Below, one piece after another: positions 1 to 64,000 of a stretch of DNA of 64,000 nt. The stretch spans positions 36,768,001 through 36,832,000 of the forward strand of contig OZ249436.1 of the NCBI GenBank assembly GCA_965235115.1, read 5' to 3'. Under the pieces are notes generated by a model. The model worked only from the letters and a program-made list of their open reading frames with translations, made no database searches and was not told the origin of the DNA. The first letter of the stretch is position 1. Every line of letters starts with the position of its first letter. The position numbers and the translations under genes were made by a program. Origin of the DNA: Laetmonice hystrix (Eukaryota).

Positions 1-350
1 TACCAAAATATGATAGAAACTCAACTCGGTTGATTTGATTTTGTGCAGCCTAAATGTATCCGAGTGAAACCTAAGAATTAGGAAAGAGATTTGAATCTGA
101 GTGAGATCCACAGTGCGGTTTTGGATACTCACAACGTAAGAAGAAATAGATTTTGACGGAGGCCAGTATACTGATTTCAAGTGTTGGTCTGTATTCTTGG
201 GGGTTCAGTTTGATACAGCTGGTATTGTACGAGATTTATGTCAAAAGCCCTCTGCAATATATTTCTTTTTATGTTTTCTCTTTGAAGTATGCGCGTTGCT
301 ATACCTCAGCTTGGGTGCTAAAGGTGTGATCTTTCTGGTTGCCGTTCCAG

Positions 351-1031
351 ATGGTGTTACCCCATGGCAAAGCTCCCGGGAAACACCCAAGCATCAACCT
401 GAGCTCCATGTCTGTGCGCCAGGCACTGACCACGCACATTGTGCGCCCCATCGTGGAATCACGGGCCCCAGTGTGTGCATTCCGCCTCACTTGGCGAGGA
501 GAAACGAACGCACTGGAAGCGGTATGGAGCAACATTGTCCGCTACAGGCACAAAGTAGACAAGGTGCTCCACTCAGTATCGCAGGTCGACCTGGCGGTAT
601 CCGCCATCAGTGGTACCGTGGTGCATTACCAGACCAGGGCACTGGAAACGTTTCCAGCCTTGGCCTATTGGGTTGTGGGCAGGAACTCAAGCTTTGGCAA
701 CATGGAGCTAGCCAACAGGGTGCAGCAGTGCTCGGCGCAGCTGGGCGCCGTCGTAAAGCCTTTGACAGTGCGCAGGACGGTGACTGCCGAGGAGGGCGCA
801 CAGTCGGCCCTCTTCATGGTCGTCAAGGACCACGGGGAGGGGTACGTGAGGGCCAGGGTGAACATGTGCCCGACCATGACAGATGCTGAGAACAGATCGG
901 GGGCCAACGTCATGCAGGAGCCAATCGTCAAGTTTCTAGTCCGGGATCCCAAATACCTTCAACTTTTGCAGGCAGCGGAGAACGACTTCAATCAAGCACA
1001 TTTTGTGGCCTTGGTGGAATTGATCAAATGA
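351..1031 (+). CDS. Uncharacterized protein, paralog A (226 aa from ATG 351; probable coding exon after an intron)
   Basis: GC-rich open frame. ATG 351 directly follows a splice-acceptor-like ttccag. Shares motifs HIVxP, RLxWRG, VSAISGTV, FPALAYW, KD..G and PxVKxxVRD with the ORF at 6234-6875. Confidence 0.75.
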   Translation: MVLPHGKAPGKHPSINLSSMSVRQALTTHIVRPIVESRAPVCAFRLTWRGETNALEAVWSNIVRYRHKVDKVLHSVSQVDLAVSAISGTVVHYQTRALETFPALAYWVVGRNSSFGNMELANRVQQCSAQLGAVVKPLTVRRTVTAEEGAQSALFMVVKDHGEGYVRARVNMCPTMTDAENRSGANVMQEPIVKFLVRDPKYLQLLQAAENDFNQAHFVALVELIK

Positions 1032-2057
1032 GAAAGTGCTTGTTGGTCGTTGACTGAAGAACTAAAGAGGCATATCCCATGAAAGTCTGAGGGGACCATT
1101 TGTACTAGCCAAACGGGCCATTGACATACATGTATTTATAAAAGATCACCTCTTCACTTCAAGGTAGCTTCCACCCCCCTCTGGCCCAGTTTTTCCAAAA
1201 TTCTCAACTTGAGTAAGTGAACTAACAGGCTTCTGACTGGCTGGCCTAAGGAAACCAAGTATTCCTCTGGATAGACTAAGCTTATAGTGAACTGAATGAA
1301 CAATATGTTGCTGCTGGTGTGCCTCAGGTGACATTGATCTCAAAGAATCTCAGATAAAAATTGTGAGAAATGATGGGTTAGGGCCTACATCTGTAGTGTG
1401 ATAAAGCGTTGGCATTCCCTTCCAGAAATCTATCAATTATAGCCTTTGAGTAGACTAGTTAGAAAGTGTGTTTAATTTGTAAATTGTCAAGAGGAGTTAA
1501 GAGAATTCCTTGTTCTCATTTTATTGGATGTCATTTCATGCTATTATTTGGTAGTGAGTATATTTTCAAGATAGTTTTTCTTCTGTTCAGAACTATTCAG
1601 AGAAAATTATTACGAATGTTGAAATCCCAAAGTAACTCATCATAGCAATTTAGAAAGTGATGAGTAGCAGTAGAAGGGGCCTAGACCCAAGCTGTTGGAT
1701 TATTATTAGTGTAGTTGTTCTGTGGTATGTTGATCATCATGGACACCTACTCATTTATTAGAAATAACAAAAATAAAGGAAGCTTTTATCTGAAACAATA
1801 TGTGTAAACCCAATGAGTCTTTTACTGCTTTTGTCATCAGTAGCAACAGCTTTCCAAAGAAGAGAGAGCACGGAACAGTTTGGTCATTTAACATGAGAAA
1901 TATTTTTTTTATAAGGAGCTTGACAGTACAACCTGTCTGGAGATATTTTAGATGCATAGTCAGATTGTAGTCAGTGGGTTTATGGGTACTGTTGGAGCCT
2001 TATAGATCCTCCATACAAAATTAATCCTTTACTTTTGTTTACGAATAACCACCCCTG

Positions 2058-2233
2058 GGCCCGGTTTTCAGTTTGCCAACTTAGTCTTAAGATTTAAATC
2101 TTAAGATTGAGTTCTTGTTTCAGAGCTTCTGATTGGTCCTTCAAATGAAGTCAGCCAATGAGAGACCATAACACAAGTCAGTCTTAAAATTCCAGTCTTA
2201 AGATTGGTAAAATGAGGAACTAAAAACCAGGGC
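2058..2233. mobile_element. Palindromic MITE, PIF/Harbinger-like (CWG flanks)
   Basis: Imperfect TIRs ggcccggttttcag / ctaaaaaccagggc, internal mirrored tcttaaga and gattgg/ccaat motifs, flanked by ctg and cag. Confidence 0.6.
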
Positions 2234-2236
2234 CAG

Positions 2237-2323
2237 GGGCCAGTTGCATGACTCTCCGTTCGTTAAAATTCTCATTGAAAATACATGGGGAAATTAACGA
2301 ACAGAGAGTCGTGCAGCTGGCCC
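2237..2323. mobile_element. 87-bp palindromic MITE with CAG target-site duplication
   Basis: cag|gggccagttgcatgactctccgttcgttaa ... ttaacgaacagagagtcgtgcagctggccc|cag. Confidence 0.75.
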
Positions 2324-2330
2324 CAGGTGA

Positions 2331-4475
2331 TGCCAGGTTCCCACTGTCGTGCAATCCGTTATGAATGCGACGATTGGCCATTCGTAGCTGATCGTGGAAT
2401 TTGTGTTTACTTCTCTGAAATGTCACATTTGGATACGAAGTGATGCGAGTTGATAGTTTCTGGCGCTTGGATGTGATATGGTCACGATTAGTCAATTTCA
2501 GGTGACATGATCTGTCATGATCTGGTCTCCCGTTCAGATACGATCAGATACGTTCCGACAGGATTGTCCCGATTAAGTCCACGATTAGGTCCCGATTAGC
2601 CTACGTAGTAAGCCTCAGCCAGTGAGGCTTACGACCACTCAATGTTAGAAATTGGTGTGTCACTGGCAGTGCAAATTCATGTACCGATCAACTCACCGGC
2701 ATTTATTTATCAGGGGCAACGTCTTCTTTTAGTAGTTCAACAAGTATTTTAAGGATAAAACATCAAATTCCGAAGTGTCGTACACCTGCGTTGCCTGTTT
2801 ATGTCCCAGCATGCATCTCTCTGACCTAGCCAGGGGTGAGTTCCTGAACCCCTTGTCGTGCGTTAAGCTTGTCGTTAACAGTCAACTAATAACAAAGGTG
2901 TTCCACATCCCGTGTCGTGCGTTAAAATTTGCACGACAATGTCGTAGAACAGAGGAGAAATAAAGACATCTCCAACCCTGTCGTAACGACTCAAAAATTT
3001 GTCAATCCATTTATCTGGCATGTAAATACTGATGTTTTCGGCTCCATATGGCCTCTTTTAAGAATTGCATGGGCAAAAATCTCTAAAAAGCACCAAATAC
3101 CAAGTAGGATGGCTGATTCCGATCGAGCATCTCACTGACAGTCGACGTAGGCCCTACGGTCGAGCATAGATACCGCATTCTAACGTTAGAGGGCGTCACA
3201 ATCGTCGTCGGCACCTCCACAACACAAAACGAAGCAAAAACACTTTTAGGTCCCCACATGATGTGTTTCAAACGCGATTAGGAGTATTTATTGTATACCT
3301 GTCAAAAAATTCAGTGTTTGTGTATAAGCAGCAAACATAAACAACAGCTCCAACTGGTTTACGCTCACGGTGCCGCGACGTTCGTATTGAACAATGATCT
3401 CCGCTGAGAGATTTGTGACGTTAGCAACAACGATATGCAAGCGCACGACAAGCCAACGCACGACAAGGGATGAGGAACGGGTATCGTAGACCTTGTCGTT
3501 AATTTCTACGTTTAGGCCTACCACAAGCCAGCAGTTAACGCACGACAAGGGGTTCAGGAACTCACCCCAGGTCCCCTGCTCTATGTATGTCGTAACATAG
3601 CAGACGCGTCTGGCAGGATACCAGGCTACTCCCTGACCCGGGAGGTCAAAATGGCCGCGATAGGCAGAGAGCCAAATTCGTCGATTCTAGACTTTGTGTG
3701 CCCTTATTATGTCTCGTTGTGCTTTCCAAACTTGGAAATAAGTGAGATAAGTTACTTTAAGCGTGATTATCAATATTCAGTCCAGATATATGGGTAGGGG
3801 AGCGGTTTTCATGGTGGTTGGATGATTTGAACGAGCACACCAGGAACTTGCACTAAGTGGCGTCCATCTCTGTATACGGTAGTACAGAGACGGATACTCT
3901 GTCTAGGTCCCGATCTGACACGATCATCACGATTGGGGTCACTGATTTGGGACGATCCGGTACTTTCCTATACATTCCGATATGTTCTGATACGATCATC
4001 ACGAACTGATGTGCTCTGTTGCGATAGGATACGATTGTGGTCGTGATGTCTTTCATGATTAGGATGGCGAGTGATCATGATTTGAGCTTCGATTGGACCC
4101 CGATGGGTGTATACAGCCCGACTGACCATGGACTTCATTTCTACAGAGATCGTGGGAGATCGAAGGACATCTCAACAGAGCGCGGTGCTTGTCTTGTCCA
4201 AGGTTGATCCCGATCACCACGATTTTGAAGCACGATTAGATACGATCTGTCATGCTTTGTTACAATCCAATACGATCTGATGCGATGATCAAGATTGACA
4301 ATTAATCGTGTTGATCGTGGAAAACCGGTGAACCATGCAAAACTTTTCTATGATCAACACGATTGCCACGACTGACCTCAAGATCTGATACGATCTGATA
4401 GAATCACCATGATTACTCCACGATTAACACCACGATTTCAATCGCAGCGCAAATCGTGAGAGTGCGAACCTAGCA
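2331..4475. mobile_element. Non-autonomous TIR element (TGA TSD, PIF/Harbinger-like) hosting a nested MITE
   Basis: tga|tgccaggttcccact ... agtgcgaacctagca|tga. Both subterminal regions are rich in cacgat/atcgtg/gatacgatc motifs. Confidence 0.6.
2834..3567. mobile_element. 734-bp MITE with perfect 33-bp TIRs and CAG TSD
   Basis: cag|gggtgagttcctgaaccccttgtcgtgcgttaa ... ttaacgcacgacaaggggttcaggaactcaccc|cag. Confidence 0.9.
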
Positions 4476-4627
4476 TGACGTGTGAATGGGTGGTCTTGTA
4501 GTGCTGCACTATCGCTGATGATGCAGCACTACTTTGCGTGCGAGTATTTCTCAGCGCCCGAACGAGGAAGGGGTGGGGTGGGGTGGGGTTGTCTTGTTCA
4601 CTATACCTAAAGCTGAACGCCAGTAAT

Positions 4628-4771
4628 TGAGTCAAACGCTAGCCAGAGCGAGAGGATATAAAGACCTGTAGGAGACCGACTGTCTGGTTGTGTGCAGACA
4701 GTGCAAGAAGAGGACATTTGCCAAGCCAAGTCAGACCGACAAAACGAATTGCCTCTAACTGTTCGGTAAGT
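4628..4771 (+). promoter_or_regulatory. Putative promoter and non-coding first exon of paralog B
   Basis: TGAGTCA (AP-1-like) at 4628-4634, TATAAA at 4657-4662, donor g|gtaagt at 4766. A matching acceptor (ctatttctccttgcag) ends at 6230, just before the ORF. Confidence 0.4.
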
Positions 4772-5874
4772 CGACTTAAATTGTTCTTATCACACCTTCC
4801 TAAAATACTGTTCATAGTATCCTACATTGTATGTAAAATGGAACGTTGCTCAGTCGTTGGGTAGTAGTTGTTACCTTTGATACACCTTGTACACTGATAT
4901 TGTAAAGATGTCATGGGTGAGCTTAACAGTCAGTATTTGTATGTTGAGGGTCACTCGGGCAAGTGGGTATTTGATTTCCAAAATATTTAAGTACAATTCA
5001 TCCAAAGTTCACCCCAGGGTGTGATGTCCTTGGACTTTATAGTAGTGTACTATATTGTGTTGTCTCTTCCATAGAAAACCAACTGTTATCTTGAGAGCCG
5101 TTGCCCACAGACTGTTGAATGATGTTACGAACAAAAGGCGAGGGAAGCTGTAGACCGTGTCGTTGGAAGAAGACCAGTTGACAGTCAATGGCAGCTGGTC
5201 GAAGACGGCACGACACGGAATATGGAAGGAAACTTCGTACAGAAGGGAAGATGGCGCAGTGAGGGGTTCTAACACGAGGGAGGGCCTTATTTTGTCAAGA
5301 ATATACATGTGATGTATTTGCCATGTGATATTTTTAGTCGGATAATAAAGGTTGTTAAATACGCGAAGTAAGTGTTCAGCTCATTACATCAGTAAAAAAT
5401 TTATATCAAAGAAATTGTCTCCTTCTCCTTTTTCTCCTCTTTCTTCTTCTCGTTGTCCTTTTCTTGTACCTTCTTCCTTTACAATCTACCTTTTCTTCTT
5501 CATACATCCCGTGACCAATGTAAACACTTACTTGGGGCAGAGCTGAGTCCGAATTGGTGCCCTAGGGTTGACAGATCTCAAGGACCGCAATGCAGAAGAT
5601 TCGGTCTTAGACTACCAACGTGGTATATACTGAAAGATCACATCGGGCCAAAATACGGACGAGGAATGTCATAATCGCATAAGAACGAGTTTCTACGTCG
5701 TGTTGCAGTGGGGTTCTCTGTACCTGGGACATGTGAGAGAAGTAAATCATTGCCAACAGAGAACAATATTATATTCACTCTTGCCAAGAAAACTAGATTA
5801 ATTTCGAAGGGTCTACAAGTTTGAGGATCGACGGTCGTTAGTCTTTAGGTCTATGTCTATGGTTAGACATGGGT

Positions 5875-6053
5875 CAGGGCCCTACACACCGGGCCGGGGG
5901 GGGGGGGGGCAGAGACCTAGCGTCAGAAGGCCACAAGGGCCCTGCTTACAAGGATGAGTTCACCCTTTAAAAAGGGCACCTGTGCGTAAAAAAAGGGTAC
6001 TTTTTCACCATGATCAGTGCCCCCCCCCCCCCCATCCGCCAGGTACGGCCCTG
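5875..6053. mobile_element. Short hAT-like MITE (CAGGGCC termini)
   Basis: cagggcccta ... tacggccctg; flanks tgggt/agggt (4 of 5 match); internal poly-G and poly-C. Confidence 0.55.
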
Positions 6054-6233
6054 AGGGTTGTGGTTCCCGGCAACTGAACTTATCAGTGAGGATGATTGTA
6101 CACTCGCTGCGTTTGGCTCTGATTTACCCTCAACTTGAGACCAATTCCCGGGTCGAACTTTTATTCCCAATTCGCCTTCAGTTTCACGTCCAATAACTGC
6201 TGGCTGAGTCTGCACTATTTCTCCTTGCAGATT

Positions 6234-6875
6234 ATGAACCCAGGAAGGAGCATGGTGTCCAAGTTACAGAGTCCCGCTGTGGTGAAGGTCGGCAGCTATG
6301 AGCTTCAGAAGCTCCTATCTAACCACATAGTGAACCCGGTCACTGGTGACGGCCACCATGTCTCCGCAATGCGCCTCATCTGGCGCGGCAATGAGGACAC
6401 CCGCAACGCCACCTGGGGACAACTCGCCAACTTTCAGCAGCAAGTTGACGCCAAGTTGAAGGAGTTGCCCGGCCTCGTCATGTTTGTATCGGCCATCTCT
6501 GGCACGGTGTCCAAGCACCAGAACTTGCCCGGAAAGCCGGTCGACATATTCCCGGCCCTGGCATATTGGCTGGTGCTGCGACACCCAGACGAGGAGAGGG
6601 CACTGTATTCGTTGATGTCGCAGAACCCACTCGGGGCGACCTTACGTCACCTAACCACCCGCCAGGGGGCCGACAACACACGTGGGCTGGACCTCCTGTG
6701 CATGGCCATCAAGGATTACAACTCAGGCTTTATATACGATAAGATAGGCAGTTCAGCGGAGAGCAACCCCTTGGTCAAGGTGTTTGTGAGAGACCAAAGA
6801 TACGTTGATCCGCTTATGGCTGGAATTCTGACGTTGCAGAGAGCGGGTCTTCAGGTCAGCCTCGAGTGTTATTAG
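6234..6875 (+). CDS. Uncharacterized protein, paralog B (213 aa from ATG 6234)
   Basis: GC-rich open frame starting just after a polypyrimidine-CAG acceptor at 6230. Colinear motif identity with 351-1031. AATAAA near 6991. Confidence 0.75.
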   Translation: MNPGRSMVSKLQSPAVVKVGSYELQKLLSNHIVNPVTGDGHHVSAMRLIWRGNEDTRNATWGQLANFQQQVDAKLKELPGLVMFVSAISGTVSKHQNLPGKPVDIFPALAYWLVLRHPDEERALYSLMSQNPLGATLRHLTTRQGADNTRGLDLLCMAIKDYNSGFIYDKIGSSAESNPLVKVFVRDQRYVDPLMAGILTLQRAGLQVSLECY

Positions 6876-8530
6876 GGACTTCTTCTGGAATTCCTAGTTA
6901 GTTTGCCGCATGCAAGTACGTTAATAAGTAGACAGACCGAGGAACCCACCATTGTATTTATACAGTGACGCTAGAGAAGACAAGCTGAACAATAAATAGA
7001 GAAGTAGCTATATAGGCCTAGCTGTAAGGTATCTGAAGTGGAGAAGACATTGCTATTGTTGGACACGTTTCCCATCAGCATCGACAATGCGGACTACTTT
7101 TCCAGTTTGATAAAGGACAGGGTCAAGAAACAGTAGACTGTGTAAGTAGAACCCTCGAGAGTTATGAAAAGATGTGACCATTCTACGCGTCGGATGGGCT
7201 CAGTTGGGTCAAGTCAAGGGATGCCTCCCTCATTTACGAACGGGGGGGGGGGGGCTCAAATCAGGCCCCACTGTAGGCCGAAATTGGCCTGATGTAGAGC
7301 CTATTTTCGATCCAGGTGGGCCCCCAGACAAACCCACTTGGGGCTGAAATGAGCGACCCCTATCGGGGTGATTGGGACGCGTGTGTTTACCTGCTACTAT
7401 CAGATAGTTGAGAGGACCGTTATTATACATCCATTACCGGCTGTATGCTACATAAAAGGGAATAGGGAGTTCCATCCGTGGGGTGATCAAGTTTTAATGT
7501 ACTCTGGACATATACTCAGTCCATATGTGTTTTGTTTTTCAGCAATACTTTTGTTTTTATCCCAGTTGGTTTAGGGAAATTCTGGCTTAGTGCCATGATT
7601 GTGCCGAAATTCTGTATCGAAATGAAGGCAGAGACTGATAAGGGCATTGATATCCTGATTTGGATGGCAATGGTGAAATTAATGAATGATGGGACGATGT
7701 CAAATGATGAAGATTGATTTTTATCAATTATTCCGGGGGCAGGGGGGGGGGGTCTGGTTCTTCCAAATGTGAAGTTATTATCAGAAGTTCCGGGCAGGTA
7801 GGCCTAATAGAGTAATAAAAGACGTGCATTGGTAGGGGAAAATGAGGGGGTCGGATTTCAGATACGCTCTTTTATTTTTGAGGGAGAGTTATTCGATAAT
7901 TTTGGTTGCAGCAAGAATTAGTTGAAGTATGGCAAGAGCCGACCACTTTTTGTTTTGAATAATTCTGAAGCAGGATCATGATAATTGATCAGGGACTTAG
8001 GCAAAAACAATAATTCTGAGTTCATAATTATTAAAGGGAAATCCGACTCTTCCTCTGCTTATGAGAGGGCAATGGCCCGTTTTATTACTGCCACAATATG
8101 AGGGCGTGCTGCGTGTGGCGCCATCTTGTGGAAGACCGGGAAATCATTTCCGTCCTCAGCACCCTGTGTTGACTGCTTGGGGTGTTGCAGTTTAATAACA
8201 CTACTGTCTTGAAAAATTGAAGGTGCTGGAGGACGAATATGACGGATTATAATCGCAGAATAATAATAGAATAGGGGAAAACGGTTTTCTTTGTTATATG
8301 CCTAAGCCTTGCCTTGATAGACGCTACGTTTGACTTTCCATTTATAGCATAAACCCACAGATATGGAGGGGGGAATAGTAAAAATCACGGTCAGTGGGTT
8401 TGAATGTCGGAGTGATCCACATCCGGAGCTGTGAAAATACGGACATTCAGAACAATAGATCTAATTAATAACTAAACTTTGTAATCAAATTTATTGTAGA
8501 TCTTTAGATCTCTCAAATTTAACAACAAGC

Positions 8531-9236
8531 TTTATTTTATGGCTGCCGCACTTTCCCTGTCCTGATTGGTCAGTTCCCTGTCACGTGATCACAGATAAAA
8601 ACTAATATTGCGCGGAAAAAGTAATATTGACCAGTCAATATTACTTTTGCATTGCCGTCAAGTGTTTTCACCCCCTCGTGCAAATAGGCTCCTAGGCATT
8701 CTTAACGTAACTTTAATAGAACAGCCTGGGGGGTGACAGCGTATGATAGCAAAGCGGAAACTACGCGAGGCTGAGTTCAGAATCTTGTATAGCCTCTAGT
8801 CTAGGCTAGCTCTAGGCCTAGCTAGATAAAGCAGTCGTGAACACGATGGATCCCTGTAGCCTATCTAATTTCCCGACATGAGAAGTTTATGTGGTGACTG
8901 ATTGTTAAGATTGGTCATGGTTTTGATCATGGTTTACTGGTAGAATTGTGAGTACTGACGCACTGAGGCTCAGCATACCGGTAGGCCTAGGTCTAGATGA
9001 TGAATCTTATGGAGTAAAGTTAAACTGACTGTGCAGTCGTCGATGGATCCTGGCATAGACAGGAAAAGTGCGGCAGTCATAAAATAAATCAAATATGGCA
9101 CTTGGTATCGTGCAATATGAAAATTTATGGCACTCTGGAAACTGATATTGCACTCCGCTTCGCGTCGTGCAATATCAGTTGCCATCGTGCCATAAATTTT
9201 CATATTGCACTCAACCAAGTGCCATATTTGTATAAT
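8531..9236. mobile_element. Non-autonomous element with a terminal/subterminal inverted repeat plus a long 3' hairpin (Crypton- or Helentron/HINE-like layout)
   Basis: 8531-8561 (tttattttatggctgccgcactttccctgtc) is the reverse complement of 9058-9088 at 29/31 positions. A ~140-bp hairpin follows at 9090-9230. Confidence 0.6.
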
Positions 9237-10212
9237 ATTTGTAGCCAAATGTCAAATAACCATATTGCTTAATCATGCAACCATACTAGTTTTCTAAAAG
9301 GTCACTTTAAGACTTAAGTTAACTAATTAGCCTAAGTTAGCTATTAGTTTTGTGATTTATGAGTTTGGAAACAACAAGGAAAAATATATTAATTTTCACG
9401 TATAATTGTTTTCTGTGCTGGTTCTAAACTGCTCTAACATGTAAACACAGGATCGTATTACTTAATCATGTTAGCTCTTCAAATTGATGTGATGGGGGGG
9501 GGGGGGGCTATATTACAATAAAATGCCTTTGATAGGACTTTATATAGTATTTAACATATTTGATTGGACCAATTGCCCTTTTTACATTAAATACTTAGGA
9601 TAATGAATAATTTCTTTTATGTAAGCTATTCACCAATTAACGACAATGGCGACCGGTAACTGAAACCCTGCTAATCCTTCACCGGCTCAAAATGTATTAC
9701 GTTTACTGGCTATCGGGACTATGGACCAGTGCGGCGACGTCGTATGTAGTCTAGGGCCCATATAATTTCAGGGCCGTGTGCAGGATCTTTTGAGGGGGTG
9801 GGGGGGGAGGCAGAACGGAGCTAAGTTGGCGGGGTCCAGTTGAGATGGGGGGGGGGTGTCCCAACCATAATATTAGTCATTCATTTTGGGGGGAGGGGTG
9901 TTCCAGTTAGCCCGAAATCCCCCTGGCTACACACCTTTTTTGGGGGGTGGGGTGGGGGGTACACTTGGGCGGCGAAGCCATGCTAGGGGGATCCGGGACC
10001 GGGAGATTTTGAAATTTAAGGTATAATTTGGTCCATTTAGAGGTCTGAAATGACATTCTGTTTGGTAGATCGCGGCGACTTCATGCGCTGGGAAATCGCT
10101 GACTCGTCTATTAATCGGGAAAGTCATTCTATGATGGTTTCCAGTCATGTTTTCCTGACACATGCAGGCGTTCATACTAATAGATAAGTTCTGCAATCGG
10201 TCAGAACATCAT

Positions 10213-10255
10213 TGGAGTGAGTGAGTGATTGGTTGGTGTTGAAACTGTCCGCAAC
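10213..10255 (-). mobile_element. SINE 3' tail remnant
   Basis: Reverse complement ends caacaccaaccaatcactcactcactcc, resembling the (actc)n tail of the SINE at 36439-36773. Confidence 0.4.
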
Positions 10256-11489
10256 TGTTGAATAAGGACGAGAATAAGGTGCTTTGCTTATCCAGTCAGT
10301 TTGTGGTGATGTCAAGAAATCTTAGCATATTAGATTAGGTCGACCCGATTAGAGTGATGTGACCAAATGGTTACTGAGAACCTTTAAGTGCTGAGCATGC
10401 ATGATAAACAGTCATTTAGAAGAGCAGTGAGTTTATTTGATTTAACATGGGCACACTTGTGCGTAATGCTGTTTCGAGAGCTGAGATTAAATTAAAACTT
10501 TAAACTTAGCGTGGCTCAATTTCCGAAAGAGGACGTGGGTTGCATTGTAACAGTAGATACATTGTTGTCTAAGTGCTTCCCATGTAGTTGCAATCCAGTT
10601 TCCAATGTCGACACTGCTCTCCAAGGACCATGGAGTGAAGGAAAATCTCTGAATACGGTGACCCTGAAGGATGTATTTCTTAGGTTCACAATTCCTTACT
10701 TCTCAGACAATTCACGTCCTTCTCAATGATAACATGATAGGAGGCCTATTCTTTAGCTGCACAGCCAAGATAAAAGGGAAGGCATGGTCTGAAAAGGAAA
10801 GAAATCGCATTATGAAGCTAGGGGAATTATATATCGGCAAAGGACGGAGAAGGGATTTTTAAGGACTGTTGGTTTCTACTAAGGCAGTTGTCCTTGGACG
10901 TCGCAAGGACAATCGCCCTATACCCCCTTTATACTCCCTTTATACAGGGGTAGCAATCGTTAAAGGGGCATATTATGAGGAAATGTGAAAAATCTGTATT
11001 TTAAAGAACTTTTGCTGTTTTCATGAAGAGATCCTTCATTAAAATTGCTTGGTAAACAAAGACAGTCAGTTTCATTTTGCGTGAGAAATCGAAGTTTATG
11101 AAGCTCCCTTGCCTGCTTCTCTGCCGATTTCGTAAAAGATCTTTTTGGGTGGCATTCTGATGCCGGACGATCGAGTGCAACTGATGAATTGTTTACAACT
11201 AAACGAAGTACGTGACTAAGCACATGCAGAGAGTGCACACGCAGGAGGTGACGCAGTATGCAAATACACGGGTTGATGGGAGGTTGTCTACCAAATTAAG
11301 GTGGGAGATGTGCTATCGGGAGAAATCTATGGGTTTGGTCGTATAGAACCTACTTGTGCTGCATACGCAGCGAAAACACGTCGGAGGACAAAATGCTGTG
11401 GTAGGATTATTTACTTGGATCCCTAGTACACGGTCATGTTGGATAATTGCCGGAAATCCCCAACAACGTGTTCCATAGCATGCCCCTTT

Positions 11490-12703
11490 AAGAGATCGTT
11501 GAGCGATGGAGAAATGGTCAGACCTCTCAACGATCTTTCAATAAGCGCCCAGCGATCGCCAAGATCTCTCAATGATCTTCCAGTGATCTCCACGGTCTCC
11601 TCAAAGTTTTGAGTCATCCAAAACAATCTCTGAACGATCGCCAAGGGAAGCGATCTATCAACGAACGCTCAAAGAACGCTCAAGGGGCGCTCAACGATCT
11701 CGTGGATCTCCCAATAATCTCAGCGATCTTTCAATGAATGCCAAATTTTTCCACCCCGAAGGTAGAGATGGCTAAGAGATCAGTGAGGGATCGCTGAGCG
11801 TTCGATGAAAGACCAATAGAGTTCATTGAAAGACCGCGGTGGAGATCGCTGAGAGATCATTGGGCGATCAATTTCCGCTTGAGAGCTTGTTGAGCGTTCA
11901 TTGAGAGATTGGGGAGACATTGCCGCGGTGATGGGAAGCGCGGCATTGGGGGCTATACATAAGGGTGCTAACCCCCCTATTTTACCTGTCGAAGAAACGC
12001 TCAACAACTTCTTGGTCGCCCAAGGAACTCTTAATGATCCCTCAGCGATCTCTCCTGGTCTCTCAGTCTTTCTTGGTCGCACCTGATCTCTCAGCGATCT
12101 CCGTAGATCTCTCAGTGATTTCTATTTGTCGCACAATGAGCACTCAGCAAACTCTCAATGGTTGCTGCAGGAGGCTTAGTCTCCATTGATCTCTCAAGGA
12201 TCTTTTAATGAGCGCTCAATGATCGCCAAGGTCGCTCACAGATCTGTATAGGTCGCCATGAAAGTTGGCGAAAATTGCATATTTGATCGCAGAACGAGCG
12301 CACAAGGATCTCCCAAACATTTACACAGAAACGGCCCTGCGAGGCTGTAGGAGCTCGGCCAATTTTTGATTGCTCAATGGTCACCCAACGATCTCCGTGT
12401 GTGTTAAGCCGGTGTCACACGGCACGATATTTCCTTCCGATCCTCTGACCGTCCGACATCGGACACAGATCGGACCAAATATCGGGCCGTGTGAGCACAA
12501 GGTCGTGCCGTGTGATAATGATGGTGATCGGAGCAATATCGGAGGGTCGGTGAGTCCGAGGAAAGTCTGACAGTGTCGGACTTTTCACCGAGAACGCTCC
12601 GACCTGACCCCCGATTTACCTCTGATCGTCGGAAGCTCGGGCGGTTGGAGGATCGGTGGGAATATTATCGTGCCGTGTGACACCGGCTTAAATGGGACCC
12701 TTA
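11490..12703. mobile_element. Truncated TIR-type element rich in gatc/agcgatc motifs, interrupted near its right end by a MITE
   Basis: Dense mirrored gatcgc/gcgatc/gagatc motifs. The right end gtgtgt[insertion]aatgggaccctta is visible; the left terminus was not found. Confidence 0.45.
12407..12688. mobile_element. MITE with ~23-bp TIRs in a TA/TTAA context
   Basis: tta|agccggtgtcacacggcacgata ... tatcgtgccgtgtgacaccggct|taa. Confidence 0.85.
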
Positions 12704-13386
12704 GTGAAAACAGTCCTTTACAAACGTTTGCACTTTTGGGCCACCGTGGTGAAACTACTGTAATCGTATCGGCCTCGTCGCCAGATGTTTAAAGTATAAC
12801 ATGTGCTTACCAGTGATAGCAAATGCCAGTTTGGCAAAGAACGAGTTATGGAGTAGGCTACCAAGTTGGAAATAGGGTGGGAAGATGTGGTCGTCCATTG
12901 CAGCTGCACAAACACAGATATCTGCCTTGGCTTGCCTTCGCTGCTGCTCAGCGCCATAACTCCTCTGCGTATGACTGGCGGCGACATTGGAACTTTGCGC
13001 CATCCACTATATCAATCGGTCTGCCCAGGGTCCAGGGCTCAGCGTCCGCCAATCAGGAAACTTCATAGAAACGCATGGGTATCTGATTGGTTCCTCAAAA
13101 CAGGTCATTGGTGACGCTGTTCTGTCTTTTTTTGCGCAATCCCCGAGGGTCTCCACACAAAAGCGACACCTTATGTTGCCATGCGATCTCTCTGCTGGGG
13201 ACCAATTGGAAGTCGCCTTTGAAAATGTTTTGTATAATGTTAATTTAGGAGGAGAAATTACTATGTATTTTATAGGCCTATTTCATCATTATAGTAACTG
13301 GCGTTTTCTTTATTCAACAGAGGACATAATTATGTCATAACATATGACAAGAAGCAGGAAATAATATCCATATAATTAAATTCCAG

Positions 13387-13647
13387 ATCCACTCGTCATA
13401 CCAGCTGGGACGTGGGATGATGCCCTCCGATTCTATGGTCAGTTTGAGCAGCCTCGCCCAGACACCACCAGTGAAAAACTTCCCATGTTCGGTGTGCAGC
13501 CTCCAGTGTGCTTCATCTGCAAACCTCAAAGTTCATATGCGAATACACACAGGAGAAAAACCTCACCAGTGTCCAAACTGTACGGCTGCTTTCAACAGGA
13601 AGTGGGTGCTACGGCGGCACCTACGAAACCGGCACAACATAACTTAA
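13387..13647 (+). CDS. C2H2 zinc-finger protein, terminal exon with two fingers
   Basis: FPCSVCSLQCASSANLKVHMRIH-TGEKPH-QCPNCTAAFNRKWVLRRHLRNRH, with the canonical TGEKP linker. In-frame acceptor ttccag ends at 13386 and in-frame stops lie upstream of it. Confidence 0.8.
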   Translation: MHSSYQLGRGMMPSDSMVSLSSLAQTPPVKNFPCSVCSLQCASSANLKVHMRIHTGEKPHQCPNCTAAFNRKWVLRRHLRNRHNIT

Positions 13648-14757
13648 CATCGAGTCGTTATTTACAGAGAGGGGGCGTCATCAACTCCCCCTGTCGCTCA
13701 ACAAGTTTATTTTATTTCTTCTTTTTTCTTTTAATTTTCCAACATATCTTTGGTGGAGTCCATTGCATGGGCTTGCAGTCCACGTTCCGAAGACAGTCCT
13801 CCAATCGGTGGGTTTCACCAAAGTCATCAAATCAGAACTGATGAACACTTCATACACATGAAACCTTTAGGTACATACATTTAGGTACACACATTATTTA
13901 TTTGAAGTTGCCATACATTTACATTTTAGCGTACAGTAATGTTTTGACTTTTTATTTTCTAAATTTACAGCTGTAATTTGAATTTGATTTGAACTTTTAT
14001 TTGAATGTTTGTTTTTGTCAGGGATTTGGTATTGGATTTTCGCTGCATATTTCACCTGACCGTAAGTTGATAACATATATTTTCAACACGTTTTCGCATT
14101 TGGAAAATATCCCCCCCCCCCTCCTTCCCCCACCACGACAGGGCATATCCCGCTTAGGAGCCCTCCTTGTTTTGTGCGACAATCCAGAAACAGGGAGACG
14201 AGCTGGTAAAACATGGGTTACGCTTGTGGTGATGTGGCGTTGGGAGGTTACAAATGATCATGTTTATGGGATAAAATTGCGATTTTATGCCTTAGAACCA
14301 GCAAAAGCCGTGACGAGAAAGTGACTTTTACTAATCAGCGATAGAATCATGTTTATATGTTAAGCATCCGATTCCAAGTTTTTACTCATAATTTACGTTG
14401 TGTTCATTGTCAACATCGTCCTTATTTTTACAGTATGAAAACAGTATATTTCCAAACAGAGGTGCATGTTCAGGATCAGTCATGTAGGAATGTAGACCTG
14501 CAAGGAACGAAGGTATTATGAAAGCAGTCGTTGAATAAAGGTCATACAATTTATAACGGTTCCCCCTCTCACCGTAAAGTGAACATTTTATACACGTGGT
14601 TTCCTACGCAATGACGATTGTACTGTATGGCAAGCTGTTTGGTCCATTTGTATCCAATTCAGTGTTTCAAATACACAGATGTACTTGTTGCTTGAATATA
14701 CTCCCAGATCTATGCACAATTATGCACAATAATAACAGACCCTGAGGTTGTTCCAAA

Positions 14758-14940
14758 TGGTATCAGGGCAATCCGCCCCTGGACATTTGCCCCCCGGACA
14801 TCTGCCCCCGGACTTCTGCCCCCTAGGACATCTGCCCCAGACATTCGCCCCCGGACATTAGCCCCCGTAGGACTTTTGCCCCCTAGGACATCTGCTTCCT
14901 CCCAGACATTAACCCCCGTAGGACTTTTGCCCCCGATATC
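14758..14940. repeat. Degenerate tandem array of ~15-18 bp units (ggacatctgccccc)
   Basis: About ten ggac(a/t)t.tgcccc units are visible; probably the subterminal array of a DNA transposon. Confidence 0.7.
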
Positions 14941-17284
14941 AGAGGCAGATATTAGTAAATTGCGATGTTGACAAAAGAAAAGACACAGCGTGTCTTTGAA
15001 TGGGGGGGGGGGGGGGGGGGGCGGCTCCTGCAACGAGAAAAAGTGGCATTTTGTAAACTTGCCCATACGATATCTCTACTGCAGTGTATTTTCGGCCACG
15101 AGTACACCAACACATACGCACATTCAGTCTAATCTTTGTTAAATGAGAAAGAGGATTTTAATTTGGACGGAAACCACTTTTTTGTCGTTATCAGTACCAC
15201 AATAGTCTCCGGCGTCCATTCATTAGCCACAAAGGCTTCAGTTATTTGGTGGAAATGTCACCGAATAATGACCGTGGGAAAGAATCCGTCTGAAAAATCT
15301 GTGTCCCTCTGAAAGGAATATTTGAGCAGTCTTCTCCCGAGTATCACTTTGGCTGCGTTCATGGTATCGGGTTTCCCATAGTATCGCAACTCGGTCATTG
15401 TTGCGTGGTTTACTCGGCTACAGAAACGTAATTTATGTCATTTAATGTTTTTTTTCTCAAGCAGCACTGCCTATATACTATAAAGGTAGTACGCAGCAAT
15501 AGTACTGAAATGTCACGTGCAGAATATTCGACGCTACTTTCATCTAATGGAATTTTTAATTCAATTGTTTCTCGAATTGAAGAAGAACATTAATATTGAG
15601 GTAAATTTAATTGAGCCTTGAGCTAAATATAATGAATTTCCTGTAAAAAAAAGCTGGTTTCTCAGTTTAGGGCACTTAATTGTATTGGGAGAAAAATTGA
15701 GTGACTTGGGGCTCTGTCCTAACAGTTGTTTTTTTTTTTGGGGGGGGGGGGGGGGGTATTGATCAAAATATTCGCGAAGGGAGCTTAATAGCTGAGGGCT
15801 GAAAAGGATTGATTTCCGTTGATTTTTAATAAATATTATGTTAAACAATAGAAACAATTTAAAAAAAAGTCCCTACTGCTCACGATGGTTTAAAACCATT
15901 GATATAATCCTGTACGAATGTCTTAACATCCCATGAAGGTCGCCTGCTATTTTTTCTTTCTGATAATGCAGTTATGAATGTCCTGGGTTATTTTTTACTA
16001 AGAAACATTTCAGTTTGGGCCCGGAAACATTATTTAAAGTCCTTCAATAATTCTTATTTTTATATAAAGCATCACCGCAGAGTTGCACGTCCCTGAGAGA
16101 AAAGAAATCTACAATGCATTTATCTCTCCAGCACCCCGAGTTAAGTTGAACTTTTATTGAGTAACATACAATGCGAAGTAATAGCTTCGCATTAAGTACG
16201 AGGTCTTCCTAACTTTTTAATATTTAAACGTTATTCAACTTTATCTTGAGATGAAAATATCCTGAAGAGGTTGTCCATTCAGCAGGGTTGACTAGGAACG
16301 ACCTACAACATGCCCCTAACGTGAGCTTTTTCAATAGACCGTTTTTCAGTATGGCCACCGAGCGCCCGGTCGCCATTCTCACACGTTCTCGCTCGTTCGG
16401 GGAACGCACTCTCTCAGATTACATATCACTCACGGCCCAAATAGGAACATGCGCGCCACCTCACTCGTTAGCTTACTACATCAGTGACATAAGTAGACCT
16501 AGGCCTATCGAAGAGGGAGGAAGAAATAGGCCTCGTTCGGCAAGCGGTGCCTGGTCCCCTGCGGCTTACCCAGGCTCCCGTGCAGGATCTGTGAGCGTTC
16601 ATTTCAGCAAATGGGCGCGAATGTGAGCGTGCCCGGTCGCATGGTGGCGCTCTTGTGCCTTGGACATGTTAACTGGTTGGCTCTGAGACAGTTCAACAAC
16701 ATTCATGTTACTGAGACGTCCCCAGGATCACGACGGCATTCCATTATCGCCCCTCTCCTCCCTAAATGTAACAAAACCCGTGAACTGATCCAGTGCGCAA
16801 AGCAGTCCTTTGACCAGTTCTGTTAGTTCCTTTGGCTGATCTAGTAAAGTTCTGTTAGACCTAATGGAATCATGGCACTTATTTCATATAGATTTTACAA
16901 ATTGGCGAAAATACTGCTTGTATATAGTCTGATAATTATGTTCCATCGCACTGCCTACTTGCCTGATTGGATTTCGTGACTATTTTTTAAAAATATTTAA
17001 AAACCAGCAAGTTTTGGCCGGGCGACTTTACACCCTTTTCACAGAACGCGAGACTATAGCCGCAATCACGTGATCATCTCACCCGTTGCAACGCTATGCC
17101 TACAGGCAAAGAGTGTCCTACACTTGTTGCTGCAGGTCAGACATTCCCGATGGCGGAAGGCAGCGTTGGTTTTGAGTGTTCTCGACACGAAATGTGAAAT
17201 GTGAAGGTGACAGTGCATTTCGCTGCTGTCTGTTTACAATACATAAAGTATATTAATCCTAGGACGTATCCTCGGGACAGAAGG

Positions 17285-17547
17285 CAGAGGCGGATCCAGA
17301 GGGGGGCACAGAGGGCACGTGCCCCCCTTAGCTTCACTAATTATAGGAATACACGGCTATAGCCTACTCATTTTTAAATAATTTTAACACTGACGGTGTA
17401 TCTCAGGGAAACCCCGAGCTATTGTACAAGCCTATACCTCTAAAACTCTCATTCAAGAGCATGAGCTTTAATTAGTAATGCAAACAATCAATCATGAATT
17501 GCTTTTCTGTGCCCCCCCCCCTTAGTGAAATCCTGGATCCGCCAGTG
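17285..17547. mobile_element. hAT-like MITE with 5-bp TSD
   Basis: gaagg|cagaggcggatccag ... ctggatccgccagtg|gaagg. Confidence 0.8.
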
Positions 17548-17983
17548 GAAGGTGCATACATTTTGACGAGGTAAGCGTGAAACCAGGCCGAAATGGCTTC
17601 CCGAAACGCTCAACCAGGGTGCCGTGATTCCTTTAACTGGTGGTATTATTTTAAATTGGGTACACTAATGAACGGATACATAGTAATCTACAGCTGCCTG
17701 TATCCGGAAAATGTTTGACCTTCAGCGAAAGTCAAGTTATGCTTTTTGCTAGTCCCAACGATAATTATCTTTTATGAAAAAAGTAAAATTTATAAGCTCA
17801 GAGGGCTGGGTGTAAATATAAAGTAGGCCTACACTGTATCTTACAATAGTCATGTCACTTTGTACATCATTATCTCTGTCTGTACACATTTCAATATAAT
17901 AAAGAAAGATGTATGTATTTTACCCGTCCGCGCCACAGTAGATCTACCAAATGCAATAATTATAGAATGGTCACAAAGGGAAA

Positions 17984-18025
17984 TACCTTGTTCTCGCCCT
18001 GATATAGCTGAAATACTGCTGACTG
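17984..18025 (+). mobile_element. SINE 3' fragment
   Basis: taccttgttctcgccctgatatagctgaaatactgctgactgg is nearly identical to ~36704-36746 in the full SINE. Confidence 0.7.
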
Positions 18026-19135
18026 GAAAGCTTCTCAAAGCTCGACCCGTCGTTATGCACGGCGGCCATACTGGAAAATAGTCTATTGCCGTTGGCTTTG
18101 TCACTGTAAGTTGGCTGTCATTTCACCATGAACATATTTCTGTTTCCTTACTGAATCAGCCTCTTGTTCAGCATGATAAAGAACTGTGGTCTTGATGGAT
18201 GACGTGACACGTGTTTTTCAACTTGTCGTACGTGGCATCTATGCTTAAGTTCCCCGCAGTAAATTCCCATAAAGATTATGGAACTTTAGGTACATACGAT
18301 TTTTATCAGATAATTACTTTTTTTTACTTTTCCTACAATAAAAAGTTTATCGGGGCGACCTTCACTGGCCGATGCATCCTCTCAGATTAAGTCATTTTCT
18401 TCCCTACCCTCGTCGGTTGAAAAACAAATCGACATTGACAGACGTACAAGATTTTGGATTCCCACGATGGCCAACTGTAATGGACTCAGATTCTGCGCCT
18501 TTTCCTTGACAAACAAACTATTTTTTCCCTTCCAAACCAAACAGGAAGCTGTTCCCTTGCAGGATTCGATTTCTTTTAAATGTATGATTGGTGAAAATGT
18601 TTTTCTGCACCATCTGCTGAACAAAGCTTTTCGACCCCCCCCCCCCGTATCCAATAGAATGTCCAGATCTTTGATAAAGGCCTATAGACCTAGATATATC
18701 ATGATGTACGAGCGTTAATATAAATACTGCAGATATTGCTCTATGAGTCCATACTTAAATATTATTGCCCAAAGCTGTTTTAGAATCTACCGAAGGTCGG
18801 AGTTGCCACAATACCTATTGCCACATCACGTTTTTGCCTTAATTTTAAATTAATATCTGTATATTCTTATTGAGATCTGCGCCTTGAGATCTTGGTTTAG
18901 GCGAAGCAAACTATTTTGAGGTTGACGGGAAATGTTCGGGAGTGGTCCGGTAGTACTTCCATTGCTGCTACTAGAGAGAATAGCCTATTTTTGGCAACGT
19001 CTAAACCGTCTTGTGCACAGACCAGTCACATACGCCTACCTCGCCGGTGACGAAATGCTGTACAGTGTACGAATGTCGACGGTCGAGTATGTGAAGAAAC
19101 TATAGGCGTATCATGTCAGCTGAACCGACCTTCCA

Positions 19136-19180
19136 ATGATGTTTCTTAGCGTAATCATCATTCTATGGATGTGCTTCCCG
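19136..19180 (+). CDS. ZP-domain protein, exon 1 (signal peptide)
   Basis: MMFLSVIIILWMCFP followed by donor ccg|gtatgt, phase 0; compatible with the next exon. Confidence 0.65.
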
Positions 19181-19627
19181 GTATGTCAAATTTTCATGTT
19201 AAACATCCCCGTGTAAAGATCGGTGATATAGGAGATGTAACATGTTGTTATCTTTGTGGGGACAACATAACATCCTCGGAATGTTTTCGTTTTATGTTAA
19301 AGTTTGGAGTTTTTGAGCGTATTTAACGACGGTGGATATCGTAACCAACAAGGTGAATGTCAACGTATGACCGCTCAAATCCAAATTAACGCACTGTACG
19401 GGACAATGACAACTATGAGATCGAAGCCGAAGGACAGTCCAACGCCCGGTTGGGTGGGTGCATGGGTGAATGAGTCCGAGGGAGTTGCCAAACCTCTCTG
19501 TTATAAACCAACATTCAACTGGACAGTCAAGGGCAACCAGGCAACAACTGGAAGGGATAGATCGAGGGATGAGATCCCCCCAATCCATCAAATGTATCGG
19601 TCGAAATGGCTGACCAGTTTAGGCTAA

Positions 19628-19844
19628 GGGGCGGACCATTTGATACGTGGTGGTGTGTTCGCCAAACACAGGGGGAAAAATAGTCTGGTCATCAAACTAC
19701 ATAAAAAATAGTTTGTTCTATTTGTCGAAGTAAGAAAAAAAAGTTTGATTAATGGTCATAGCGAAAAAAAGGATAGCTTTGGCTTGAGGGCCAAAAAAAA
19801 ATTGTGAAGGAAAAACATAGCCTCTTCTGGTATCAAATGGTCCG
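19628..19844. mobile_element. MITE (ggggcggaccatttgatac TIR) in ZP intron 1; right end abuts a second small caggcc..gcctg element (19848-20010)
   Basis: ggggcggaccatttgatac ... gtatcaaatggtccg. A related copy lies at 35669-35793. Confidence 0.65.
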
Positions 19845-20332
19845 GACCAGGCCGATGGCTAGGACTTTGGATTGAAGGGGGGGGGGGGGGGGGCACTTAT
19901 CTACTGGAGGAGGCTGAAATTACCTACTCTTGTAAAATATTATATCGATCAATTTTTTTCCGAAGGTGGCCTTTAAAGCATTTCTAGAGGCAGCTTAGCC
20001 ACGAGCCTGTGGGTAACCCATGCCTCTATCGCTGTTACAGTGCCTCCTTCCCCGAGAATACATTGAAGGCTTGAGGCGTCGACTCCGCAGCGGCGAGATG
20101 GACTTTATAAAATGTGGGAGTGAGAGAGAGTATAGGTCTTTGTCATTTCATGAGCCTTATCCGCAAGGGTATTAATTGTCCAAGGATAAGTAGGCCTAAG
20201 TTGGGGTATAATTATCCTGAAGGGAGGGGTGGGTCGTGGGAAGGGGGTTGCTGTATGCGGATGGGGGATTTCACCCCTATCTGTTCTGGATCCACACCAT
20301 GATAAATGTCTTCTCACTTTGTAATTTTGTAG

Positions 20333-20408
20333 TTGATAACATCACAGATCAGCGGGCCAAGGGATCCCATCTATGACCTCGTCGATCCTTTCAGCCTGGA
20401 TAACAAAT
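20333..20408 (+). CDS. ZP-domain protein, exon 2
   Basis: ttttgtag|LITSQISGPRDPIYDLVDPFSLDNK|gtacgt; phase 0 to 1. Confidence 0.7.
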
Positions 20409-20653
20409 GTACGTATTACCATATAGAACGGGCTTGCTGTCATCTGCTAATTCACCTAATGCCTACAGGTATTTTGTAGATGGAAAACATAATAATCCCT
20501 CACAAGTTTGCATATATTTTCTTCAATTGAAGACTTACTAACCCCAAACTGCATGGGTCTCAATATTCTATTTTAGACAGGCAGGTTTTCCCACTTGCAA
20601 GCAATGTTTATCCATTGCAATCTCCCCTCTTCCCTCCCATTTTCTCTGTGCAG

Positions 20654-20820
20654 TCCATGTGGATTGTGGTCGCACAGACAACAAGAGAATGGCGATCGTT
20701 TTTCGAGGAGACGCATGGCTGGTTTATTCTCCCATCTGGACCCACTGCGTCGCTGTGGAGGTGGAACCCGGCAACTTCCTGATCGAAGACGCCTTCGCAA
20801 ACCCCCGCTGCCCGCCCGTG
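20654..20820 (+). CDS. ZP-domain protein, exon 3 (ZP-N, first half)
   Basis: tgtgcag|HVDCGRTDNKRMAIVFRGDAWLVYSPIWTHCVAVEVEPGNFLIEDAFANPRCPPV|gtgagt; phase 1 to 0; contains three of the four ZP-N cysteines. Confidence 0.85.
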
Positions 20821-22044
20821 GTGAGTCAATGTGACCGGTATTGACCCTCTGAACGTGTGGGAATAGAAGGGGACGGCACAGAAACTGCCAAACAAACTCA
20901 AATGAACCTCGTGACAGTAATACCAAGTGTATGCCATGTTTGGCGGGGTCCGTGTAGGGCCTATAGAATTTTGGCCGAAGCAGTGATTCAGGCAAGTCAC
21001 CTATGTGGCCCAACCCATGGTTTGAGCATAGCCCTGTCCATGGTTTGAGCAAATAGGGAAGTGATTTCAAGGAATAGCCCCGAATATTTTTGGTTAGAAA
21101 CTAAACTGTTTCAGAAGGCGCAGGTTCGGCCTTGCTTTGAGAAAATGGATCCAGTGTAACAGAAGTTGTGATGAAAAAGGTACGGTACCGAAAGATAAAC
21201 TAACTTCATAGGTTGCTGGTAGTCGCCATTTTCTCCGGATAAAGATAGATTCAGGATGTACACACCTCAGCAAGTACACACTTTTTTGTCATAATTTTTC
21301 ACGAGTTTACTTTCCGTGGCAGCCGACCGTAAATGATACGGTTAGGTCTACTGGATAGAACTGATACTAGGCCTATTATAGTCATCAGGATTGCAGTTTA
21401 AATCGTTGAGTATTCAAACGTTGATGCCTTCCCTGAAACACTATCTCTGGAGTAGCATCCATTGAACATGGATCTTCTCAGGTGATCTTATTGAATTGCA
21501 TCTTCTTACAGGTTACCATCTAGGTTTAGGAGATCATTTTCAGATACCAAGTCCTGGTTTGGTATTTCGAATCCGCTGTTGCGGTAATTACTGTTCTCAG
21601 TATTTCATTTTTAGTTGCTGGAAAAGATTTGTAGGGAAAGTTTTCAAAAGGGAACAGCATGTAAGCGTCGTGTAAAAGTTTGAATGTTAAATTAGGAAGA
21701 CTTCCGTCAAACGAAGCTCCGGTTTTCAGACGTCTGACTTTATGGTCTATAACATAAAAGTCGGATTTCAGCCATTGATGGCGAAACGACATCTCAGAGA
21801 CAGTCGACGTATTGTAGAGAGAGAGAGAGACGTTGCATGAATGTAGAATAAGGCGATCACTACCTATCTATAATTTTTAGTCTGTCTAGTTTAGCCGTAT
21901 AGTCTAATGTTATTCATTAGCTAGACGCGGATGATAATCAGCTTACATAATTACTTTATGTACACAGTTATATTATCATACACAACAGAGATTTTCTATT
22001 TTATTGGGAATGTGTTACAACCTCGCTTTGCCTCTTGTTGTCAG

Positions 22045-22190
22045 AAAGATGAAAGTGAGGACATCTACATGCTAGAACTGGTCGCTCAGGAAGGGTCCAT
22101 CCGTACCGACACAGACATAACTCAAGTCATCTTCTGTAGCTACGCCAAGCACGGACGCCATGCCACCATTGATCTGAAGTCGATGGACAG
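22045..22190 (+). CDS. ZP-domain protein, exon 4 (ZP-N, second half)
   Basis: ttgtcag|KDESEDIYMLELVAQEGSIRTDTDITQVIFCSYAKHGRHATIDLKSMD|gtaggg; ZP-N Y..LV.Q....T..D......C.Y pattern; phase 0 to 2. Confidence 0.85.
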
Positions 22191-23376
22191 GTAGGGGAAC
22201 GTAGATTAAATCACACAGCTCTATGTACTGGACACGTCTTTCATTCTTATTATCACGGATCTAATTTTATGAAACAGACTTCGGGGAAAAAGTAATTGGA
22301 GAAAAAATGACTCGGTTGAACGGATCATGGTCGAATCGTGCCGTAGTCTTGAATCAACATACATCATTGTTAAAACTGGCAGCTAGTCTCGTGACAGTAC
22401 TCTTGTGCATTCAGTCTAGGATTTAGATTTTCATTGGTTTGACTAGTTCGCTGAGGCTGAATGATTGCTTTTAATAGGACAAGTTCTATGTCTGTAAATT
22501 GGATTCAGACATCTAGATCTTCATCCTGACTAAATTTGCAAAAAGCATGAGATATTTAGAGAGACACTCGTATTTCCAGGCTGGACTTGCATTATTTTTT
22601 TACTTCTACCTAACTGTATATGCCTAATCGTATTATAAATCAACCGTTTTTGAGAACATTGAAATAATTGCTGATAAAAAAGAGTGTCACTGAATGCATT
22701 TTGTCCATGGACCAAAGACCCTTTTTGTGAACATTTTTATTCAGGAAGTTTTACAACACAGGCCAACACGTGTATTTCCTACTTAAAACTCCAGGAATGG
22801 CATTTAAAAGGCAAACATGTCTTGTAATAATCATTGTAATAACCTTTCGTTTTAGTATGTAGTTGTGAAAAGCGGATTGTGTTGTGAACATTAAGTATTG
22901 TTCATGGTGACCAATAACCGAACTGCAGGAAATGGAAAAAAGGAAAATCCAAAGAAGGTTAAAATTCCATTAATTCCAATTTAATTGGATAATTATAATT
23001 ACAGCGGGAAACCACAAATTTGCCCGATTAGTGGAAGGGCTGGGGACCACTCTGTAAAAGGCCTTGAACACTTGTTGAAGGCCACCTGTCAGAAACCATC
23101 TGCTTATTATAACGTACACTCTCCCTTCTTTTTATGAGCTGCATGTTTTTTTCATGCAGTTCATCTTCTAGTCAATCATTGTTATTCGTTTGAGTGAACA
23201 TGCCACACCGCACTGGCATTCTAGATATGAACGCGGTAGTGGCCAATTCTCATTGACTCATTTCAATCAAGAATGGTCAAGTTTGACAGCAATTTTCTTT
23301 TTTTTTGCTAGATTTGGTTAAAGGGAAGGACAACACCCACGGCAAATAAGGTTTCGTAGACCAAATGAAACCCCAG

Positions 23377-23542
23377 GCCCCAGTTTCAAGAAAGTGGTTA
23401 AGTCAACCAAGTTGGTTAAAATCGTGGTTAACTCTGACTTTAACCAAGATTGGTTAATTTCCTGTTTCCTGATTGGTTAATCTCTGGGTCAAATTCATTT
23501 TAACCAACTTAGTTAACTTAACCACTTTCTTGAAACCGGGGC
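23377..23542. mobile_element. Palindromic MITE with CAG TSD
   Basis: cag|gccccagtttcaagaaagtggttaagt ... acttaaccactttcttgaaaccggggc|cag. Confidence 0.85.
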
Positions 23543-23553
23543 CAGAAATCTAA

Positions 23554-23760
23554 AGTCACAGCACAGCGATGATACGGTCAATAGCGAGTCACAGGACAAC
23601 GATGATACAGTCAATAGCGAGTCACAGGACAACGATGGTAGGCCTACAGTCAATAGCGAGTCACAGGACAACGATGATACAGTCAATAGCGAGTCACAGG
23701 ACAACGATGATACAGTCAATAGCGAGTCACAGGACAACGATGATACAGTTAATAGCGAGT
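23554..23760. repeat. Minisatellite, 33-bp unit, ~6 copies
   Basis: Unit agtcaatagcgagtcacaggacaacgatgatac; one unit carries a 6-bp ggccta insertion. Confidence 0.9.
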
Positions 23761-24229
23761 GTGCCCTCCATTGGTACCAATAATGTCAGCCGCGGCATTG
23801 TGCAGACATGTGTGAAAGATTTCATTTTGTGATTCTTTTATAGTCCTGCAGGACCACACAATTGTTAGGATTGGTCAAAGGTGTTGTCGGCTCACTTGAG
23901 GAGTGAGCACTGCTCCACTTGGGACAAAATCATGGTTCTCTTCTGTTGTAAGTCAGTGAAGCGGAACGGGAGAAATTACCATTCCATTTCTCAAACCTTT
24001 GCCTCGGTGAACAAGTAAACACATTATTATTAGCAAATGTGAATCTGAAAAATATGAGTGGTGCTTTTTTAAACAGGGTTCCCACGAGTTGACTAAATTG
24101 AAATTTCTGTTTCCTGACCAAAACTCCAAAAATTCATGACCAATTCCGGATACAATTAATAAAATACACTCAAATCCCAGAATCTTTCGCCGGTAAGTCG
24201 TGCAACTTTACAATTTAGGTCTACCAGAA

Positions 24230-24352
24230 CAGGTGTGGTCCACTCCGACCAGTTTATCAAATCAGGTGTGGTCCACTCCGACCAGTTTATCAAATCAGGT
24301 GTGGTCCACTCCGACCAGTTTATCAAATCAGGTGCGGTCCACTCCGACCAGT
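24230..24352. repeat. Minisatellite, 33-bp unit, ~3.7 copies
   Basis: Unit caggtgtggtccactccgaccagtttatcaaat. Confidence 0.9.
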
Positions 24353-24525
24353 GATTCAAGAGAAATCTCAAACGCCAGGACGTTTTCATAACGTTCCCTC
24401 GGTTTTCTATTTTCCATGACTTTTCATGACCGTGGGAACCCCATTAAATTCCATGAGTAGCCTATTACTTGCTCCTTCCGAAAATATATCCACAATTTCC
24501 AAAAAAATATCTTCTTCCTCTTCAG

Positions 24526-24674
24526 CCCCCTCCTACGTGTGCCAGCTGGGGGACAAGCGACAGACAAGACGGTACAGAGTAAAGTCGTGCTCGGGGTATA
24601 TGACAGTCATCACAATGAAGTCGATGTCGTGTTAATCGGCAATTTCATACAACTAAGGATGTACATGACTGCCG
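24526..24674 (+). CDS. ZP-domain protein, exon 5 (linker and start of ZP-C)
   Basis: ctcttcag|PLLRVPAGGQATDKTVQSKVVLGVYDSHHNEVDVVLIGNFIQLRMYMTA|gtaggt; phase 2 to 1. Confidence 0.8.
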
Positions 24675-26488
24675 GTAGGTGTCAGCAGCAGGTGTAAAGA
24701 AGCCGTCTGCGCCACTCTGGTATTTTGACGGTAGAAGTTCCGCGATCTGTGCAAGGTTCTCTATGAATGGCAGATTCCTGATGGTAGCTTCTTCACGAAG
24801 TTTGGCTGTAGGAACTAAAGGTTTATTATGATTTCTAGCCCCACACATAAGTACCCAGCACCCGAAATCGGTCCCCAGCTAGGTGCGTTTTAATCAGGAA
24901 GGACGTGTTTGCCAAAATGGTTTGGTAAGACGTCTTTCGCCTTTAGTGAAACGCACCCCAGACCTCCCCCAATGTATCCCTATTCCTACCCCTACCCACT
25001 AATACCATGGGAATGTAACGTTGGAGAACTTAAACCTACAGGAAAAGTTCAAACTATCAATATAAGGGTGTTCAGCATGAACAAGCTTGTTCCTACCTAC
25101 AATCCTGTGATGGTCTGATCTTTACTAAAGAAATAATCAACTGAAATGTAGCTAGACATTCTCCCCCTGGCTTCGTCTGCTTGTCTGCCCTACTTGTCCA
25201 CTAATTGTTATGTGGCCGCCAGGCGGAACGAACCACGCAGATTCCCGGCCAGAGGGCCGTTATTAATGCCGCCGCGATCCCACTTTTACCAGAAACATGC
25301 CCATGATGGCGACAGATTCATTGACATTAAACATTCATTAAACATCCCTTGGGGGGGGGGGGGGGGGTACAGGTGGTGGTTAATGAAATCCTGAATCTAG
25401 TGGTTAATGAAATCATACGTAAGGATGGGGATCTCAGCCAGACCCCTCGGTGTTAACGTTCTTTGAATGAACGTTACTGGAATAAGGAAACCTTGCGATA
25501 AGCTGAGGAAATCTCACAACTAGGTCCACCTGATGTTTACTGGTACTGAATCCTTGAACATGGTCTACTGAATCAGGAAGGGAATCACATCGCGTAAATT
25601 CTGCCATGGCAGAATGTTCAAAATGTGCCACCGGCAGGTAACTCCTTTTTGTCGCATTTCATCATCTACAGAAAAAAGGTCCTTGCTCATTCGTTCATTG
25701 ATCAACATAATCATGTCCTGTTATTGAGCTTAATTTAACAGATTGGTGTAATTCTTAAATGGGCACAATGAAAAAAATAGGTGTGACACAATTAGAATAA
25801 AATGATCAAACCCCCAAAAAATGAGAGAAAGAAGAATTCAAGGACAGCATAGTCAAATCACATGATGGTACTTTTTGTCGTTGAGCGCGAACACAATCTT
25901 CTTTGAAAATTACTCCACTCTTTAAGTACCATTTATTTGAACCGTTGATTTTCAAGTCCCTAGGCCTGAAAATGTTCTACAATGACTGTTTTAATTTTTA
26001 TCCCTTTTTCTGGGCCTAAAGGGACAAAGCTGAGCGTTGTGACACGTTGACTCCAAAGAATTGACCATGTGACGTATTTCATTAGGCAGCCAAATGCCTT
26101 CAAACTGTGTATTGATTGCCTCTCCTGGCCGTGGGTCTGTGAAATTGCTGGGTAATATCAACTGCGCAGCTCTCGGGTATCGCAACTTATAATTTAAAAT
26201 CTGATGAATGTTGAAAGACTACCGTCATGGCTTGAAGGTGCCACGAATTCGTTTAGTTTGAAGTCGTTATCAATTCGGTCGCACACGTTGCGATTTTGGG
26301 CTACGCTATACGTCCCGTCACTTCTATCATGCGGAATCGTAAGATATCGGGTTGGCTGATATATCGCAGCGTATAAGCTCCCATATTCTGCCCTTTATGT
26401 GAAATAAAGTAATGAGAAAGCTGGCACTTAAGGTGAACAAAACAAATGACATGAAACTGATGTTAGAATGTCGTAGCTGTATGTCCAG

Positions 26489-26615
26489 GGGGGTGTTTCA
26501 ATAAGCGCGTCGGACCGTCCTACCGACGACGGACCAAATATTGCAGGCCCTACAACCAAGCGACGAACTGTCCGTCGCCAGTCGGACGGTCCGACGCGCT
26601 TATTGAAACACCCCC
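26489..26615. mobile_element. 127-bp MITE with perfect 32-bp TIRs and CAG TSD
   Basis: cag|gggggtgtttcaataagcgcgtcggaccgtcc ... ggacggtccgacgcgcttattgaaacaccccc|cag. Confidence 0.9.
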
Positions 26616-27533
26616 CAGATGGAGGGTTGTGTTGGTGACGGATTGATATTGTGTCGAACTGCCGCTGTGATATTCCTATACCGTACCGAGGATTGGTAGT
26701 GGTGGTGGTGGTGGTGGTGGTGGGGGGGGGGGGGGGGGGGGGTAGGGGTCGATGTGGAAAATCAAAAGTTATAACGTGCATCCCCAGTGGTGTTTGTGGT
26801 AAACGTCTATAGGTTGCCTCATAGCGACGTCTATGACACTCTCCCGATTAGAACGAAAACGTTTTAATCGTGCATGGCAGCAATAAACAGTGGTTGGAGA
26901 ATGGATGTTTTTTAAAGAAGCAATTAGGCTGAGTAAATTGTCATATATTTGACGCACAATCATCGCAGCTGGCTCCATGACAGTATAATGTTTGATCCTT
27001 TTTATTGCACGACGGCTATTTACACAGAAAGGTTAATTAAATTTGGAAGAGATTGTCCGTGTTTAAAAACGCATTCAATGCAAATACATTGCTGTGAAAA
27101 CTGGCACACAATGGCAGTTATATCCTGCTGGATTATAACATTGTGAAGTTAAGATCTGCTACACGCTTCGCCATGTAAGGATCTTATTCAGGAGAAAGGA
27201 TCAGATTCGAATCTAGGGGGTATTTTAAAACTCAATTTGATTTTTTTTTTCATCCATGCCTATTTATATTCCTATATAAAATTGGAGGGGGTACGAAAGG
27301 GGTAAAGGGCAATTCTGCCACTTTTCTAATTTCCATACTTTCTCACCAGGAGAACTTTCTCCTATAGCTAGTCATGGATAGTCCATGTGGTCACAAGGTG
27401 GTATTGCAAACTAGATAGAATGCGCATATATAAAATAATCTATCTTAGATCAGAAGGCCTGCCTTAGGGTGGCCATCCCAGCTCACCCCATGCACCCTCA
27501 CACACCAAATAATATTTTTTCATATTCCATTAG

Positions 27534-27624
27534 TTGGAGACGAACAGAGTTTTCGAGTAGTGAGTTGCAAGATAACGTCGATGACATCAAAAATCACAAA
27601 TGAATATCCATTCTTAATGGGCGG
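27534..27624 (+). CDS. ZP-domain protein, exon 6
   Basis: ccattag|GDEQSFRVVSCKITSMTSKITNEYPFLMG|gtaagt; phase 1 to 2; the split codon gives G, producing GCG with the next exon. Confidence 0.85.
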
Positions 27625-28121
27625 GTAAGTGTACGATTATATCTGATCACATTGTGTACACCATTATCACAAGTCATTATTGTGTTAAGATTTTGGTTTC
27701 ACCCCAAATAACATTATCGATTCCTATCTGAGCACGCACAGAAATTGGACTTAACATGCGGTTCCAAAACAAAAATGTTTGAGGTGGAACGATTGTAAAT
27801 CGTTGACCTGATAATGTAGAGTATGTCCCAGAAAGTTCAACACAATGATGTAATATGTTAAGTTTTTTTTGATTATTTTATTATTTCAAATGATCTATCA
27901 TGTTGTTTAATAATCTAAAATTGAAATGTGTTCAGTTAAAATTGATGAGGCATTGCTTATATTTTCTCGGGTGTGGAGTGATGGACAATGGCTAATTTGA
28001 ATATAATTACCTACTTAAAACCCCCTTGCCATTGCTACCCCCTGTCCTTTATGTATCGCCGATATTAAACAGTTAGTTCTTCGTTCAGTTGACAGTATAT
28101 AGGACTTGTTCGTGGTTACAG

Positions 28122-28299
28122 ATGTGGATATGGAGATATCATCAGTTCATATCGCGGTTTTTGGACACGGTCGGCCAGCGTGGGCAACGCGGACAGGCTG
28201 GCGCGCACACCTTACTTCGAGAGCTTTGCCCTTCCCGGAGCCCAGCTCTTCACGTTTCAGTGTTACTATACCGTCTGCATGGATACCAGCTGCGATGGG
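28122..28299 (+). CDS. ZP-domain protein, exon 7 (ZP-C)
   Basis: ttacag|CGYGDIISSYRGFWTRSASVGNADRLARTPYFESFALPGAQLFTFQCYYTVCMDTSCDG|gtaagg; phase 2 to 0. Confidence 0.88.
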
Positions 28300-29136
28300 G
28301 TAAGGAACCCGACACCTAGGCTCATACCTTCTCACAAAGAAATCTATTAACTCATCACGCGGACCGGTTAAAAGCTTATCGGCGCCACTGTTCCCGTTTT
28401 CGTCCTTTTGGGATTGCAGAGTAAAAGCCTGATTGGAATACCAGAGGGGCGGGATAATGCACTGAATAGTCCCAGCGGGACGGCACAAATTGTCCTTCGC
28501 AGTTCCATCCTCATTCCCCCCTCACTGTCCGGTCTAACTGTCTGACATTGACCTGCATTCTGCATTGGTCGTTTTGATTGGCTGGGGTGTTGCTTAATGG
28601 AATCGTTCTCGCCTCCTTGTGGACAGAATAGAGAGGCGGGCTCCTTACTTGTTTTGATCTATAGTCCTTAAATATGAAGATGATATGGCTTCCTCTTAAG
28701 AAATTTATTCTCGCGGTCAAAAGTCGTCTATGCCCTGGTTAATATACTAGTGTTGAGAGAGGGGCTTTGACAGCTTATTGGCCTTTTCGATCGCAGTTGC
28801 CTACTTCATATGGTTAGCCTATTGCACAGAGTCAACTATTCCGCAAAAAAATGGCATATAAACACCATGCAATATAACAATAATGGCGTTCTAGCTCATA
28901 AGTTATTGTCACTTCTCTTTTATTAATGTCGACGCCATTGTGTCGTATTCATAAAAGGGGTATAATATTACAAAAGGTATGTTATGATTTATCTTGCGTC
29001 AACATTAGGGTATGGCCTTTATTAGCTTTTAATATTTCCCGAATGAATAGAACAGAATTATTCAGTAAAGGGCGGACAATTATTTTGCCAGAGTAGATAT
29101 CTTTACAGCGGTCGTATACGAAATAATTTCTTGCAG

Positions 29137-29652
29137 CCGTCGTGTAAGGTGACTGAAAGGGAAAAACGAGCAGCTCTCCCTGGTGGTCTCCACAAAGCCG
29201 TGAGTCGCCCTTTCCGTGTCCTGTATCCAGACGAAGGAAGTAACGAAACACTGCTACAACTAGCTGGAAACGGAACGGGTATAGAAGAACATAAGACAAA
29301 CCAATTCAAACAATTGGAAGATTATGCTTCGCAAGGAGGGAAAATCGCTTCTGGAAACGTTTCCGTGACCGTGACAATGTTTGCAACGATTCTAACGTTA
29401 TCCATAACGGCGGCATCAGTATGGATGCTTGCCCTGATCTGGTATCGATTCTACCAAGGTAAACAGGGCATATGTAGTGACATCTGGACCCGTCTCGTCA
29501 ACCTATCGAAAACCTCTGAATATGACGTTAACATCGGAGCAGACGATGTCGAGAAGCCCTCGCCACTGACGACAAACTACACTCTTTCCCCAGACAGCCC
29601 TGATAGCTCTAATGTCACGATTATGAAAACTTTGGACGAGAGCGAGGTTTAG
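29137..29652 (+). CDS. ZP-domain protein, exon 8 (furin site, TM helix, cytoplasmic tail)
   Basis: ttgcag|PSCKVTEREKR...; hydrophobic VTVTMFATILTLSITAASVWMLALIWY; stop TAG; AATAAA at 29711. Confidence 0.88.
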   Translation, partial: PSCKVTEREKRAALPGGLHKAVSRPFRVLYPDEGSNETLLQLAGNGTGIEEHKTNQFKQLEDYASQGGKIASGNVSVTVTMFATILTLSITAASVWMLALIWYRFYQGKQGICSDIWTRLVNLSKTSEYDVNIGADDVEKPSPLTTNYTLSPDSPDSSNVTIMKTLDESEV

Positions 29653-32600
29653 CGGTCTTTGTAAGCCAATCATTGGTGATTAACATGTACTTCCCATGTT
29701 TGATTTATAGAATAAACTCTGCTTGTTGAATGCTTGCAAATTTGGTTGTGTGCATTGTGATATTTAAGAGGGGGTACGGTTATGGTTAGAGTTTGTTTGT
29801 TGAGCGTGTTTTTAGCGGGCGGGGGGGGGGGGGGGGCGTGCCATGCCCCAAAGGTCTCCTCCCAGATCTGTGCCAGGGGGAGGGATCTTCTGCGACCGTT
29901 CCCATAGACGAGCAGACGTACGGTAGCGAAGATGTAAATGAAAGTCTGATCATGTTGGGTGTTGACCGATAGGTGGCGCACTTCTGGGCACTGGTCGAGT
30001 GAATCCGCGAGGTGGCGCTCTGTGACACTGGACTACTGTGACCACACTGCAGGAATAAAAAATGAGGTAATGGGCTCTAAGCGTCAAAAGCATAGCCAAG
30101 AATATTCTAAAAAGAGGTGTGCCTTAAGCACTGAATCGTCCAAGAGATCGCCTAAAATATAAACTGAATATTTCGATTTTCAAAAGGCAAGGACGCGTGT
30201 CTCTTAACTCTTGCCCCCTTTCAGGTCCATGTTTAGTATTTTTTTCTGGAAGACGGGGAGGATGGAAGGAGGGGGGGGGGGGGGCGATGACGCTGATCTC
30301 CCATCCAGCTTAACTGATAAAAGTCGGAGATTTTAGCGTGGAATGATAATTAACCAAGAGGTTCCTATTACTTTCTTGCCAAAGAACATGGGGCTGCCTG
30401 TCAGTCATGCTGTCAACTAATTCGCTGATATTTTTATGACCTTTAAAGAACGGACATTTCCCTCTTTTTTAGGGTAAATCTCCACGTAATTTAAGAAGGC
30501 CTGTCTTGCCCAATCTGTTGCGAAACTCCCGCAAATCTTGGCCAGTGTTTCTCTATTTGTTTTCCGTATGGAGGTAGTTAAATGAAGCTACAAGTTACAA
30601 AAACCTTCCTGAAAAGGAGATAATGAAATTTTAGACACCATGCAGGAACTTGTGAGTTGTAACCTCTACAAACCACATTTATACCGAGCAACAGTTCAAT
30701 TAAAACAACCCCGACAGGTACGAACAACAAACATCTTCTAATTGTTGTTGGAGCACGTTCGTCTGCTGTCTGAAAGCATAGGCCCTCTGGTTCACCTTGA
30801 GACTCCGGCGTTATTCAGTATTAAGTATTGCCTTAATTTCCCTTTATGCACTCCAATGCGTCAGGTCCACAGACTGTTGGACCATAATAATTGTCTAGAG
30901 AAATGGACGCTTTCCTTTTATTCAAACACGCCGGTCACAAGTGGGACAAAAGTGCCTGAGATCTGGGCGTTGACCTCACAGTGGGCAGGTCGAGGCGTAG
31001 AGCAAGAACCTCGCCCAAACCCTGTGACCACGCCATTGCTCTTCGACGTGCAATTTGGCAGTGACATTTTTTTGTCGCTGCCATGCCCTTGTCATCATCA
31101 GCTGTTAGCGTGTAATCCCCCCCCCCCTCCCCAATAAGCCTGCTATCGCGCTCCTCCGATGAACATATTGACTCGTCCGACGTGACTACCGTCTGCGGGA
31201 GTTGTAATTAAAACCGTTTGCGTTCAAGTCATGCTCCTCTTGTATGTGCGCTCAGGGCGTCCATCCGACTGACTGTCACTGACAACCCTCCGAGGGTACG
31301 GAAAGCTTGTCCTCCATACCGAACAACCTAGCAATTGATTTCGGAAGAAAGCCGTTTATATCAATGCCACTAAATGGACAGGTAAACACCAAAGCAGATT
31401 TGGAACTGGGCAAGATGGGTTCCTAGCCGTTAAATGCCGTGTTTAACAGGGTCGGATTCGGAGGGCAGGGAACAGATTGATGAGGAAGCACCAATCGTTT
31501 GGTTCGGAGACCCAATTTGTAAGGCCTGAAGATGTGGCCCCAAATTAAGGACCCGTACCAAAAAGATGAGTAGGTTATAAAGCCTATGGATGTTGAAATA
31601 GTCCGGCCGGCCTGTGCCAAGCGTGAGCCGCAGCTTACCAGAAACTCTTGGAGCGATTTGTAATCTTGCAGAGGAGAATATTTCTGACTACGTGTCCATC
31701 ATGAGATTCTGTATTGTTTTGTAGTATTCTTCAGATTGCTCCAACATTTGCATAGTGATTTCATTTCACGTTTTTAATAAGCTTCGTGAGGGGAATATTA
31801 ATGTAGAACGTTCCATAGGGGCTACACTTTTTACCAAGATTCAGGAAAATAATCACTTGCCGCAGGTCCATGCAATTTGGTTACAGGGGTATTCTTGCCT
31901 GCTCGATCAGTATAGGCCCCAGTTTTTAAAGTCGTACTGGGACTATATAAAGATATAATTTCAATATAATTTCATTACATTTTGCGGATGAGGTATAATG
32001 TCAAAATGTAAACCCCTAATAAAGAAAGGCGTAAATGAGGCGCACCGTTGGGAGGCGAGCCTTGATTGTTTCTCCCGCCTTGCTAATGGACAGCGGCGGC
32101 GAATTTTAAATTGTCATGTAATTAACAGAGACCGTTCACACGACCTGCTGTTGGAGATACTCAGTTTCAGAAATCTGTGGGGATTTCCAGGCATTGGGAG
32201 AATGAAAAATCTCAATCCTGTGCGAAAAGGGCAATGACGTATAATCCTGCCACCAGACTTAGCTTTCTCACAGTCAGAATCGGACCTTAATGCATTTGAA
32301 TTCTGCAGGGACTTGGGATAAGCAAGGATTACATTACTTCCTCCATCTAATCACAGGAGACAGTCGACACCTGACGAATCATTTTCTAGGACAAAAAGCT
32401 TTTTGGTAAATGAAGACGCGAATGATCTCTCCTGCACAGTTGACTTTTTCGTCTGCATCTTATATTACAGAACTGAAGGATTTAACCTATATTCAACATT
32501 CCTCCAAGTGTTAAAAGAAAGGAAAATGCAATGTAATTTATGGTAGGCTTTGTGGAAGAGGATATCAAGAGGTTTCATCTGTACGTAATCATTACGTCTC

Positions 32601-32689
32601 CCCTTTAGGCCGGAGATACGTTTTGATTTTGAGGGTATTTCCCCGTGTGCTTCTTTCCTTTCTTGATTGAGTAAAGCTACTCTCACACT

Positions 32690-33380
32690 TTGCCGGGTTT
32701 CATCCCGAGGGACAACGAGTAATGCCGAGCTGAACTCGTTGTTAACTCATGGTAACTGCATGCTTCGACTGGCCTCCGTGTTCCTCGTATAGCGAACTCG
32801 GCTCAACTCGGATGTAATCGGCATAACTCCGCATAAATCGTGTCTCACTCGTACCTCACTCGGCTGAACTCGTGTCAAGCTCGTGGCAACTCGTACAAAG
32901 CCGACTTTATACGAGTCGTGCCGAGTTGTGCCGAGTGGGCCCAATTTTTGACCGCCATTTATCACCGAGTACCCCGCGTTGTCAAGAGTGTACCCAATCG
33001 AGATCCTCGGCCATTTCTTTGAACATTTTGAGCATTGCATCGCGGGTATTTTCGAATAGCAGGAAGTGACGTCAAATGGCCGAGGGAATCCCGAATGGAG
33101 TGTAGCCTACCGGTTATTCCCCCATGGTAACTTCCAGAAATTTTTGAGTAGGGGTTCGGGTTAAGGTCAGGGATAGGGATAGGGATATGTTTTTTTGGGA
33201 GGTGTAGGGATAGGGGTTAGGGATAAGGTCAGGACTGTGGATCTTTATTTCTGACCAAATTTCGTGGGGGTTAATATACCACGGGGGATATACCAGTGTA
33301 CTAACGAGTTTTCACGACCTTTACCACGACTTTCCAGGAGATAACTCGATACGTAACTCGGCATCAAACTCGGCAAAGTG
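32690..33380. mobile_element. Degraded gccgag/ctcgg-rich non-autonomous element with a nested (ggttag/ggatag)-array insertion at ~33110-33300
   Basis: Dense aactcg/gccgag motifs on both sides of an unrelated G-rich tandem segment; termini not resolved. Confidence 0.4.
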
Positions 33381-35668
33381 GGAGACCTGCTTTACTCCAA
33401 CACCGTAAAGGTCCATGAAAACTACAAAATTTGAACTCCCGCAGCCAAAAGTAACGAATAGGTTTTTGTTTTTATTTCCAGCCTGAATTTGACGTTTAAC
33501 CTGTGCCATGGTTCAGTAGGGTTGTTGTTGCCCACCTTCGTTATTGCCAGGAAAGATCGATTAAAAATATCCCAATTGAGAGAACGTCGCATCTTGGTGT
33601 TCTTTTACTCTGGGCTACGATAAGTTCGACCATCAGTTTCATCCAACCAACATATTTTTGTGTTGAGAATTACTGTCGATTAAAAAAAACCCGTCCTTCC
33701 ACGATTTGCTGTGCCTTGACAGGGTGTCCCAAAATGCATATTTCCCATGATATCAAAATTTATTTTTGAGACACACTGTCCACACAATCACCGCCGGATG
33801 TGGGCGGCAATCTGCAGCAGACGACAGCGCCCCGGGATCATCCAATCTAACATGAAATGAAAAATCATTTTGTTATGGACATTGCCGTATATTCCATCGA
33901 GCACTTCAAAACTCGTTGAAAGCAGTTCCTCTAAAACCCAACTGGAAAAGGACAATTACATGCTTTTAGGTTATCCTCTTAAAACATTTATTTATTCATT
34001 CAACGGACGTATCAATTAAAGTTTAATAGCTGCTAATATAGTAAAGCCAACTTTGCAAACGCGTCATTTTTTGACATGTGCCTTTCACTTCAAAGGTGCC
34101 ACGAAAAAAACCTAAATTGCGACCAAATAGACAAAGGGCACTCGTTATATAGCCTGCTCTCCGGGAGACCCGTTGTCTCATGCAAGGCACAGTCGTCGAC
34201 CAATCCGCTTTCCGAGATAACCTCTGGCGAGAAGTCAGACTACTTATGGTGTTTTCTGTCCCCGACTGCTTGTGCGAGCGGTAAAAGCAGATGTCGTTAA
34301 CATCGTGTCTAGGACTTAATACGAGGATAAACGCTATTTCAATTACAGTTCCCATGAGCAGAAATGAGGTGGGGGTCCAAGGGTGAACTGAAATGGCTTT
34401 GATGACAGTGAAAGGACCGGTCGTAAAGATAGAGGAGTTATCTTCTCGGAACCGACTTGCGACCACAGCTGGGGTCACGAGTCAGGAGTCTCGCGAGGGG
34501 GAGTTTCGTGATAAAAATCGCCAAGCTTGCAGTGACAACTTCTGCACCGTGGGCCGAAGTTTTTATTTCTGGGAAATGGACCATTAATCTGCTCGGCTTG
34601 TCAAATATCCGGCTGTTTGTGGTGCCAGTGAATCGTCTGAACTCTGAGAAACTGCGGCCGAGGGGGTAAGGGGTTGTCTATAACACCCCACCCTCGTCGT
34701 GCGGCCCTTACCTTAATATGTCGGAAGTATTCCACACAGTATACGGTCACCGACGTTGGCCAAACTCAGATTAAATCCTGTGATTTTCTTCACAATGTCC
34801 TGCAATTCATACAAAACTTAATACTATGTTTTTTTTCAATCGCAAATGGATGGTAATCTCCGCCCTCAGGTGCAGAGCTTTCCGTGGCCTTTATCAGAAT
34901 ATGGCAGAAAACGACTGGATCAGGATTTTAGGGGAATGATGTACTGAAAGTATTTGTATGACTCTTCGTACACTGGACCATTGATCCTTTATGCTTGTCC
35001 ATTCAGTGGTGCATGATTTAAAAGTTTCACGCAGCTTTCTATGCTCGGCCGTCTGGGCCGACCGTAAATGACAAGCAGAAGGCGAACAATGGGTGAAGTA
35101 CAATGTGTACATTTATCTGGAAACTCCTCGTACGGTGGGATAAACTCGACTCGGCGTAATGTCAAACGACATTATCATATGTGGTCACCACCACATAACA
35201 TATTTGCACGGATATATATCCTCAATCCATCCTACCCCATGACACGCACGGCCCTCCGTAGAGTTTTGCTATTTCACGGAAATCTTTATATGAAATCAGT
35301 GTGGGCAGGATGGGGACGGGGCACGGGGGACGGTGTCTTGAGCTTTCATAACCGCTGCGTCCACCCATTGTATCCGATTTGGTAGTGGCTGTAGCAGCTA
35401 TCCGAGAACGTTGTCACCGGATGCACGGATTGCTCGAAATCGGTCAAACACGATACAATTGGAGAGAGGACAGGTAGACCTGCCGGTCTGCTGGCCTTCT
35501 CGGCCACATATGGACCGAATAGATGGTATGGAAACCCGCCATTCGGGACGCTCGGAAAAAAGGGGCATGACTACTTGCCCCCCCCCCCCTTTCCTGGAGA
35601 GGTAATATACTCTAATGGTATATGAGAGGAATAATCACAGTCATCGCGGTTGACCTTCGGAAATTATA

Positions 35669-35793
35669 GGGGCGGACCATTTGATACGTGTGGGGGGGGG
35701 GGGGGGGGGGTGCTGTGGTGTTAAAAAATCTGTTCACCAACAGAGAGGGAAGAAATAGTTTGATCATCAAACTACAAATATTTTGATTGCCCC
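35669..35793. mobile_element. Second copy of the ggggcggaccatttgatac MITE
   Basis: Shares the left TIR and the internal tagt.tg.tcatcaaactaca segment with 19628-19844; ends gcccc|tta. Confidence 0.65.
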
Positions 35794-36438
35794 TTAATGT
35801 CTCTAATTCATGTAGAATCGTTGTGATTGGGCGTGGCTGCGTGTGTCTTCATAGACCGGCCCCACTCGGCCCCCCTCGACAGATGTTACCATCACATCTC
35901 AGCCGTTCGGGTCGCCATTTTGAAAGAAGTGCGATCTGACGTCACACAAATGAAAACAAAACTTTCCACAGGCACAGATGCCTGGGATTAGTTTGTCTGC
36001 GCGCTATTGTGTCCGCCTGCCTGTTTACTCCAGTATTCGTTCGCATCGCATCACAAACGCACAGAAAACTGTGCATTACACCCGAGAGTTATTTCCGAAG
36101 CAAGCGGAAATGGCCGAGGGTTTCCGAATGAGACCGGCCCTTCTCAGTTTTATCTCCCTGGAGAACCATGACAATTTTATGCCGAATCCCTTCGCGGATA
36201 CACCTTCCTGTTCACGAACAACAGTAACAACTCAAAGTGTATTAAACAGACAGTGCTCAAACTTAAAGACAAAAATATTTAAAAAGGACGCGGGCTTATT
36301 TCAAAAGCAAAGGTCAAGATTTTGAAAGTATTGGTGTTCATTTTAAACCTAAACACGCTTATTTCTTACTAAACGCCACTCTGCATGGTTTTATTGGTTT
36401 CATTTTAAAGATCACTGCATGGGATGCCAGTCTGGCCG

Positions 36439-36773
36439 GCGGGGACCGGGGTGGCGCAGTGGTTAGAGCACGGGACCTTTGATCCAAGGGTCCTGGGTTC
36501 GATCCGCGGCCGCGCCGGACTTTCCTGCATAAGCAGTGCTGCCGACTGCTTTATCAAAGGCCGGCCGTGTCACGATACGTCTATGTGGAGGGGCACGTTA
36601 AAGATCCCTTGGCACCTATCGATAAGAGTAGGGGTTCGCCCCGATGCCAGGTTTCCTCCTATCATCTCATTATCACCCAATGGATTTCACCGACTGAGTT
36701 AGTTACCTTGTTCTCGCCCTGAAATAGCTGAAACACTGCTGACTGGGCGTTAAACACCAACTACTCACTCACT
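36439..36773 (+). mobile_element. Full-length tRNA-derived SINE with a Deu/Nin-type central domain
   Basis: A box tggcgcagtgg (36452), B box ggttcgatcc (36496), core gcacgttaaagatcccttggcac...taagagtagggg, (actc)n tail, 12-bp TSD ccagtctggccg at 36427-36438 and 36774-36785. Confidence 0.9.
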
Positions 36774-37726
36774 CCAGTCTGGCCGCATGGTGCCGAGCTT
36801 GTCTGTATCACGGGACAAGGACTTGTCCCAACGCAGCGCCGCGGTATGACAGGCGTGACAGGATCATCCCTAACCAGGTAACCTCAGAGAAGAACCGCCG
36901 CCACCTGTTGACCGGCGGGCCAAAACATCCCAGGCTGTCTGCCAATCATTTTGAGCGGGCATGTATACCCTTTTGTGTGGGCAGACATAAAATAAGAGAC
37001 AGTATCTTTTTGCAGGCATCTGACAAGATTATGTCTTGTTGTCCAGAGTTTAAAAATACACACCTTTACCGGTTGGACAAGACGCGCAGCCCTGAACGTC
37101 TCTGAGAATGCACTGGTTACTCGTACACTCCAGGGAAAGGTTGACTATCCACAGCTCATTTCATGATGTGCGGAGGTGGGCGAGTTAGCTGACGACCTCA
37201 CGAAGGAAACTTATGAAATCTGTATCTTTAATCAAATATGGAGGACATTTTAGGTACAATGATAATGCTAGCATTCTCTGTAATTTGCCGAAAGTGCAGT
37301 TCATGATTACAGCAAACAAATTGCCAAGCGGATGTCGTATGTCTCAAGTAAAGAGAAAGCAGTCTCATCTTAATGGAGTTCTCCGGACCTCACGCGCAGT
37401 CTCTTTAAACACTTGTAAACCTTACACTGATAGGCCTTATTTTGTCACGAAACTGTTTTTTTTTTTTTTTTTTTTTTTTATTGAAAAGAAAATCCATACA
37501 GTACATTTAGGTGGTGGTTCTGCTTTTCTTGTAATGAGCCGGGCATCAGGAAGTCTATATAAAGAAACTTGTTGTGATGCCATGTTTACTTATATTTCAT
37601 TGGAATTGCAGATGTTTTGAGCAGATAAAGTAGTTAACACTATTTTTGTAGTGGAATATTATACATATAATGTAGAATCTAACAAAAATATAAAAAGAGT
37701 ACAGTAAATATAACCTGAAAAAGTAT

Positions 37727-40700
37727 TCATAAATGTTGAAGAAGTAAGTCTTTCACAGTTCTTTTAAAAGTGCCGATGCTACATGGGTTTTCGTACAGTT
37801 CTTTATACTTATTTGCTATTTTAGGTCCTTGAATGATTATTGTACTTTCTAGATATCTTGTTCTATATACAGGTATGTGATACAAACAGTTTTGTCTTGT
37901 ACTTCTTGCAGAAACATCATGATAGTTAACAAATAGTGTGGTAAAAATATCGGGTACCTGACCATTTCTTACTTTATACATATATACCAGGATATTATAT
38001 ACATAAATATACAGAACAGGGATTATCTTTAAGTCCTTAAATAATGGTAATGTATGATCTCGACATTTGCTTCTCGTAAGGATTCTAACAACTCTTTTTT
38101 GTAATATCACAAGAGGACTTAAGGTAGTTGTACTTGCCGCCCCCCATACCGTGTTACCATTTATCAAATAGGGATAAATAAGAGTATAATATAATTGATG
38201 TAAATTTTCTGGATTTAGAATCGTAATGAGTTTTCTCAACACTGCAATATTTTTACTCATTTTTAGGGAAATATGCGTCACGTGTGCCTTCCATGTTAAT
38301 TTCTCGTCAATTATATATCCCAAATATTTAATTTGTGAAACACGTTCAACTTCCTTGTTATTTAGGTATAATTTATTATTGCTCACCGGGGTTGTTCCTT
38401 TTCTAGAAAAGATAATATATTTAGACTTTTTAACATTAAGTGAGAGTTTATTCACATTTAACCATGTAACCACTTTTTTGAGCTCGTTATTTGCTTTACT
38501 GATTAAATTATCCAGTGAATCACCTTCCAGTAGACAGTTGCTATCATCGGCAAACATATTCATTAAAAACTCAGACGAAACATTAGACAGGTCATTTATA
38601 TAAATTAGAAATAGTAAAGGCCCAAGTATGGATCCTTGCGGAACCCCTGTTGTAACAACTCTGTTTACTGATGTTGTATTATTAAATATTACATGTTGTT
38701 GCCTGTCACTTAAATAACTTTTGAACCATTTCAGTGGGGTACCCCTAATGCCATAATGTTCTAATTTATTTAATAAAATTTCAAAGTTTACAGTGTCAAA
38801 CGCTTTACTAAAATCTAAAAATATCCCAAGGACAAAGGATTTTTTTTCAAATGAATTAGCAACAAAGTTATTCAAGACATTTAGAGCATGTTCAGTAGAG
38901 TGTTTTTCCCTGAAACCAAATTGATAAATATGTAATATTTTATGATATTGTAAATATTTGATAAGTCTTTTATGTACAAGCTTTTCAGTGATTTTGGAAA
39001 GTATAGGAAGAATCGAAATTGGACGATAATTTGTAAATAAATGAGAATCTTCACTCTTGAATAGTGGTTTAACTTTTGCAATTTTGATCTCAGTAGGCAC
39101 AGCACCCTCATTGAATGAAAGGTTGATAACATGTTCAAGTGGACTGAGAAGAAAATCCGATACTAACATAAAGATTTTATAGGTTAACCCATCCCACCCA
39201 GAGGCTGCATTGTTTAGCGTTTTAATTATACCTTTTATCTCCTCAGTACATGTAGGTTGAAGGAAGAACGAGTGAGGATAGTAACCAGGGAGTTGAAATG
39301 TAGTATCTACCCGAGGTATTTCACTGGCTAATTTTGGACCGATGTTAACAAAGAAATCGTTAAATCTGTTAGCTATGTCCAGATCATCTGTTATAGTCAA
39401 ATCTTTATCACTTTTAAAATATGATGGATACTGTTCAGTTTTTTCTTTATTCAATAATTCTTTTATTACTTCCCAATACTTTTTAATATTTGATTTACTA
39501 CCAATTTGTTTATTATTGTAATAGAGTCTCTTTGCTTTATTCAGTTTCTTTTCTAACGTTCTTTTGAAAACCTTATATGACTTTATATTTAATTGTGTCG
39601 GGTATTTTTTTGATTTAGCGAACATTTTGTTTTTTGTCTTAATATCAGCTTTATGATCTTCAGAGATCCAAGGCCACCTATCCTTGTACTTGTTCATCGT
39701 AGTTTTGAACGGGAAATGCTGATCAATTTTTTTGCATATTTGGTCGTGTAAAAAGCTATATGCGGTTTGTGTTAGTGTAATGTCATATAACTTTGTCCAA
39801 TCTATTCTACTAAGGTCCTTACAAAAATTGTTTTTATTTTTTTGAGTAAAGTCTCTCCTTGTATTTGTGCAAGTTTTTGAATTTCCTATTTTAGTTTGAA
39901 AGTTTGCATATATTAAGAAATGATCACTGATGTCAGTTTGTACTATACCACTGTATAAATGCGTAGACGTATCCTTTACAAAGATGTTATCTATAAGCGT
40001 TTTTGATCCAGTAGCACTCCATCGGGTCGGTTTGTCTATCAAAGGTATGAATTCATTAGTTGCAATAGTATTAAGAAAAGTTGATATTTTTGTATTTTCA
40101 CGATAGTGCAAGAGATCTAAATTAAAGTCACCACAAACATATATTACATCATCCGTGTTATTGAGGTAGTCACATATAGCCGCCATTTCCTCATTAAACA
40201 TACACACGTCACCTTGAGGTGGTCTATAAATACAGCCAATGATCAATCCCCTATTATTCACAAGGGTACATTTAGCTATTCTGACAAAAACCGCTTCTAT
40301 ATGAGAACGATTAAAACATATATTCTTAATGTAGTCAGCAGTATATGACATGTTTATATATATAGACACGCCGCCTCCCTTTTTACAAGGACGGAACGAA
40401 TGGAAACCACGAAACCCCGTAAGAGAATACAAATCTGCCGTATCTGCGTTATACCAAGTTTCAGTCAGACAAATTACAGGACAGTATATAAGCACAGGGT
40501 CCAGTAATATTTTTAAATGCTCAATGTTTTTTGGTGCACTTCTAATATTCAGGCACACTAATCTTGCTTCGTTACTCTTTACTGAGATAAATTCATCTAC
40601 CTTATAATACTTACAGTTTAGCTTAACATTCCCATATAGGTTAACATCCGGGTCTAACGCCATCTCACAGTCAAGAATGTCATTAATACTTTCAAAGAAC

Positions 40701-40852
40701 TCAAGATGTTCTGTATGTGTAACTTTCTTCTGCATTGATTCTAATACGAGACCAACATCAATCGACTCACTATAATAAGGAAGAGTCTTAAATAAACATA
40801 ATGAACAAGCATCATTTGCATTCTCACACATACATTCATTATCAGCCATCAT
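37727..40852 (-). CDS. LINE ORF2: APE-type endonuclease + reverse transcriptase (1041 aa)
   Basis: EN motifs LNIRS, CLTETW, GGGVSIY, IYRPP, CGDFN, IDNIF, SDH. RT motifs NYRPIS, QFGFR, FLDFSKAFD, GVPQGSILGPLLF, FADD, KYLG. Confidence 0.97.
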   Translation of the reverse strand: MMADNECMCENANDACSLCLFKTLPYYSESIDVGLVLESMQKKVTHTEHLEFFESINDILDCEMALDPDVNLYGNVKLNCKYYKVDEFISVKSNEARLVCLNIRSAPKNIEHLKILLDPVLIYCPVICLTETWYNADTADLYSLTGFRGFHSFRPCKKGGGVSIYINMSYTADYIKNICFNRSHIEAVFVRIAKCTLVNNRGLIIGCIYRPPQGDVCMFNEEMAAICDYLNNTDDVIYVCGDFNLDLLHYRENTKISTFLNTIATNEFIPLIDKPTRWSATGSKTLIDNIFVKDTSTHLYSGIVQTDISDHFLIYANFQTKIGNSKTCTNTRRDFTQKNKNNFCKDLSRIDWTKLYDITLTQTAYSFLHDQICKKIDQHFPFKTTMNKYKDRWPWISEDHKADIKTKNKMFAKSKKYPTQLNIKSYKVFKRTLEKKLNKAKRLYYNNKQIGSKSNIKKYWEVIKELLNKEKTEQYPSYFKSDKDLTITDDLDIANRFNDFFVNIGPKLASEIPRVDTTFQLPGYYPHSFFLQPTCTEEIKGIIKTLNNAASGWDGLTYKIFMLVSDFLLSPLEHVINLSFNEGAVPTEIKIAKVKPLFKSEDSHLFTNYRPISILPILSKITEKLVHKRLIKYLQYHKILHIYQFGFREKHSTEHALNVLNNFVANSFEKKSFVLGIFLDFSKAFDTVNFEILLNKLEHYGIRGTPLKWFKSYLSDRQQHVIFNNTTSVNRVVTTGVPQGSILGPLLFLIYINDLSNVSSEFLMNMFADDSNCLLEGDSLDNLISKANNELKKVVTWLNVNKLSLNVKKSKYIIFSRKGTTPVSNNKLYLNNKEVERVSQIKYLGYIIDEKLTWKAHVTHISLKMSKNIAVLRKLITILNPENLHQLYYTLIYPYLINGNTVWGAASTTTLSPLVILQKRVVRILTRSKCRDHTLPLFKDLKIIPVLYIYVYNILVYMYKVRNGQVPDIFTTLFVNYHDVSARSTRQNCLYHIPVYRTRYLESTIIIQGPKIANKYKELYENPCSIGTFKRTVKDLLLQHL

Positions 40853-40921
40853 TATTAAGTATAAACAGAATAGGCTTTTTACATATTGTACAGGTTATAT
40901 AATGTATATACAAACTATGTT

Positions 40922-41045
40922 TTAAAGTACAAAGACGACAAAAATGTCGCTCTAAACAACAGAAGCGCCGCATGCACACAGTTAAAGTACAAAGACGACA
41001 AAAATGTCGCTCTAAACAACAGAAGCGCCACATGCACACAGTTAA
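40922..41045. repeat. 60-bp tandem duplication in the LINE inter-ORF spacer
   Basis: 40922-40981 and 40982-41041 differ at one position. Confidence 0.95.
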
Positions 41046-41071
41046 CCAAGTGGTGTGAGTATTTAAGGGAT

Positions 41072-42400
41072 TTAGTTGTTCATTAAGTGGGATCGTATTT
41101 CCATGAGGAGTTTCCCCAATTTATTTTGTCCCGTCCAGGTATTGTTCTTCATAGTGGCATCATTCATTGTAGCACCTGCTCCCCAGAATGGGTCGCGTGT
41201 GCTTTCCACTAGCCTACGGTCACCAGTTGACAATAGCTTCTGCCTGATATGATCATTCTGAGTGAACTTCTCGAGAAGAGCAGATCTCATGATCTTTTCT
41301 CTCTCTTCAAACCAGCTCGAGTCCCTCTGTGGTTTTGCCATACTTCCCAATGACTTTATCTTGACACAGTCATTCTGTGCCATAATCTTGTTAGCGAGTT
41401 CAGGTCTACCGGCATAGTGTGCTTTGGAGGCCTGAAATGCCTGCTCAACAGAATTGTAAACAACATTGTTCAGTTCGAAGTTGCACGGGTGGAAATTGCT
41501 GAGTGGCGAGTGTTTGCTGTAGAACGCAATGCTGTTGTTCTCAATGTATTTCGTATAAGCGGACTCTAGTTTCAGTTTGTTAGGTAGACAGTCTATTGTG
41601 GCGTATTCATAGGTTTGACCGGCTACTGAAATTCGGTCCCCTGACTGTTTAGCAGTAATTCCCTGGGCCTTGGCGTTTTGGACAATAGCCCGGAGTTCTG
41701 CTCGGCGGGATTTGATGAGCGCGGGGAGATCTTCGTTTATAAAGATTTTTTCCGGATGATCCTTTAATTTCTTTGCCGATTTAAGAACCAGGTCCCGAAC
41801 GGAGTGGCGTACAAACGTGACAATGATCGGCCTTGGGCGCCCCCCAACCGATCTCCCAAACCGATGTGCTTTGTCTACTTCACTCGTAATGCTGATGTTT
41901 AGATTTAATACATTATTAACGATGTGCTCGATGATTGCAGGGGTGTTTTCGTTTTCCAATTCTAAACATCCTTCAAATATGAGGTTTGACTTTCTCATGT
42001 ATGATTCCAGAGTGTTTATATTTACCTGTAGGTGTTCAATATGTGTTGCCTGGCTGCGTATGGTGGACACCGATTCCGATAGCTCTCGCCTCAGGTCACA
42101 GATTTCAGAGTCCTGTTTGGATACCTTGTTTTCCAAATCCTTTGTCTGTCCAGAACAGAATTCCACCGATTTAACCAGGTCCTCCGTCACTGCTTTCAAT
42201 TCCGAGCGAAGGCTATTTACTTCTCCTCGTATTCCAGTGAGGGCGGTTTTCACAAAGTCCTCAAAGTTTGGTTCCTGTCCCGAGTCGTCACCCGTTGCCA
42301 AGGACGCTGCCGCCATTGCTGGATCGTCCACACCTGAGTTCAGTGCACTGAACGATGTGTCCCTGGTTTTCCGCTTGTTTCCGTCCTTTCTGGGCCCCAT
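41072..42400 (-). CDS. LINE ORF1: coiled coil + L1-type RRM/CTD core fused to a C-terminal NADAR (YbiA/DUF1768) domain
   Basis: Likely start MGPRKDGNKRK (ATG 42400). Heptad-rich region, then RKSNLIFEG..E, AHRFG, PRPIIVTF, IFINEDL. Then FYSKHSPLSNF..SVEQAFQASKA..KFTQN..LLSTG..LVE..DPFWG..GQNKLGKLLMEIR. Confidence 0.92.
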   Translation of the reverse strand: MGPRKDGNKRKTRDTSFSALNSGVDDPAMAAASLATGDDSGQEPNFEDFVKTALTGIRGEVNSLRSELKAVTEDLVKSVEFCSGQTKDLENKVSKQDSEICDLRRELSESVSTIRSQATHIEHLQVNINTLESYMRKSNLIFEGCLELENENTPAIIEHIVNNVLNLNISITSEVDKAHRFGRSVGGRPRPIIVTFVRHSVRDLVLKSAKKLKDHPEKIFINEDLPALIKSRRAELRAIVQNAKAQGITAKQSGDRISVAGQTYEYATIDCLPNKLKLESAYTKYIENNSIAFYSKHSPLSNFHPCNFELNNVVYNSVEQAFQASKAHYAGRPELANKIMAQNDCVKIKSLGSMAKPQRDSSWFEEREKIMRSALLEKFTQNDHIRQKLLSTGDRRLVESTRDPFWGAGATMNDATMKNNTWTGQNKLGKLLMEIRSHLMNN

Positions 42401-43268
42401 GATAAAATGGCCAAGATCCTGAACACTTATTTTGTATAACGACAGATCCACTGAAAGATGTTTCTTCTATTTTCTTGGCTTAAACCCTTAAATTGATCAC
42501 TCAGTCTTGCTTGTTAACTACTCCCTGCGCATGCTCATTTCACGGCATGTTCACGGTTCGTAATGGGAAGTGCTAATCTGACGTTCTGCCTCTTACTAGT
42601 TACCTGGCCAAACGTCAAGATATTTCAGGACCCGAAGATTAGACTGCCTGTCTACCCTCCTTCCGTTATATGACTCGCTGGCTGTGTTCTAATGAGTTCT
42701 AAGCTGATTTTTACCATTATAAATGGTTTTGACCTTAGCATTTTGAGAGTATCGCCGAATGACAATTGCCATGAAATGAGGCAGGAGATGTAGTTACTGA
42801 GATGAAGCTGGAGCGACGCATGCCATTTCCTAGAAAAACATTTGGCCATCCATCTGTTACTTCAGATGTTTGTTCGAAAAATGCTTGGGGTCGTATTTCA
42901 AAGACAAACGTAGCATATCTTGGAACTGAGCTAGCTTTCCATGCCGGGGGAAAATTATGAAACGTCCTCGCTAAATGATTTGCCGGGGAAGTGTAATTGT
43001 AGCACCTTCATGACTTTTGGAATCTGTATAATTCGGAAAGTTTCAGTCACGGCTATCTAGTCGAACGGGATGATATTCTCTGTCAGAAATCGGGGACAAC
43101 CATATAAAGGTATAGACGTATATAAAATGTAATTGTGATGTGACTGACAGATTATTGCGTTTATTATATATTGTATTTTTACCCTACGTGGTTGTTATTA
43201 ATTTTAAGTGGAAAGGTAAAGTTGGGAACTTCTAAAATTAATTCTGGCCCGGTAATCAGGGTCGAGGA

Positions 43269-43659
43269 CAGTGGTTCCCAACCTTTTCCCCACCAAACAC
43301 CCCTTTTTGTCGCGGCCTGTGCACCCCCCCCCCGACAATATTGCACTTCATCACTCCGTGTTGGCAGTGAAAACTGTTTATTGAACTATAATGGTTTTAC
43401 ATTGCTTTGTTTTAAAAAAGTGAAAAATATTTATACTGTACCTGACAGTTTAAAAATAATAACAATTTTTATCTTGTATGAAGTTGACAATTTCACCGTA
43501 TCAGTACCCCTGATTTGAACCTGCACCCATATTCCCCCTTAGTCGTCCCTCACCCCCTGCTTTTGGCATTCACCCCCAATTCCCCCTGAGTCCCTACGCA
43601 CCCCAGCGTGCCTCCATTCACCCCTGGGGGTGCATGTGCACCCCGGTTGGGAACCACTG
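43269..43659. mobile_element. hAT (Charlie-like) MITE with 8-bp TSD
   Basis: gtcgagga|cagtggttcccaacc ... ggttgggaaccactg|gtctagga (TSD 7 of 8). Confidence 0.88.
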
Positions 43660-46145
43660 GTCTAGGAGGTATTTCCTACTGATTACTGATTATTTGAGTT
43701 ATTTTGTCTGCCCTGCAGGATGGTATGACTTGCTGATGCTGATGAGAGATTCACTTTGTCACATGGCAAATCTTCCATTGAATCAAAGTACAGATTCCAC
43801 AGTCGAATAATCAACGTGCCCTAGCTATACCAAGGATTATAGGATACTCTCCTATAATACTTGGTCGGCATTGTTTATGATTGTGGTTGGGTTACCATTT
43901 TGGAACTTTGAAGCAACGTGCAGTAAAGATCCACGTTTATGCAAATATTGGTTTTACGTTTTTACTATAGTCAACACTGTAAATCGCGGTCCACATCAGT
44001 TAACACTCATTCAACGTTGAATTTCCTACCTCTTGTCTCCCCGTATAGGCCAACCTAGGTCTGCAAAATATAGTTTGGAAGTTGGAATCCACGGAAAAAT
44101 CCGTGGAAATTCATGAGAAAATTAACAGTTTGCTCGGAAAAACATGATAGTCAGTCACCTGAAGCTCAGCTAGGTGGTCATTTAGCCTACGTCATATTTT
44201 ATCGGAAAAAGTTATTTAAGTAACATACTAATAAAATGCGCATCCCTGTACATGTGTACATGCACATGTACATGTAGGTCTATATCGGTCTACTGTGAGC
44301 AGCTACAGAACGAAGAAGTCGTTATTTTTTTTACACTCGGCGTAAAAGTTTTTTCACATATGCAGTAAAATGTTTTTTCACATCTAGCGGAAGGTAGTTT
44401 TTAAACGCGGTAGATGTTTTTCATATTTGACGTACATTTTCATATTTGTCGTAAATATTTGTTACATATGACGGCGTTTTTACATTTAGCGGAATTTGTG
44501 CATTTGAGGGTGCTACAGTGGGGTCTACAGACATCCTTTTCCCGCGTTGTTATTTTAGCGAAGAAAGTTGCTTTGGCCTGATGGCTGACAGGTAGGGGGA
44601 GCAGCCTTACGGGCCTAACACCTAAATGCCTTTCACACTGACTTCACAGAAGATAATGTTAGGCATGCTCCATTAGAATTCTGCTGACAAAGGGTAGAAT
44701 TTGTAATAGCTGCTTTTAACGGCGTTGCCGTTCGGGAATTTACATTGAACACACTTGGATACGTCAGGGGGAACGCTCTTTTATATGGCGAAAAAAGCTG
44801 TACAAACGAAAGATTGCATGTAGCCCCTGCATACATTTTATAGTGATTCTGGTTGGTCATTGTTAAAAAAACGAGCGTGCTAGACACAAGGTACATTAGA
44901 TCTTTAAAAGCACAGATCTAAGAGAATCTGTCCATTCATGGTATTTGGAATTTCTAACACAGCCATAGCATATTCCCTCCCGGAAATTCAGTGACGTAAG
45001 TAAAAAATGGCTTTCCTCCTTCTTCTTTTTCTTCTTTACGCCATTGAAACTTCTGCAAAGTATTCAGACAACATCGTTTCAGAGTCAGACACAGGGTTGA
45101 TTTGATACGGAGCCGTTTTGGTTTACAGTGTAACTGGCGTTTGAAACGCTCATTTCTTCCCGGTCTCAAAGGATCGAAACGATAAACAGGAGTTAAGATT
45201 CAACGCCTCCGCATCCTGGCGATCTAATCCGTCATCTATCTAAAAGAATCTCTAACTAAGCTTAGAGCATGGGTATTTCGCATGACATTGGCATGGATTT
45301 ACAGGCAAGTAACTTGATGGTGGATGAAGTACTCCGCTGCAAAATTGTTCAAATCATTTAAACGATGTGAGTTTCGGAGGGAAGACCCGGGATTGCGCGC
45401 TACCAATAAAACCGTCTTTATCTTCAACTGTAGGATTTAAAGGGCCATGATATATACACTGCTTCGCCCGGCCGGGCAATTTCGGCATGGCTGACCATAA
45501 TGAACAAAAATTTCAAAAATGCGGAAGGGTTCAAGGATATCCTGTCACCACAGGTTAAAAAAACCTGAGTTTTTACTGTACGCCCAATAATACCCGTACA
45601 AGGCCAAAATCGTGTGGTGTGGGCCAGTGTATATGACCCTTTAGTATATAAGTCCAATCCACTGATCAAGAAGCGATTGCTTCCTTGCCGAGGTTCTACA
45701 CGAAGTGTGAGACATCAGTTAATGGTTCCAGAACGGGTTGTATATCACCACTGTCTACGGTGGAGTTATCAGTTGTAAAACAAGTCAGTGATCGTATAGA
45801 AATGAAACTTTCTTGTTTTATTCTTTCCCATGTTAGCAATCGCGTAAAATCGCTTATGGGACACATTGCGAAAAGGGCACTGAAAAGTATTGAAGATTAC
45901 CAATTGGCAATTCTTGCCAAGAAAAGGCATAAGCGGTACAGACAAGAAAGTTTTACTCTTAATAGTGATTTTTCTCTGCTCGGTCAAAGAGTCAGCCTTT
46001 GGTTACTGCGTACGCATTGAAAACCTCGCATTCAGTGGGACTTTAGGGTGGGAATTCTCAAGTACATATAAACTTCTGTTGGTCTCTTGAAAACGTTAGA
46101 AGAGCTATGGATCTGACTTTAGCTATGACACAGGCTGCCCACACA

Positions 46146-46777
46146 GTTCCTAACACAGTAGACAGCCGACTGGGTTCCTAACATGGTAGACAGCCGACTG
46201 GGTTCCTAACACGGTAGACAGCCGACTGGGTTCCTAACACGGTAGACAGCCGACTGGGTTCTTAACACGGTAGACAGCCGACTGGGTTCCTAACACGGTA
46301 GAGAACCGACTGGGTTCCTAACACGGTAGAGAACCGACTGGGTTCCTAACACGGTAGAGAACCGACTGGGTTCCTAACACGGTAGAGAACCGACTGGGTT
46401 CCTAACACAGTAGACAGCCGACTGGGTTCCTAACACAGTAGAGAACCGACTGGGTTCCTAACACGGTAGAGAACCGACTGGGTTCCTAACACGGTAGAGG
46501 ACCGACTGGGTTCCTAACACGGTAGAGAACCGACTGGGTTCCTAACACAGTAGAGAACCGACTGGGTTCCTAATACAGTAGAGAACCGACTGGATTCCTA
46601 ACACAATAGACAGCCGACTTGGTTCCTTACACAGAAGAGAACTGACTAGGTTCCTAACACGGTAGAGAGCCGACTCGGTTCCTAACACAGTAGAGAGTCG
46701 ACTCGGTTCCTAACACAGTATAGAGAGCCGACTTAGTTCCTAACACAGTACAGAACCGACTGGGTTCCTAACACAGC
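46146..46777. repeat. Minisatellite, 28-bp unit, ~22 copies
   Basis: Unit gttcctaacac(g/a)gtaga(cag/gaa)ccgactgg, head-to-tail with no spacers. Confidence 0.95.
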
Positions 46778-48117
46778 AGAACAAGCCTGGAATTTCCCGT
46801 GCAGTCCTTAGAACTATAGCTCAATTAAAGTCGACAGCTCAGCAGATTCTTGAAGCCCAATGTACCCTCTATTCGATGACTTGCGCTCATGGCATTGGTT
46901 GGAGCCGGTATAAATGACGTTGGTTTAGGTTGGCATGTGGATTAAGGGAATCTTCCGTCCGGGTCGGCGGGGATTATTCTCAATTATCCTAAGACAAGCG
47001 GGCCACATAAAACGGGCCTATTAGACTGGCTTGAGACCCGGCTGTCTACATGTTAATCTGTTCCAGCATGTTGAGATGAACTAGATTCAGGGAGATACCT
47101 GCATATTATGTTCCGCAGAACTGTAAAGGTTCATTTTCTTTGAAGCAGGCGAAGCGAGGTCCCATCACTGATCTCAGAAATAATGGAGTAATTTAAACTA
47201 CATCCATGGCTCTTTAGTCGTTCATGATCGGGTGTGAACGGTCTGCTGGCTAATCTAATACTAAAACCATTACAAACTACTTTGTCAGCCAATTCACCTG
47301 CCTCGTCGTAAAGGTCATGACTTCTTGCCCGAGGGCCGACCTCTTTCGGAAGCAGCGTGTGTCAGAGGACTCGAATGTTTGTGATCACCAAATCGATTGC
47401 GCGAATGAAGCATGCCTACTGCATGATGGACACACATGAAAATCTGACATTTTCTGTTATTTATCATAAATTTTATTCCTAACTATGACATGCAGCCCAA
47501 AGGACATAGTTGGTTTTGACTCGCGTCTGGAGCCGTACAGTCTCGTCGTATGGGTGAGTGGGAGACAACTAAGCCGCCAGTGATGGAAACAATATTATAA
47601 CTGAGATTTCTCGTTGAAAAGCTTCAGAGGGGTGCTGCCCCCAAGACCCTCTACGGATAGCCCATCCTTTACGTTGTAATTCCTTTCTCATCTCTTGGGC
47701 AAATAGCTCTCCGGTCCAATATTGGAAACTCTAGCTTAGTGCGTCTTTAGGCATCACAAATATAATTTAAAAAACCCCTTGTTGATTGGATTATGAGGTA
47801 TTTCAATTTCAAGATCTGGGTGTAATATTAACATCATGTCCAGTTGGAAGGTCAATACCCTTACAAATCGCCGAGTTGCATGGTCTTTATAACACTCAGA
47901 GCATTTCTTTTTCGTCAAAGACTTCTGTGAATCAGACGTTACCATTTTCAAAGGGGCTTCAGAAGCTGTTTAAAAGTGGTTAGGCCATGGTCTATCTGAT
48001 CTATTCAGAGTCAACAGTATACTTCCTGTCTATGGACCTTTTCCTGTAAGGTTTTACCTTCAACATGGCTTCGGAAAATGTACCTCCCCCCGGCCATCAT
48101 GACCGGTTCTGACGCCC

Positions 48118-48375
48118 TGTTCCGGCTAGATATATCCGAACGGTTAGTTACGTCCGAGAGGATATATGTCCGCAAATATCAGCTAGAAATGTCCGGTAAT
48201 TTATATATGTCCGCAAATATCAGCTAGATGTGTCCGTGTGTCCGGTAATCCGGATATGTCCGCAAATTTGCGGACCATTTGCGGACATATCCATTTCTCC
48301 GGACACGTCTAGCTGATGTTTGCGGACATATCTCCTATCGGACATAACTAACCGTTCGGACGTCTAGCCGGAACA
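48118..48375. mobile_element. Palindromic MITE (tgttccggctag termini)
   Basis: cgccc|tgttccggctagatatatccgaacggttagtta ... taactaaccgttcggacgtctagccggaaca|cgccc; internal tgtccg/cggaca arrays. The exact ends are ambiguous. Confidence 0.8.
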
Positions 48376-51300
48376 CGCCCTGACCCGATAACTGGCGATC
48401 AACGATCCTTAGCGATGATTCTTAAGTGCCGCGATTGGGTCATTGTCCACCGGGTATACTTGGATGCTGAACCGGTTGGCAATGTCCATAAACATACACA
48501 TACAATGTATTAATCCTAGACCCACTGACATATATGAGCTGTAAGGACTCGATACCATTCTGTAGGTGCAGATCCATAGACATCATGGATACAATCATAG
48601 TCTACACCAAATCATACCGCATTGGAATCCTATAACGGGGAACATATTCAACATCTAGCTCCAGCAGCACCAAAGTCCAGACAACTCCGTCTGAAATAAT
48701 TTCGTTTTGTCAGAAGCTATGCCAGAGGGCTCACTGATTCCTGTCTTATAGGATCCTGTCTGCCACTCAGATTAGAATTATGTAAGATCCTTTTAAGTAC
48801 ACGGCCTCATGCAAAAGCCTTCTCTACTGTGAGCTATGTTAGATGAATGAAGGCATACACTGTGGCGGTTGAACGGGTAAGCAGGAGACTGGATGATTGA
48901 AGGGCAGCTGGACCCTTTAATTACAAGAGCTGATTTTAGGCACCAATCCTTCAGATGAACAAGAGCACGTCATCGCTGCTTTTGTGGCACAGTACGGCAC
49001 CAAAGGCTGACCTTAACAAAGGTTAGATAAGGGCCTTGATTTAGCACTGACGTCTAAGGAAGGGCCCCATGAAAGAAGCCCTTTAGCGCACGTCAAAGAT
49101 GTCTTTGTTTGTGGAATTATAGTGATATTTCCGTCCGCTGTCGGGAGCATAGCGGAGCGTGGGTGAACCGCAGATGGAAATGTGGAATTACGGAACAGGA
49201 TTTTGGAACTTCCTGAGATAAATGCTGCTTCCGGCATATTATAGAGCAAGGAAGAAAATCTTTTGATAAGTTCCCCGAAAATAATCCGTATGCTCCTGCA
49301 TGCATCTTGTTTGATCGTGAAACAACACACATGTTCGCAGAGCTGACACATCCCTTTGTAGGGAACTTATTAGAGGCCGCAGTCGTACATTCATATCCAA
49401 GGAGAAAAAAACCCATCCCGTTTACATCAATTTCCTTGATTAAAGTTACACGTTTAAACCACCTTTCTTGAATACCTGCATGTGAATCGGATCATTTGAA
49501 ACGTCTCCAAGATAAAACAATGCAACAATGCAACAATTAAAGTTTTCTGAAGACAATCGTATTGAATTCATGAAGGCTTATGGCGTTAAACATAAAGATA
49601 AACACATGGTTCTATGTATTTCAAAGGTTGGGCTACAGATCTTTCCCTGAGGAAATATTGGAACAAAACTCCAAATGGCAGGACCGCAATCATTATACAA
49701 TTTTGTTTGATTAATAGAATTATATAAACATAGATACATCCCCCCTTTGATTTGTTTTTTTCTAATATCCTCCCAAATTTTAATTGTAAATAAACAAACA
49801 CATATGACTGAGTATGGAATTTATTATCACATTTCCAGTAGCGAAAAAAACCCAAATAAGATCAGATGGAGTGGGTTGCCGGTCTTTCGAAGCGGTCTTT
49901 AGAAGTGTACGTGTTTTTGATTTATTTAATGAGTACCCACATGTTTTTCAACGGAACAATTAACACTTCCTTTGTACATTAAAGCCATTCACAATTATCT
50001 CTTGGTTCAGTGACTCTAAAATGAAGACATGGGCTGTTAGGTAAGGCCTAAGACTACATAAATCAATAAATGTATACCCACAGAAATGGAGAAATCTATT
50101 CCATCGCCTGTTGTTGGTATGAGGCGATCGTCTTATGGCTGGTTGTTGACAAAATCGTCTGGCCTGTCATGGACTTGAACAGCCAATAAAATCCATCGGG
50201 CCATGAATTATGAGATAATCGTGAATGGCTTTAGGAACAATCGTATCTTTATTATAAAACCATATTTCCTATGTATAAATGAGTGTATATTTTGACTACT
50301 GATTTAGTTTCCAAGTCGGCGACAACCCAGCTGGCGCAGAATGTTTAATAAACGTTTTAAGAAGGTTATAATGTTTGTATAAAAAGTTTGCATTATGTTT
50401 TGTGAGCGGGTGTGAACTGGTAGCCAGGCCACTGTCGGAGGCTGCTCTGAACTCACTTCCTGCCGCACAATCATATTCAGTTTTGCTCGTCTTATTGTCA
50501 GTTAAAGGAGCTATTTCACTTTTAAGTAAAACTTTTCAGTTGTACATGGTTGTACATGGTAGTCACATTTGAAACACACTCTCTGAACGCCTGAACTCGT
50601 AATGTCATGTATTACTTAATACAGAGAGATTAAAAACGGATCCATTTTATTGTTGTTGTCTCATGATTTTCCTAATTATCTTTTGCACAGTTACCAAACA
50701 AATGCAAAAAATAAATAATTAAATAGTTCAGTTAATCCGATATTGGATTTGACAAATTATGGAAACATTTTTTGGCCTTTTTTTATTTGTTTACCACGAC
50801 TGATAATGTGGGAGGTCCTGTTACTTTCCTGAAAATTTTATTTTGTTAAGTCCTCAATGAAACTAAAATACGGCAATCCTGGCATACTGTCAAATCGCTG
50901 AGGAAGTAATGAATAAGTACAAAAGGAAAAACCATAAAGAAATGCACTGTGACTCTATAATGACTTCGCGAGGGAAGAAAATGAAATGTAATATTAAGTT
51001 ATGACAACATACCTGAGAAAATCAATATGCCGTTTCAATTACTTGCACTTGGACTACATATCGTTGTGACTTATACACAATATTTTAATCTGCCGCCTAC
51101 CTGAAATAATCCACCATTGGGAGTTACTTAAAACATTTGGATATATAGTTCGTGATCCAATTTAATAATCTCCGTGATAAATACAGGCAGGTTGGATACC
51201 ATGGGGAGAGATGTAAGCCGATCTATACGATTGTAATGGTGTTTGGCGAAGGAATTTTATTACGTCGGGACCAGGGTGTCTGTTCGTGTTACAATCGTTC

Positions 51301-51871
51301 ATTATTAAATGAATTCGATCTTTCGGATTTCAAATACTTCTTGGATTCTATATGCTGTATTTTCCATTTTGAAATTAATAGAGTATACATGTCAGCGACC
51401 CGATCTGAATCATGAGGGACAGATCATGTTCGAATCTGAGAAGGTATAAGAGGCAAAACGTTCGAGCGCTAATGGTATGAATTAACTTATGATTTCGTAT
51501 GAAACATTGGCTTCAGGTGCAATATTCTGGCATAATGAAGTCTTTCTTTTATCGCACCAAAAATATTACTGGAAATCAATGCTTCCCTAGTATGGCGTAT
51601 TGCCGGTATGCATGGTTCTATTTCTGAGGGTTGCAGGTGCAATTGCATTAAAGCCTGTTTCCATTTGGTGTTTCAGTGTTTCAACTTTCAGGAATTCTTT
51701 GGTCAGCTGAATTTGAGACCATGTTTTAATAAAGTGAGTTGTGACAATCAACATCGTGCATTTTTGAGTGTGGAATGAGGGTGGGGAGGGGGTCTCGAAG
51801 AATACCCTCTGCCATTTGTACACGACTGACATAGTGGCTAAAATGGACATGCACAACGAGGAAAAGCTGCC

Positions 51872-51873
<2 letters not shown>

Positions 51874-51920
<47 letters not shown>
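51874..51920. repeat. (GA)n microsatellite
   Basis: Direct read. Confidence 0.95.
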
Positions 51921-51925
<5 letters not shown>

Positions 51926-52699
51926 AGAGAGAGGCTCGCAACAATTGTTTAGCCAGTAATTTGCATTGCATCTTTAGAAGTACGACAAATTGTAGCCTAA
52001 ATGGTACAGCCACCAGAAAAGAAATCCATACCTAATTTGTTCGAAAATTCAATCGGGCTTGGCTAAGCCAACACCCAATTGGAACCTTGCCGTCCCGAGG
52101 TAGTAACAGTGTCCGTCGTTTAATACAATGCTTTGTTGTGTGTCTCTGTTGAGCATGTCTAGTGCTTGCGCTTAATTTTCGCATGTGAAAACATTGGAAT
52201 TAAGCGACAGTGACAGATTTGCCGAGACCTTTTACTGACCCGAGTCATTAGGTGAATGGGAAACCAAGGCGGGACTTGGCGGGGCCTTAAGTAACTCAGG
52301 TGGCATATATACCATGTCGTCGGTGCTTACAGATAGCTTCTTGCACAGATCCATACAGTTGACATGTTGTATGCAGTAAACTTTGTTTGCATAGACACAA
52401 TGCATGATAAAGCTAAGAGTTTATAATGCTATTATAATATTACATGCAAGGCGATGAAATCAGAGGTGTCAAAATATTCCCATAGACGCGTTCTTTTAAA
52501 GACAAAACCGCCTACAGTGTTTGAAAGAAAACTATAGTGTAAAAATACGTAATGTGAAAGGGACGAACAGATTGCTGCTCTCAACTGTGCAGGAAACACG
52601 ATGTCGGCCGATCCCCCGGGTGCATGAATATCGCATATAATGTGAAGGTTGTGGGGTCGAGACTCGATTTGGTATTTTTTTGTCGGGGGGGGGGGGGGG

Positions 52700-52968
52700 G
52701 AGCTTAAGCTTCTACCTTGCACTAAATTTGAAATCGGGATTGTTTTGTTCGAGTTATTGTTCGAAATGTCCTTACGTCCAAGATGGCTGCCAAGCGGTCA
52801 TTTTGAAAGATATAACAAATCTCCTTCACGTGCATCATTCTCGGACCGTCCCTGATTATTGTGTAAAGTTTCATACAATTTGACCAATACACTTCTGAGA
52901 AATCGCTGTCACGGACGGACGTACGGAGGCCGAAATATAAGCCCCCGCCCCTTCCGGTTGAGGGCTAA
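52700..52968 (+). mobile_element. 3' part of a Helentron/HINE-like non-autonomous element
   Basis: caagatggctgcc...cattttgaa core, then aagtttcat...ttctgagaaa, a (ggac)n microsatellite and a terminal GC hairpin agcccc...gggct. This order is typical of DINE/HINE elements. Confidence 0.55.
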
Positions 52969-53870
52969 ACACTATGTAGTTAAAACAGTGGGAGGTAACA
53001 TTGTGTGCCCAAGCTTATTTATTATGTAGGACCTGCATTTATAACGTATTTCTCTAAGTAGCTCTTCTACCTTTCGCAAAAGTGACTTTTTTTCTAATCC
53101 ACACAACAGAAAGGAAAGGGCGAGTCTCTGCAGACACCTTCATCAATATTTCAGTGGCATAGCTCTAGCGTGATATGATTTATTATAATACGGAAATACA
53201 ATATAAAGGCAGACCCTAAAATTCCTGAGTCGGCGAATAAAAACCCGACTAACACCCGACTCGATTAAATCACTGTCAGGTATTTTGATTCCGTCCGTCA
53301 GACTGATGATGCTATAACACCGCAGTGGGGGCTGACGGAGGGGGGTGAGGGTAATATCAGACGACGCTCCTGCATATGCAATAAAAATGCCCTTTGATAC
53401 CCTACCCGCTGCCGAATCACTGCAGCTTCCTGCCGACCCATTGGCCGCCTGAGGTTGGGTGAGGTCGTGGGCCTTCAGTCAGAGAGCGTGGAGGTGGCAG
53501 GTCACAGGCGAGACGACTGTCTGGGCGTGGCTACATGACCACGAGAGGGCGTCGTGGTCGCCACCCCTCGCCTAGCCCGCGCTCCATATATCATCTGTGC
53601 GTGATGTATCGGTAGCAATGTATCAACTACCACTTAGCTACTCCTTTGGTGGGCAAATAACGTGAAAGCCATCAACATGGCCTATCTTGGCCCGGCTCTT
53701 TCGCTTCAGTCAGCCGTACTTTTCCGCAGACGATCCACTCGTTGTAGCAGCACACGTGAACAGGACGTGGAGACATGGTCGGAACAAAAGGAAATAGACC
53801 GCAATAATAAGGAAGAGGTGCAGGGTTAGCAAAGAGGAAATTGATCATTTACTTTCAATTAGAGGAATAC

Positions 53871-53872
<2 letters not shown>

Positions 53873-53951
<79 letters not shown>
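53873..53951. repeat. (GA)n microsatellite
   Basis: Direct read. Confidence 0.95.
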
Positions 53952-53958
<7 letters not shown>

Positions 53959-55436
53959 GGAGCGAGGGAGAGGGAGGGAATGACAGACAGAAAACTAAAT
54001 ACAAAAAGGAGGAAATCTATAGAGAAACAGGAGCAAAAGAGGGAAGGTTTATGTGATTGTAATGGTTAAATAATTATTGATATATGAAATATTTTAATTG
54101 CAGTATGCTTTAATAATACATAGCCAGGATTAAGAATGTGTGGGCGGCTTGGTTTGGGCTCGCGTTTGGACGGATCTGCCCATATGAAATTTGCCGATTA
54201 AAAAAAAAGCAAAAACAAAGCAGGGACTATAGTTCCTTCCTCATCCCAACGGAGCTAACTACTCCTACAAAACAAGAAACGATGTAATTTCAGTTGGCAC
54301 AGAGAGTACGTCCTCCTAATATATAGCAACGATGGGTACGTTGAGAACATGGACGGTATAGCAGCTCAAGAAGCGCGCTGGTTTATTAGGGTGTTAAGCC
54401 ACGCTGATTACAAGCAGGGTTGTTTTTCCCCATTGATTAGTCGTGAGAATAGGGGCAAGGTAAAACTGCACCCGGTTGAAAAGGGAACCCGAATATTTTG
54501 CTAAGGTAGATTCAGTATAGGATCGGCTCAGTAGACGTATTTGTCTGTAGCAGTAATTACAGAGCAAGGATACCCTTCACCCTCAACCACCAATGATGGG
54601 CAGGGCTTGGATTGACCAGTCACCGACCGCGTCTCTTTTAGCTCATTATACAGGCATGCTGTCCTCTTAATGGGTCAATCAGTCAAGGCCCCACTCCAAA
54701 CGACGAAACCTTCTATTAATACGCCAGTGGCTTTCTTGAAAACAAACGTCAGCCATGCATATACAATCTCGTAAATCAGGATGCCCTTGTTCGGGTAATA
54801 ATGAAGTACTTGAGTACCACAGTAGTCACTGATGCTATCTCAGCGACCCCCCCCCCCCCCCACACACTCGCCCTCCCTCCATCTCCTCACCACCAGGCTC
54901 CCATCAGATCCAATGCCACACTCTTGATGCGTGCGCCTGAGCGTCTCGAAGAGCAAGGCTAGATGCCAATTTAGACCATGTATTTGCACATGCACATGAC
55001 TGGGCATCCCCGTAGGGTTTCAAGTGGAACTCAAGGATCGAGCCATGGTTGGCAGGAGAAGTGTTTTAAACAACCACAACTGAGGCAGGTACAGCACAGT
55101 GCCTTATCTTCCATCTCCCGTGTGATTGATTACAGGAAACACAACCATTTCAGTTTTCTCTCTCAACATCCCTGCAGGTAAACAAAAAAAAACAACCCCA
55201 AAAAACCACACACACACACAACCGCCCCTCTCCTGACGAAACGGTTTGCGTAGTTTTTGTTCAAATGCATGGTCTGCGGCCCAGGGGTAACTACTCAGTC
55301 GGTCTGTCATAACGCCCGACCATGCCACACTGAGCGCGATCTGATAGTCGGTATTGGGAGGCTATGCGAGCGACACCACTCGTTATTTACTTTTGATCCA
55401 CCTAGCGGTTTAAAAGAATGAAATCCTGGTAGCTTG

Positions 55437-55615
55437 CGTTTGCTGCATATGGGTACGATTGGGTGCTGAAGAAGAGGAGGCTGGGCTGGAATAGGCGTCA
55501 GGTCTGGGCAAAGCCCTGGCTATTACGACGGGATAAATTGCCTACACGGGCATTGTGCGCGAATTGCACGAGGACCACCAACGGGTATCGGAACTTCTTT
55601 AAGGAGAACCCTGAC
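55437..55615 (+). pseudogene. Degraded N-terminal fragment of a PIF/Harbinger (HARBI1-like) transposase
   Basis: With two frameshifts it reads KKRR...RRQVWAKPWLLRRDK / AYTGIVRELHED / GYRNFFK. This matches the RRxWVxPWLxRR..G.Y..L..EL..ED...F.NF.R pattern I recall for Harbinger transposases. Confidence 0.5.
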
Positions 55616-58214
55616 TATAAATAGGACCAACATGGCACCTGCCTCAGTAGCCCAGCAGATTTGAAATGTGATAGGTCTCCACCCCACTTTTCAAATGTTT
55701 GCAAAATAACTAGAAACAGAGATCATACACTTCAAAACTGTTCTATTAGAAGCAGAAGATACATGGACCAATAATATATACTTGACATAAAAATCAACCA
55801 ACCCCCTATTTTCTGAAATATGTGACAGGAAATCTATGTTCTCTCTGTGTTTGCCAATTTGAATTTCCCAGTAAGTGGTCATGTGACCCAACGCGTCATT
55901 CAGTGGGAGGAGCATAATGAGTTTCTGTATCTGCTTATTATCACGATGCAGACGTTATATTGTGCTCTTTATTGGATTATGAACAAAGTTTACTGGTATA
56001 ACTTCACCAAACTAGGAGGTCTTATGATTAATCGGCACGCTATACATATTATTAAAATTTCTCCGACGTCCAAAGTATCGCCTCCCATGATATCGTGTAA
56101 ATCTGTGACCCAGCAGTGCCTTATTACCTCTCATGGCAACACGTCCGATTTTGTTCCATGTGTTCGTAGGTTGTCCATTAATAACACTCGCCTCTGAAGA
56201 CTGGGCCCGACATTTCAATTTCCTCACTCGGTGTCGCCCGTTCGGAACCCGTGTCCAGACATCGTGTCGGCTGACGTCAACCCTTCATCGCTGGTTTCCG
56301 TTTGCGAGGGATGTGTCTCTCCTTGCCACAGCTCGGCGGTCGGCACCATCGTGACAGGGTGTCCATTTCATTGCAGGTCATCGAACTTTACCTCTTCGGT
56401 GTCTTCCTGCAAGGAAAACGCTCTGAGTTCTGGCTTGTCTTCTTATCGCAAAGTAAAGCGAGAAAATTGCCCGAGGAAACCTCTGAACTGGAGTAATCAT
56501 GGATGGGTGTTATTAACAAAATACAAAAAATAGAAGTGAATAAGTATAAAGAAACCATTTATAAAGACTAGAATAAGGAGCATATTGTTATTCGATGAAT
56601 ATCAATGTAATTACTGCATGTTTGTTGCAAAACCTTTTTTCTTATAATGATGCAGTTCTTACTCTTCTGGCTATTAATCTAATTCTACCTCTAAAATAGC
56701 TGTTGCTATTAGATTTAGTACTCTGCCAAGCACTGTGATACTGATGTCCTTTTTTTACAGATTAAATTGCTATAATTAAAGGTTGATTTTTGTCACCTAG
56801 GTCGACTTATATTGTAATCTACAAGTGGAACTTAACTTAACCAGTTTTTGCGACTGCAAATTCCTCTTCATTCGTCAATGTGCACTGAAAGCAAAATAAT
56901 AATGGCTTCAACATTATAATGGCTTTAACATGCTTTTCCGAAAGCCTTTCTTTATTGAGTTTTGAGGCCGCACATACACAGGACTTCATCAAGGCAAGGA
57001 CACCGGCAATGTCAAATATATTTTCTCCCTTCTATGTGCATGACGAAGAACAAAAATCTCAAAATGAGTCCCTTTGTCTTTTTCATTCCTGAAAAGGGAT
57101 CAAGACCTCCCCTACACTCCCCACATACTCAGTGCGCGCAACTTTAGGACCCGGCCAGAGGAGGCCCCGCCTGGCCATTTGTGTAACATTTTATAATCAT
57201 GTTATCGCCACAAGGATGACCTAAGTTGCCGACATGTGTTAAATCACCACTACTCACACACACGTTCGATCCATTAAAACTGTTTTAGCGAACACAGGCG
57301 ATGGCACATGCATTCGGGCACACTTCCAACATAGTTTCGCAACACCTCCCTTCGAACACTAAATCTTATAGTAATATGCAATTCTGAGCAGCCCTGTCCA
57401 AAGGGAGTTCAATTTTTCATATCGTCTTCAACTCGTAAATAAGAAACAGCGGTGATATTCCCAAAAGGGATGTTGGCAGCAGCTGTTGCTATACAAATGA
57501 GGTTAGCAAACTTAATATACTGCGACAACGTTTGACGGGAAGACGGGCTCTACCAATATTTCCGGACAATTATTGGCGCCATCAGCGAGATTTTCACATA
57601 CAAAGAGGATGGTATATATGTCTAGAATAGATTTAATTTCTCATATAGGAATAACAGACGGTGACAGGGCTATTGTAGAATGTTGTCATGTCGCCTGATG
57701 TCGCCAAATTGACTGCTTAGACCCAGACAGTGTTGCTCAATCCGTGTATGGCCGTTTCTCAATGTACTTGAAGCAGTCGCTATGATAGAAAAGTTACACA
57801 TGGGGGGCGCACGTAGGTACCTGGGTACGAGCATCTGTTGACGGTTGAATATTCTTTCACCATTTGCAACGTTGCTGTAGGTACGGCGTGGAGAACATGT
57901 ACATCACATTTCCAATTATACTTTCTTTCGTTAAAATATTTTAGTTGGATATTTTCTAGAACATTCTGTATATCTCTTGCTCTGATATAGACATTGCTTG
58001 ACAAGGCCCTTTAGGCTAATAACAATTTCTAGCTACTTAAGAACGTTGGCTAGTGAAAAAAGCGACGGTAAAAAGTGCTCTTTTGTATTTGCTAGTATGT
58101 CTGTTGTGGATTCAGGCAAAATTTACGAAAATAGTTTCCTGATTATTTTCTTTCAAAAATTGACATTTGATGCATGGGGGTACACACTTTGTTAGCTACT
58201 TGTTTATAATGAAG

Positions 58215-58421
58215 TTGTGGTGATCTCGGAATTACCACTTAGTGACGTCATTAAGTCTTAATAACGAGTTAATGACGTCACTAAGTGGTAATTTTAAAAT
58301 CACCACAATTTTTTTTCTCTGAAACGAACGCGATTAACTCGTAATAACGACTTAGTGACGTCATTAAGTCGCAATAACGAGTTAATGACGTCACTAAGTG
58401 GTAATTTCGAGATCACCACAA
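58215..58421. repeat. Tandemly duplicated palindrome (MITE-like)
   Basis: ttgtggtgat..ttaccacttagtgacgtcattaa / ttaatgacgtcactaagtggtaa..atcaccacaa at 58215-58308, partly repeated at 58350-58421. Confidence 0.75.
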
Positions 58422-60266
58422 TTTTTTTCTCTTCATGCCCCCAACAGGGCCCCGTACTACGCTATGTCCGCAGTGTGAAAGAAATTCTTGTCACACCCAG
58501 TTCCATGAATAGTTTCGATGCTATTAGAATCCGAGTCGTCAACGTTTGATAAAGGCTGTGCATAGACGATTGATCCAAACGGGCGTAAAACGAAAGCGTT
58601 CCATCCCTGATATTGATTATCACGAGTTTTAATATAAATTTTGAGATTCCCCTTCGACATTTAATTAAAGCTATTACCCGGACGGCTCGTGTTCCTGTTG
58701 GCAGGCATAATGGGAAGTTTTTGTCGAACCATCGCGGACATTATTATATCCGTAAGTTAGGATGATCGAGTGCCCCAGTCGGTAGAGCTGCTCCCTGTCG
58801 GTAACTTCCGAACGAGAAGTACAGTTTTCGTTTATATATAGTCCATTTTGTTGTGGTGATGTTGAGGATAGTACAGAATGAACCCGAACAACCGGGACAA
58901 TGTTCAACTCTTTTCGATAAGTGGCAATGGCTCTCTGGAACCTACAGTAACCCCACGTTTGCTTACGGATTTACGGATTTATACCTAGCCTTGGGCAGTC
59001 GTACCACATTAAGGCTGAGCGATGGCCATAGTAATGATAGTGGGAGTAACAGCCCATATCGCGGGCAGATGGACCAATCAGAAAGTAGAATGTGGAACCG
59101 GCAAGAAGAAAGCCCCATTCGAACTGGTCCTCAGCCAGCAGCTCTTACCGCTCTCATTTACAGTATTTCAAGACCGCGGACCACCTTTGCTAATTACCCT
59201 CTTTTGTCTATGTCTATACCAATGGATCATCAACTTCGCGACAGAAAAAAAGCAACAAGGAAGACTTGTTCTCATCCTAAAGATGGCCAACAGTTTCCAC
59301 CACAGCATTAAACTACCAATCCAATATATACACCACCACCTATACCAATTGATGTGTACACTTAAGTGGACTTCAGTTGGCGTGAACAAACTCTGATTGG
59401 TTCGTCAGCGATGCGCACAGCTAGGCATTCTTTAGAAAAATTGTAGGTTTTAATTTATTACGTAGCGATGGGTGCTGGTAAACGTCGCAATTGATTCTAC
59501 AACGGCAAACCCGGAGCATATTAAGAATTTTCAAAACCTATTAATTTTATTCAACGTCTATGTTAACGTTCCTATTGGGCTCTTGGTAAATATCGTTATT
59601 TCCCAGCATTACGTTTTAAGGGCGTACTTAGATGTTTCAACAAACATGCTATTGATGTGGTAACCAGAACCAAATGCAATCAAGATTTAATAATTATACG
59701 TACAATCAAACAAGGGATGAATTGTGAGAAAATTCTGTTAAAATTTAGGCCTGCTCTATACACATACACTCTGTTATATCTTCACATGAAGAATGAAATA
59801 TTTTGGGGGACCCCTAGAATTCTGTATCAAATAACTCTTTGATGATTATATCTTTTATGGAAACTTTTATGAACGTTTAAAGTGATTTCCAATAATCCTG
59901 GCACTTATAATCATGAGAACCACATAGAATATTATTGTTTCTGTGCGAGAAAGTATAAATATAACTCTTATCGTATAATTGGGTGTGTAAAATGCAGCAT
60001 ACATTGCCCACTGTTATACTCAAATCCATACATCCCAACAGCCTCGAACAGTCGCCGATCGACCAAGCGGGATATTGCGGGACAGGTAATCATAGACTTG
60101 CTTCATAATCTCACTCAGGACACATCCTTGTATATACCTCAAACTTGTTTGCTCACGATATGTATCCTTTATTGAAATTCTTCGGACATTTTTTAATCTA
60201 AGAACTAGTAGTTGTCACCTAACAATAACCTAATGTCACTTTGTGGTAATAACATCCAGGTCCATG

Positions 60267-60355
60267 AGATAGATAGATAGATGGGGAGATGCGGAGATAG
60301 ATAGATGGATGGGGAGATAGATGGGGAGATGGGGAGATAGATAGAAAGAGAGAGA

Positions 60356-60397
<42 letters not shown>
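60267..60397. repeat. (GATA)n/(GA)n compound microsatellite
   Basis: Direct read. Confidence 0.9.
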
Positions 60398-60398
<1 letters not shown>

Positions 60399-61945
60399 GC
60401 ACAGAGACCTATGCAGCCTGGGCTTACGAAAATCAGTGCATGGGATGCAATTGAAACAAACGGGGAAGACGAAATTAATGTTAGATAATCAATTTTATTC
60501 ATCCTTTGACAAGTTTGACATGGACAAATTAATGATGAGTAAAATTGAGTATCTAACATTCGCGTTTCGTCAATGCACTGATTTTCGTACCTGCTGGTGC
60601 CAGGCTCCATTTGGGTTGTGGAAGAAAAACAATACTAATTCGGTCAACTCTAACTGGATTTAGTAAATTGACACACCATTGGAAAGAAGAGGGTTTGGCC
60701 TATCAGATACACTTATATAACTTATATCTAGTTAGTATCATTTTTCACAAAATGATGATATTTTAGGATTTTTTTTTGTTTCTGAGACGCCCTGTATATC
60801 CGGTGGGCAAAAAGAACACACAAAAAACAACTGGAACACTAATTTCTTAAATATAACACAGTTAACGTAGTACCACACGTCTAGATCTCTGTGTGAAAGT
60901 TTCTGATGAAATGTGTCAAAACAGAGTCTGACCGGCCACCTGTTTTGGCAGGTCAAATTTGAATGACAGATCTGATGTCGCGTCATTCTTCAGGCACATC
61001 GGAACCAACCCTGCCTAAGCCGTGCGGTATAATCTTTATGGCATTGCCCGATATCTCCTGAAGAATATTCACTCGCCCCGCTCACCTCCTCGTCCAGTCC
61101 CTCCGTGGAAGCAGCTTTAGTTTACCATGCATGCTATACCTTACTTGCCTCCAATTCCTGACCGCACGTAGAAGGGTCGTTTAATTGGATGAAACCCGGC
61201 CCCTGATGCGTTTCTTCTCCCAGATCTTCCCCTGGCCTCAAGTGGCTTCTTCTTGTGGCATTGATCCCCGACAGTCAGACCAATGGTAAAACAGTACCGT
61301 CTCCTGGGCCTACGGGTCTAATTTGTGACGGGCAAACAAAGGGAGCTGTTCGCGGAAATATCTGGTGCCACCTTATGCACATATCTTTTTATCAGACTCG
61401 ATGTCGATGGCACCTGGAGACATCGATGTTATTCAGCAGCCATGGATTACTAGTGATCTGTCGACAGCTGGAGGTCTAATTGGGACACTAAAAGGTCGAC
61501 ATAGTCACTGTGGAGGTAATGAGTAGCTCTGAGATGGGGAAAGACGCTGAGGTGATGTTGTGGCGACGTTGCTTGGCATTTCTCTGCACTCTATAATGAC
61601 TGCAGTTTCAGATTGTGTTGTGGAAGGGTACTTTGGCTGTTTAGCACTTACCTGGCAGCACCTGACTCGAATAATGTTTGAAGCTACAAAGGGAACACGT
61701 TAGTGAAGGTGCCTTCTTTACAGGCCTATTGTCCTTCTACAAATCCTAGAGCAGGTTCTCCCGCTTATCTAGGTCAGCGAAACATAACGACCAGTCGTTT
61801 TCCTGCATTCGTCACCTCTGATTTGCAATATGTGATTCAACATCATTGTCATTCTGCAATTGTTGCTGATACACCAAGTAGGCCCGACGTTCCAGTGGTG
61901 TAGATCTAATTACCATGCATCTGAGGCACAATGAAACTGGCTTCA

Positions 61946-62135
61946 AGCTGGGAGCACATGTCCGTCCAAAATGGTGCGATCGACGTACGTCAACCGGATA
62001 CGGCTGGTCGCATGCGATTTACGCAAGCGTGCCGTCCATTGCAACGCAATACATTTATTTTCGATCCGTAAATCGCACCCGTTTGACGTAGGCCTACGTC
62101 TATCGCACCATTTTTACGGACACGTGCTCCCAGCT
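61946..62135. mobile_element. Palindromic MITE in a TNA context, with an extra copy of one arm at 62174-62221
   Basis: tca|agctgggagcacatgtccgtccaaaatggtgcgat ... atcgcaccatttttacggacacgtgctcccagct|tta. Confidence 0.75.
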
Positions 62136-64000
62136 TTACTATGTACCAGCTCCCGCACATGAATGCCAGCCCCATCCGGGTGACGTACGTCGATGCACCA
62201 TTTTGGACGGACATGTGCTCCTTGGTCCCTGCGTTATTTCTTTGAAAGTGTGTTGATGTGGTTTGTAGTACTGAAATTCAGGTTCGGTTCCAATCGAGCT
62301 TTTAGCCGTTTCCATGCCATCTCTTCTTGACCCACCCTCTTCATTCTCCGCCATCTTAGTATACTTAGTATCTTCACTCCCTGTTTCGGCTATGTCATTA
62401 TTAAGGGCGGATGGTGGGACGTCACAATTACAAAAAAGCTATATTGCCCATTTCATAACATTGATCAAGTATTGAATTAAAACAAAATCCGTGGAGTAAT
62501 TTGCCCCGCACTGGATGTTTTAAGTTTCACTGTTACATGTAAAGTAGCGAACTGCCCTGTCCCGTCAGGTATCGCATGATTATTTTATAAAATTGGTCCC
62601 TGTCTGTAATATCCTGTGCAGCTGTTTTGCTTCACTTCTTCCGAAGAGAAAGCTGTCCTGTCACACACCGCAGGCTATCAAAATTTAATGACTCCTTGCC
62701 CGGCATGTTTTGGGATGAGTGGAGGGGGGGGGGAGTTTGATTCCACTCGAAAAAATATATCCAGTGTTCAAGGGGGCTCGGAAAGAAAATCGAATATCTA
62801 GTCCGAAATCTAATGTATGCACTGTCAAAGATCTAGCTGGATGAACTCTGTAGGTTCGTCGTTCTCCCCAAAGCCTAAACCGGCGTATCTTCGTTCAACA
62901 TGCGTGAATTTCTGCCATTTATCTCACGTCTAGACTTTTCCCTGATTTCATTTGGTATCTGTGGAAATTAAAGTTGCCGAGACGAAAATCTGCTCTATTT
63001 TGAGTGAATACTGAAATCTGATTGGTTCCTCTACTACCATTTGTTCTCAACGTTGCATTCAATTGAATAAGAAATATTCTAGTGCTCGAAGGAGTACCTC
63101 AACTATTGCCAAAGCATTCACGAATGCCACTCCTCTTTGTCAATTGCTCTAATGGCAGCCCGGTAATTCTAGGAAGTATTATCTGGGGCCTCGTGCAGCT
63201 TCCCTTACTGTCTTATGATAAACGGATAATAAGGTATTCACTGGAAGTAACTTTATACAAGTGAGTCTGTTAGCTCTTATTACGGACGTAATATTACTGC
63301 AGTGCCTTATTAAAAGGAGTAATTCTATAATTCCACATACTAATATTTCACAAAGATTTGCGAACAGAAAAGTTCCCCAGAAGCAGACTCCTTTTGTTCG
63401 TCTACATAACATTAGTGGACGTAAAGGATAGTTTACACCGGTTGGTGTCAATAATAAATCGAGCAAAGAAAAATGGTATGCCGTGCTGCAATGCTGGCCA
63501 AGATCTATAAGGAAGAGCTTTGAGATTCCCGTTCTTTCTATCTACCATAGACTTGGCGTTAATATGACCAGGAACATGCCATGTTTAAGAGAGAACTTTA
63601 AAGGTGTCGTTCATTCCGCACTGTAGAACCTATTCATCTCTTTTCAAAATAAAAATAAAAATATTTGAAAATTTGTTAAACTATTCATGGATTTATCCAA
63701 ATAACATAAATTGGGCCTTTGTCGATATTTTGCGATGGATGATGTAGATTAGGGGAGCGTCCCTGCCATTAACTCGGGAGATCTACGTCTTATGATCAGT
63801 TAATTTTATAGACAATAAGATTTCAACCTTTGTAACTCGGAGCATCATTTGGCCTCGAATTAGCAACTGCGGCAACCGGAGTTTTATACATTTTTCATAT
63901 TCTTAGAACTTGCAATCACGAATCGAATAGAAGTGCCCCCTTTTAATATTTTGTTTTAGCTTGTAACCTTTTCATGTGACAATACAAGCAAAGACAAGTC

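Follow-up and report, generated by a model that had tools for sequence, protein, structure and literature searches.

A YbiA-type NADAR domain fused to the ORF1 protein of a young LINE in Laetmonice hystrix, a candidate eraser of base-linked ADP-ribose

NADAR domains have already been described in retrotransposons. PMC12477816 reports YbiA-family NADARs in the ORF1 of several Tx1 families (Repbase) of the oyster Crassostrea gigas and in the Pol of Ectocarpus Gypsy elements of lineage IV, whose algal versions resemble bacterial NADARs, and it guesses at RNA processing, not counter-defence, as their role. The existence of NADAR-ORF1 LINEs is thus on record, and a preliminary description of the element studied here, which did not count NADAR among the known ORF1 domains and called for a novelty check, is weakened on that point. 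The available text of PMC12477816 on C. gigas speaks only of several families and is silent on domain order, selection, residues and swapping. In the literature searched, with Repbase Reports and subscription journals outside the search, no further report of a NADAR in a retrotransposon was found. A second close relative is the L1-type (type II, Tnp22) ORF1 protein of L1, CR1 and L2 elements, which in CR1 and L2 has PHD and esterase as known add-ons. As far as the available parts of the two papers go, NADAR is not listed in the ORF1 domain table of PMC4120745 and has zero occurrences in the CR1-group vertebrate survey PMC13343379.

The chemistry of the domain is better charted. All four NADAR families strip guanine-N2 ADP-ribose off DNA and RNA (PMC11833690, PMC12945103), and the YbiA-type and general families also remove cytosine-linked ADP-ribose (PMC12945103, PMC11833690). 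Characterised NADARs leave in place ADP-ribose on phosphate ends and 2'-OH groups (PMC11833690), on thymine (PMC11125620) and at guanine N1, the mark of PARP10/15 (bioRxiv 10.64898/2026.03.31.715305). In vitro activity on guanine-ADP-ribose is common to NADARs with other jobs, including riboflavin clean-up by YbiA and trans-splicing by SNA-3 (PMC11125620), so intact residues do not fix a role. A phage precedent is T4 AdfN, which defeats DarTG1 by its NADAR activity (PMC11257639). To these systems the present analysis adds a non-L1 (probably CR1-type) carrier, breadth, evidence for a single fusion, swapping, selection and an animal Gypsy capture.

The window analysed here is a stretch of 64,000 nucleotides on contig C1 of the L. 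hystrix assembly (627 Mb), in which all genome-wide searches were run. An A/T-rich LINE with open ORF1 and ORF2 frames lies on the minus strand of the window (Table 1). The 5' end of the element is hinted at by a break in contigs near 42540-42586 and by a step in depth, and depth climbs toward the 3' end (three runs of one sample in both cases). Within 42400-44500, no target-site duplication of six or more bases adjoining the tail was found, and none of the joints listed is an empty-site joint. Among 47 DNA matches in the genome (40 of 187 candidates scored), the window copy is the only full-length one. Several 5'-truncated copies are 96-99% alike to it, and the family has therefore been recently active. 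The window element is a young, intact non-LTR retrotransposon with a probable CR1-type ORF2.

Table 1. Positions of the element, its domains and other features discussed in the text (window coordinates unless a locus or contig is named)
Feature	Position	Strand	Basis or remark
ORF1, L1-type (type II) coiled coil-RRM-CTD with C-terminal NADAR, 442 aa	41072..42400	-	single ATG-to-stop frame, Pfam, model
Disordered N-terminus, aa 1-45	42266..42400	-	pLDDT <50
Coiled coil, aa 46-135	41996..42265	-	single model helix H46-135; weak coiled-coil Pfam matches
RRM, about aa 136-225	41726..41995	-	Z 11.2 vs 2w7a, model range 138-224
L1-type CTD, about aa 226-282	41555..41725	-	2yko match as far as aa 284
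YbiA-type NADAR, about aa 283-442	41075..41554	-	Pfam, TIGR02464, PDB alignment, model
Pfam NADAR core, aa 294-439	41084-41521	-	PF08719
Weak match to NF053876, NADAR-family anti-phage protein	41075-41550	-	70.5 bits (cut-off 240)
Inter-ORF spacer, 219 bp	40853..41071	-	between ORF1 and ORF2
60-bp tandem duplication inside the spacer	40922-41045
ORF2, 1041 aa, open	37727..40852	-	APE endonuclease aa 126-311; reverse transcriptase aa 607-848
3' UTR and 24-nt poly(A) tail	37456..37726	-	T run 37456-37479 on +; start of the young 5'-truncated copies (96-99% alike)
Probable 5' UTR	42401..42586	-	5' end about 42540-42586, inferred
Likely SINE	36441-36774	+	very high-copy repeat, tRNA-like head, short ACTC-type tail; ARAGORN calls no tRNA in it
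Two long, mutually similar frames, possible exons of duplicated genes	330-1028 and 6123-6872	+	no Pfam match for either at 0.01
Minisatellite, 28 bp x 22	46146-46774
Minisatellite, 33 bp x 6	23554-23760
Minisatellite, 33 bp x 4	24230-24352
Gypsy LTR Pol with NADAR	L061:3815-8794 (C1:23015500-23024500)	+	NADAR between protease and RT
Gypsy LTR Pol with NADAR	L062:1-4701	-	NADAR between protease and RT
Gypsy-like NADAR	C7:33147867-33148331	-	52-53% identical to Gypsy NADAR
Gypsy-like NADAR	C11:29367949-29368416	-	52-53% identical to Gypsy NADAR
Gypsy-like NADAR	C3:1197340-1197807	+	52-53% identical to Gypsy NADAR
Separate 232-aa frame between ORF1-NADAR and ORF2	L063:2280-2975	+

The N-terminal part of ORF1 resembles the RNA-binding protein of L1. 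An AlphaFold model built from a 36-row alignment (mean pLDDT 88.8) shows a disordered head, a coiled coil, an RRM, a CTD and the NADAR in this order; a single-sequence fold was discarded at a pLDDT of 44.6. Against human L1 ORF1p the model scores Z 11.2 for the RRM and 10.7 for the trimer chain (aa 92-284), and the core matches 2ykp at E 1e-7, with no Pfam Tnp22 match in ORF1. As modelled, the core fits an L1-type (type II) ORF1p, with coiled coil, RRM and CTD in order and in the L1 fold. By its likeness to 2yko, the protein would trimerise and bind RNA. It shares domain order and fold with the ORF1 proteins of L1, CR1 and L2, but where those of CR1 and L2 may carry a PHD or an esterase it carries a NADAR, which follows the CTD directly without a long linker.

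The identity of this C-terminal domain is clear from several comparisons. Pfam NADAR PF08719 matches it at E 1.6e-39 and 136 bits (cut-off 35.1) and TIGR02464 at 132 bits (cut-off 73.7); PDB sequence matches include the Phytophthora nicotianae NADAR 8bau (3.8e-14) and E. coli YbiA 2b3w (3.4e-10). The modelled domain superposes on 8bau with Z 20.1 (rmsd 2.4, 162 aligned, aa 279-442) and on YbiA with Z 16.8, and reaches only Z 7.8 with the DarT1 antitoxin 8bat. The in-frame fusion and the NADAR motifs quoted in the preliminary description are borne out by the single ATG-to-stop frame and its translation. The domain does lie at the C-terminal end, as that description said, but at about aa 283-440 of 442 and not at residues ~305-459; the latter numbering was off because it was counted from the upstream stop of a 464-aa stop-to-stop frame.

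The active site has been preserved almost completely. E319, K326, K349, G352 and D360 correspond to E43, K50, K75, G78 and D86 of the P. nicotianae NADAR, and W363, R367, E399, D403 and W406 to its W89, R93, E125, D130 and W133, while R79 is replaced by S353. Eight of nine ADP-ribose-contacting side chains are identical to those in 8bau, both glutamates included (contact roles from PMC11543638), which agrees with the intact catalytic set described earlier; for the listed ADP-ribose binders (E43, K50, R79, D86, W89, R93, D130, W133) the figure is seven of eight, R79 being Ser. K349 is the equivalent of the K75/K115 position tied to DNA recognition (PMC11543638), and the S. coelicolor NADAR strictly requires its equivalent of E399 (PMC12945103). 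The domain is classed as YbiA-type because the residue on its last strand, E399, is a glutamate (criterion of PMC11125620). It thus shares fold and last-strand Glu with the YbiA-family NADARs of E. coli, P. nicotianae and S. coelicolor (SCO5665), but unlike them it is fused to a retrotransposon RNA chaperone, has lost R79 and has an E399-D403 loop one residue shorter. The domain is probably an active enzyme.

Comparison with the DarT1-related NADARs places the domain in a separate subfamily. Its catalytic residue is Glu, whereas AdfN (gp30.3) uses His and DarG1 Asp. An identity as the DarT1-associated antitoxin DarG1 was rejected, given Glu in place of Asp, an ORF1 core in place of the N-terminal extension and a LINE ORF2 as neighbour. 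With T4 AdfN, the element has in common that a selfish replicator carries an orphan NADAR, along with the proposed logic of counter-defence; AdfN and DarG1 erase DarT1 marks, whereas the window NADAR sits in a eukaryotic host.

The fusion is widespread in this genome. The full ORF1 protein has at least 96 matches, mostly full length and 30-62% identical (95 of 948 candidates scored). All of the best 150 of 741 candidate places for Pfam NADAR exceed the cut-off, and 146 are stop-free, a share biased upward since the best-scoring places were the ones scored. At 90% identity, the 55 NADAR frames read from 63 loci make 25 groups, of which 24 are LINE and one is Gypsy; four of the loci were left out of the grouping, and all belong to listed families. 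The NADAR is thus kept in frame by no fewer than 24 LINE families, which are 25-62% identical. An ORF2 match lies in the flank of 29 of the 30 closest loci. Inspected by eye, 35 of the best 40 ORF1-core hits have a NADAR match just downstream, and the other five were uncheckable.

The same arrangement recurs in other proteins. In a library of 50%-identity representatives, searched with a profile that favours fusions, 145 of the best 150 hits show the core followed by the NADAR. Their median identity to the nearest family here is 36%, and only six exceed 50%. Read from their core, these proteins, which come without DNA context, would be LINE ORF1s. Four matches were found among Atlas clusters of the fusion (best scores 0.95-0.96), with Annelida named for the few members that have a phylum. 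Pfam searches of 20 longer fusion relatives gave no domain besides NADAR above cut-offs.

Selection on the domain is strongly purifying, as the preliminary description had proposed to check. A codon model gives dN/dS of 0.064-0.123 for the NADAR in six of ten diverged family pairs (dS <5), the remaining four being saturated, and dN/dS = 1 is rejected in all ten (2dlnL 66-143). Eight pairs of near-identical copies have too few changes, and most are indistinguishable from a ratio of 1, as expected from decay after insertion. Over 23 families, mean identity is 0.41 for the NADAR, 0.38 for the RRM, 0.34 for the CTD and 0.22 for the coiled coil, so that the NADAR is conserved at least as well as RRM and CTD. 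A neutral passenger, or a chimera confined to the window copy, is refuted by the many families in frame, the dN/dS far below 1 and the library fusions, and can practically be dismissed.

Catalytic positions stand well above the median column. Across the 145 fusion relatives, where median column conservation is 39%, E319 is kept in all and E399 in 143; S301 and W363 are each kept in 144, W406 in 137, D403 in 120 and K349 in 119, and K326 is K or R in 133, with M, H or C in a few lineages. The equivalent of R93, a pyrophosphate contact retained in the window element, is R or K in only 21-27 relatives, that of R79 is kept in 45-46, and that of D86 varies. A proposal that drift of the ADP-half pocket is specific to LINE NADARs (R93 in 27/145 vs 45/46 stand-alone) was dropped: the R93 contrast was not relied on because the stand-alone set was found with the window sequence, which itself has Arg, nor the drift idea as a whole, because the D86 count shifted with the alignment.

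The junction between CTD and NADAR is nearly fixed. Of the 132 relatives that could be parsed (13 of the 145 could not), 120 have 27-28 residues between a conserved CTD proline and a NADAR serine, as do 21 of 23 families of this genome, which supports a single ancient fusion. An L1-type ORF1 would have acquired the domain a single time, and the resulting cassette would later have moved from one ORF2 lineage to another.

The ORF2 proteins below this cassette are of two kinds. The window ORF2 has APE and RT without RNase H, and L1 and R2 are excluded. It scores 55-63 bits against human L1 ORF2p, compared with 233-273 bits for the ORF2s of families L045 and L047, which the RT tree sets apart as a branch of their own (support 100). 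The window ORF2 is not L1/Tx1-type; by its RT motifs and the exclusion of L1 and R2, it and most of the others are probably members of the CR1 group. A poly(A) tail together with an ORF1 misfits the vertebrate survey PMC13343379, which within the CR1 group records this combination only in Zenon elements. The L1/Tx1-type families L045 and L047 probably carry the same cassette as the C. gigas Tx1 elements, the oyster being compared by description only. The likeness of the oyster LINEs to the window element is the YbiA-family NADAR in ORF1; they are L1/Tx1-type, whereas its ORF2 is not.

Trees of the two proteins disagree in ways that point to exchange. L042 (CR1-type ORF2, two copies read) and L047 (L1/Tx1-type, four copies read) have sister ORF1s with support 100/99, and a tree constrained to unite the two Tx1-linked ORF1s is rejected (p-AU 0.0013). 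In families L022 and L052, ORF2 DNA that is 94-96% alike lies beneath unrelated ORF1s, both with a NADAR (p-AU 0.0003). Both p-AU values are post hoc, since the groups were named after viewing the trees. By these comparisons, the cassette is joined to ORF2s of both the CR1 type and the L1/Tx1 type and has changed hands between the two; ORF1 exchange between LINE lineages is itself already known (PMC4120745).

Individual loci illustrate this variety. Near-identical ORF2s under different ORF1-NADARs, as in a recent swap, are seen in L022/L024 vs L052-L058, and sister ORF1-NADARs on CR1-type vs L1/Tx1-type ORF2s in L042/L043 vs L047-L049 and L051. An eight-copy ORF1-NADAR family (L033-L040, L046, L075) has tandem repeats after ORF1 and, in the one copy read, the start of an L1/Tx1-type endonuclease ~3.4 kb downstream, a link that is uncertain. 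The separate frame in L063 gives no Pfam match at 0.001; by eye, its motifs look like those of an SGNH esterase. The ORF2 N-termini of L039 and L059 show, by eye, a PHD-like cysteine cluster, of which only a remnant is present in the window ORF2.

LINEs are not the only carriers. Two loci encode a Gypsy LTR Pol whose NADAR, like those of phages, has His in place of the catalytic Glu. Three further NADARs on C7, C11 and C3, one of them in a 1667-aa open frame, are by sequence probably a second Gypsy family. The Ectocarpus Gypsy Pol is a comparable capture by a retroelement, but in an LTR element with the NADAR in Pol, whereas the window LINE has it in ORF1. Animal proteins of three to seven tandem NADARs (P0074 and P0084, which are XP_048255699.1 and XP_048255702.1 of Haliotis rufescens; P0076, P0112, P0177) are high-ranking matches to the ORF1-NADAR profile and, in a tree of 118 rows, lie among those of LINEs with weak support. 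In that tree, the LINE, Gypsy and tandem NADARs lie mostly apart from stand-alone ones, without starred support. The tandem proteins are possible donors of the LINE NADARs or domesticated copies of them. Viral NADARs also appear among the fold matches. Invertebrate RNA viruses carry NADAR, there largely mutually exclusive with Macro domains, and PMC9503650 argues for counter-defence by the NADARs of animal RNA viruses, with retroelements unmentioned in its available text. NADAR has been captured repeatedly by RNA-based parasites, namely in LINE ORF1, Gypsy Pol and RNA viruses.

What the domain does for the element can be approached from its position. Like that of L1, ORF1p trimers would coat the element RNA and provide many NADAR sites per RNP, close to single-stranded RNA and to the new cDNA made in target-primed reverse transcription. 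Because ORF1p would coat RNA in this way, the eraser would be brought to the element's own single-stranded template and cDNA. There it would cut ADP-ribose from guanine N2, perhaps also from cytosine. Bulky base adducts would otherwise block translation or reverse transcription, and their erasure would rescue the element. The host would supply the writer, an ADP-ribosyltransferase that modifies bases as CARP-1 and pierisin do, and the domain would act as a counter-defence in the manner of T4 AdfN. Of the eraser interpretation in the preliminary description, the fusion, the intact residues, the retention and the selection all hold, and the chemistry is plausible because every tested NADAR family removes guanine-N2 ADP-ribose. 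By analogy with these families, base-linked ADP-ribose on nucleic acid is somewhat the likelier substrate. That the mark is placed by a host defence against the element is a tentative suggestion, and so is the whole counter-defence reading, which by analogy attracts slightly less than even confidence; it is held there because no guanine-specific writer is documented for this host and the marks of PARPs resist tested NADARs.

Candidate writers were sought in the genome. In animals the candidate writer class is that of CARP-1, with homologues in bivalves, cnidarians, sponges and further bilaterians (PMC12945103). Scabin-like PF22596 gave no candidates in this genome, with 14 control genomes also blank and genes of this kind split by introns, and DarT PF14487 gave no match from one candidate, the same 14 being equally blank. 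Ordinary PARPs gave 14 exon-level matches; they are not known to write a mark on which NADARs act, since tested NADARs do not erase theirs.

Other uses of the domain have to be weighed against erasure as counter-defence. An active hydrolase could simply serve element housekeeping, cleaning away ADP-ribose or ribosyl adducts that arise in the retrotransposition cycle from RNA processing, repair at the nick, or chemical or microbial-toxin damage. The residue and selection evidence supports this equally well. That L1, which shares the ORF1 core, and the majority of other LINEs transpose with no NADAR weighs against a general need for such cleaning. The ORF1 types in question are those of PMC4120745, and tested NADARs are also inactive on end-linked marks made at breaks (PMC11833690). 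Housekeeping is judged unlikely, even though it is near the published guess of processing of RNA intermediates (PMC12477816) and NADARs associate with RNA-repair systems (PMC9503650).

If the domain mainly binds, reading ADP-ribose or RNA in RNP assembly, localisation or splice-leader interactions, catalysis would be secondary or absent. In C. elegans, the trans-splicing protein SNA-3 works with three NADARs (PMC11125620), transposition does not need the esterase domain that some CR1/L2 ORF1s carry (PMC13343379), K326 is M, H or C in a few lineages, and the equivalents of R93 and R79 drift. The ribose-facing glutamates are nevertheless the most conserved charged positions (145/145 and 143/145), the usual mark of catalysis, and a binding module is a little less likely still than housekeeping. 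Least likely of these three uses is action on a soluble signal or metabolite derived from NAD or ADP-ribose, by which the element would damp host immune signalling. Its abundant ORF1p, an abundance established for L1, would deliver much enzyme. Such a role has been proposed for many viral NADARs (PMC9503650), and the known substrates of YbiA are small ribosyl N-glycosides (PMC11543638). On the other side, a NADAR with a near-fixed junction to an RNA-binding scaffold suggests action on bound nucleic acid, and K349, the residue whose equivalent is linked to DNA recognition, is widely kept among relatives.

Together, these observations bear on both LINE biology and ADP-ribosylation. NADAR becomes a third enzyme-like or reader module for LINE ORF1, after esterase and PHD, and the families here show plainly, inside one genome, that ORF1 can move from one LINE group to another. 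PMC11125620 and PMC12945103 raise the questions of what eukaryotic NADARs act on in nature and what animal base-modifying ADP-ribosyltransferases do, and an intact NADAR on the RNA-coating protein of well over 100 diverged LINE lineages, taken up separately by Gypsy, is a reason to look at ADP-ribose on retroelement RNA and cDNA. The idea lends itself to direct testing, with a young, intact element, a small and soluble-looking domain and existing assays. In its broadest form, that invertebrates restrict retroelements by base ADP-ribosylation of RNA or cDNA and that elements answered by capturing NADARs several times, it is at present doubtful. If true, it would be a eukaryotic counterpart of the contest between DarTG1 and AdfN, and a physiological role would follow for the NADARs and CARP-1-like enzymes of animals.
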